From positions 40,610,001 through 40,674,000 of the forward strand of contig OX597820.1 of assembly GCA_951406725.2 (NCBI GenBank): DNA of 64,000 nucleotides. The letters are read 5' to 3'. The DNA is from Octopus vulgaris. Taxonomy: Eukaryota. Below are positions 1-64,000 of this stretch, in pieces. A program made the translations under genes and the position numbers. The notes beneath the pieces were generated by a model, which saw only the letters and a program-made list of their open reading frames with translations, had not been told where the DNA came from and did not search any database. Position 1 is the stretch's first letter. Each line of letters starts with the position of its first letter.

Positions 1-189
1 TCGTGAAAAAAATACCACCAAAGCAACTTAAACCGTTCAAAGGACAGGTGCGTTTGCTCGTTTTAGTAAATAAATGAATTGACATAGTATAATGTCTAAA
101 AGTTGATGAAAACCACCTATTGATCTCCTCCATTTACTTATTACTCTATACATACATACATACATACATACATACATACACACATACGC

Positions 190-432
190 ACAGACATACA
201 CACACACACACATATATATTTGTGTCGGTGTGCTTGTTCTCCCCCACCCCATCGCCTGACAACCGATGTTGATGTGTTTACTTACGTCCTCGTAACTGAC
301 TGGCTCGGCAAAAGAGACCGTGAGAATAAGTATTGGGCTTACAAAGAATAAGTATTGGGGTCGATGTGTTCGACTAAAGGCAGTGTTCCAGCACGGCCGC
401 AGTCAAATGATTGAAATTAGTAAAAGAATAAT
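190..432 (+). mobile_element. 3' half of the SINE family that carries an internal microsatellite
   Basis: Matches the reverse complement of copies at 26098-26657 and 45088-45285 (gacaaccgatg...ggcaaaagagacc...aaagaataagt...gaaattagtaaaagaata). Confidence 0.65.
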
Positions 433-651
433 ACAGGGCGCGGGTGGTATTCGTTTGCAATTTTCAACTGCATATTTTTACTTTCGTTGTCGGTCCTCTC
501 CTTGAATGCGATAACCATATTTCCTTTATATTTTGGCAGAATAATTTGTTATTGAAAAATTTACCTTTTTTATGGTTGGTCTGCACCCAACGCTCAGTCG
601 AAATCTAAATCTACATCTAACTTGGGCAAGTGCACTATCGGCAGCTTTACT

Positions 652-857
<206 letters not shown>

Positions 858-1171
858 TGGCTTCAAATTTTGCCACCAGGACAACAATTTGTGGGGAGTG
901 GATGAGTCAAGAATATCTTTACTCTTTGTACTTACCACAACTGAACTTTCAGAGAAAGTTCGCTTTTCTTAACGTTATTGATTTTCTAACGATCATTACT
1001 CAGCTAAACTTTTAAAACTAGTTCAAATCTTTATTCTCAGTTTTTACATGTTTATTATAAACTGTATGCTATGTTTGGTATCAAAGGTTTTATTAATTAA
1101 AACAACACGAATACTATAGAAATATAATTATTTCTAATTCTTTCTAAAGAGGACTACGGCAGCGGTACTGA

Positions 1172-1614
1172 ATATTAATAGTTATCGCCAATCTAACATG
1201 GCAGCCCAGAAAAATAGGACGAATGCTACCGTTGATTACCTCCAAGAGGCCATCACCTCTAGCTAGCTATGTGACTCACAAACCTGAGTCCATTATAACC
1301 TTCGAACAGCGGAGGTCAGCAGCTTCCCCTTGCTGGTCTGGCACCCACAGACTAGTTTCGGGGTGGTTGCTTCTTATCAATGTGGAGTAGCCGAACCCAG
1401 CAGGCGTCGCTGCTGACCGACTGTTCCAAACTAGTCTGTAGATGCCAGACCAGCAAGGGGATGCTGCTGACCTCCCCTTTTCGAAGGTTATAATGGACAC
1501 AGGTTTGTGTGTCACATAGCTAGTTAGAGGATATGACCTCTTGGAGCTAATCAACAGCAGCATTCGTCCTATTTTTCTGGACTTCCATGTCAGCTTGGCG
1601 ATAACTATTAATAT
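1172..1614. mobile_element. Palindromic (foldback) element with a degenerate hammerhead, Penelope-like pLTR derivative
   Basis: Inverted arms of about 190 bp (atattaatagttatcgccaa ... ttggcgataactattaatat). The minus strand at 1345-1385 reads CCACA TTGATAA GAAG CAACCA CCCC GAAA CTAG TC TGTGG. Confidence 0.75.
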
Positions 1615-2027
1615 CATGAATACTGATTTGATTTTATCTGTTTTTGTTTTTTTTCCAAAACTTTTGTTTTCATTTACACTCCCTTAAAGCTTTTCCTTCA
1701 GCGTAGTTAGCTTCTAGTAGGTATTTTATTGTTTTCTATACATAGAGAACCCGAATTGTTTTTCTTTTTCTTCATAATGCCTTATTACTCGAATCATATC
1801 ATCGTTGTCTACTTCTAAGTACTTTTCTATACCTACTCTTATTACCTTGTAATTCTCTATTTTGAACGACGCGCTACCTCCCTGAGTGTAAGGTAGATGT
1901 TTCTCCGATCTATATCAGCTTTGATTAGTTCCTAATTTCCTTTGCTAGTGGTGGTGGTGGTAGCAGCAGCAGCAGCAGCAGTACTAGTAGAAGTAAAACT
2001 CTTTGTACCATCAGAAGTATCTCTCTT

Positions 2028-2294
2028 GGGGAGGCACATGGCCTAGTGGTTAGAGCAGCAGACCAGGTGATGTGTGTGTTTATGAGCGAAACACCTAAGC
2101 TTCACACGGCTCCGGCAGAAGATAATGGCGAACTTCTGCTGATTCTTTCGCCACAACTTTCTCTCACTCTTTCCTCCTGCATCTTGCAGCTCACCTGCGA
2201 CGGACTGGCGTCCCGTCCGGGTGAGGAACCTCTACGCCAAGGAAACCGGGAAACCGGCCCTTATGAGCCCGGCATGGTTTGAGAAGGAACAAAC
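2028..2294 (+). mobile_element. tRNA-derived SINE with B-box region deleted
   Basis: A-box-like tggcctagtggtt and an (aaac)n tail. 13-bp TSD aagtatctctctt at 2015-2027 and 2295-2307. Homologous to 9947-10242. Confidence 0.85.
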
Positions 2295-2974
2295 AAGTAT
2301 CTCTCTTAGCCGTGCCTATTTCTACCACATCGTCATCAATCTATGGATATAACTGACTTGAATCCTGAAGCTCACAGGGTCAACTACCAGTTTTCCATGG
2401 AGTATAATTGACCGAAACCACAACGTTTTTCCCTTATCAGGACCACTAGACCATCGCAGGGTTACTCATTTACAGGTGAGACGACTGGAGTATTGTGTGT
2501 AATGAAGTGTTTTGTTCAATGCACCGCTCATCCGGGAATCGAAACCACGATCTTGTGAACGCGAGTGTAACGAAAACGCTAGGCCATGAATGTACCTCCA
2601 GTAAATCATATGACATCACTAAATCACTGCGTTTTCTCAAAGCGTTCAGGTCAAGGTACCCCACGCCATCTTTTCTTTTTCTTCTACTTTTCCTTTAGTC
2701 ATACGTATTTTATTTATGTGAAAATCCAACACCGTTGGCTGCCTGTCAGCAGCTGAGGGTAAGGGTTAAATCGATCGATTATTGGCCAGATCTTTCTCTT
2801 CACAGCACACTGGCATACACACGATATGTCATAAATCTCTTTCCTCAAAATCATTTGGAGGTCGTTTGAGTTCATACTTTGACTGCCACCTAAAGTAGCA
2901 AATCATTGGCGGCAACATCAGCATCAGCAACAGCAACAACAGCCGTATCAGCAGCTGCAGGATCAGGGTCCCCT

Positions 2975-3019
<45 letters not shown>

Positions 3020-3221
3020 AGAATATTATGTGTATGTATATGTATGTACATAAGCTGGGATGAGTATACATACATAATGCATATATACATACATGCATAC
3101 ATACACATATATAACGTAATATTTATATACATGTGTATACAAATATACACATACACATATATATATATCTATAAATATATATATATATATACATATATAC
3201 ATGTATATATATATATATATA

Positions 3222-3257
<36 letters not shown>

Positions 3258-3497
3258 TGAGTGTGTGTGTATGTATATATGTATGTTCGTATATGTTTTT
3301 GCAAACTCATATATAAGGTCATTATTTTTGTTGCAAGTTTAATATTAACAAAGGATTTACTGACTGAGTGACCTTATGGTGAGAGCAGACTGAAATTTAT
3401 TGCGAAGATCAAGTTAACTACGCCTTCGTAATAATCTGCCCGTGAATATATTATGGGTATACACACACACACACACACATATGTATATATATAAATA

Positions 3498-3583
<86 letters not shown>

Positions 3584-3585
<2 letters not shown>

Positions 3586-3910
3586 GAGGCGCCCATTGGT
3601 TAGGGGAGCGGACTTGAGGTCGTAGGATCGCGGTTTCGATTCCCAGACCGGGCGTCGTGTTTATTGAGCGAAAATGCCTAAAGCTCCACCAAGTTCGAGC
3701 AGGTTGTTGTACTCTTTCACTACAACTTTCTCTCAGTATCTTTCTGCTTCTGTTGTACCTGTATTTCAAAGGGCCATCCTTGTCAAACTCTTTAAGGTTA
3801 CACGTATCTGTGGAGTGCTCACCCACTTGCACGCTAATTTCACGAGCAGGCTGTTCCGTTGGCCGGATCAACTGGAACCCTTGTCGTCGCAACCGACGGA
3901 GTGCCAAAAC
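3584..3910 (+). mobile_element. tRNA-derived SINE, variant subfamily
   Basis: tRNA-like head (tggttaggg...ggtttcgattccc). A related copy lies at 39510-39780. Confidence 0.7.
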
Positions 3911-3940
3911 TGTATATATGACAAAATTCCGTGCTGCATC

Positions 3941-4017
<77 letters not shown>

Positions 4018-4334
4018 CCACTATGTATATATATAAGCGTGCATGTATAAAACATATATTTGACTATATTTTTGAAATACATTTGTTTCGGGTTGCGCAA
4101 ATTGCAAATTAAACTGCTGCTCTACTTTCTTCTGCCATTGTTCATATCTTAAAATTTTAGAACCTCCATTAGGCGGTAGAATGAACTGAATTTATTTTTA
4201 AATGATGATCTCGTGGTGTAAGCACATTAAGAGGTAGGCTTCGCAAAATTTTAATACTATTTTCTGATCGAAATAATCTTCATATTGAAAATAAATTATT
4301 CAAAAGAGTCAGGAGCAAGCATCAACACTGATAA

Positions 4335-4540
4335 AATTTTCTCCTAATAGAACAAAGCCTGGAATTTTGTGAGAGAGGGCTATTTGATTACATCGAACCC
4401 AGAACGCAAATGGTACTTATTATATCGAATCCGAAAAGTAAAGTCGAACTCGGTGGAATTTGAACCCAGAATGCAAAGACGGAAGAAACACCGCTAATTA
4501 TTTTGTCCAGCGTGCAAAAGATTCTGCCAGTTTGCTGCTT
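4335..4540 (-). mobile_element. Nin/Deu-core SINE, diverged
   Basis: Similar to the family core aaagtcgacctcggcggaatttgaactcagaac. Confidence 0.65.
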
Positions 4541-4699
4541 TAACAACAATTCTAGTAATAAGACTTTCTTTGTCTGCCACAAAGGTTGCACGAAATCATT
4601 TAAGACAATAGAAAGACAAAGAACAGTAGGTAATTTCATAAATGTGTGTGAAATTACAAACAGACAATAACATTTACCAAGACAAATCTAACACGAAAT

Positions 4700-5460
4700 T
4701 CTCAAAACACGGGGTAGTAACACCCAGGAATATCCAAGGAACCTAACAGATCTTGGGTCTCACTGACGGTTAAGAGCACTACCGGGAGTCGTCCCGTTTC
4801 TATTCTTCTTCACCAGCCTGTAAATACAAGCTAGAACTAGATCCACTCACTCGAGTCATCCTCGCCATATTCACTCACATTTATTGGGAGAGGGCAGCAA
4901 CTCTTTCTCCAGCATCTCCTTCCAATTCCAAATGGAAGGAAAATGTTTATCTTCAATCTTTTCAATCTTTTCCTCCACTCAGCTTCTTTCGCCATAGCCA
5001 GTAGAATGAAGAAAGCTCCCTGCCCGCCGAAGCCTAAGGAAAGCAGCAAAACGATCTTCACAATGGAATTGGCTGATTATCGGATCCATCACAAATGCGG
5101 CTACAATTGTTCAACAGAAATCCACTAGTCAGCAATGCTCGGGCGCCGTACAAGTGCGAGCAGAATGATTTCGTCGTTCCTGTTGCATCTCATGCTTACC
5201 CGTCTGAAAGCACTACCATTCCTATAGAGGTTATGCTGCACTGGAAAATCCTCCACCTCATCTATAAGCCCTGTCAGGTCATGGATTTCTCGAAATTTTC
5301 CGTAGACTCTGGACCGAAAGCCTCAGGAAAAAAACAGTTTGTTGATTCTTTCCGACTCCCAGATTCTTCTCACCAAACATATTATCGCTCTTATACACCA
5401 TAAATCTTCAACTGAACACTATGGTGGAGCGTATACCGACTGTTGTACCATACAAGTAGA
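4700..5460 (-). mobile_element. Degraded 3' part of an L1/Tx1-like LINE
   Basis: GC-richer island. Minus-strand peptide FFILLAMAKEAEWRKRLK resembles L1/Tx1 ORF2 C-termini; many stops. Confidence 0.4.
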
Positions 5461-7857
5461 GAGCTGTGTGCGCCTAACGACACTTTAGGCACCGGCACCT
5501 TCGGTCTGCGCTCGATTTATACTACAACTCTTTGAAAGATACCAGCTATGGAAAAGTGAGTCTGACAGGCTGTGCTGACATCTGCTAATTGTTAGAAAAC
5601 AGTGGAGATATTGCAGTTTCATCATTAACCACAATATGCCCAGTCCTCAGCGTTGTGAGTTATTAACAGCAAATGCACCATCTGAGTAGCAGATCCCGTC
5701 TTCTCCATAGAAAATGAAAGAGTAAGTGCTCTAGTCTGGTCAGTCTTGAAACAAGGCAAGGCACAATAGTCAGATAATAGTAGAAGACACATGCTATACA
5801 GGCGCTATCAACCTCCACCCTATCCTTCAGGGTTAGTTCCGTCTCGGCCCAATGTGAGTGAGATTAGACTCCTTCATTATCACCTTGTTCCACTTCTTGT
5901 TCCTCTGAGTCCTGGAACAAGCTAAAAGCATATAACCTTGTACCTAGCTATAGAATAGATAACTTATTCGATTTATCCAATTACCTAATAGATTTCATCA
6001 GTAGTGATCAGACATGAAAAAGTACATTGATAATATTAGCAGAATCTCTTCTGTAAACTCTAACAAATATAATGATTTTCTAACTAAATATAATATGCTG
6101 CTTTGATAGTTTGAAATGTGAATTATACAGAAGATAATGATATTGCAGAAGGTATGAGTGAAATATGAACCAGAAAATAAACAGGAGAAATTCAAACATT
6201 AGTTTTTTTCATGGTGAATTTTAAATTGTTTGAGAAGATTGAAAACAAAATAACATTTTAGTTTAAATTGTTAATTTTGATATAGGTAGAGCGTTCGGAA
6301 TAAACAAGAACGATATACTTATACTAAAAACAGGGAAAATAATGTCAGTAGGCGGATAATGTTGCTTGACAGTGAAGTAGAAAATAATACTAAACATTTT
6401 TATGAATATTAGATTCGACTTGTTAAAATTCTATCAAAATCACTCTTTCATCTCAATCTCCCGATCTCTTCGTTTTCAGCACATCATCTTCTTAAAGTGT
6501 TTAAAAATACTACTATAGTGGGGTCTACTCCTCTCATCTGCCTTATTGCCTTCAACTTCCGAAACCACGCACTGATTACTGTTTTCAGCCCTTGCTTCCA
6601 AGAACGTTGACAATCTGTAAAGTCTTCTTTGTCTATGAAACTTCCAAATAAAATTTCATGACGAACAGAAACAATTTCACCGTTCTAGTTAAGCCTGTAA
6701 ATATCATGGGTATAATCTCTTCCTCCAAACACAGAAGTGATAAAAAAAAAAGTCCAATACTTTTTCCCCTTCTCTCACTTTATATCTGTAAAAAGAACCT
6801 GAAGGGTTAATAAAACCATGTCACTTGTGCAAGTTAGATCAGAACATGAAGAATTTACAGAAAGTAAGGTTTGAGTAGAAATTCTTGAACAGGAGTGGCA
6901 TTTAAACCACCATTAAACAAAGTTGATGCTCTTATCAAAGAGAGGTATAACATACAGTAAACCTTGAATTGCACTCAGTAAATGTTAAGCCGTCTATGAA
7001 AGGAGAAATGGATGAGGAATCTAGTAATGAGGGCACTGCTGATGTGACCACAAAGTATATAAATAACAGAGCTATGCTGAGTGTTGGAGAAGTATGTAAA
7101 ATAAGGAAACGTCCACAATGAAAAACATTTGATGGTTGTAGTGTACATAATAATGTCCTCGATGAATATTATACACGCTATATCGAGCCAACTCAGCCTC
7201 CTCTACTCTAAGAAAGCTAACAGATCCTCGAAGCTGATGGACATATATGACAGCCAGAAATGTAAAGATTCACACAATTGCACTAACAATTTTGTGTGCA
7301 TAAGGTTCAGTAATTTCGTCAATTCCCCTCTCCTTTGGCATTCGACGGCTCAAACTAAGATACACTAGTTAACAATTTTCTCCACTCAGCTTTTAGCAAA
7401 TAGAAAATAGGTCCGGAAACACTACTCGGAAAAAAATCTCAGACAACGGAATACTAGCTTTGGAAGACCAGATTCAAAAACAACAAACTGTCATTTTATC
7501 ACATGGAAATGCACCAAAGAAGAAATTAGTTTGCTCAACAACTCTCTGACTGAATGCTAATGCTAACGAATATATGTTATTAACCTATCTATCTATCACT
7601 CTCTATCCATATCGCACGCTCTCTTTCTTACTTTCTTTCTCTCGCCCTTTCTTTCTTTCTTACTCTCTCCCTTTCTCTCTCTCTCTCTCTCTATCTACCT
7701 ATCTCTCTGTCTGTCTATTTAACAGGCTTACCGAAAGTGTACTTACATCCAGTGCGCTATATATGCACACATATACATACATACATGCATACATATATAC
7801 ATACGTAGATGCAAATATGTACACACACACGTATATGTATATGTAGGAATATATTTA

Positions 7858-8067
<210 letters not shown>

Positions 8068-9096
8068 CATATATATATATATATGTAGAATAGATGAAAC
8101 CATAGCGACTGAAGAAGGGGTTTTTTCTATGTGTTAATTGTCCTGTTTTCTATTTTTTGTTGTTTAAAAAAATGTCCAGTTCCTTGTGTTTGTGTCTATG
8201 TTTTCGTTTCTCATTGTGTTCGACGTCTTTTTGGTGTCCTATACTCATATATGCGTGTATATGTACATGTAGAGGTAGGTAGGTACATATATGTTTATAT
8301 ATATGCATATGTTTTATTTATTAATATATATATATATTCACATCGTGGTAATTGCAATGCACTACATCACACAACATAAAATAAAACTTGACAGGAAAAA
8401 CAACAGCAAACAACTAATCCATCTTATATAGAATTCCCCGCAAAACTCGAAGATTAATTATGGAAGCCATATTAATAGCCCAAATACAACGCAAGAGTAT
8501 CAACGCACTTAACAATCTACACCTGTAACGCACACAGACACAGACACACACGCACACACACGCACGCACACGCACACACGCGCACACACACACACACACA
8601 CGCGCGTACAAATAAAATCGCCATGATTGCTGAAATAAAACTTGACTGAACAGTCAAACGGTCATAGCCGGAAATAGTGTCACCCCTAACAATTAGCCGA
8701 TCCCAGTACTGTTCACTACAATAAAAACGTATTAACAACTTGTCAGCAAGCATCATTTCAACCGGAAGATAATAGTTTCTAGAATCGTGGAGGGGTAAAA
8801 AAAAATTTAATATTCCAAAGCAAAGAAAAAGTAAATTTGCAAGTTATGGAAAAGAATATTTATAATTAATAATGTTAACAACGCATAGTCCTGTTCGCCA
8901 TCTTATGCAAAAAACACACTTATGTATGTAAGTATGTATGTATGTATGTATGTATGTATGTATGTATGTATGTATGTATGTATGAATGTATGTATGTATG
9001 TATGAATGTATGTATGTATGTATATAGATATATCTGTGTAAGCAAGTGTTTTTATATGTGTTTGTACAAATATGTATGTTTATAGATACGTATACA

Positions 9097-9140
<44 letters not shown>

Positions 9141-9144
<4 letters not shown>

Positions 9145-9395
9145 GGTGGAGAATTCACAAAAAAAGAAAATACGAAGAGAGGTAGTGTAGACAACAAGCA
9201 GATGTATTAGTATAACGCTCGGGAAGTGAAAAAGTCTTAAACATTTCGAGCCTATGCTCTTCCACAGAAAGGAACACAGAAAGAAACAAGGAGAGAAAAT
9301 AAAGAATGTGTAGTGGATAGCGATCTATCATGGCGAAGGCCGGAAAGAAGAGTCATACAGGATAGCTTGGGAGAAGGGGAGATAATAAAGTGGTG
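9141..9395 (-). mobile_element. Penelope-like pLTR fragment with a variant minimal hammerhead
   Basis: Minus strand at 9236-9271 reads cttt CTGTGGA a GAGC atag GCTC GAAA tgtttaag. Its 3' end abuts (TA)n. Homologous to 26373-26552. Confidence 0.6.
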
Positions 9396-9946
9396 GTGAT
9401 GCATGCATACATACATACATGAACATATATGAACACACACATACATAATGATTTCGTATAAGCATATCAAAAGCACATTCATGTATGCATATAGAATATG
9501 TGTGTCAGTGCATGTGCATATGTGTTTGTATGGCTATGTCCATGTATGTCTATATCTGTCGTTTAAAGTTCGACTCTCAGCTTCACCATCCAGTTACTTG
9601 TCGGGCAATTATATAGCTTTGATGCTATGTATGTTAAAATAACAATGAAATATTACGATGGATTAATATTGCAAAACGAAACGTTGGACAATGAAGCTGA
9701 AAGTTAACGTAATAGCTTTCGACTTGTTTCCGTTTAGGATCGCATGTCCCCTCCCGTTTGAGTCCTTAACGAACTAAAGTTTCGTGTCATAGGTTCTGAA
9801 GTGGTACGCAGGCCTGCTGTAGACCTATTGATAATTATTTGCTGATTATCATTGGAAAGTGACTTGTTAGTGAGTATTCTTAAATCTTACTTTTATCCTT
9901 GGGCTAGTGAATAGATAAGGCTCTAGAAAATGCCTTACAACATAAG

Positions 9947-10242
9947 TTTGTTGTTTGTTCTTTCTCAAGCCTGGCTCATAAGAGCCGGTTTCCCGGTCCC
10001 TTGGCGTATAGGTTCCCCACCTGGACGGGACGCGGTTCCGTCACAGGTTAGCTTCACGATGCAGGAGGAAAGAGTGAGAGAAAGTTGTGGCGAAAGAGTC
10101 AGCAGAAGTTCGCCATTACCTTCTGCCGGAGCCGCGTGGAGCTTGGGTGTTTTGCTCATAAACACACACATCGTCCGGTCTGAGATTCGACCCCACGATC
10201 CCTCGACCGCGAGTCCGCTTCTCTAACCACTAGGCTATGTGT
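9947..10242 (-). mobile_element. Full-length tRNA-derived SINE
   Basis: A/B-box-like head on the minus strand. 13-bp TSD cttacaacataag at 9934-9946 and 10243-10255. Confidence 0.88.
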
Positions 10243-11291
10243 CTTACAACATAAGATAGACACATGGCCAGCAATTTTGAGGGGAGCGGTTTAATCGATA
10301 ATACAAACTCCAATACGTGACTAATATTTCATATTATCGATCACCGAAGGATGAAAGACAATGCTGAACTCGGCAAATCTGGCGCTGGAGTCTTTAAAAT
10401 GAAAAGAAATGACACACTGCATAATGTATTTTTTCATATGAAAAATATTCACGGTGGTCACAGCTGTCATGCCTTTTATCCATAGTTATGATGGATTAGG
10501 GCTGACCTGGGATAAAGCATAACAACAGTAGTACACTAATACCGCTGCACCGATACTGAGGTAAATCATTTAAGCAACAGTTATATACTTATCAACAACA
10601 TTAAGAACAACAATAATAGCTAAAAAGCAGCGGCAACTTAAAACAACAACAAAAAGATCAGCAAAATCAACGATAAGAAAAGTAGCCGCAACCAGGACCA
10701 GACAAATAACGAAAGCCATTATTATGTTACCGGAACAAAGCTATGAACAAGGTGAACAAGAATAAATAGAAGAATAAGAAAAACAGCAATAATACACGAA
10801 GTTGAAAGGAGTAAGAAATAATCAATAACTGGACATTGTGTATGTTATCTAGAACAGATTTTAGGCAAAGTCAAAGGGTGATTGATGAAATGTCTCCTTG
10901 TTTGTACTTGCTACACTACAATAATTTAACGGAACCATACTCCGGGTTTAGATTTCAATCGAAGTTGATGAATGAATAGACAGAATAAAAGTTGCTGGAT
11001 TAGAGCGAGATTATTATTTGAAATGATTTCTGCTGAAGTAAACGAAGGTGTTTCTATGTGGTCGCTTGATCTGTTAGAAAAAGTAGCCAAAATCTCCTAA
11101 TGCGCAGTCAACTACTTTTAAAATTAAAAATAAAAGAAGCACACTAGATAATGTAGTCACAGATAAAACCTGTGCGCACCTGCCAAAGGCCATTAAAAAC
11201 ATGTTTATCGCAGATGAATTTCTTTTGATCATTAGTCAACCTTCTTTTCAATCCGGCTTCGTTTGAATCTAAGCGTCTACAACGATATGAG

Positions 11292-11510
11292 AGGCGACAA
11301 ACTGGCAGAATCGTTAGCACACTGGACGAAATGCTTAGTGATGTTTCGCCTGTCGCTACGTTCTGAGTTCAAATTTCGCCGAGGCCGACTTTGTCTTTCA
11401 TACTTTCGGGGTCGATGAAATAAGTACCAGTTGAGTATTGGGGCCGATGTAATCGACTAGTACTCTGCCCCCACATTTCAGGCCTTGTACCTATGGTAGA
11501 AAGTATTATT
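11292..11510 (+). mobile_element. Nin/Deu-core SINE
   Basis: tggcagaatcgttagc ... gagttcaaattt (A/B-box-like), then the gaggccgactttgtctttcat...gtcgatgaaataagtaccag core. Confidence 0.75.
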
Positions 11511-12909
11511 TGAGATCATTAAGTTAAAACCCACAGTTCGCAGTGACTAGTGGGTTGTCTGTGAAGACAAATCAAAGAAAGTAAGTTTGATCAATCAATT
11601 ACCCTCTGTTGATTTTTTTTAACGACTAAAACCCTTCAAGGTAGTGTCCCACCATTGTTGCTTTCTAATAACAAAAACAAGTAAAAGATAAGGAAACTTG
11701 AAAAGTGAGTTGATACGGTATGGTCCATTATAGAGATTTGATACGGTATGGTCCATTATAACTACGTTATATTATGAAGTCCTCGCCTTCTTAACTAAAT
11801 AATAATGTGGAGGTGACCTCTATTTCACACATATATAAAAGCGACACATGCTGAATAGGTTAGGAAATATAGACGGATACAAAATTAGCATCTGTATGGG
11901 TAAGATAATCTGTTAAAGCCTTCCTTCTTATTAGATTTTTCTTACAGAACATTGGGAAGCGGAGTTTGTTACACACCATTCAGTTAAAGAGCCTGCAGAA
12001 ATGCAAAATGTTGAGAACTACCGATCTAGGACTACAAAATCACCATCATATTTTCTTGATAGAATGATAGGGTTTGATGTCATGAAGATTTGATTGCTAT
12101 ACCTAGTAGATAGAAAACCTTGCGTAATTTTTGCTATTTTTTTTTGGCATGATTAAAATCTGGATCTGCGAAGACTTGTTGAGAGGGTCTACTTTGGTAA
12201 CATGGTAATAATTGTAATAGTAAGTGTAGGTGGGTTCATGGAGTACCAAGAAGCTAGATTAAGGAGCTATGATCACATTTCGAAATAACACATACTTCTA
12301 CAACTCAGACACACAAGAAGCATTCTTGGATTTACTTATTTTTGTCGCCTTCCTTTATGAATTTCATACACTGTGGTGGGGTGTTTTGGGTTTATTAACC
12401 CTTGCAGACAGCCCTCATGCCAATTTCTACAAGGACTTTGTTTGTATTGGCCTTCTACCTTGCTCTAGAGCATGGTTTTGGGTGCTCAAAGTTGCACTGC
12501 TCAGTTTGCAGGATAGGCCTTTTACCTTGCGCATATTTTAAAGTCACTTGGTTTCAACAAGACGTCAACGACAGCACAAAGGAGGAAAGGCAATCTTTCC
12601 TAGTAAGTGCTCTAGAGTTCTTTTCAAGACAGTCGGCGATCGAATGCATTGTCTCACTGTATCCATTGGCCCTGGCAGGCAAATTTAGTGGCTTTTCGTC
12701 CGTCTTCACGTTCTGATTTCGAATTCCACCGAGGTCGACTTTGCCTTTCATTCATTCCAAGTCGATGAAATGAGGACTAGTAGAGCCCTGAGGTCGCTGT
12801 AATCAACCACATGACTTACCCAAAAATTTCTGGATTTGTGTATACAGTAGAAATGATTATTAAATCTATTATATGCTACATTATTTAGAAGGAAATTTAT
12901 CTCCAGATA

Positions 12910-13990
12910 TTGTCACAATTCTCAGATCTCAAGAATCTCTTTTAGGTTTCTTGCAGAATACAGGATAACTTTTTGTTGCTGATGGACAGTGCGAGTCTCA
13001 ATTCCGATATCATTCAGCTCCTTAGGAGCAGTTTGGGTGTTGTACAAAGTGCACCAACTACCACAAGAACAACTGTCAAGTTAGTCTTCCACAGTCTCTT
13101 CATCTTTCTGGTTCGGTGCTGTTATTTTAAAATATTCTTAATTGCTTCAGTATCCACTCTATTGTCATGATGTTACAAAAGTATCTCATCTTACACTTTT
13201 TGGCATCTACAATCATATCTAGTTTTCTTGCTTCAATAGACGATCAGTTGTTAAAGGGAAGTCTCATAAAATCCTATAACTATTATCGTCTATAGCCTTT
13301 GGCTTCAGTTCATATCCCATTTGGGACCTAACATCCCAAAGCACGCTTTACAGACATTATCATTTCTGCACTTGTCCTTTTTTTTTTGTAGCTTACTGCA
13401 TTCATTTTAGAGATGGCTAATACTTTCTTCTCCTTTCCTACACACGTTACATTTCCTCTCTCACGGAGCTTTCTCAATTTTTGGTTGTATCAAATTTCTT
13501 CTAATAGCTTGTTCCTGAGTAGCTATAATTACCAATTCCAATTCTGGGCTTAGGTTTCCATATGTCAACTACAATCAACGCTCACAACTTCCAGCTTCCT
13601 TGGCTTGTTGCATAAATTGCTCATATATTCATTTTTTTTCCTGGCCATTTGTCTTGTCCTTCTTACTTTTTTGACTTCTCTTACTGGTTTTACAACTTTA
13701 TAGATATTTTTAGCTGCCGATACTTTTTACCAACAACATAATTTTTTTCAAATTCAAGATCGCAGTACTGATAGTGTCTTCTGCATTTAACACAGCCCTG
13801 TCAGCTCCTTTTCTTGCTAGGTATAGTCTTTCGGTATTACTTTTTGGGTAGTGTGCGTTATGCCTTGCGAGGTGTTTCCTAGTTCTATCTCAATAACGTA
13901 GCTCTGCCCTTACCCATTATAGAAAAGGACCATGGCCTATGTATTAATTGTGTTAATAATGTTCCATCCATCTGATTTTGTTGCTGATGT
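12910..13990 (-). mobile_element. Decayed R4/Dong-like RLE LINE 3' fragment
   Basis: Same motif order as 14229-15365 in reverse, heavily disrupted. Confidence 0.5.
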
Positions 13991-14183
13991 TCAAGTGGTC
14001 ATCATCGTCATCACCATTATCATTATTATTATCATCATTAATATTGATTGAGAGCAGCGCATGCTACCAAAGCCACATTGAGGTACAAACATACGAATCC
14101 CAATATACCCCCACGATTACTTGTCTGATAAGTGTATCACAGGCACATGCGTTACAACCATGTGTGTGCGACATGGTAATCTT

Positions 14184-16020
<1,837 letters not shown>

Positions 16021-16048
16021 ATTGCTCCCCCACTACTTCTGCTCGTGA

Positions 16049-16132
<84 letters not shown>

Positions 16133-16135
<3 letters not shown>

Positions 16136-16437
16136 TTCTCTTTCTCAAAGGTTTTGTTGGAGCTCCTGGAGTCTTGCAAGCGGTGCGGGCTTACTACCTG
16201 CAGCCTACGGTACCATGCTCTTCGTTATTTTCAGCTATTTAATACTTTGCTGATTATTCTGGCCGTACCAAGGAGGCAAATCTTTTGTACTAATTCTACT
16301 GGGCACTCTATTCTAGTTTCGTTTATATTCTCCTTGATGCTTTCTGATACTGTTCTCAAGGACCCAACAATAACTGGCACTATCTTCACCTTCTTCATTT
16401 TCCATAGAAGGGCTATTTCGTACTTAAGAGTGTAGTA

Positions 16438-16478
<41 letters not shown>

Positions 16479-16745
16479 ATCTATCTATCTATTTGTCTAT
16501 CATCTATCTATCTGGTCTTCTTCCTTGTTGACTAGTTGTGGGTCAAAGGGGCATGCACACATCAACTATGTAGCATATATGGTGCACCTTGTCGATCACC
16601 GCTAGGTCCAGTCTGTTATGCTCTAGTACCTGATTTGTTTGGATTGGGAAATCCCAGAGGTTTTTGCTAGTCTCCGACTCTGCCACTCCCTGCAGTCTGT
16701 GCTCATACCACGTCTTGCCTCTCTCTTACCCCCACTTTTTACCAC
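16133..16745 (-). mobile_element. R4/Dong-like LINE 3' fragment
   Basis: Minus strand encodes VPVIVGSL...ICLLGTARIISKVL and ends at a TTA tract. Confidence 0.7.
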
Positions 16746-18744
16746 AGTTTCGTGGTGTGCGGTATTTTATTTATGATGATTTGAAGTTCAGTATTTCTTT
16801 CTAAATTTATTTAGTGCGCATTATACACTATAGATTATCTGCTGTACTTTGTTAAAAGATACTCTGGGAGTGTTGCGTATACTGTAGAGAAATTAACAAA
16901 CTAGATTTCTATATAGGGGAGATATATATTTCTCATTCGTTTCACAAGTCAAAGTTGGAGTTTCTCATTGTTCATTCAGGAAAGTGCATCAGGTTGCAGA
17001 AAATGTTTAAAATAGGATTTTTGCAGATTTAAAAATACTGAGATATGTCTTGAAATTTAAATTAAAAATAAAAACCGTTATTGATGGATTGCCTTTTATC
17101 ACAGCAGAATTGAGCTATACTTCTACACGTTATTGCTTTTTATCGTATGTTCAAACGAATCAATGGACGTAATGTAAAATTCCATAGGTTGATACTCTAC
17201 ACACTCAGCTATCTGCAGTTTGAAAAGCAACATGGAGAAAAAGTAAGAGGTTAGCAAATGTTGACAGATCTCACTTTAAATTTCTTCATATTTCGAAAAA
17301 GAAATAATAAAATTTTATTACCCTGTAGGGCGTTAACTGTAGTTGCATAAAATCTTGGTGGGGAATTAAAAATGATTTAACCATTGTCAAACATGTGGCA
17401 CTAGCGAATTAAAAGTAACAGTTTTCGGTGACGAGACAGTGCTTAATAATAACAATATGTTTATGCATGAACTAAGTCAAGAAAACAATAAGATAAGTTC
17501 AACATACATACTTCACATCCACACTGAAGTTCATATGACGTTATGTGCTAACCTTAAACTTAATACGACACTTCTGAATGAGTCAGAGGCTTACACATTT
17601 TAGCTGCCTTTAAGATCAATCTGATGGATAAGATAATTGCCATTGACCCTTCTTTTGACAGCCTACTGATTCCAAAATGTCGAAAGTTTTATTTGTCACT
17701 TTCGTCTTTCGGTTTTCTTTACTGTTTCTTTTTTTCGATTTGTTTGTTTCTATTTTTCTTCTTCATATATATTCACCTGCTTCATTCACCTTTTATACTC
17801 TAGCCGTCTAACCTTTTTGCAGTTCTTCCGTTCTTTCGTTTCCTTCAAACCTACATCCATTAGTATGTCGAATTCTACGTCAGCTCTTCTATGTTTTCCT
17901 TTTATTTTCCTTACATATTTTTTCTTCGTTCTAAAACAGAACATTTCTACCCATCCACCCATTTTCAGGTTCCTTTCTTTCTTTACTACTTGTCTTAACC
18001 ATCTTTTAGGATTCAAACCACGTCTTCAAAATACTACTATATTCCTTTTTATTGCTTCTCCACTCTTTCCTATTCATCAACTGTCAGTCTTTTCTTAGTT
18101 TCTTCCCAACTCTCACCACATGCACCATCCTATCCACAATCACTTGCTCTTTTTTCTTTCTTATTTATTTCTAAAACTTTTCTTTATCCCTTTTTGTTTT
18201 TTTGTTTTTTGCTTGTTTTTTTTCTTTTTCTTTCTCGGAGAAAGGAAAGATCCCTTCATCACACTCTCTCACAAACTTCTTTATCTCTAATTTGCTTAAT
18301 TTTTTCCTCGTCATAACAAACGCTCACTCTCTGAAACGCTAGAATTACACACATCATTCTCTCATTATTTCTCTTTCTCTCACACTTTCTTTTCTCTCTC
18401 TCTCTCTCTCACTCCCTTCTTCATACTCTTTCATCCTCTCTCATGCATACACTCTCACCCTCCCTCCCCATCTTTCTGGCTCACCCCATCTCCCTCTTTA
18501 TAAACTGCTCAACTGCACTGAAAGCCATTTTATACCCTGTCACAACCAATTTCCTATCGATCTTTGCAACAGTAAATCCAGTAAGTTGTTGTTAATGTTG
18601 TTGTTGTTGCTGGTTTATTGTTGTTTTTCTTTTTGTGTTTTAATCCACCCTTTTTACTTAACCTTTTATTATACAACCTCTTCTGGAGTTGACTGGCTTC
18701 ATCATTCTTATATCACATTATATATGTTTTGTGTTTTTGTGTAT

Positions 18745-19090
<346 letters not shown>

Positions 19091-22000
19091 TATGTATGTA
19101 TGCATGTATGTATGTTTGTATGTTTGTATGGATGGATGGATGGATGTATGCTTGTATATATATATACTATCCTTACATATATTATATTTTATTTATATGT
19201 TGAAATATCTATATACAAAATTTTTTTTCTTCTCCTTTACATGCTGTCAGGAAGAGCTGTCACCATCAAAATAGTTGTTTGTGAACATGCTGTTACTAAA
19301 TATATATATAAAATTTGCAGTGTTTAAGCATGTTCGTTTAGTTGTATGTAAGTAGGTTATTTTCTGTAAATGTTTACATATAGTCATGTACATAGATATG
19401 CCTAGGTTTATTAATGCATGCATGTAAGGGAAGAAACACGACTATCTGTATTGTATGTATACTTAGTTGTGTTGGAAAATAATTCATGTGTACGAGTATA
19501 TGTATTTATAAATGCATACATGTTCCGAAAGTTTCTATTCTATATATGCGTTTAATTTAGAATGAATACATCTACGTATATACAATTTATAAAATCACAA
19601 CACACAAATAAACACGCAAATAGATGCATACATACGTACATACACGTACATAGATGCCTACATACGTACATACATAAATGCGTACATACGTACATACATA
19701 CATGCATGCATGCACGCACACACACATGCACACATACACACATGTTTGTGCGCGCGTGCATATGTTTTGAGTAAGTAATTATACATAAACCTTATACACA
19801 TGTGTATGTGCATGTGTGTCTGTGTATATGTGTTTATGTTTGTGTGTGTGTATGCATGTGTGCGTGTTTGTGTTTGTATGTGTGTACATAAAAACATGGC
19901 TTTGCAATATCAGATCAAATTATATAATTATTAGTGAAGTAATATATGCAGTGAGCAACTATGGGCTTGCATATATTTGTTCAATAAGCATATATATACA
20001 TCTATCTCTCCCTTCCCTGTCACTCTCTCTCTCTCTCTCTCTCTCTCTTAGTCTCTCCCTTTGTTAGTGATGCTGCCACATGTAGCCAACCTTCTTCTCA
20101 TCATTAGTTCTCTGCTCTCAGGCATCATCTACAAGCAATGTGTTATCTCAATTTAAATTTGAACTACTTCAATGAAAAGGGAGTTAAAATGAAATTATAT
20201 AAGGGGAACACAAAAGACTAGCTCTTTACAGCTGCAGAATCGTATAATCATTGCTCATGTCTGTGGGATCTTCTTCACTCTCTCTGAACACGAACAACGC
20301 CAAATTAAAGCACCTGAAATCGTTACAATTTGCCAGACCTCACAGTTACAGATGACTTCTTCTGACAAACATCATATATATATCATAGCAAAAATTTGAT
20401 CCACACAATTATCTGTCATCATTCCAGCAAGAAAAAAAAAGCTTAAACAGTTACTGATGGGCTACACAGCTCAAACCCAATCGATACCGGTATAATGATC
20501 CATTCAGGAATGGCGCTTGTACTTGCCACAAAAATCATGCTGGTCTGCAATCAGCTGGATGGCAAGTAGTCTACCAGCAACACACTCTAGCGTCTTGTCC
20601 GCAGATACACAATTCCTTCACTCTGTCTCTAGTACGGCTACGACGATCCCTCAAGATAGTGGCTTGCAATCTTTACACAATATTCTGTTTCATAACCATG
20701 TCGCTTCTTCTTGCCTTCTTGTATGCTGGTGTTCCCTAGCCTGACCGTGTATTGATCGCTTTATCGCCCTTCTTACCTAGGATGTCAAGCTTCTGGAATT
20801 TATTCTCCCCTCTAAATTCTTTTCTACGAGATATCACTCGAAATAGATGAAGATGTACGACAACTACCTAAAACTGAGCAGTCTTACATGGATCACGAAG
20901 ACAAAGATGAGAGAATCCGTCTTTTGAACAAAATCATCGAATGAAAAAGTAAAATAATTCATAGTACCCCGGCAAAATCGCAGTCTAATGACTGAAACAA
21001 ATAGAAGATAAAAAGTAAATGGCGTCTTCTGGCTGGCGGTGAAGTTCATTGTAATATGTAGATGAAATCTCATCCAGTTCAGCTTTCTCTTTTCTCGCTA
21101 CGGGTTGATAAAATACTGTACCGGTCAAATACTTAGTTCGATAGTAAAAAAAATTATTAAATAAATAAGTAAAAAATGTTTTTAAAAAATAAGGAAAAAG
21201 GAATGGACAACTTGTTGGATGAATCGAAACTATTGAAAGACAGATGAGTTTTTGGTGAGGTCAAGTATGGCGTTGACAAATGAAAAATAGTTCTGCGTCT
21301 AGCGTATTTTCTCTCTACCAGAGATATGTAGCAGCAAAAACAATGTGTTTACAAATATATAACAGCAAAAACAATGTGATTACAAATATATTAGACACAA
21401 AAGTATACTTGAATGCATTCATAAGAGCTATGAATATTCATCACAAGAACATACATATATTTGTATACAAAAGTATGCAAATATATATGTCTGCCTGTGC
21501 GCTTGTGCCTGTTTGATCTGTACATGTCTGCTTTAGTTACCTCCTTTTTTTTCTTGTTCCGTTATTCTTTTCTTGGTTTTAGCCGTTCGACTGTGGTCAT
21601 GATGGCCTAGTAGCATACAGAATTTTAGTCGGATAGGTACACTACTATACTTATTGTAACGATCAGGATGCTAACATAAACACAGACATACACCAACGCG
21701 CACGTACACACACACACACATACACACACACACGTACACATACACATATACAGAGAGAGAGAGAAAGTGAGAGAGAGAAAGAGAGTCAGAGAAACACATA
21801 GAGAGACATATGCATACATACGTGTATGTATATATGCATACATATATACATACGTATATATGCACCCACACACACATATATATATATACATATATATATA
21901 TACATGCAATCATACCACACACGCGTGCACTTTATATAATATATATGCATACATATACTATTTTAAAAATATTTTTAGTTTCTTACTTACATACATACAT

Positions 22001-22353
22001 ATATACAAACACACACACACATACACAAACATATACACATACATACACATACACATACCCCCACACACACACATAAAACGATGTAGAGGCATATCAAGAC
22101 TATCAGTGAACGAAAAACTATGCATAACAGAAAAAAACTACACTACACCAGTTACATTGCTAACAATGAAAATAAATGAGATAATGAGTATTTGAACCCG
22201 GTTTGGAAAGACGCTGGTACATAAGCACTTACTAAACTATCGTAAGTAAATGGGTAAGTTTAGTAATGGCCACAATGCTTCTAAATATATTACAAATATA
22301 CATTACTCAATGGAGTATTTTGCACTTGTCCGTAGCAAATAACAACGTGTATG

Positions 22354-22395
<42 letters not shown>

Positions 22396-23469
22396 ACATA
22401 CGTATTATATTAAGAGACGCACACATACATATGTATGCGTGTGCCCTTGTATGTGTGTGTGTGTATGTGTGTGTTTGTCTGCGTGTGTGCGTATATGTTT
22501 GTACTAAATACTTGATGTCGACGTCCGTAATATAATTATCAAGCGATATGGAACACCAATTTTCACAACTTGAAGAAACATTAATTGTTAGTGTGTTGCG
22601 TTAATCGACGAGAGATAAATACTGAAAAATAGGCAGGCAGAAGAAACAGACATCCATATATTTCACATTAATTTTATCAGTCAATATATGAAACACTTAA
22701 GTAATGTTATTGATTTCTTTTGATGAGGTTCTAAGATCATTTTTGCCGGGAATTAAAGTCGATTGTTTTGATCAGAATACGTGAATAACGAATCTATTAA
22801 GAAATTTTGGGAAAGACTGTAAACTACAAAACCCATCTGTCAGTAGTTAAAGGCGCTTAGTGACGTTATTTATTCGTGTAAAACGAATAAATCCCTCCTC
22901 TAGCGAATATTTTCATGTATAGAAAAATTTCGAAAGAAGAGATACAAGAAAACCACACCAAAGCGGTTTAAACAAGCTGAAAGAATGGACACGATGATTT
23001 TAGTAGAAAACAGATTGATGACTAACAACCGGGAAGATAATGGAAATAGATGGCATCACTTTCTGTTCTTCTATGGCTTCTCAACACTGGTTTTCATTTG
23101 GCGGCGCAACGTCTAAATATTTTTATCGTTCTCAAAAGACAAAGTTGTTGGCGGCCAAAGTTTTTCTCATTTCAAATCACTCGGGTATATGGTACCAGCA
23201 TTCTGCTCTTTCTGACAATATACCTTTCTGGCTCCATCTCTGAAGTAGGCATTACCAAAATTTCAGAACGTATAACTCATACCAAACAGACATTGCATTA
23301 TTGAAAATCCTTTCTTTCAAGAAATACTTTCGAGTAACTGTCAGTTGATGAAAATCTGCCAAAATGAGAAGCAGTGATTCGTGAACTGTGTCATCGAAGT
23401 GGTAATATTGCGTGTTGTTAAGAATATCTAAACTTCTAGCACTTCAGAACTTGAAAAAGACGTTTTTAC

Positions 23470-23670
23470 AATATTAGTTTCAAATTTTGGTACAAGGTCA
23501 GCAATGTCGGAACAGAGATTCAGTCGATTTTAGCGACCTCAATGACCAACTGACGAAAGGATGAAAGGCAAAGTTGACCTCGGCAGAATTTGAACTCAGA
23601 ACGTAAAGACAGACAAAATGCCGCTAAACATTTTGCCCGGCTTGCTAACGACTTTGTTAGCTTGCCGCCT
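23470..23670 (-). mobile_element. Nin/Deu-core SINE
   Basis: gaaaggatgaaaggcaaagttgacctcggcagaatttgaactcagaac core. Confidence 0.75.
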
Positions 23671-23687
23671 TGAATAAGTCTTTATAA

Positions 23688-23888
23688 CAGTGGTTTTCAA
23701 CCAGGGTTCCGCCAGTACAGTCCAGGGGTTCCGCAAGAAGTTACAAAACTGCTAAAATCAGCAGTAATTTTTAATTCTCCTGTGCAGATATGTGTGCATA
23801 AGACTATTAAATTATTGCACAGGGGTTCCTCGAGCCAGTGGAATGTTTCCTTGGGGTTCCGCTCCAGCAAAAAGTTTGAAAAGCACTG
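23688..23888. mobile_element. hAT-type MITE
   Basis: TIRs cagtggttttcaa / ttgaaaagcactg. Perfect 8-bp TSD ctttataa at 23680-23687 and 23889-23896. Internal ggggttcc subterminal repeats. Confidence 0.9.
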
Positions 23889-25532
23889 CTTTATAATATT
23901 AATATAAACTGAACGGTATCTTTTAAAAGTACTTCAAAATCATATAAAGTGCGTGCTGTAAAATTTATATTGCTTAAGTTAAAAAGTAAAAGAACGGTCA
24001 AATATAAATGTAATATAATCTGTGGATTAGTTAGGTCAGCCGCACTTGGTATATAACAGCTGGCTGATATTTCAATCGTTTATAAATATAAACGACCAGA
24101 ATTTCTATATAATATGGACGATAGAAATGGATCCTTACATTTCCTCAGAAGCTACAGTTCGATGTTTCAGGCTAACTGTAATCGATCTACGATACACCTG
24201 TTACATATTTTTCTTTTCTTTTCTTTTCCTTACAGAGAAATGTGTATGGTGAAATGAACTCTAGTGAGATTAACATTAAAAATGTACGGAGATTTAATTA
24301 AATGCTCTAAATCGAAGTATTCTACCTTAACATTTCATTATCTTAACAAATGTTATGAATATTAAAATAACGGAAAGTTTATATCAGTATATATTACGGA
24401 GAAAATTGAAATCTTATGGGGGAATCTATAATGCGCTTCTGTCGTTGAAAAATTAACCTCATAAGCACTAAAGACATTTACATTAAAATGTATTATATTT
24501 TCATTGGGAGAATACTACATCTACACTATACTTGTGCTGAACACTGTCTTGCATTGGACCAAGTATTCATATAACGCATATAAGCAGAGGAAGAAAACTT
24601 TTTCCAACAATCTGTGTTTCACACATATTTCAATCTAAGGAGTATCATGTCTAATAAGATTTCTACCGGATAAAGTTTCGCTTTTTCTTTAGCAAAGACA
24701 TATATCTATAACTGGGCTACAAAGTGAATTTCTAAAAGAGTTTAACCCCAAAAATGCTGTGCGAGACACGATGAATCAACTAATTAATGAACGTAGGTCT
24801 GTTCACGTATTGTTATACAAATTAGATAGACCAATTTAGACGCATTTTTGTATATAGAACAGTTTATACAGGATATAAGCTAACGATTACTATTTAAAAA
24901 ATAAGATAGGCATGATTTCTCTCATTAAGGTCCAGCAACTAGACACTAGGCTCAATGTATTCGACACACACCCTCCCATAAAATTACTGGCCTTGTGCCA
25001 AAATTTGAAACTAATATTTTGTTCAAAGTGTCGGATCGAAACCGAAAGCATTCTAAAAGCAATTGTGGCTAATTCGCATTACTCCGTAAAGAGCATAGGA
25101 TCGGTTTCGAGGTTCCTCTGGCGAGATACTCATCTCTGGATGGGACACCAATTCGTCGCAGGATTATCCATTTTTACCAGCTAAGTTGACTGGAGTAACG
25201 TAAAATGAAGAGTTTTGCTAAAGAGCGCAACACATCGTCTGGTCCAGAAATCGAAACCACAACTTTACGATCAATACTCTAACAATTAAGTCATGCACCT
25301 CCACGAACACGATTATAATTGCTATACTGTTACTGTTAACCAATGCGTTTAATTATTTATTTATTTTTGTTAGCTTTTTCGATTCATAGCATATTTATGT
25401 TAGAACTATAATGGTAAATTTGGACACACATTCACACACACACACACACACAAACACGTAAATATTTGTATCGACGTGTATTTATATATACTTGTATGCC
25501 AATGCCAATACAGTGCTATATATATTTACATT

Positions 25533-25757
25533 TGGCAGAAGCGTTAGCACGCTGGGCAAAATGCTTTCAGTATTTCGTATGCTGTTACTTTCTGAGTTCA
25601 AATTCCGCCGAGGTCGACTTTGCCTTTCATCCTTTCGGGGTCGATTAAATAAGTATCAGTTACACCCTGGGTCGATGTAATCGACATAATCCCCATTGTT
25701 TGTCCTTGTTTGCCCCCTCTATGTTTAGACCAGACCTCTGTAGGCAATAAAGGAATA
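25533..25757 (+). mobile_element. Nin/Deu-core SINE
   Basis: Family core gagttcaaattccgccgaggtcgactttgcctttcatcctttcggggtcga. Confidence 0.8.
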
Positions 25758-26097
25758 AATGCAGTGTTATATAACTATCTGCAGACATGTGCATTTCTGT
25801 GACATTATAAATGTGTATATTGTGTACATGTGTATGTATACCTTTTAATGTGTGCATATCCGTTTATGTGACGAAACTTTCCATAGCTTATCATATTTTT
25901 GTATCACAGAGGATAGCAACTTTCCCATATATACCAGTACTAAACCTACCAGGGCGTGCTGAAAAGTTCTTGGCTGTAAGGCTACCGTGAAATGCCTGGC
26001 TGGAGGCCCAAACTTCCGATTTCTTTTACGGGGCTTTGAAAAACTGAAGAACTGCTGCAGTAAATGTGGGAATCTAAGAGGGTAATATGTTGAATAT

Positions 26098-26299
26098 TCT
26101 TTTTTACTCTCTTTTACTTGTTTCAGTCATTTAGTCGAGCAAATCGACCCCAGGACTTATTCTTTGTAAGCCTAGTACTTATTCTATCGTTCTCTTTTGC
26201 CGAACCGCTAAGTTACGGGGGACGTAAACACACCAGCATCGGTTGTCAAGCGTTGTTGGGGGACAAACACAGACACACATACATACATACATACATACA

Positions 26300-26376
<77 letters not shown>

Positions 26377-26657
26377 AGAGTTTACGAAAAAAACAAAAGA
26401 CGAAGACAGGTGGTGTACAAAACAAACAGATGTATTAGTATAACGCTTAGGAATAAAAACAGTCTTTTACGTTTCGAGCCTACGCTCTTCTACAGAAAGG
26501 GACACAGAAAAAACAAGGAGAGGAAAAAATGTGTGTAGTGGCTAACGATCTATACATACATATATACGATGAGCTTCTTTCAGTTTCCGCCTACCAAATC
26601 CACTCACAAGGCTTTGGTCGGCCTGAGGCTATAGTAGAAGACAAGGTTCCACGCGGT
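26098..26657 (-). mobile_element. Microsatellite-containing SINE, interrupted by a hammerhead fragment
   Basis: Both halves match the halves that flank the 45351-49315 array. Confidence 0.75.
26373..26552 (-). mobile_element. Penelope-like pLTR fragment with a variant minimal hammerhead
   Basis: Minus strand at 26464-26499 reads cttt CTGTAGA a GAGC gtag GCTC GAAA cg TA aaag. Confidence 0.65.
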
Positions 26658-27246
26658 TAGAATGTCTGTATCTTCCTTTACCCAAAGCCAGCAATATTTC
26701 ATCACCCCCTCGTATAGTGTTATTTTTTTTTCTTCTATGCATGGGTTGGGTTAGATATACTTACAGAATGTATCTGGCGATCCATTTGTTATTGGTACAA
26801 TAGGGAATGCACAAACATATATGTAAATATATTGGCAGACATCTTAAAGTTATATATTTGCGTATTCCAGAAAATATTAATTTTAATTCTGTAGATAGTG
26901 TTAAGACACCTTCACGCTTCATTTGCTCCCCTTCAATATTTTTGCTGCCCTTCAGAAGCTTTCTTAACATTTCGTTGTTCAGCAATAAAACACATGAAAG
27001 TCAACTTAATCGAGGAGTTCAACTTAATCGAAATTACTTTTATATACACATTGTCTTTGCGATTGCATTGAAAGCCCTTAAATGTAAGAATATCTAACAC
27101 GTTGGTCGAGTGAGATAAGAGTTTTGCGGCTTTAATATTACTGACTGTGTAATAATCAATGTTCAACAATTCGTGTTATTATTGTTGATTAACCTTGGCA
27201 TTCTAGTTTTTAATCATGTAGTATATACATATACATACGTATATAT

Positions 27247-27280
<34 letters not shown>

Positions 27281-28400
27281 TATAAATCTATATTATATAT
27301 ATATATATGTATATATATAATATAAAAAATAGATGAATAAATAGATAGATTAATAGAAAGAAGTAGAGAGGGAGAAAGAGAGGGAACTACATTGTCTACA
27401 ATCGCTTTGCTGTTTTGAGATACTATTGAGAGTTACTTGACAACTATTTTTAACAAGTCAAGCGACCGCCTCGGTGCTTTCTTGTATATGATTAATTTCT
27501 TCAACTTTTAGCATAGCGACTCATAATTTATTTATTTTTTTAATCATCGAATATATTAATGTTATACGAATTATTTTCCATGTTATATGTACAATTTTCA
27601 TAGTTTTGTTCATTCTGTTGAACTTCTGAATAAATTTAATGTATGTCATTCCAATTTCTTGTATGTTTTTTTTTTCTTTATATTTTTAATTGTTATATCC
27701 CACACCATTACAACATATGCAGGCATGTATAATACCATTTTCATTTCTTCCAGTTTTATTGGGGAATTATTGATTTTGGATTTATAGTAATATTCATAGA
27801 TCTTCCCTGTTTTAATTTATCTGCTATAATAATTTTGTTATCCAATATTACTGGTCTTTCCTTTACTTATCAGATGTTTTTTATAGTCCTGATTATTCAC
27901 ACAATATGTTAGCTATTGTATAGTGTTATATCTTTTACGTTCACTTTGATAATTTTTGTTTGAACATATATAGTTTTATTGATTCATTTACTATTTGTGT
28001 TTTCTCTTTATTCTCATCTGTGAAAAGTATTTGGGGCATTAATTCTCTTTCAATAGGAATCGTTAATATTATGTCCTTAATTATTTTTGTTTGTTTTTGT
28101 ATTGTGCTTGTCACATCTGCTTGGTTTACTTAAGTCGATATCTCTGTGGGGCGGTTACTGTTTTGTATTTTGCCTGATGTATTTCGCTTGTATGCTAACA
28201 TTGTATTGGGTGGAAGGCACGAAATACGGTGAATTGGCAGAATCTTGAGAGCATTTTGCTGGCTGTATTTATTTCAAGTTCTTTACATTCTGAGTTCTAA
28301 ACCGGCCGAGATCAACTAACGAAATTCTTGAGACGAACTAATCGACTGTGTGTTCGAGGATTCTTTAAACATGAAACTACAGCTGGTGATCGCAAAGGAA

Positions 28401-28845
28401 GGATCTTTTCGGTTTGAACGGTAGTTTTTTCTAGCGGTGTCATATGAAATTGTCATCCATAATTATGACCCTAGAATCGATCTATTGCATTTGAATCTAT
28501 TTTAGATTTAGGGTTAGTAATGGTTAGTTAGGGTTATGGTTAGGGGTGGGGGGAGGGGTATCTTTTCTTTCTTCATAAATGTAAATAAACCCAATCTGTT
28601 TCTTAAACGAGGGACATATTCATACGGCACAGAATGTTTTCACCTCCGATAGACGGCCATTGATTGGTTGAAATTGTCGAAATGCAAGAAATTAAAGACC
28701 AAATATCTTACAAACTATAGAATTTTCTCAATAAAGCCAAGTGAAAAAGATGCTTTATAAACACATTCTACCAGTATACGAAGTTTAAAATTTTTTAGTT
28801 ACCTAGAAATTATGTTAAAAACTGCCGTTCAAACCGAAAAGATCC
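28401..28845. mobile_element. MITE with GG-starting TIRs and an 8-bp TSD (Merlin-like)
   Basis: TIRs ggatcttttcggtttgaacgg / ccgttcaaaccgaaaagatcc. TSD caaaggaa at 28393-28400 and 28846-28853. Confidence 0.85.
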
Positions 28846-28901
28846 CAAAGGAATTTTCTTAATTCTACTTCAGCTTTAAAGATCACATTATTTATGTGAG
28901 G

Positions 28902-29161
28902 GTGGAGGCGCGTGACTTAGTGGTTAGGGTGTCAGCATCATGATCGTAAGATTGTGGTTTCGATTCCTGGACCGGGCGGCGCGTTGTGTTCTTGAGCAAA
29001 ACATTTCATTTCACGTTGCTCCAGTCTACTTACCTGGCAAAAATTAGTAACGCTGCGATTGACTGGCGTCCCGTCCAGCTGGGGAACACATACGCCATAG
29101 AAACCGGGAAACCGGGCCAATGAGCCTGGCTAGGCTTTAAAAGGGCGCATTTATTATTTAT
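28902..29161 (+). mobile_element. tRNA-derived SINE
   Basis: tgacttagtggttaggg...ggtttcgattcc head and (ttta)n tail. TSD ttatttatgtgagg at 28888-28901 and 29162-29175. Confidence 0.85.
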
Positions 29162-29509
29162 TTATTTATGTGAGGAACAGTGAACACAGGTACTATTAAT
29201 TCTGAAAGCCATAATGAGTGTCCAATAATTTACGAGTCATATTGTTCGCAAACTCATTGTTCGCAAACCAGTCTACAAAAGAAGAAAAATAGTGCAAAAG
29301 TGTTAATAATCACTTCATAAGAGATGTTATATTCTGGTGTCTCATATTATTAGAAAAGATTTTATTTCCCCTAACCTGATTTACATCGGGGAAAGTAAGA
29401 TGAAAGTAATTTTTTTTTTTTAATATTTTCAAATAATTCACACGGAAACATTGCTGCCGCATAAAACAATTGACCCAAATATATAGAATGACATATACAA
29501 TATATATTT

Positions 29510-29738
29510 ATTTATTGCCCACAAGGGGCTAAACATAGAGAGGACAAACAAGGACAAACAAAGGGATTAAGTCGATTACATCGACCCCCAGTGCGAAACT
29601 GGTACTTTTGTTTATCGACCCCGAAAGGATGAAAGGCAAAGTCGACCTCGGCAGAATTTGAACTCAGAACGTAACGACCGACGAAATACTGCTAAGCATT
29701 CCGCCCGGCGCGCTAACGTGTCTGCCAGCTCACCGCCT
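29510..29738 (-). mobile_element. Nin/Deu-core SINE
   Basis: Near full-length family match. Confidence 0.8.
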
Positions 29739-30299
29739 ATATTGGCATATACAATATAGAAACGTTGGAAGTAGAGGGGAGACGATTTAGAAACATCGTC
29801 CATCAGCTATAAGTAAATATTTTATAACACTTTCTCCATACGGATAAGTACAAGAATAGATACATATAATTTATAGTTTGAATAGGATTTATTAGGTATA
29901 CTGTAACTAAGAGGAAAACTATAACGATTTTAAGTCAAACAATGATATCAATTTTGCTGAGGAATGTAAAAATTAGAATGAATCATAGATTAACATACTG
30001 TTTCCATTAATTTTTGGCATAGAACCCGAAGTCTTATAAGAAATAGGTCAAAAAGTTAGAAACATGCGAATTGTGAGAATTGCTTGTATCTTGGTGATGT
30101 AAAGTAAAATGCGAGCTAATCGAATTCTCACTTGATTTTCTCCAAAAATGTGTAAGAGTGAATTACAAAATGAATAGCAAGCAAAATCAAAACTGAGATA
30201 AATTAAAACAAGAAACAGATGAAGTATTGATTGATCTACAATTACATATAAGTATAATTTGTTAATTAGTAATAAATTTATTCCTAATCATATTTTTAC

Positions 30300-31480
30300 A
30301 GGAAAAAAAGGGAAAAATAAAAAGTTTAAGAGATCAAATTATCGAAAACAAACAGATAAAACAGAACTACCTTACCAGGAAATGAAAGGAAAAGAAAAAG
30401 AAAGAAGGGAATTGACCAAATGGCATGTTCAACCGCGTGTCAAGGAAATACTTGCAAAGGCGTTGCTGAGGAAGATGGCCAGCGACACTCTCTACAACCC
30501 TATCACCCCACCACTCGGGTCTCATTTCTCAGACAGGCCGTGGTTATTGCGATATGGCGGAGGATATCTGCAGTGCGGGGTCCGAGAACACCAACGGTCT
30601 CGACGGTGACCGGCACAAGCAGATAGTGGATGGCCAGGCTCCCGTATTTGCTTATCTTCCTCTTCTTTGCGTTACAGGTGGCGATACCTTGGTTTGCGGA
30701 GAATGTAGCGAGGCTGGAGATGGAGAACGTGTTGCAACGCGTCGCGTTTCAGAGTAAGGATATGCCTCCCTCATATGGGAAGAGGGTTATACTGTTTGAA
30801 GCTCTTACCAGCCCTGTGGAGAAGTCCCACTGGATCCAGTTGTGGCGGGAAGCCAACTGAGTCGAAGCATCTTCTAATTATGTCGGGGAAACCGGACCGA
30901 CCTCACTAAGTCTGCAGAATAATAGATGCAGACCGAATTCATCGACTACAGTTACACAATGGCAGTTGTGCAGCTCACAAACGCAGAGACTGAGAAGCTG
31001 GGTCACTTCGATACGAGTGCCGCATCATCAAGAAGAGTACCGGTTGATGCGGCAATCACCATATTGTACCAGTGTTTGGCTGTGAAGCGGAAAGGGGACA
31101 GGCGAGGCGATGCAACTCTAAGGATATGTCAGTCTACTTGCAGGTAGATTTCGATTAGAAATCGCCCCAGTTATATTCAACATCAGTATTCTGCGGGTTG
31201 GCAAGGACTTCAGTGGTATAATCATCTAAAGCTGACTCTAGTTTCCAGGCCGCATTGAGTCTAGCCATCAAGTGGAGCACCTCCCCAATGAGGGTGCAGC
31301 TGGAGGAGCCTGAGGAAAGATAGGCCAGCAGAGCCAGGTCCACAGCTGAACGGAGGCAAAGAGCGCCGAGTTTAACAGGTGGTTTAGCCTGCAGGTAGCC
31401 GGCGGTACCAAATCTAACACTAAAGATCAATGCAACACATTGATTTGGCATCGGTTTCACTGAGGCAATCTATGAGAAGA
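30300..31480 (-). mobile_element. Decayed CRE-like RLE non-LTR retrotransposon 3' region
   Basis: Minus-strand peptides QAKPPVKLGALCLRSAVDLALLAYLSS and RKISKYGSLAIHYLLVPVTVETVGVLGP match the post-RT and RLE motifs typical of CRE-clade elements. Confidence 0.65.
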
Positions 31481-33379
31481 TAATATAGCGCAGTGAGAAG
31501 CGAGAAAAGGAGCTTAGGCAGGGCAAAGGAATTCCTCAAGAGAAAGAGCGCCGCGTACGCAAATGAGGCGCAATCTCTTAGTCATCTTTGATATCTACAC
31601 TTGACTCCCTCTCCCTGCTGGACAGGGCGTAGTGCCTCGTTTAGGTTATCCCTGACTAATCTACATCCTATCCTGACCGGAAGTAGTCGAAAGACGTTGC
31701 CTGTTGCCCTCTGCTATTGGACAGGTGCCTACATAATATGAGAATGATGGGAACAGATCTGCACAACATAATTTCATAAGAGATATTTATACAAATGTTG
31801 GACCAAAAATGTATGCAAAAACTATATGAAACTGCAATATTTAAGAATAGTTAGATATATAACTGCCTTCAACGAGGTTCGGTAGCACGATCTTAGTCTC
31901 ATAGTATTATGCCAAAAATTCTTCCTATTGTATTTAAAAATAATGAAAATTTCAAACACTGGCATATTTTGTATGATCAATATTTGATTAAGTCTCTTAT
32001 ATGACTAGTCTTATTTTGTTTTCTATCGCTCCTCAATTCCTTCCACCAGCAGAACGTATAACGATCACATTAAAAATGGTTTTCCCATTATTAGAATAAT
32101 AATTGTAACAATTGATGACATACCGAATGTTTTCATTTTTGTGGGGTATGCAGAAGATCCCAATCGACTCTAGTGTTTGGATGGTACCACGAAGATATAG
32201 ACATTTCTAATATCGATCTTATTTTGCTAATGATGGGTTTGTAACATTGATGTCAAACATTTTTCTTTCGTTCATTTTTATATTCCTATATTTATTTCCT
32301 TATTTCGAAAATTATCTGAACGTGAACCATTATACGAAAAGGATATAATTCAAAACTACAAACTACAGGAGTAACACATTTTCTTCACCGGCTTTATTAT
32401 GGTATCACATTTAAAAGCAAGATATCGAATAGAGTCTTTGAATAAATATGAATCTGCCTGGTCTGAAAGAAGAAAAAAGTTCAAAAAGAAAATTTTATTA
32501 AAAAGGTAAAAAGGAATATTTTGCAAGAAAATTTATTGAATGAGAGAGAGAGGGGGGAGGGAGAGACAGAGAAATTTAACGACTTTTTTCTAGAAATGTC
32601 TGTAAATCATAATATTTTTTTTAGTTCAATTATTTATTTTTGTACTTGCGTTGATTCTTAGCTTGTTTGTTTATTGACTTGTCTCTCTTTTTTTTATCGT
32701 ATATTTTTTTTCCGTGTGACAGCTAATATGTGCGCTTGCGTGAAGGGTCAGTTTGAATGTGGGTTTATAGCCACGAACCTACGCTAGAACATTTTATGGT
32801 CTTCTCTCGTGGATATCAGCAAGTATCATAACTTAAATGAAGCCAGATGATGAATCTAATTACAAAGTCAGTGTTGTATCCCAGAGTTTCACTTTTCTCC
32901 GGGTGCAAAATGTCGTCCAGCGGCTGTAATTTACCCAGGCTTGATGTCATAAATAATCGTTCACTTGAAGTAATCATGAAACTAACCCAACACCACACTT
33001 TTCTTGCTGATTCCATTTTCCCATGTTTTGTATGTGTGGTGTTCTTTTTATTGATATTAATGTTACTTCTGTTATTGTTGTTATTGTTAGAGATGTTGCT
33101 GTTGCTTTTGTTGTTTGTATGGCAATTAATATTACAATTCTTAATATTATCTCACAACAGTTCATCTGACGTCATTCTTTGAAGGCATTTCTCTATTGCT
33201 TCCTTAACTATGCTCTCCCACCTGCAACTAACCACCAGCATCTTTTCTTGTATAACAGCCCAGTTATAGTTTTCCCAGCTATTCGTCCATTATAATAATT
33301 ATTATTATTATTAATTATGTCGCCATGGCTAGATGTGATTTTAATCCGTAAGTGGATGCTGGTTGTTGTGTTTCTTGAA

Positions 33380-34950
33380 TTTTGTTGACTGTTTTGTTTT
33401 CTGAACCCCTTTTCGTGTGCAGAAGGAGTCCGTTTGTTAAAAGTTCCCCCTTTTACGGGCGAATTTTGTGCTTGTAGCTCTTTTTCAAAACAATTTTTGT
33501 TGCTTCTCATTGAGAAGAACAAGATGTCTTCCTCTGTCGAGGAGAGTGGCAGTGACTGTTCTGACGGCCAATACCTCGATGATCCCCCCCACCCTCTGAA
33601 CAGCACAAATAACAGCACCAGTACTACCATTAACACAGAAAAAGAAAAGAATCAAGAAAACACCGCCAACGCAACTGCCGCCATGAACACAGACAACATG
33701 AACGAAAAAGAAAAGTCAAACAAGATAAACAACGGCTAACAAAGCGGCAACGGTCTCGCCTCTACGGCGAGACAAACGAAAGAAAAAATTAATTTTACTT
33801 TAGACGAGATAAAAAGATACAAAGGAATTGTTAAGGAGAGATGGGAACAATGTCCTCCTTAACAGCCCACAGAATTTAATAAGAGAGGCAAACAAAAAGA
33901 CAGTAACTTATAAAGTTTTGAACATAAAAAAGAAAAAGGACGAACAGGCCACTCAGCAACAGCTTGAGTTAATTCTAAAGCCTACATGGAAACAAAAGAC
34001 CTATGTGACTCAAGGAAGACGCTTCGGCACTGTGGAAATGCGTTTTGCAATAGAAGTAAAACAACATTCCACAGTGCCTTTCTAAACTGCTGGAGCTCCT
34101 TGTTCAAATTGAACAAGAAACAATAACCTCCATTTCCAATTTGATAAACCTGCATGATGGCAGCAGACTACGTCGCTGTGGAGGGCAGGAGGCCAAGATG
34201 TTACTTTTGTGGTGAACAAGGCCAACTCACGGTCTTCTGCCTTAAAGAAAAGGAGAGGCCATTTTGTTGACACCCGCACTGGAAGCACCTCCAGTACAGC
34301 AGCAACAACAACAGCAACAGATACAGCAGAAGCAGAAACCAGTGATCACCCAATCACCAACATCACCAGCGATACTACTTCCAGCTGTCGCCAGGGCACC
34401 ACAAACACCAACAACAAAGACACCAACCGGAGTACCACCACCACTAGCCAGAGTACCACAACCAACAGCCGGAGTACCACAACCACCAAACGGAGTATCA
34501 CCACTACTAGTAGCAGTAACATCACCACCAGCAGCTACTGTAGCAGCAACAAATGAACCCCAACAAATCCAAGACCTAGAGAAAATCCCCCTTCCCGTCC
34601 CAAACAACTCGGACTGTTCGAGTACTGAGATCGAGAGGGGGGATTGGCAAACAGTCCCTACACCCGCACCAAAAAAAGAAAAAAAAAGACTAAAGAGACA
34701 CTAGAAGAAGGGGGGGGGCGCAAAGAAGCGGAACTTCCCTACAGCAGTAACACTCACAACAATCAACAATAAAAACACCACCTCTTCCAGCACAATGTAC
34801 AACAAAAACAGACTCCACAAACACCACCAACCTCACAGCTATCAACACAGACAACGTAGATCTCGTTACACACCTCAGAAAAAAACACAAGCACCACAAT
34901 AGAAGACTGTCTGCTCAACACACAACGCGCCACCACCATCAATGTGATCG
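33380..34950 (+). mobile_element. Degraded ORF1 (gag-like) region of an L1/Tx1-like LINE
   Basis: VEGRRPRCYFCGEQGQLTVFC zinc-knuckle relic near 34178-34240, followed by Pro/Gln-rich sequence with 21-bp tandem repeats (34428-34510); frameshifted. Confidence 0.55.
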
Positions 34951-36194
34951 GCTTAACCTCTCCCAGGTAGAAGGTGTAAGTCGATTACATTGACCCCACC
35001 GCTGAACTTGTACTTATTTTATCGACTCTGAAAGGAAGAAAGGCAAATGTCGACCCTGGTGACATTTGAACTCAGAACGTAAAGACGAACGAAATATCGC
35101 AGAGAATTTCATTCGGCATGCTTATGATTCTGCTAGGTCGTTGCCTTAAATGTAGCATAGAGATTAGAAGTGTACAGTTGCTGGTGTCATCTTGATAGAA
35201 CAAGCCTATGACCAAAGGCATTACATTCGTAACATCGCATCTTATTTTAGGCATACCTTATCACGGATTACATTAGCCAGTGTGTCCCTCCCTATTTTAA
35301 GACTGTAATTTGTGATTTAAGAAAAAAATTGGGCCGATGTTTTTAGTATATCGAGCGGCCTCATAGAGTACTTCAGTAATGAGTGAAATGTAGCGTTCAG
35401 TACAGATGTATAAGAACACTGCGGTGATATACAGAGGTGCAATGTACAAATGTAGAAATTTAGTGTAATGAAGTGAGTATAGCGAGTTGTAGAGTACAAA
35501 TGTCGAAATGCACTGCATTGCAAAAATTGAGAATGTACTGCAGTGATGTGAATTGTCATTTACACTTATAGGAATGAAATGAACATTAGCTGTGTACAAG
35601 CGTAACTTATTAAAATCTAGCGAAGTATGGTGCACAAATATTGGTTTCCAATTTTAGCACAAGGCCAGCAATTGTGAGGGATGGGGCAAGTCGATTATAA
35701 TTTACAATTTTTCAAATGGATATTAATTTATAAGTCCAGAAAAAATACAATAGAATATCCTAATATTTCTATCTCGTGTATTAGATTTCTTATTTTGTAA
35801 GTGCGTGGAGATAGGAATCTACCACACTAATAATACTGTCATCGAATGAGGAGACTTTTGTGAAATCCACAATAAATATGTAAATAAATCCACAATATAT
35901 ATATAAATAAAGTTTTACTTGAGTTTGTAGCTGTTTACAATTTTTTTCATCATTCCTCTTGATTTCTTCCCTCCTTTTCCCCCTCCCGTAAATATTTGCT
36001 TGCCTATAAGTATGTGAGAGCACTAATACAACTGAATAAACTACTATAATTCATGATTAGTATTTCATCACTCTACATCAATTCTGAGTTCAGATTGCGT
36101 ACAAACCATATCTAAATGAGAAGGGGGGGGTCTTTCATCTGTTCAGTAGCGGTAATATCAGACACACACACGCATAAATATACATATACTTATG

Positions 36195-36390
36195 TATTCT
36201 AGGCACAAGGCCTGAAATTTGCGGGTAGGAAGCTAATCGATTAGATGAACCCCAATACGTAACTGGTAGTTAGTTTGTCGACTTCGAAAGGATGAAAGGC
36301 AAAGTCAACTTTGAACTCAGAATGTAAAAACAAACGAAATACCGGTAAGCATTTCGCCCGGCGTGCTAACGTTTCTGCCAGCTCACCTCC
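36195..36390 (-). mobile_element. Nin/Deu-core SINE
   Basis: Family core on the minus strand. Confidence 0.75.
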
Positions 36391-36567
36391 TTATATATAC
36401 ATATATACATATACCGAGGGTATGAGAGATGTTGGTGTCTAGAAGACCCAAAGAGTGTCGGGTTACGCTATGTAAGTGCTTTGGAGAGACCGTGGTTATA
36501 CTCTTGATTCGATAATGATACGAGTGAGAAGACTAACGTGAGCCCTGTATTAGCATGCATATATATA

Positions 36568-37051
<484 letters not shown>

Positions 37052-37102
37052 TATACATATATATATATACATATATATATATATACATATATATATATAC
37101 AT

Positions 37103-38504
37103 ATTGAGAGGGTGGTGAGATCTCAAATAACCCAATTTCTGGAAAGCAACAGACGGCTGATCTCCAACCAACATGGGTTCCGTAATGGAAGGGACTGCCT
37201 AACGCAGCTCCTGCATCACTTTGAGGACATTTTGAGAGCTTTGGGAGAGGGCTCCAACACCGATGTCATCTACCTTGATTTCAGTAAGGCCTTCGACAGG
37301 GTCGATCACAAGATCCTATTGAAAAAACTATCCAACATTGGTGTCTCTGGAAAGTTACTGAAATGGATTAAGTGTTTCCTGACAGACAGATCTCAACATG
37401 TTGTAGTTGAAGGGGTAAAATCAAGCCCAGCCAAAGTCAGTAGTGGCGTTCCGTGCTGGGCCCACTTCTTTTCATCATTTACATTAATGACATTAATGAC
37501 ATCATCAAGCACAGCAACATAAAAATCTTTGCAGATGACTCCAAGATACAGAAGGTCATAAATGAGGCGAGTGACCGGACATGCCTTCAGTCAGATCTAC
37601 TGGCTGTTATCCAATGGGCAGAAAAAAACAATATGCTGCTGAACGAGGATAAATTTGAGCTAATCCACTTTGGAAAAGAGGATGCCCTGAAACTCCCATA
37701 CTCCCTTCCTTCAGGTGAAACTCTCGCGGCGTCCAACAACATCAGAGACTTGGGAGTAATTGTGGACAACAACGTAAGCTGGGCCACTCATATAAACACC
37801 AAAGTTGACATGGCCCGCAGAATGTGTTCCTGGATTCTCAGAACTTTCCAGTCGAGAGATATCCACACCATTATCCTTCTCTTCTCCACTTTTGCCCGAC
37901 CCCACCTTGAATACTGTTGTCCACTGTGGTCTCCCCACACAATACAAGGTATCAAAAAAGTCGAAGCACCTCAAAGGGCAATCACAAAAAGATAGATGGC
38001 ATGACAGGCCTCGACTATTGGGGTCGACTAGAAAAGCTAAAACTCTATTCTCTCCAACGTCGTCGTGAGCGCTACATCATCTGCATGATGTGGAAAATAT
38101 TCCATCAGCATTGCCCAAATGATGTTGGCATCACCTTTAAGGTACATCCAAGGCTTGGGCCCCGTGCCATCCGCCCAAAACAAAAATCGCACTCTCATCT
38201 CATAACAACAATACGGCACAATTATTTCACCTCAATTGGCCCCGCTCTCTTTAACATTACACCAAAACACATTAAAACAGAAACTGACCCTATAGGGTTC
38301 AAGAAGTCTTTGGACAAATTCCTTCAAGAAATCCCGGATAAACCCCCTACACCCGGATATGTCTCTGTAAACAATAACTCTCTACTTGAGTGGGCCATAG
38401 TGCCCAAATTCTGACTTGAAAGACTTCACCAGGTGGTGCTATTAAGTTAGACATGGCCTGGGCCAATAATGGCCGAAACCTATCAAAGTATCAAAGTATC
38501 AAAG
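37103..38504 (+). mobile_element. 5'-truncated CR1/L2-group LINE (RT domain to 3' end), disrupted
   Basis: [39 protein letters not shown] and RPHLEYC motifs. Deletion near 37453 and frameshift near 37990. Octamer tail (tatcaaag)x3 at 38481-38504; inserted in (TA)n. Confidence 0.9.
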
Positions 38505-38506
38505 TA

Positions 38507-39504
<998 letters not shown>

Positions 39505-40037
39505 CTAATGAAGGCGGGTGGCTTAGTTGGGTTGAGCTATGTATTCTTGAGTAAGACGCTCGTTTTATTTTTCTCCAGTTCACTCAACAGGCAAAAAAGG
39601 AGTTGTACCTGTAATGCAAAGGGTCCTGCCTTGTCACATTCTGTATCTCGTTGAATCTCCCTTAGAGCTACATTAAAGGCACGTGTGTCTGAGGGGTGCT
39701 CAACTACCTGCATGCTAATTTCACTAGTAGGCTGTTGGATCAACAGGAACACTCGTTGTCGCAATGGACGGAGTACCAGTCTTGATAGTTCTATCACATC
39801 TGTTCATAAAGAAGTCTTTTTGCTCGGAAATAAATCGTTATTATTTATTTTGTGGGGATAAAAAATAACAATATATTCATGAGGAGTCGAAAGAGTGTCA
39901 ACCTTGCTTTGCATTCTCTCTAAACCATTGCAACAATAACTTTTCCCATCTTTGAGGTAGATTCAGTCGGCTGTTACCTTCCTTCAAAATATGTAATATC
40001 CTGACAAATTTATAAGTTAATATTATCTATTCTGTAT

Positions 40038-40415
40038 AGCGGCGAGCTGGCAGAAACGTTAGCACGCCGGGCTAAGTGCGTAGCCGTATTTCGTCTGCCG
40101 TTACGTTCTGAGTTCAAATTCCGCCGAGGTCGACTTTGCCTTTCGAGGTCGATTAAATAAGTACCAGTTACACACTGGGGTCGATATAATCGACTTAATC
40201 CGTTTGTCTGTCCTTGTTTGTCCCCTCTGTTTGTGGGCTGTAAAGAAATAGGTATTTCGTCTGTCTTTACGTTCTGAGTTCAAATTCCGCCGAGGTCGAC
40301 TTTGCCTTTCATCTTTTCGGGGCCAACAAGTACCAGTTGCGTACTGGGGTCGATTTAATCGTTGGCACTCTCCCCCAAAATTTCGGGCCTTGTGCCTAGA
40401 GTATGATAGAATATT
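40038..40415 (+). mobile_element. Dimeric Nin/Deu-core SINE
   Basis: Two tandem cores starting near 40038 and 40251. Confidence 0.8.
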
Positions 40416-43400
40416 ATCTATTCTGTGATTACCCCAGCCCCAAATGTAAAAATACGATCCCATACGGCCTCTCCATGGCCCAGTTTCAATTACTTGTAAA
40501 GTCAATTATATTCACTTCAGTTCTTAATTTTCTGTACAAATTATGTGTGTCACGCAATCTTATTCTCTAAAATACTTTTAGCCTGATATTTAAATAATGC
40601 ATTATCTTTATCTGGTAATGCAGTAAGACAATAGCAGCTAAAGACCTAATTTAATGCTTTATTCCGTTGTCAATACTTCCGTAGAAATTATTTACTGGAA
40701 TGGATCAAATATTTATCATGAGTTTAATGGCGGAGTGACTTCAGTGTAAGTCCATTTGGCGCAAGACTAGCTTCCTGTCGAGTTCATTGATATAGATGAG
40801 AGGTGCAGATAGCAAAATCAGTATATCACATATCATCGAGTTCCAATTCTTTGGGATTGTTATACCTCAATAAATCTATCCCTGAATGTAATTTGATTCA
40901 TATTTTCAAGGCCTGTGACCAATTAGTTAGGATATCCTTGTCATGACCATAAAGGTCGATGGTTCAATTCATAGAACAGAAAGCGTGTTGTGTTCCTGAG
41001 TAATACTCAATATTTCACATTATCCTAATCTACTAAGCTGTAATAGTTATCAACTGGGGACTGATGCAGCACCTTCTACCCTCTCTCTCATTCTTTGTCT
41101 TCCCTACTGTGATATCTGAGGTCAAGAACAGAAGAGACAGGAGGGTATCTATGTCTGTTCACCTACAGCAATCAACGAAAGGATGGCACGTGTACCAAAT
41201 CATACTCACTTACGATTGACAGATGGCTGTACTATAAACAGATTATAGTTGGCTCTAATAACCGTATCAATGTTTTGTTCCGCTAGAGATCACATCCGTC
41301 TCCTGTCTGGATCGAAAAATATTTAATTTTTGAATTCTTATTTTGGCACCAAAGAAAAGATTATAAGACACGGTCTTGCTTATACGCGAACCAAAATCCC
41401 ATCTTAAAATACCTAGATAAAGAAATGGCTGACGCTCCAGTATCGGAGCGAAAAGCAGTTGTCGAGGCAATGCGATTCCTTGCAATAATATTAGTTTATT
41501 GAGTAATAAAAGTAAAACTTTACGGATATACGCAACCATTTGCAAGAATATCAAAGACCAAATAAACCACTTCAACATAATACAGGAGGAAGATTCAAAT
41601 GAAGCATATATCTATAGGGTAATAGGATCATAGTGTTTAAAAACAAACGGTTTCATATAGAACTTTAAATCAGATCGTTAATAGTGGCATGAAGGATATG
41701 CACTGCAACAACGTGTCGAGTCATCTACCATTTGTTGGTGATTCCCTATTAACTCTTGGCGGATGATGCTTCTGCACCACTCAGAGGCAACCCTTCAACC
41801 TATGGGTCTGTATGGGTAGTCGTTGCTGGTGAGACTTCTACAAAGGAAGAAGGAAAGTCCTACCACGATCTTTTTAGTCACCTTTTACGACACACAGAGG
41901 AAATATTGGGTCTATTCTTTGACATACCCACACAGCAAAAGCAGAGCACTCACTCCAAAATCCGAGAAATTACTTGAATTGGCTCTGAACCTGTTAAAGT
42001 ATGTACTGTCTCCAATCTTCGAACACATGCGGTCGGTCTCGGTCTTCCAGTTTTCTATGACGTAGAAGTCCTGAAATGGGTGCCAGTCAATCGTAGAGTT
42101 ACTCATTTACAGCTAAGTGGATTGAACAGCGGGAAATGAAGTGCGTAGATCGAATCCACGATCTTGCGATCATAAGCGCAATACCCTAATCACTAGGCTA
42201 CACAACTGCTGAACCAGTTATAATGATTTAGTAAATTAGCTGAGAAAAAGCTGCATATAGGCTTAAGTTCGAGATTTGTGTTTTCGGTATAGTCATGTCA
42301 CATGTCATTATATAATTTGTGAATTAGAGATTGTGTTATAAAACGTGGTAAATAAATATATGCACAAATAAAGTAAAATAAGTGTCATATGGAAGTTTAT
42401 CAGGAGTCTTGGACATATTTTTCATTTCTAAAATGAAAATCTCAAGAAGGGAATCCTCAGGCGATATCAGTTAAAGATGGAGCTATCGTTTCAGTTTTCA
42501 TTCTCAACTAAATATTCTTTAGAAGGTTTCATATGAATCGATGTAGTTTCGTAATTTATCAGCTTTACATCGTTTTTAATTGGTTCAATTTTAACGGTGC
42601 ATGTAGTTTGAAACCTTCTAAAAGACTTGAATTCCTGTCAAAATATTCATTGAGCGAATCAGTGAAATTCTATCACTTTTTCAAAACTAATATATCATTT
42701 ACTCCAAGATTAAAAAAGAAATTTCTTTACTTCCTTCTGAAGATCACATTTTAATAAAAATACAAAAGGAAAGTTCCATTTTTTTTTATTTTCACCAAAT
42801 TTTCATAATGTTTTTTATTTTGACATTTCAAGATGTCTGCATGGAACATTTCTGAGACAATTACGTAAGTGATAGTCAAACTGTCATTCATTGTTATTAA
42901 TGATATGAGCTCTCATGTACAATGATAAACAAACTACCTCTTGTCAACTCCGTTTAGGACAAACACTGTGGTATATTCTCTTTTCATAAATGCCACGTAT
43001 TCGGCAGCTGCTATTTATGATGTAATTTGAAATAATCTTAGTCCTTTTTTGAGCAAATATTTGTTACGTTCATTAATTAAAAAATATTTCTGTTGCCGCA
43101 TTCGGTTATTGGTCTTTCAACTACAAATTTCAGAGTTTGCAAGAGATTATTCGGTTATCTTTTCTTTTTCTTCCTTTTTATTCTATTCTATTTTATTTTA
43201 TTACTTTCAGTTTCTAATATGCATCAACAGCCACTGAGATTTGTTATCTTACTGTATTTATTAAAAATATTCGAGTACTACCTGATCTGGTAATAGTTCT
43301 ATTTCGAAATAGAGAACAAGTACATGGGGCTTTAGGTTATTTTCGTTGTTGATGTTTGGCGATCTGATCTAAAACATGTAAAGTCGACGGATGAACGACG

Positions 43401-44462
43401 TATGATGAGCACATGTATGGTTCCAAACACATCAGGCTGCCATCAAGGAAGAGTCATACTACGCAATTAGACGTGCTGGGGCTTATCTAATGGGGTGTAG
43501 TGTTATATATCTCCCATTTCCAATATGTATGTTACAGACCTTACGACACAGAAAGCCCAGCAAAGATTATTCCTACCAGAATTATAACTTCTCGATTCAA
43601 CCCAACACTGTCAGTCCCAGAAAACAAAAATAATCGCGCCATCAAACGGAGAATCCGGGGGCTGCTGATACAACGGCACGAAGGGTCGAAATTTCTAAAT
43701 GAATTCAGAAGAATGCATCATTTTCGGTCCCAGCAACCAACAAAACATACGAGGAACCCTTTTCTCCTGGCACAACTTGACATCATAGTGGGATGGAGTG
43801 AGAGGCAAGAGGGTAGTGCACTATAGCAAAAACAACAGCAACTAACCTCTGTTCTCAAAATGCTAACCAGCATCAACATCACTCCATCGTCTTATGACGA
43901 GAAGGAGTTGATGAGGGGGAAGGTGACGAGATGGCGAGTGGGGCTGTGAAGATAAATTCCAAAACTGTGGGGAAGAACACAAAAAAAAAAAAAAAAAAAA
44001 ATAGAAAGAAGCTTTCAAATACAGTTATGAACATCATCAAAAGACAAAATTAAAATTTGAGAAGAATCACTTTCCTGTTAAGAACAACAAAAACTATGCT
44101 ATTTCTTAGAACAACAATAATACGTAACTCATCTCAGATCAACAACGATAACGACGATGACAATGCGGTCGACGAATTGCATATCACAGTCCTTCAAAGA
44201 TCGAGCCAGGATACAATAGGCAGAATCACATATTTGTGATGCAATGGGGTTTGCAGAGATATATTTATTACTTAGAAGTAACTAGGAGTGAAAAGACGTT
44301 CAAAACATAGCATGATGCTAAAGATAATCGAAGGCATGAGAAAATAAAATAGGTACTGCCTGAAGATGTGAATTGTTTCCCACCCTAACTCATCCAGAAA
44401 TTGCTACGAGAGCCTTTAGATGCACGAGGCTGCAGTAAAACTAATGATTATTCGGAAGAGAC

Positions 44463-44730
44463 TGTAGCGGTAGCTGATATCCGAACGGTTGGTCAAATAA
44501 ACTGGCACAAGGTCACCAATGGGGACGTTCGAATGAACGTAAGGCCACTCAGAAATGAATAATAACTGCGTGTTTGAAAACGGCGAGTCGCCAATGTAGG
44601 AATACGACCGTATGCGAGGAGGTTGGCGACATAGGTGACCCGCCGTTTTCAAACACGCAGTCATTATTATTTCTCAGTGGCCTAGTGCCAGTTTATTTGA
44701 CCAACCGTTCGGATATCAGCTACCGCTACA
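44463..44730. mobile_element. Foldback MITE with TGT...ACA termini and a 4-bp TSD (Ginger-like)
   Basis: Long perfect terminal inverted repeat tgtagcggtagctgatatccgaacggttggtcaaataaactggcac. TSD agac at 44459-44462 and 44731-44734. Confidence 0.8.
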
Positions 44731-45296
44731 AGACACAGGTTGTCCTGGCTCAACCTAGCCGCGATTTTCACTCCCGTGTGGGAACAGAACTTTGAATGTT
44801 TTCCAAGATACCTTTTCCCTTTAAATTATATCTTGTTTTAATTACTCTGTTTTACTATATATATTGATATTTATTTCATTTAATTATATGGGGTTTTGGA
44901 AGTCTTTTGCTTGTCTCTACTTTAAATATCGTTGTCATTGCTGATACTTTTGTTTAGCATTCTTTGAGCGGACTTGTGAAGGAACATATTCTAACCATAA
45001 CAATCGCGATACCTTCCAGGTACTTTTTGACAGAGGTTACACTAACCATGAAGTCCTTCATTTTAAAAAAAAATTTTGTACAATATCCTTTACTTGTTTC
45101 AGTCAAATCACTGAGGCCCCTTTTTTGTCGAAAAAGTCGACTCCAGGACTTATTCTTTGTAAGCCTAGTACTTATTCTATCGGTCTCTTTTGCCGAACCG
45201 CTAAGTTGCGGGAACGTAAACACACCAGCATCGGTTGTCAAGCGATGGTGGGGCGTCATACATAGACACACAAACGCGCGCGCACACACACACATT

Positions 45297-45352
<56 letters not shown>

Positions 45353-45578
45353 ATTAATCAATATAGGGTGGCAAAAAATTTTGTAGAATTCTTTTGCCAC
45401 CAGCGGCCTAGTAGGAAAAAATTAAAATAGTCATAGACCATTTTTAAGTTCAACATCAACAATAAAGGAACGGCCATAATAGGCCATTCACTCACTAGAA
45501 ATAACAGCCAAAGCTTCAACCGCAAATAAAAGTTAATTCAGTAAACCAGGAGAAAATTTAAAAAACATTTACCCTGTA

Positions 45579-45685
45579 ATTTCTTATACGATATACCGTT
45601 TCATCTGCTGATTAATGGTAAACTAACCTGATTAAATTAAATCAAGCCAATCTTCCACAGGCCCTCAGATTCTTCAGTAAGAAAT
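45579..45685 (-). ncRNA. Type I hammerhead ribozyme, unit 1
   Basis: Reverse complement of 48591-48697. Confidence 0.85.
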
Positions 45686-46072
45686 AGCCCAAGACGGAAC
45701 AGATATTTTCACGAGGCATTTCCGACGTTGCCAAGTTTATATCTGACCTAAAATTTTCAAATCGTCGCACTCGCGCCAAATTTATCGGCAGCAAATAAAT
45801 ATAAGCCGTCGATTCCATTACGGAATTAACCAGAAGATTCATAATTAATCAATATAGGGTGCCAAAAAAAATTTTGTAGAATTCTTTTGCCACCAGCGGC
45901 CTAGTAGGAAAAAATTAAAATAGTCATAGACCATTTTTAAGTTCAACATCAACAATAAAGGAACGGCCATAATAGGCCATTCACCCACTAGAAATAACAG
46001 CCAAAGCTTCAACCGCAAATAAAAGTTAATTCAGTAAACCAGGAGAAAATTTAAAAAAACATTTACCCTGTA

Positions 46073-46179
46073 ATTTCTTATACGATATACCGTTTCATCT
46101 GCTGATTAATGGTAAACTAACCTGATTAAATTAAATCAAGCCAATCTTCCACAGGCCCTCAGATTCTTCAGTAAGAAAT
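46073..46179 (-). ncRNA. Type I hammerhead ribozyme, unit 2
   Basis: Same motif. Confidence 0.85.
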
Positions 46180-46565
46180 AGCCCAAGACGGAACAGATAT
46201 TTTCACGAGGCATTTCCGACGTTGCCAAGTTTATATCTGACCTAAAATTTTCAAATCGTCGCACTCGCGCCAAATTTATCGGCAGCAAATAAATATAAGC
46301 CGTCGATTCCATTACGGAATTAACCAGAAAATTCATAATTAATCAATATAGGGTGCCAAAAAAAATTTTGTAGAATTCTTTTGCCACCAGCGGCCTAGTA
46401 GGAAAAAATTAAAATAGTCATAGACCATTTTTAAGTTCAACATCAACAATAAAGGAACGGCCATAATAGGCCATTCACCCACTAGAAATAACAGCCAAAG
46501 CTTCAACCGCAAATAAAAGTTAATTCAGTAAACCAGGAGAAAATTTAAAAAACATTTACCCTGTA

Positions 46566-46672
46566 ATTTCTTATACGATATACCGTTTCATCTGCTGATT
46601 AATGGTAAACTAACCTGATTAAATTAAATCAAGCCAATCTTCCACAGGCCCTCAGATTCTTCAGTAAGAAAT
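46566..46672 (-). ncRNA. Type I hammerhead ribozyme, unit 3
   Basis: Same motif. Confidence 0.85.
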
Positions 46673-47058
46673 AGCACAAGACGGAACAGATATTTTCACG
46701 AGGCATTTCCGACGTTGCCAAGTTTATATCTGACCTAAAATTTTCAAATCGTCGCACTCGCGCCAAATTTATCGGCAGCAAATAAATATAAGCCGTCGAT
46801 TCCATTACGGAATTAACCAGAAAATTCATAATTAATCAATATAGGGTGGCAAAAAAAATTTTGTAGAATTCTTTTGCCACCAGCGGCCTAGTAGGAAAAA
46901 ATTAAAATAGTCATAGACCATTTTTAAGTTCAACATCAACAATAAAGGAACGGCCATAATAGGCCATTCACCCACTAGAAATAACAGCCAAAGCTTCAAC
47001 CGCAAATAAAAGTTAATTCAGTAAACCAGGAGAAAATTTAAAAAACATTTACCCTGTA

Positions 47059-47165
47059 ATTTCTTATACGATATACCGTTTCATCTGCTGATTAATGGTA
47101 AACTAACCTGATTAAATTAAATCAAGCCAATCTTCCACAGGCCCTCAGATTCTTCAGTAAGAAAT
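47059..47165 (-). ncRNA. Type I hammerhead ribozyme, unit 4
   Basis: Same motif. Confidence 0.85.
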
Positions 47166-47551
47166 AGCCCAAGACGGAACAGATATTTTCACGAGGCATT
47201 TCCGACGTTGCCAAGTTTATATCTGACCTAAAATTTTCAAATCGTCGCACTCGCGCCAAATTTATCGGCAGCAAATAAATATAAGCCGTCGATTCCATTA
47301 CGGAATTAACCAGAAAATTCATAATTAATCAATATAGGGTGGCAAAAAAAATTTTGTAGAATTCTTTTGCCACCAGCGGCCTAGTAGGAAAAAATTAAAA
47401 TAGTCATAGACCATTTTTAAGTTCAACATCAACAATAAAGGAACGGCCATAATAGGCCATTCACCCACTAGAAATAACAGCCAAAGCTTCAACCGCAAAT
47501 AAAAGTTAATTCAGTAAACCAGGAGAAAATTTAAAAAACATTTACCCTGTA

Positions 47552-47658
47552 ATTTCTTATACGATATACCGTTTCATCTGCTGATTAATGGTAAACTAAC
47601 CTGATTAAATTAAATCAAGCCAATCTTCCACAGGCCCTCAGATTCTTCAGTAAGAAAT
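47552..47658 (-). ncRNA. Type I hammerhead ribozyme, unit 5
   Basis: Same motif. Confidence 0.85.
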
Positions 47659-48044
47659 AGCCCAAGACGGAACAGATATTTTCACGAGGCATTTCCGACG
47701 TTGCCAAGTTTATATCTGACCTAAAATTTTCAAATCGTCGCACTCGCGCCAAATTTATCGGCAGCAAATAAATATAAGCCGTCGATTCCATTACGGAATT
47801 AACCAGAAAATTCATAATTAATCAATATAGGGTGGCAAAAAAAATTTTGTAGAATTCTTTTGCCACCAGCGGCCTAGTAGGAAAAAATTAAAATAGTCAT
47901 AGACCATTTTTAAGTTCAACATCAACAATAAAGGAACGGCCATAATAGGCCATTCACCCACTAGAAATAACAGCCAAAGCTTCAACCGCAAATAAAAGTT
48001 AATTCAGTAAACCAGGAGAAAATTTAAAAAACATTTACCCTGTA

Positions 48045-48151
48045 ATTTCTTATACGATATACCGTTTCATCTGCTGATTAATGGTAAACTAACCTGATTA
48101 AATTAAATCAAGCCAATCTTCCACAGGCCCTCAGATTCTTCAGTAAGAAAT
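48045..48151 (-). ncRNA. Type I hammerhead ribozyme, unit 6
   Basis: Same motif. Confidence 0.85.
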
Positions 48152-48590
48152 AGCCCAAGACGGAACAGATATTTTCACGAGGCATTTCCGACGTTGCCAA
48201 GTTTATATCTGACCTAAAATTTTCAAATCGTCGCACTCGCGCCAAATTTATCGGCAGCAAATAAATATAAGCCGTCGATTCCATTACGGAATTAACCAGA
48301 AAATTCATGGCCGTTCCTTTATTGTTGATGTTGAACTTAAAAATGGTCTATGACTATTTTAATTTTTTCCTACTAGGCCGCTGGTGGCAAAAGAATTCTA
48401 CAAAATTTTTTTGCCACCCTATATTGATTAATTATGAATTTTCTGGTTAATTCCGTAATGGAATCGACGGCTTATATTTATTTGCTGCCGATAAATTTGG
48501 CGCGAGTGCGACGATTTGAAAATTTTAGGTCAGATATAAACTTGGCAACGTCGGAAATGCCTCGTGAAAATATCTGTTCCGTCTTGGGCT

Positions 48591-48697
48591 ATTTCTTACT
48601 GAAGAATCTGAGGGCCTGTGGAAGATTGGCTTGATTTAATTTAATCAGGTTAGTTTACCATTAATCAGCAGATGAAACGGTATATCGTATAAGAAAT
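48591..48697 (+). ncRNA. Type I hammerhead ribozyme, inverted unit 1
   Basis: Stem I ATTTCTTA (48591-98) pairs with TAAGAAAT (48690-97). Core CTGAAGA at 48599-605. Stem II ATCTG (48606-10) pairs with CAGAT (48669-73). GAAA at 48674-77. Stem III CGG-tata-TCG. GUA triplet with predicted cut after 48689. Confidence 0.88.
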
Positions 48698-49085
48698 TAC
48701 AGGGTAAATGTTTTTTAAATTTTCTCCTGGTTTACTGAATTAACTTTTTTTGCAGTTGAAGCTTTGGCTGTTATTTCTAGTGGGTGAATGGCCTATTATG
48801 GCCGTTCCTTTATTGTTGATGTTGAACTTAAAAATGGTCTATGACTATTTTAATTTTTTCCTACTAGGCCGCTGGTGGCAAAAGAATTCTACAAAATTTT
48901 TTTTTTTGCCAATCTATATTGATTAATTATGAATTTTCTGGTTAATTCCGTAATGGAATCGACGGCTTATATTTATTTGCTGCCGATAAATTTGGCGCGA
49001 GTGCGACGATTTGAAAATTTTAGGTCAGATATAAACTTGGCAACGTCGGAAATGCCTCGTGAAAATATCTGTTCCGTCTTGGGCT

Positions 49086-49192
49086 ATTTCTTACTGAAGA
49101 ATCTGAGGGCCTGTGGAAGATTGGCTTGATTTAATTTAATCAGGTTAGTTTACCATTAATCAGCAGATGAAACGGTATATCGTATAAGAAAT
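49086..49192 (+). ncRNA. Type I hammerhead ribozyme, inverted unit 2
   Basis: Same motif. Confidence 0.85.
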
Positions 49193-49311
49193 TACAGGGT
49201 AAATGTTTTTAAATTTTCTCCTGGTTTACTGAATTAACTTTTATTTGCGGTTGAAGCTTTGGCTGTTATTTCTAGTGGGTGAATGGCCTATTATGGCCGT
49301 TCCTTTATTGT

Positions 49312-49356
<45 letters not shown>

Positions 49357-50703
49357 ACGGGCTTCTTTCAGTTTCCGTCTACCAAATCTACTTACAAGGC
49401 TTTGGTCGGCCTGCGGCTATAGTGTGACTGAACCCGGGACCATGTGGTTGGGAAGTAAGCTTCTTACCTCACAGCCACACTTGCCCCAATAGCAGGATAT
49501 TGTTTGAAAGAGATCTGATTGGAACTTTGTGGAAATTAAACAAACACTAAGGGCTTGCTTTATTGGCTTAACTGGGGAAGAGTTAAAGATAATGGTAAAG
49601 AGGATAAAGTAACATAAAGATTTTGAGAGAAGTTATTAAGAAGAAAAAAGAAGTGCGAGTTCCAAATAGCGAAGAGGGGATATTTAGTGAGCATAAGAAA
49701 TGGAAATATGCAAATATTTTAGAACAGAAAGGTAAACTGTGGAATAATGGTAGTAGGGCAGTGTACAAAATAGAATTATAGACTCTGTTGAAGAAGAGGA
49801 ATAAAAGATGACAAGATGAGGTAAAAATAGAAAGTTTGATACACAAAGGAAAAAGACAGTAAACTAGAGAAGCTTGAAGAAAAAAATAGACGGGGAGACA
49901 CTTGCAAGAAATATAGAGTGGGTTAGATCAATAGGTGAAAGCAAAAAAACAAAATAATAATAAAAAGAGGGAGAGAGAGAAAGTAAAAAAAAAACACAGA
50001 TGGAGGAGAGAGTGAGAGAGAGAGAGAGAGAGAGAAAGTGTGTGTGTGAGACAGAGTGGGAGGGAGAATTAGGACGCCAGAAACACAAAAGAAACTGAGT
50101 CGGTGTATGAAATAAAGAGACATGGGTCAAGGGAGGGTAGAGAAAAGAAGAAAGGCAGAAAGAAAGAAAAAAAGGAAAAAAAATCAAAAAGAAAGAAAGA
50201 AAGAAAGAAGAAAAGGGAGGAAGTCGGAGAGGCTTGAAGCAAACAAGTTTTGGTGAAAGCTTGCCACTTCTGTCGCCATGACGGTAGACATTGATTGGCA
50301 TCCTGTCCAGAGCGGCGTGCTTTTGGTTTTAAGGAAGAAGAAGAGGAAGAGGACGAGGAAGAATAAAACAGCAATGTTAGTCAGAATAAATAAATAGATA
50401 AATAAAGATAAAAATAAATAAATAAAACCTCATTTTCTATAAGTGTGTTGGTCTTCTAACTTGGATGTCACTTCTGACATGCCTGGCAGGGATGTTACCG
50501 AATTAAAGAACTGGACGATGTGGGAGATGACGGCAGAAGAGGCGACCACAACAATGACATCACCAACCAACAACCATAGTAACATTAGCAACAGCAACAG
50601 TAGTAGTAGCAGTAGTAGCATCAGCAGCAACAGCAGTAGTAGCAGCAGCAGTAGCTTTTAAAAGACAACTGAATACTTAATACTACAAATATTATCAAGA
50701 CGA

Positions 50704-51320
50704 GGGCGGCGAGCTGGCAGAAACGTTAGCACGCCGGGCGAAATGCTTAGCAGTATTTCGTCTGCCGCTACGTTCTGAGTTCAAATTCCGCCGTGGTCGA
50801 ATTTGCCTTTCATCCTTTCGGCGTCGATAAATTAAGTACCAGTTACGCACTGGGGTCAATATAATCGAATTAATCCGTTTGTCTGTCCTTGTTTGTCCTC
50901 TCTGTGCTTAGCCCCTTGTGGGTAGTAAAGAAATAAGTATTCCGTCTGCCGTTACGTTCTGAGTTCAAATTCCGCTGAGGTTGACTTTGCCTTTCATCCT
51001 TTCGGGGTCGATAAATTAATTATCAGTTACGTACTGGGGTCGATGTAACCGACTTAATCCCTTTGTCTGTCCTTGTTTGTCCCCTCTATGTTTAGCCCCT
51101 AGTGGACAATAAAGAAATAAGAACCGTTAGCATGCCGGGCGAAATGCTTAGCGGTGTTTCGTCTGCAGCTAAATTCTGATTTCAAATTCCGCCGTCATGA
51201 ACTTTGCCTTTCATGCTTTGGAGGTCGATGAAATATGGTGCCAATTGAGTACTGGGGTCGATGTAATCGACTTACCCACTCTCCCAAACTTTCAGGCATT
51301 GTTCCTATAAGAAAAAAATA
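50704..51320 (+). mobile_element. Trimeric Nin/Deu-core SINE
   Basis: Three head-to-tail cores near 50704, 50937 and 51121. Confidence 0.85.
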
Positions 51321-52077
51321 TAACCGAGAGATAATAAATTGTTGATTTAAGGATTTGAGTCAGAATATATACCTGGTCTTATCTATTTCTGTTCTTTACG
51401 ATCTGAGTTCATAGGCTGCCAATATCAGCATTGGTATTTCTCCCTGCGTGGTCGTTAAAGCTGAGTATCAATGTAACCGACTACCTGGTCCCCACAAAAT
51501 TGCTGACCTAAATTAGAAATATTTGTTATATAGAACGGTGAGTTGCTGGTGTCATTAGAGCGCCGAACAAAATGTCAAGTGATATTTAGTAACGGCTCTT
51601 TAAGCTCTAAGTTCAGCTCCTGTCGAGATCAAATGTACTTTTTCTCCCTCCTGTTATTACCAATTTGCTTATCCCTGGAAATTATAGAAAATGGTTAATA
51701 TTTCCTTTAAACTTTGCTTTTGCTACATTTATTCAAACCCCAAAGAATCCCTCTCGACACATTACTATGATGCTTCCCCAATACTCATGCGTTGGATGAG
51801 AGATGCACAGTTTGTAAGCCACTAAGGGACATGCTCAAGTGGTTAAGGCCAAGAAACTGATCAGAAAATTTATGAGGTTGAGCAGAATATTTACTATAAC
51901 GATATTTCTGCTTCAGTAACACAGCGTTGAATCTGTCTGAAGTGTTATGAAAAATTGGTCAGTTTCAAGACATTGATATCCAGGTCACAAAAGCAAAGTT
52001 TCAAGTGAATGGCAGTCATTTCCTTTGATTTCTAGATAGAAGCCAATAGGAGAAAAACACTTACTGACCAAAGACAA

Positions 52078-52180
<103 letters not shown>

Positions 52181-53107
52181 TTACTACCCACAAGGGGCTA
52201 AACACAGAGGGGACAAACAAGGACAGACAAACGGATTGAGTCGATTATATCGACCCCAGTGCGTAACTGGTACTTATTTAATCGACCCCAAAAGGATGAA
52301 AGGCAAAGTAGACCTCGGCGGAATTTGAACTAACACAGCCGAATCAGTAAAAGAAACTCAAATGATGAGCTGATTCGAGGATGCGCCCTAGATTTTTCTA
52401 CAGACTTATAACTGTGTACTTCTACAGATATATAAATGTGCGTATTGTCTTTCAAGAGTAGGCGACCCAAAACAATTTGAATCATTGTTTGTTTGAGTTT
52501 TACTCAGCCTCCATATATTTTGTACTTATTTCTGGTACTCTGCCTCTTTCTATGATTTTGGAGGTTTGAAGTAGGAATACTCTTGTCTTGTACCGCCATA
52601 AAACCAACTGACTTCAGCTCTTATGCTTCTCAACCATCAACCAGTGCTCAGTTTTTTCTGCATTTAATTTTGTTTCGTAGGTTTTTGTGGAGGTATTAGC
52701 TCCGTAGGCAGTTTGCTTCTTAACGTTCGTTTCATTCACCATAACATTCCGTAGTAGACTTTTCAACTTAGTTTAATTTTTTTTAACATGTTCTGTTAAG
52801 CTTTTCTGTTCTCGTTACAGCTGTCCGTTATCACAATTCTATTTGCTGTATATTTGTTAGATTCCGCGAAGACAGATTTTGCTTTATATATTTGTTCACG
52901 TTTTGTAGATCTTTGTATAATTTTCTATTCCGTTTTTAACAGTCATTTGTAGTGTAAATATTTTTTCTATAATAATTTACTAGTCGCAGGAAATCATTTA
53001 GTCTTCTCAGGTCGTTTTTTTGTACAACGTATTTCAGACACGGTTCTTAATTTACTTCTATTTTTGCTTTGTCTCATAATTCAATTAGGTTCCATATGCT
53101 ATCATTG

Positions 53108-53552
53108 AAGTCGACGAGCTGACAGAATCGTGAGTAAGCCGGGCAAAATTATTAGCGGCATTTCGTCCTTCTTTACGTTCTGAGTTCAAATTTCGCCTGG
53201 GTCGACATTGCCTCTCATCCTTTTGGCATCGATGAAATAAGTACCAGTCAAGCACCAAGGTCGATGCAATCGACTATCCACCTCCCCCAAAATTTCAGGC
53301 TTTGTTCCTATTATAGAAAGGGTTATTATTATAAGGTGGCGAGTTGGAAGAATCGTTAGCACGCTAGACGAATTACTTGGCAGTATTTTGCTCGTCGCTA
53401 TATTCTGAGTTCAAATTCCGCCTGGGTCGACTTTGCCTTTCATCCTTTCGGGGTCGAGAAATTAAATACCATTTGCGTACTGGGTCGATCTAATCGACTG
53501 GCCCCCTCCCGCAAAATTTCGAGCCTTGTGCCTAAAGTAGAAAAGATTATTA
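53108..53552 (+). mobile_element. Two tandem Nin/Deu-core SINEs
   Basis: Cores near 53108 and 53335, each ending in a short (att) tail. Confidence 0.8.
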
Positions 53553-54792
53553 TTTCTATTATTATAATTTCTTTTTAAAAGACCCAAGGATTATCATTAG
53601 CTACACTTACTTCCAGACTAGAATTCTTTTAAATCATTTGCTGTTGGTGTTGCATTAATTTCCACTTCTTGATAAATTCGGTTTTGGTAGAAGTCGAACA
53701 ATGTGGTTCGTGTAAGCTATCATAGTATTTTTCATAATGATGGATTTTTTGTGATTTAGCGAGAATCTGAAGCTGTTGTATCATCTTTCCATTTTGTCAT
53801 TGGTATTTTCGTTATAATTTTATAATTAATGACTGATAAGCGATAGTTTATATTTCCTACTTCCTCTATAAGTCTGTTTTCCATGACGTTTGTTGTTGGG
53901 TGTTTTGATATTGCTATTTATGTCACTACTGAATATAATATTTCTTTTGTATTGATGATATTGGTGATATTGATGTTTGTTCCTGTTTTCTGTTAGTCTA
54001 CGATGGTAAAATTTGTTGTAAGTGTGTACGAATTTGATTTTATTGTATTTTGTTATTTTGTTCGGTAGTTTGTTTTACATGATGCGTTATATATATATAT
54101 CTGCATCGAAAATAACAAAGTTCTTTTAATGTTCCTGTAATGTTTTTATTCTTCTGTTATATATTTTGTTTGTTATACTATATTTCGTTGAAATTCATGA
54201 GATCTATTTATATATTTTAAAACTTTTAACTGGATCCCAATATAGAAGCTAATTTTTAAAAAAATCTAGTATGATAGTATTTAAAGTTATTCTTTAGATC
54301 AGAGTTGTTTCCTTTGCAAATATTATAAATGTGCTCAGAAAAAAAGAGAGTTATTGACGTTTCGAGCGTAACTCTTGGTCGGAAAGGAAAAAAGAAAAGG
54401 AGAAATGTCCAAAGAAGGAAAAAGTCACCAACAGCACGTGTGTATATTGCTGATAATATAATATAATATTATATGTGTGTGTGTATTTGTGTGGCTGTAT
54501 GCGCGCGCCGGCATTAATCATGATAAAGAACCGTTTTTGCCTTCTAGGAAAAATCTGTTTTGTAACGTGATATTCATTTTCCATGAAGTTGGATTGTACA
54601 TGGAATTCTTCAATGAACGGGAAACTCAGAGGCAATCCGCTTTACAATATGCAATCCTGCGCGTTTTACAGAATTTTAGGAACAGAACGCTTATGTAGTT
54701 AATGGTCATTCTGCATAGCATTTTATAGGCAAACCCATGGTAAATTTCCATATTATTTGCTATGACGTTAACAGTCACTCGTCTCTTTGATC

Positions 54793-55371
54793 CAGTGGTT
54801 CTCAACCTGGGTCAGGATGGCACTTGGGGTTCCATATGGCCCTTGGAGATCCATATGAGATTGTGTTAAAATTTATGTGCAATAAATGTTTTATATTTCT
54901 GAAATGCACTAAATATTTAAACAAATTATTTTTATACAGTTCCCTATAATATCTGTATATATGAAAGGCAGGATGTGTGTGTGTGTACGTGAATATAATT
55001 TTTGCACGTCCACAAATTAGCACACATGTCACTCCAATTTTAGGAGGTCATTCATCATGACACTAGCTGTATTTTCGTCAACTTATTTTCCCCAGAGGCA
55101 CCAGCGAATAGGAGTAAAAATAAATTTTCAACTAAAACTTTTAAGAATGTTTAAGTCAGAGAAATCACCATTGTTTGCAAACAGGAGTTGAGTCCCCTTC
55201 TAGCGACGAGTAAGTTTTCGTTAAGACTTTTGTTGCTTTTTTTTCCCATCGAGGAAAAAAGTGTTTTGTTGATATACAGGCAACACACACACGAACATGT
55301 ATGCGTACAAAAAACATGTATGCAATAGGTGTACGTACGCACATGTGTATATGTGTGTGTGTGTGTTTTGC

Positions 55372-55422
<51 letters not shown>

Positions 55423-55655
55423 AATTTCAACGGATTTCGCCCAAATTTGACGTCGATGTTACTTAGTTTGGTTTGAAATAAATCACTTGATTAGCTTAAT
55501 AATCCTAACTTAATCCTGGGCAAAGCCGGGTTATACTGCTAGTTTAATAATGAACATAAATGATTTTTAAAACATCAAATGGCTAGGAGGGTTCACTTAA
55601 GTAAAATAGGAATGAAAGGGGTCCATAGGTAAACAAAATGATTAAGAAATTCTAG
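54793..55655. mobile_element. hAT-type MITE with a degenerate right end, interrupted by a Helitron
   Basis: Left TIR cagtggttctcaacc and gggtccata-like subterminal motifs at both ends. No clean TSD. Confidence 0.5.
54952..55542 (+). mobile_element. Non-autonomous Helitron
   Basis: 5' TC after A (a|tctgtatatat). 3' hairpin cctgggcaaagccggg followed by CTAG|T. No TSD. Confidence 0.7.
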
Positions 55656-55826
55656 TTTAACTTAACCAAACAATGCGTGTTTTCTGTTGCTCATATTTCG
55701 TAGTTTGGCAATATTTTTTTGTAAAAATGTACAGTCCAGAATGTTTGCTATTCACAAAATTTGCACGCTTCTAAATATTTAACTCTTTTCCAAAAAAAAA
55801 ATTATCATCATCATTATCATCATTAC

Positions 55827-55874
<48 letters not shown>

Positions 55875-57999
55875 CATTATTATTATCTTCGTCATCAATG
55901 TTCTTGTTGTTATTCTTTCTCCTGCTATTACTGTAGCTGTTTGTACTTAACCACGTAAAAGATATGTCATGAGAAGTTCCTGTTTGACTTCTTATATTGT
56001 TTGATTTCACAAGTTACATTTCTTGTGAATATTTTTTTTCTTCTGCTATTTTGATATCAAAGGAGAACGCTTAATTTTTATCACACACACGCACACACAT
56101 ACATACACACACACATATACACACACAGATACACACACAGATACACACATACACACACAGATGCACAAGCATACACATTGAAACACACACATAGATATGG
56201 TCTTCTACGTACATATGCTTTATACAACCCAGACGCACTCACACATATACACATACATATGACAAACATTCATACATATGTACATCCACATACAGAAATG
56301 TTCATACACACACATATATATAGAAAGAGAGAGAGAGACAGACAGAGAATAGATAGATATATATTCCCTGTTTATGCGAGAAATTTTTATATTAATTTTT
56401 TTTTATTTGTTTAACTTTTACACGAGAAATTCTCGTGAATATGGTGGTGACGGTGGTTGAGTATTCCTATAGTCGTATCTGCATTATTTCGTTTCTTCTG
56501 AAGAGAGGAAAAAAATGCAAATCCCCTGTGTATTATGAACAATTACGCAAATAGCAGAAAAATTTGTTACTGCTACAACAGGAACAACATCACTAACACA
56601 AAAAAAATTACAATATCAAACTTTAAAAATGTCTTATATATAACGTAGTAACATTTGACAAAAAAATTACTGACAGTAGCAACTGCGGTAGTTCTGTTTT
56701 AATCGTAAGCAGAAAGCCTGAAATTTGCTGAATGGCGTTGTTAGAGATCAACGTCTCCAGGACTTGATCGGTACTTTATTTTATCAACACTCAAAACAAG
56801 AACGGTAAAGATAACTCAAGTAGAATTTGAACTCGAAACGTAAAGTGTTGTGAGGAAGTAGTAGAAAAAAATACAATTCGTTGAGTGTTCCTATTATTCA
56901 AACAATAAGCAATATACCGCTTTCACGAGTACACATATTAAGAAAAATTAAGAGCAAGTAAAGGCATATTCACCTGTAGTGTGTCAACACATGTGTTTGG
57001 ATTTTAGTATCATGGCTTGGAAAAAGCTTACAATTGATTAGCAAAATTATGTATAGATTCCAATATTTTTGGTTTTTAATTAGACCACTTTACGTTCTGA
57101 ATTTAGATCGTATCAAAGCTAGTTTTGAGTTTAATTCTGCGGTCAATAAAATAAAGCGCCACTCAAGGTACTTGGATTGGTTTATTCGACGATACGTTCA
57201 CCAAAAATGAGTGTCATTACGCAAACGTTAGGAATCACTATCACGGACGAGTGAATGAGAGAAATTCGTTCATCTCTCAGTAGATAACAAAGAATACTAA
57301 AATAAGCATGGAAGAATATAGCGAGGAATAGAATAACATGGTGAATAACATGAAGAGCCAATTAAAGCAGAGTTTGAAGTTACAATTATAGAGCAAAACC
57401 ACATATAAACAGCGTGTAGAGGCGAGAGCATCCTCCTTAGTATTGGTGATATTTTTGTCTAGAATAGGTGAAGCAAAACGCTGTTGCAGTAATTTTATCA
57501 TAGAAGCTAATTGTTAAGGTATGTTGACCGAAAATCTGAAGACTTGCTCTGTGATGACATTGGGGAAGATTTACTTGAGGTAGTCAACGCTACAATCGAC
57601 AACTACGAAAATCCATATAGAATATTCGTATGCTTTGAAATAATTGTGAACTTGAACTATACAACTTCATTAAAGATACTCTCCCCATAGGAAAAATAAT
57701 CATAGGCAAAGAATTTTAGACTAACAGAAGAGACTGAAAGCCTAGATCCTAACTGAAAGATATATTCAAGTACTGGAGGAGTTTCTATTCGCAAAAAATT
57801 GATCACATTTCTACACAAAATTCCACCAAAGTTCCCACCTCTGGTCAACATCAGTTCATGTGGCAAGATTACCGTGATGGAGCTTGGGCTCAAATAACAG
57901 ATTGTTGCTGGAAGCAAGAAAATATTACTAGATTCATTCCGTGCTTTCAGACGCCTTAATATATTTTCTTTCAACTTTTTTGTTGCTTCATAGATGTAA

Positions 58000-58640
58000 G
58001 TTGGTCTACATTGAGTTTGTAGCAGCTGATCTTACCTAGCTGTATCCTTGAATGGTTAGCTAGTCTGGTATCATCGTTAAGAATTGGTATATTTGGAATC
58101 TGACAGTATCTCACCAGTTCGTGCATTAAAATTCACTTCAATGCCGAAGTTTGGAACACGCCCCTCCAGGATTCTCCATAGGTATATGATAATCTCTCTC
58201 ACTCTTTCTCTTTGGCGTTCAAGTGAATAGAAATGCAGAGCTTTCAGACGTTCCCTGTTATTAAGGCTTACTGGTAAACTTTCTTTGTAACTCTCCGATC
58301 TTTTTTATGAGCCGGATGAGTTTGGAGAGTAAAGCTGTGAATAGTAATCTAATCTGCTCAGAACTAAGGATTTTTTGATAGCATAATCATAACTAGCGGT
58401 TCTCATGTCATTGTGGTTCGTAGGATCTATTCTATGAAATGTCTAATTTTGAGTTCACTTTGGTGATGTGACTGATGAAAGATGCATCATTTGACATAAT
58501 TACTTCTGATTCCCGTCTGTCGTTAGCAGTTTCAATTATTGTGTTGTCCGGTGTGAAATATTGGTATTTGTGTGGTTCCCTCCATAATGCAGAACCTGCA
58601 ATTTATATGATTTAAAGTTCATGTATTCATCTGGTCATTG
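58000..58640 (-). mobile_element. Decayed CR1/L2-group LINE 3' fragment
   Basis: Minus strand RERLKALHFYSLERQRER parallels RLEKLKLYSLQRRRER of the 37103 element. Confidence 0.6.
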
Positions 58641-59534
58641 ATAAATAAGGTTTTTCAATTCAATTCAATTTTTATTGGCTCAAAAAGCAAAAGCAAGGCT
58701 ATGTAGGGGGACAAGGAGTTATGTACAGGGAGGGTGGTCATACAAAGAATTCAGGCTATTTCTGGTCAAGAGAGACTCTGAACCGAGCAGTCGTCGGCAT
58801 CTTCACTATCTCGTCCGGCGGCTTATTCCACGGATCCTCAAGCTCAGAGAGGCAGCTTCTTCCGGAGTTTGGAAAGCCATCGATATTTTTTTGGCATCGG
58901 TGTCTCTCGTAAGGTTGGCCGGGTGCACTTGAATTCTAGGGATCAAAGAGTTCGTTTGGATTATGCACTATTTTGTTGGTCATGGACTGTAGAATGTGAA
59001 ATCGAATAACAATGAAAATAGTACCAAAAAAATTGTTATACAATAGAAGTCTGATGTATAAGCATACGAAAAGGAAAATAAATATGGAATTGACTGGTAT
59101 GAAATTAAATAGCTGAACTAGGTGTCTATAAAAAATACACACGCACACAGGTGCGCTTGCAGACACACACACACAAGCACACACAAACACACACACACTT
59201 ATACACAGACAGAGTTTATTTCCTCTTTAGAATCTATATATTTGGCCAACAGGTTTATAGACTTTAACAACTTTTATTATTTGGAAGTTAGAATAGTAAC
59301 GTATACTTTTCATATCACTGAGACTGGTGGTAGAGAGACCAGTGAGGTACACTTTAAGGTAATTAGATTTAATTATTGGTAAGCTCAACTGAAGACACAG
59401 ATGTATATGTGTAGAGAGATTAATATGTACGTGTGTACGTATATAGACATATATATGCATATACATACATACATGCATATATATATATATATGCATGTAT
59501 GTATGTATATGCATATATATATATACTTATACAT

Positions 59535-62500
59535 TCATGTCAGGTCTCCGCTTGGAGCTACTGGTAACATGTAACCCAGTACAACCTGTTACATGGTCGG
59601 GTCGTTGGCGACTAAACTGGCAACCCCACCAAGATTTCTTGGTGAGGAGGGTGATTTGGACACCCAGCAGGACTAAAAACAAAACCTGTCAAAGGGCAGA
59701 GGAACTCTCTCATGAGTCAATGGCCATCCAAAATCCGGAGTGGAGCCCCTAAGGCGGTTGGATTGCGCCATGCGTGCCACCTTCCGGCAGCTCCTGCATC
59801 TTGGTCTACCCCCAGTCGTCTTGACTTTGTCTTGCCACTGGATCCGGCGCACCAGGACGAGAGAGTGAGGCTGATCCTGCGCAAGTCACCCTCACTATAA
59901 TCCAAGTCACGCGCATGTCACGACATCATGACGCCATGACACCATCCCAAAGTCCTGTGGCGATGGGGAAACGGCGAAGTAGCAGGTGAGGATACACTGG
60001 GAGCTGCAGTCGTGAACCCACACACAGGCGGCTCAGGACATGTGGTCGCCCCTCACTGAACTGAGGCAGCAGTGGAGTCCGGCAGCCTCCTGAGTGACCG
60101 AGCAGCCCTCTTCAGGATCGCTCTGCTCGCCTCCCCAGCATGAGGACGGGGCTAGAAAAGGTTGCCCTAAACATAGCCTGCCTCACCTCACCCTGGTCAG
60201 CAAACCGCGGCTGGCGGGGATCCTTTCCAAGCGGTCGAAACAAAGAAAGAAGAAAACAAACAAAGGTGCTCACTTTCGCAACTTGGAACGTGAGAACTCT
60301 GCTTGACAACACCAAAGCGGACAGACCAGAGAGACGAACTGCCCTGGTGGCCAGAGAACTGAGCCGATACAGTGTCGATATTGCAGCACTGAGCGAGACC
60401 CGCCTTGCGGACAAAGGCCAGCTGACAGAGACAGGCGGCGGCTACACTTTCTTTTGGAGTGGTCGCAGCAGCGAAGAGCGTCGTGAGGCTGGTGTTGGTT
60501 TTGCCATTAAGTCAGTACACGTGCGGAAACTGGAAAGCCCCCCGAGGGTATCAACGATCGGCTGATGAAGATGCAGCTCCCACTTGGAAACAAGACTAGT
60601 GCGACCATCATCAGTGCTTACGCCCCCACCATGACCAACCCTGAAGAAGTTAAGGACAGGTTCTATGAGGAACTCGACTCCCTCATCACGTCAGCCCAGC
60701 CTGGGAAGCTCATCCTCCTTGGGGATTTTAACGCCCGTGTCGGGACTGACCACCAAGCCTGGCATCGCGTACTGGGAAAGCAAGGAATCGGAAAGTGCAA
60801 CAGCAACGGACAGCTCCTCCTGCGTGCGTGTGCCTCTCATGATCTTACCATCGCCAACACCTTGTTCCGTCTGCCAACACGCAACAAGACATCATGGATG
60901 CATCCACGCTCCAAACACTGGCATCTGATAGATTACGTCATCGTCAGGGCGAAAGACAGGCGGGACGTGAGACTGGTCAAAGCCATGTGCGGAGCTGACT
61001 GCTGGACGGACCATCGCCTCATCATCTCCAGGATGGATTTCTACATCCGACCTAAGAGAAGACCACAGGGTCAGAAAGTGACGAGGAAGCTTAACATCAC
61101 GAAATTAAAGAACCAGCTGACTGCACAAGATCTCCAGTCACGTATGGACAGTAAGCTGTTGGACATTCGGAGTGACCAGTCCAGCATCGATGAGCAGTGG
61201 GAATCATTCAGGGACACGGTTCATTCCATCGCCCTTGAAACTCTGGGCCAAATTACGAGGAACCACCAGGACTGGTTCGACGAAAACGACCAGGAAATCC
61301 AAAAGCTCCTGGAAGAGAAACGCCGTCTGCTGCGGGCTCACCAAAATGACACCACCTGCACGGCAAAGAAGGCCGCTTTCAACAACATTCGCAGCACAGT
61401 CCAGGCTAAACTCCGCCTCATGCAAGACGCATGGTTAAGCGCCAAGGCGGATGAGATTCAGGGATACGCAGACAAACACGACACCAAGAAATTCTACGAG
61501 GCGCTGAAAGCTGTCTATGGACCGCAGTTCTCCTTTGGATCAACCCCCCTGCTCAGCTCAGATGGAACCTCACTCCTGACTAACAAGAGGCTGATCCTGG
61601 AGAGATGGGCGGAGCACTTCAACATCGTGCTCAACCGACCAGCTCAGATCAACGAGGAAGCCATCGCACGACTCCCCCAGGTGCTGACAAACCACGAGTT
61701 GGCTGTTCCCCCTGCAGTCGAGGAAGTGAGCAGAGCCATCAAAAAAATGTCCACCGGCAAAGCTCCAGGCTCTGACGCCATCCCTGCAGAGGTGTTCAAG
61801 TCGGGCGGCCCCACCATGATCAGTCAGCTCACCAGCCTGTTCCAGTCGATGTGGGACAGGGAACAACTCCCTCAAGATTTCCGGGATGCAACAATCGTTC
61901 ACATTTATAAGCGGAAAGGAGATCGGCAGTCCTGCGACAACCACCGAGGTATTTCCCTCTTGTCCATAGCAGGCAAGATCCTGGCCCGGGTCCTGCTTGA
62001 CCGCCTTCTGGAACACTTGGAGCAAGGCCTTCTCCCTGAGAGCCAGTGTGGCTTCCGTGCGGGTCGAGGGACCACTGACATGATATTCGCCACCCGCCAG
62101 CTCCAGGAGAAATGCATGGAGCAGCACCTTGACCTCTGCATGACCTTTGTTGACCTCACCAAGGCCTTTGATACAGTCAGTCGGGAGGGACTATGGAAGG
62201 TCATGGGAAAATTTGGTTGCCCCAGCAAATTTATTGCAATTGTCCGCCAGTTCCACGACGGAATGACAGCCAGAATCCTTGAAGACGGCGACTCATCTGA
62301 AGCCTTCCAGGTGACCAACGGAGTCAGGCAGGGCTGTGTCCTGGCCCCAACACTGTTCAGCATCATGTTCTCGGCAATGATGTCCGACGCCTTTAGGGAC
62401 TGCAAGTCCGGTATCAACATCAAGTACAGGACAGACGGGAAACTTTTCAACTCCAGGAGATTGCAGGCTGTCACAAAGGTGAGGGAGACAGTCGTCAGAG

Positions 62501-63513
62501 ACTTTCTCTTTGCTGACGACTGCGCCCTTAATGCAATCGATGAGCAGGAGATGCAGCTCGAGATGGACAGGTTCTCATCAGCCTGTGACAACTTCGGTCT
62601 CACCATCAGTGCAAAGAAAACTGAAGTGATGTTTCAGCCAGCCCCCGGCAAACAATACCATGAGCCTCAGATAAGGGTGAACGGACGGATCCTACGAGTG
62701 GTGGAAAACTTCACCTACCTGGGCAGCACTCTCTCCTGCAATGCCAACATAGATGCTGAAACCATCAACAGAATCTCCAAGGCAAGCAGCGCGTTTGGGA
62801 GACTGCGAAAGAAAGTCTGGGAGCGGAGAGGAATCAGCCTCAACACCAAGCTGAAAGTCTACCGGGCAGTCGTGCTTACCACCCTACTATACGGCTGCGA
62901 GACGTGGACTGCTTACCGAAGGCACGAGCGCCAGATAAACCACTTCCATCTCAGGTGTCTTCGGAATCTCCTTCACATCCGCTGGCAGGACAAAGTCCCA
63001 GACACGGAAGTTCTGAAGCAGGCAGATCTCCCTAGCACCATCACAATCATGCGCAAGGCCCAGCTGAGATGGGCGGGCCACGTCTCCCGCATGTCCGACA
63101 CTCGCATCCCAAAACAGCTCTTCTACGGTGAACTCGGCCAGGGCAGGCGCAAAGTCGGAGGGCAGAAAAAGCGCTACAAGGATAGTCTCAAGGTCTCTCT
63201 CAAAGACTTCTCCATCGGAACAGAGACCTGGGAGACACTTGCTGCCAACCGCTCATCCTGGCGCAGCGCAATCACCGTGGGAGCAGGGACAGCCGAGGAG
63301 GGACGGATTCGGTCAGCGGAGCAGAAACGTCAGATGCGTAAAGTCAGAGCCGCCTGCACCAGTAGCACTGCCCCTACCCACTTCTGCCCCACCTGTGGGA
63401 GGGGTTTCCTTGCCCGTATTGGCCTCACCAGCCACCTCCAGTCTCATGGCGGCAGTTCCATCAGATGATGTCAGTTGGTCATCTTCGAACCGAAGGACGA
63501 ACATTATCATTAT
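59535..63513 (+). mobile_element. Full-length RTE-clade LINE
   Basis: 13-bp TSD tatacttatacat at 59522-59534 and 63514-63526. 5' UTR of about 600 nt, a single EN-RT ORF, a short 3' UTR and a (cattat) tail. Confidence 0.93.
60140..63468 (+). CDS. RTE polyprotein: AP endonuclease, reverse transcriptase and C-terminal C2H2 finger; one frameshift near 60540
   Basis: EN motifs TWNVRTL, LSET, GDFNA, IDYV and TDH. RT motifs QCGFR, VDLTKAFD, GVRQG and FADD. C-terminal CPTC...H...H. ORFs 60140-60565 and 60565-63468 fuse if one C is added to the C6 run at 60538-60543. Confidence 0.9.
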
Positions 63514-63549
63514 TATACTTATACATATTTTATATACATATATATGCAT

Positions 63550-63590
<41 letters not shown>

Positions 63591-64000
63591 CTGTTATACA
63601 TATGCATACACATCCATACATATATCTAATTGCATACACGCACACACGCGCACGCTCGCACGTACACACACATACACATGCACACACCCGCACACACACA
63701 CACACACATGCACACACACATACACACAAACATATACATGCATATATACCCAGCATTCGAAACAGATGTTACAAGTACAATACCGGTGTGTTAGTATATA
63801 TTCTTGGAATGTGCATATAATCTTGCATTTACATGTGTATGAGTGTGTGTGTGTGTGTATGCGTGCGTACGAGTCTGTGCTTATGCGCACGCACGTGTGC
63901 GTATATATTTGTATTTGCGTGGATAAATCGGTAAAATACATATGTATGTATATAAAGAGAATGTACACGTATTTATGTACACACATATGAAGAAATGTAA

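What the first reader, a model, noticed from the sequence alone, without database searches (positions are those of the whole stretch)
45351..49315. Array of eight hammerhead ribozymes at ~493-nt spacing: candidate retrozyme / circular-RNA retroelement
Seen: eight near-identical units, each with a complete type I hammerhead (8-bp stem I, CUGAAGA, 5-bp stem II, GAAA, stem III, GUA site). None of the inter-unit differences I spotted touch the ribozyme. Established: metazoan non-LTR retrozymes are tandem repeats with type I hammerheads whose multimeric transcripts self-cleave into monomers that circularise, and they are thought to be mobilised by Penelope-like RTs. Inference: this is a young, non-coding, probably active family with a unit on the long side for such elements, producing a ~493-nt linear or circular RNA. 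I do not recognise this family from memory.
Basis: partly seen in the sequence, partly recalled or inferred. Interest (0 to 1): 0.92.

Follow-up and report, generated by a model that had tools for sequence, protein, structure and literature searches.

The report
Penelope-driven hammerhead retrozyme array
This is a young, non-coding jumping repeat with a self-cutting RNA in every unit; its copies carry the insertion marks of Penelope-type retrotransposons and look as if they were copied round and round from one small RNA, an idea that has been proposed in print and can be tested directly with this family.

Summary
The eight hammerheads are real and identical, and their stems covary with a sister family. 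They are not one head-to-tail array: six units lie on the minus strand and two on the plus strand, joined head-to-head inside (TA)n. In 52 genomic insertions all 42 two-armed ones are head-to-head, and 40 of 42 have one fixed short end and one end about 105 nt longer. This is the Penelope-like-element (PLE) 'tail', which marks two reverse-transcription starts. Units and both arms of an insertion share its variants (13 of 14 informative loci), and 206 of 211 cut-site junctions are exact. That fits rolling-circle copying of one monomer (about 60%); linear templates with later expansion remain possible. A very young RT-endonuclease PLE in the same genome has the same architecture and is fused arm-to-arm with the sister family at one locus. 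No such fusion or sequence homology was found for this family. Cleavage and circular RNA are untested. Verdict: a new family of the known animal non-LTR retrozymes, with unusually direct genomic evidence on mechanism. The scan earlier noted a ribozyme-free element with PLE-type ends in another genome.

The parts
45297..45349 (.). Left (TA)n/(TG)n microsatellite, part of the target site
45350..48308 (-). Left arm, 6.0 units; outer end at unit position 239 (long, 'tailed' end), inner 5'-truncated end at 238. Unit position 1 = first base after the GUA cut
45350..45454 (-). About 105-nt 'tail' (unit 133-239), present at this end only
   Evidence: boundary computed from the alignment
45587..48052 (-). 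Five complete cut-to-cut monomers (493-494 nt)
45579..45685 (-). Type I hammerhead, cut after 45587
46073..46179 (-). Type I hammerhead, cut after 46081
46566..46672 (-). Type I hammerhead, cut after 46574
47059..47165 (-). Type I hammerhead, cut after 47067
47552..47658 (-). Type I hammerhead, cut after 47560
48045..48151 (-). Type I hammerhead, cut after 48053
48307..48308 (.). Head-to-head junction of the two 5'-truncated arms, 2-nt microhomology
48307..49315 (+). Right arm, about 2.05 units; inner end at unit 110, outer end at unit 132 (short, precise end)
48591..48697 (+). Type I hammerhead with extended stem II, cut after 48689
48690..49184 (+). One complete cut-to-cut monomer (495 nt)
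49086..49192 (+). Type I hammerhead, cut after 49184
49316..49351 (.). Right (TA)n microsatellite, part of the target site

Best explanation
A non-autonomous retrozyme family ('A', 493 nt) carried by the RT and GIY-YIG endonuclease of a resident PLE. Steps: (1) array transcripts self-cleave at each hammerhead into monomers, which host ligase closes into circles (inferred from known retrozymes). (2) A PLE protein nicks both strands of a (TA)n tract and primes reverse transcription twice on the RNA, once precisely at unit position 132 and once loosely, by AT microhomology, at 229-243 (end positions shown; priming inferred from the Anolis PLE). (3) Each cDNA runs round the circle for a random distance, giving two tandem arms of 50-4,600 bp with one haplotype (pattern shown; circle inferred). 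(4) The two truncated ends are joined head-to-head, mostly over a few shared bases (shown). The likeliest driver is 'PLE2', a 4,270-bp Neptune/Nematis-type element (inferred). My odds: PLE-driven insertion about 0.9; circular monomer as the usual template about 0.6; PLE2 as driver of family A about 0.55.
For: All 42 two-armed loci of 52 are head-to-head; 40 of 42 have one short and one long end, 37 of those 40 short ends exactly at 132; 49 of 52 have (TA)n on both sides. The same one-tail-only, inverted pattern is the PLE signature (10.1101/2021.04.23.441226, passages), and the tail lies between two RT start sites in vitro (PMC11167929, main text). 44 variants are fixed across all covering units of a locus, against 14 multi-unit minority variants and 120 singletons; arms agree in 13 of 14 informative loci, 2 of 22 sites discordant against 94.5% under permutation, 0 of 5000. 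Cut-site junctions exact in 206 of 211. Arrays of 2-3 kb with no internal difference exist (L031, L044, L037, L028). PLE2: 138 of 141 scored copies 100% identical over the 272-273-aa query; 8 of 8 two-armed copies show one short and one tailed end in (TA)n; its arms and tandem units also share locus variants, including three units in one 12-kb arm; hammerhead-to-end distance 139 nt against 132 in A and 65 in PLE1. At L119 a sister-family B arm with the short end is joined head-to-head, over 3 nt, to a PLE2 arm with the tail.
Against: No cleavage or RNA data. The isolated motif's lowest-energy fold is not the active one (-31.4 against -29.6 kcal/mol), and stem III is short. The Anolis PLE used uncleaved RNA in vitro and did not need its hammerhead (PMC11167929); 8 of 9 Xenopus retrozyme dimers did not cleave (10.64898/2026.07.22.740005). 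14 multi-unit minority variants (e.g. L042 C393A 5 of 8, L058 C305T 3 of 9) and one discordant locus (L157) do not fit one monomer circle. The chimera shows arms can come from two RNAs, so shared haplotype does not prove one molecule. No A-PLE chimera among 52 loci, and no sequence similarity of A to either PLE 3' region (56 and 59 of 200 shuffles score as high). The chimera is one event (L120 is its duplicate) and could be a deletion between neighbours. The window's own array has the commonest haplotype and says nothing on arm sharing.
Confidence: 0.6

Rival explanations
1. PLE-driven insertion from a linear, uncleaved or partly cleaved multimeric transcript, with long arrays built or rebuilt afterwards by unequal exchange (the satellite-type route favoured in 10.64898/2026.07.22.740005). 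No circle is needed.
For: 14 multi-unit minority variants, some three units apart. Inner ends are enriched just after the cut site, 17 of 94 at positions 1-30 (11 of 70 in the first sample), as expected if templates have a cleaved 5' end. The Anolis PLE uses uncleaved RNA (PMC11167929).
Against: Variants shared between loci are nearly always fixed within each locus; singletons outnumber multi-unit minority variants 120 to 14, so exchange is slow relative to mutation; both arms are often multi-unit; array length does not track internal diversity significantly (rho 0.26, p 0.11, 39 loci); 4.27-kb PLE2 units show the same homogeneity. The 1-30 enrichment could also be RT stalling at stem I or the 11-41 hairpin, and a second cluster lies at 200-230 (12 of 94).
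Confidence: 0.27
2. The unit is the terminal repeat (pLTR) of an autonomous PLE that my searches did not reach, and the arrays are its truncated copies.
For: Only 39-40 of 711-1164 candidates were scored per search and 150 of 6136 GIY-YIG candidates. Xenopus retrozymes match PLE termini (10.64898/2026.07.22.740005).
Against: None of 52 loci has coding sequence joined to a unit; units abut directly up to nine times; families B and C behave alike.
Confidence: 0.08
3. A DNA-level satellite or fold-back element, or an assembly artefact, in which the hammerhead is incidental.
For: No Rfam hammerhead match; palindromes can be assembly artefacts (established knowledge).
Against: Arms are not mirror images: different outer ends and different inner breakpoints; stems covary; 194 of 197 complete cores intact; the autonomous PLE has the same architecture.
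Confidence: 0.03

Closest known systems
Animal non-LTR retrozymes (Cervera & de la Pena 2020, PMC7229834: coral, mussel, axolotl)
   Same: Non-coding, low-GC (35%) tandem units, one type I hammerhead per unit, dispersed arrays, proposed PLE mobilisation and circular template.
   Different: 493-nt unit; stem II extended to a 68-nt hairpin; head-to-head two-armed insertions with two fixed ends in (TA)n, which the passages and sections I read do not describe ('inverted' 0 occurrences). RNA and cleavage were shown there and are untested here.
Vertebrate non-LTR retrozymes as non-autonomous PLE derivatives (Li, Clavereau, Pollet, bioRxiv 10.64898/2026.07.22.740005)
   Same: Meets their operational definition (two or more consecutive units with a complete type I hammerhead); co-occurs with PLEs.
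   Different: Their link rests on co-occurrence and pLTR homology, and they suggest local amplification. Here there is no detectable pLTR homology; the link rests on insertion anatomy and a chimera, and the variant pattern favours arrays that were long at birth.
EN+ Penelope-like elements, Neptune/Nematis type; Poseidon PAc of Anolis (PMC11167929; 10.1101/2021.04.23.441226)
   Same: Inverted 5'-truncated copy, tail at one end only, microsatellite target, two RT start sites downstream of the hammerhead.
   Different: No ORF; tail about 105 nt instead of 30-40; full three-helix hammerhead instead of the minimal motif.
Non-autonomous Chlamys elements such as MRC1 (10.1101/2021.04.23.441226, passage)
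   Same: [quoted passage not shown]
   Different: Those resemble their autonomous partners at the 3' end and mostly lack hammerheads.

Membership tests
Animal non-LTR retrozyme | Tandem repeat with a complete type I hammerhead in consecutive units | tested here: met
   8 identical motifs; 194 of 197 cores intact in 52 loci; covariation
Animal non-LTR retrozyme | Non-coding, low GC, unit of a few hundred bases | tested here: met
   GC 35%; longest ATG frame 66 aa, with no counterpart in families B and C; 493 nt is above 150-450 but inside 51-972
Animal non-LTR retrozyme | Dispersed in the genome, no LTR architecture | tested here: met
   Listed matches on 20 contigs; no unique sequence between units. 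PBS and PPT were not searched for
Animal non-LTR retrozyme | Canonical loop 1 - loop 2 tertiary contacts | tested here: inconclusive
   Stem II is a long hairpin with internal loops; no Rfam hammerhead model matches; mussel retrozymes also lack the usual contacts (PMC7229834)
Animal non-LTR retrozyme | Self-cleavage | not testable with these tools
   Needs in vitro transcription
Animal non-LTR retrozyme | Expressed as unit-length linear and circular RNA | not testable with these tools
   Only contigs of runs whose type is not on record were available; see Tried and rejected
Animal non-LTR retrozyme | Target-site duplication | tested here: inconclusive
   Hidden by (TA)n on both sides in 49 of 52 loci
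PLE-mobilised insertion | Inverted 5'-truncated copy at the 5' end | tested here: met
   42 of 42 two-armed loci head-to-head
PLE-mobilised insertion | Tail at one end only | tested here: met
   40 of 42; about 105 nt, longer than the 30-40 nt in print
Derivative of a resident PLE pLTR | Sequence homology to the terminal repeat of an autonomous PLE | tested here: not met
   Not above shuffles for PLE1 or PLE2; no hit beside 20 GIY-YIG loci other than a nested family C copy. Other PLE families were not fully surveyed
Autonomous PLE | RT plus GIY-YIG ORF | tested here: not met
   No ORF in the unit

The most novel reading that the evidence does not exclude
In this genome both the retrozymes and the autonomous 4.27-kb PLE2 are copied from hammerhead-made RNA circles by a two-headed RT-endonuclease that primes both target strands at two different RNA sites. 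That one mechanism would explain the tandem pseudo-LTRs, the inverted arm and the one-sided tail of PLEs, and would make family A a parasite that imitates PLE2 by RNA shape and spacing, without sequence homology.
Probability: 0.35. Interest if true: 0.8.

Novelty: new member of a known kind. Interest (0 to 1): 0.6.

Why it matters
Two points in the retrozyme and PLE models are still hypotheses in the papers I read: that a PLE enzyme inserts retrozymes, and that circular RNA is the template for longer-than-unit cDNA (proposed in PMC4209133 and PMC7229834; the origin of tandem and inverted PLE structures is called undefined in 10.1101/2021.04.23.441226). This family is young enough that each insertion still records its template haplotype and both priming sites, and a candidate enzyme with over a hundred identical copies lies in the same genome. 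A 493-nt RNA with predicted start sites plus a 775-aa RT-endonuclease is a ready in vitro test. It also shows that Rfam models miss hammerheads with a long stem II, and that such insertions seed kilobase palindromes across the genome.

Tried and rejected
Rfam: nothing at gathering score; 5 weak unrelated matches. Expression: no RNA holder listed; run types are guesses, so nothing is used as evidence. What the contigs cover: in X1 one 523-nt contig spans more than a unit and bridges the cut site, which a circle and a tandem DNA array would give alike; in X4 one contig at depth under 5 has seven listed A>G differences around the core, which could be editing, an old copy or error. PLE1 (781-aa ORF, 16 of 148 rows) as driver: same target and a 40-nt tail, but cut-to-end distance 65 nt, no chimera, no homology. 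Search for a family A-PLE chimera: 14 further loci, picked because they looked single-armed, gave none; L158 and L159 adjoin ordinary genomic sequence. Template jumping between cleaved monomers: disfavoured by exact junctions, 206 of 211; the other five are three single-base changes, one 6-nt duplication and one miscount at a palindrome centre. Selection within family A: none of about 21 distinct locus-fixed variants hits the core or proximal stems, and those inside the motif are the free N7 position, pair-keeping changes (G432A, A451G, A456G), one loop change and one pair-breaking change (T423A); too few for significance. A conserved blocking helix in the circle: forcing the active fold costs only 2.2 (A) and 2.6 (B) kcal/mol and the blocking folds differ; not claimed. 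The 66-aa frame: not in B or C, taken as chance. Rows dropped: L039 (duplicate of L038); segments under 84% identity; homopolymer positions. Sampling: the first 38 loci come from the best-scoring full-unit hits and lean to long arrays; family B loci were found with a query of that very shape, so I give no rule count for B. bioRxiv supplements were closed and may list invertebrate families.

Full report
Observation. The window holds eight hammerhead motifs, identical over 107 nt. Tandem Repeats Finder splits the region into 6.0 copies of 493 nt (45350-48308) and 2.0 copies of 495 nt (48307-49315). The first block is on the minus strand and the second on the plus strand, so the ribozyme sense points outwards from a central junction with a 2-nt overlap, and both outer ends run into (TA)n. 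Rfam finds no hammerhead, probably because 68 nt lie between CUGAAGA and GAAA (inference; fold).

Is the ribozyme real? A sister family B (491 nt, about 70% identical) and a family C (470 nt) turned up beside other copies. On an alignment of four A and four B copies, 8 of 14 stem pairs change on both sides and 99.1% of cells pair, against 30-46% when partners are slid; the rows are about two lineages, so this is a handful of independent changes. One older A copy changes the stem I closing pair A-U to G-C on its own. 194 of 197 complete cores in family A are intact. Against: the lowest-energy fold of the isolated motif uses another register (-31.4 against -29.6 kcal/mol). Stem III is four pairs and self-complementary (read from the sequence), the arrangement that allows double hammerheads in tandem RNA (PMC4209133, passages). 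Cleavage is likely but not shown.

The family. A search of the own genome (2.8 Gb) gave 711 candidates, 39 scored, 265 matches, 150 of them listed, mostly 97-100% identical. Two short queries show at least 19 insertions with a perfectly matching stretch on contig C1 alone, which scales to roughly 240 (my estimate, a lower bound). I analysed 52 loci: the window, 37 (38 fetched, one duplicate dropped) and 14. Diversity within loci is 147 differences in 90,570 positions. The animal is probably an octopus; that label is recalled from repeat content and comes from no call.

Insertion anatomy. Numbering the unit from the cut site, 42 of 52 loci have two arms, all head-to-head; 40 of the 42 have one outer end at 125-134 (37 exactly at 132) and the other at 229-243. 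The exceptions are L049 and L054. Ten loci are single-armed by BLAST; two of them (L053, L058) carry a 16-nt stub of the long end on the other side. (TA)n flanks both sides in 49 of 52. Inner ends are scattered and mostly joined over 1-5 shared bases, some with filler. An inverted 5'-truncated copy and a tail on one end only are the PLE signature (10.1101/2021.04.23.441226, passages). In the Anolis PLE the tail is the stretch between two internal RT start sites, and the enzyme cuts and extends both strands of AT-rich DNA (PMC11167929, abstract, main text and part of methods). I infer two priming events per insertion, a precise one at 132 and a looser, microhomology-guided one near 239.

Template. 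44 variants are fixed in all covering units of a locus, 14 are multi-unit minorities and 120 are singletons. At markers shared between loci the two arms agree in 13 of 14 informative loci; 2 of 22 sites differ, against 94.5% under permutation (0 of 5000). Seven locus-private variants in six loci are in both arms; 25 others are in one arm only, 15 of them in the older locus L157. Junctions at the cut site are exact in 206 of 211. So each insertion passed through a one-unit bottleneck and was re-amplified without scars, which rolling-circle copying of a ligated monomer explains most simply; this was proposed for PLEs (PMC4209133, passage) and for retrozymes (PMC7229834, discussion and first part of results). 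The minority variants, L157, and the excess of inner ends just after the cut site (17 of 94) show that linear or multimeric templates or later exchange also occur.

Driver. A GIY-YIG search found young PLEs. PLE1 has a 781-aa RT-endonuclease frame; PLE2 has a 775-aa frame, 47% identical to PLE1, in a 4,270-bp unit with an upstream frame. Both have the linker zinc-finger motif described for Neptune and Nematis; no tree was built. 138 of 141 scored PLE2 copies are 100% identical to the query stretch, from 12,330 candidates. Of 13 PLE2 loci examined besides the chimera, 8 are two-armed and all 8 have one short and one tailed end in (TA)n. Arms and tandem units share locus variants here too, including a 12-kb arm on C23. 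By eye PLE2 has a minimal hammerhead variant 139 nt before its short end; PLE1 has the U3-A8 variant 65 nt before its end. At L119 a family B arm with the short end is fused head-to-head over 3 nt to 1.9 kb of PLE2 ending in the tail, with no (TA)n at the joint. This is the most direct link, but it is one event, concerns the sister family, and could be a deletion. Family A shows no chimera in 52 loci and no similarity to either PLE 3' region.

Comparison and novelty. It works like, and meets the sequence-level criteria of, animal non-LTR retrozymes; the RNA-level criteria could not be tested. That retrozymes are PLE passengers is already argued in 10.64898/2026.07.22.740005 (abstract to discussion read), from co-occurrence and pLTR homology. 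In my searches I found no description of this family, nor of two fixed ends, arm haplotypes or PLE chimeras for retrozymes; a recent octopus repeat annotation (PMC13282606, passages and its one supplement) has no mention of ribozymes. PMC11722881 and PMC7761336 were seen as passages only. Repbase, Dfam, subscription papers and bioRxiv supplements were not available. An earlier scan note (e1-7881736) describes a ribozyme-free tandem element with PLE-type ends in another genome; I did not test it.

Verdict. Real, young, and a new family of a known class. Its value lies in the mechanism that its insertions record and in the ready enzyme-template pair for testing it. Interest 0.6.

Noticed in passing
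L134-L147, L162-L163 (PLE2); L099-L108 (PLE1): Both PLEs have a 450-480-aa upstream frame overlapping the RT frame in the -1 register; PLE2 has a T-run slippery-looking site in the overlap. Programmed frameshifting is a guess.
   Followed up: partly
L162-L163 (G000:C23:4582000-4601999): PLE2 palindrome of at least 17 kb whose 4.27-kb units share variants across both arms, as if the autonomous element is also copied round a circle.
   Followed up: partly
L112:2244-2734 (family B), L112:3054-3523 (family C), L100:6534-6991: Two more hammerhead retrozyme families with the same two-end, head-to-head insertions; B gave 1802 candidates. C is only weakly like A (4 of 200 shuffles).
   Followed up: partly
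L123, L064, L070, L112, L100: Insertions of different families pile up side by side in the same (TA)n tract, including right at a PLE end.
   Followed up: no
L118:4816-4898: A further, unrelated hammerhead-like motif with a 54-nt stem II region.
   Followed up: no
family A loci: Among locus-fixed variants in the first sample G>A is common on the RNA strand and C>T absent; numbers are small.
   Followed up: no
window 60098-63468 (+): Near-intact LINE with endonuclease and a 985-aa RT frame, RTE-like by recall.
   Followed up: no
window 14294-15110 and 37100-38414 (+): Broken LINE fragments (RT and restriction-like endonuclease motifs by recall); a 1-kb (TA)n tract follows at 38508-39501.
   Followed up: no
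window 34246-34704 (+): 152-aa Gln/Pro/Thr-rich frame ending in a basic stretch; may be an exon.
   Followed up: no
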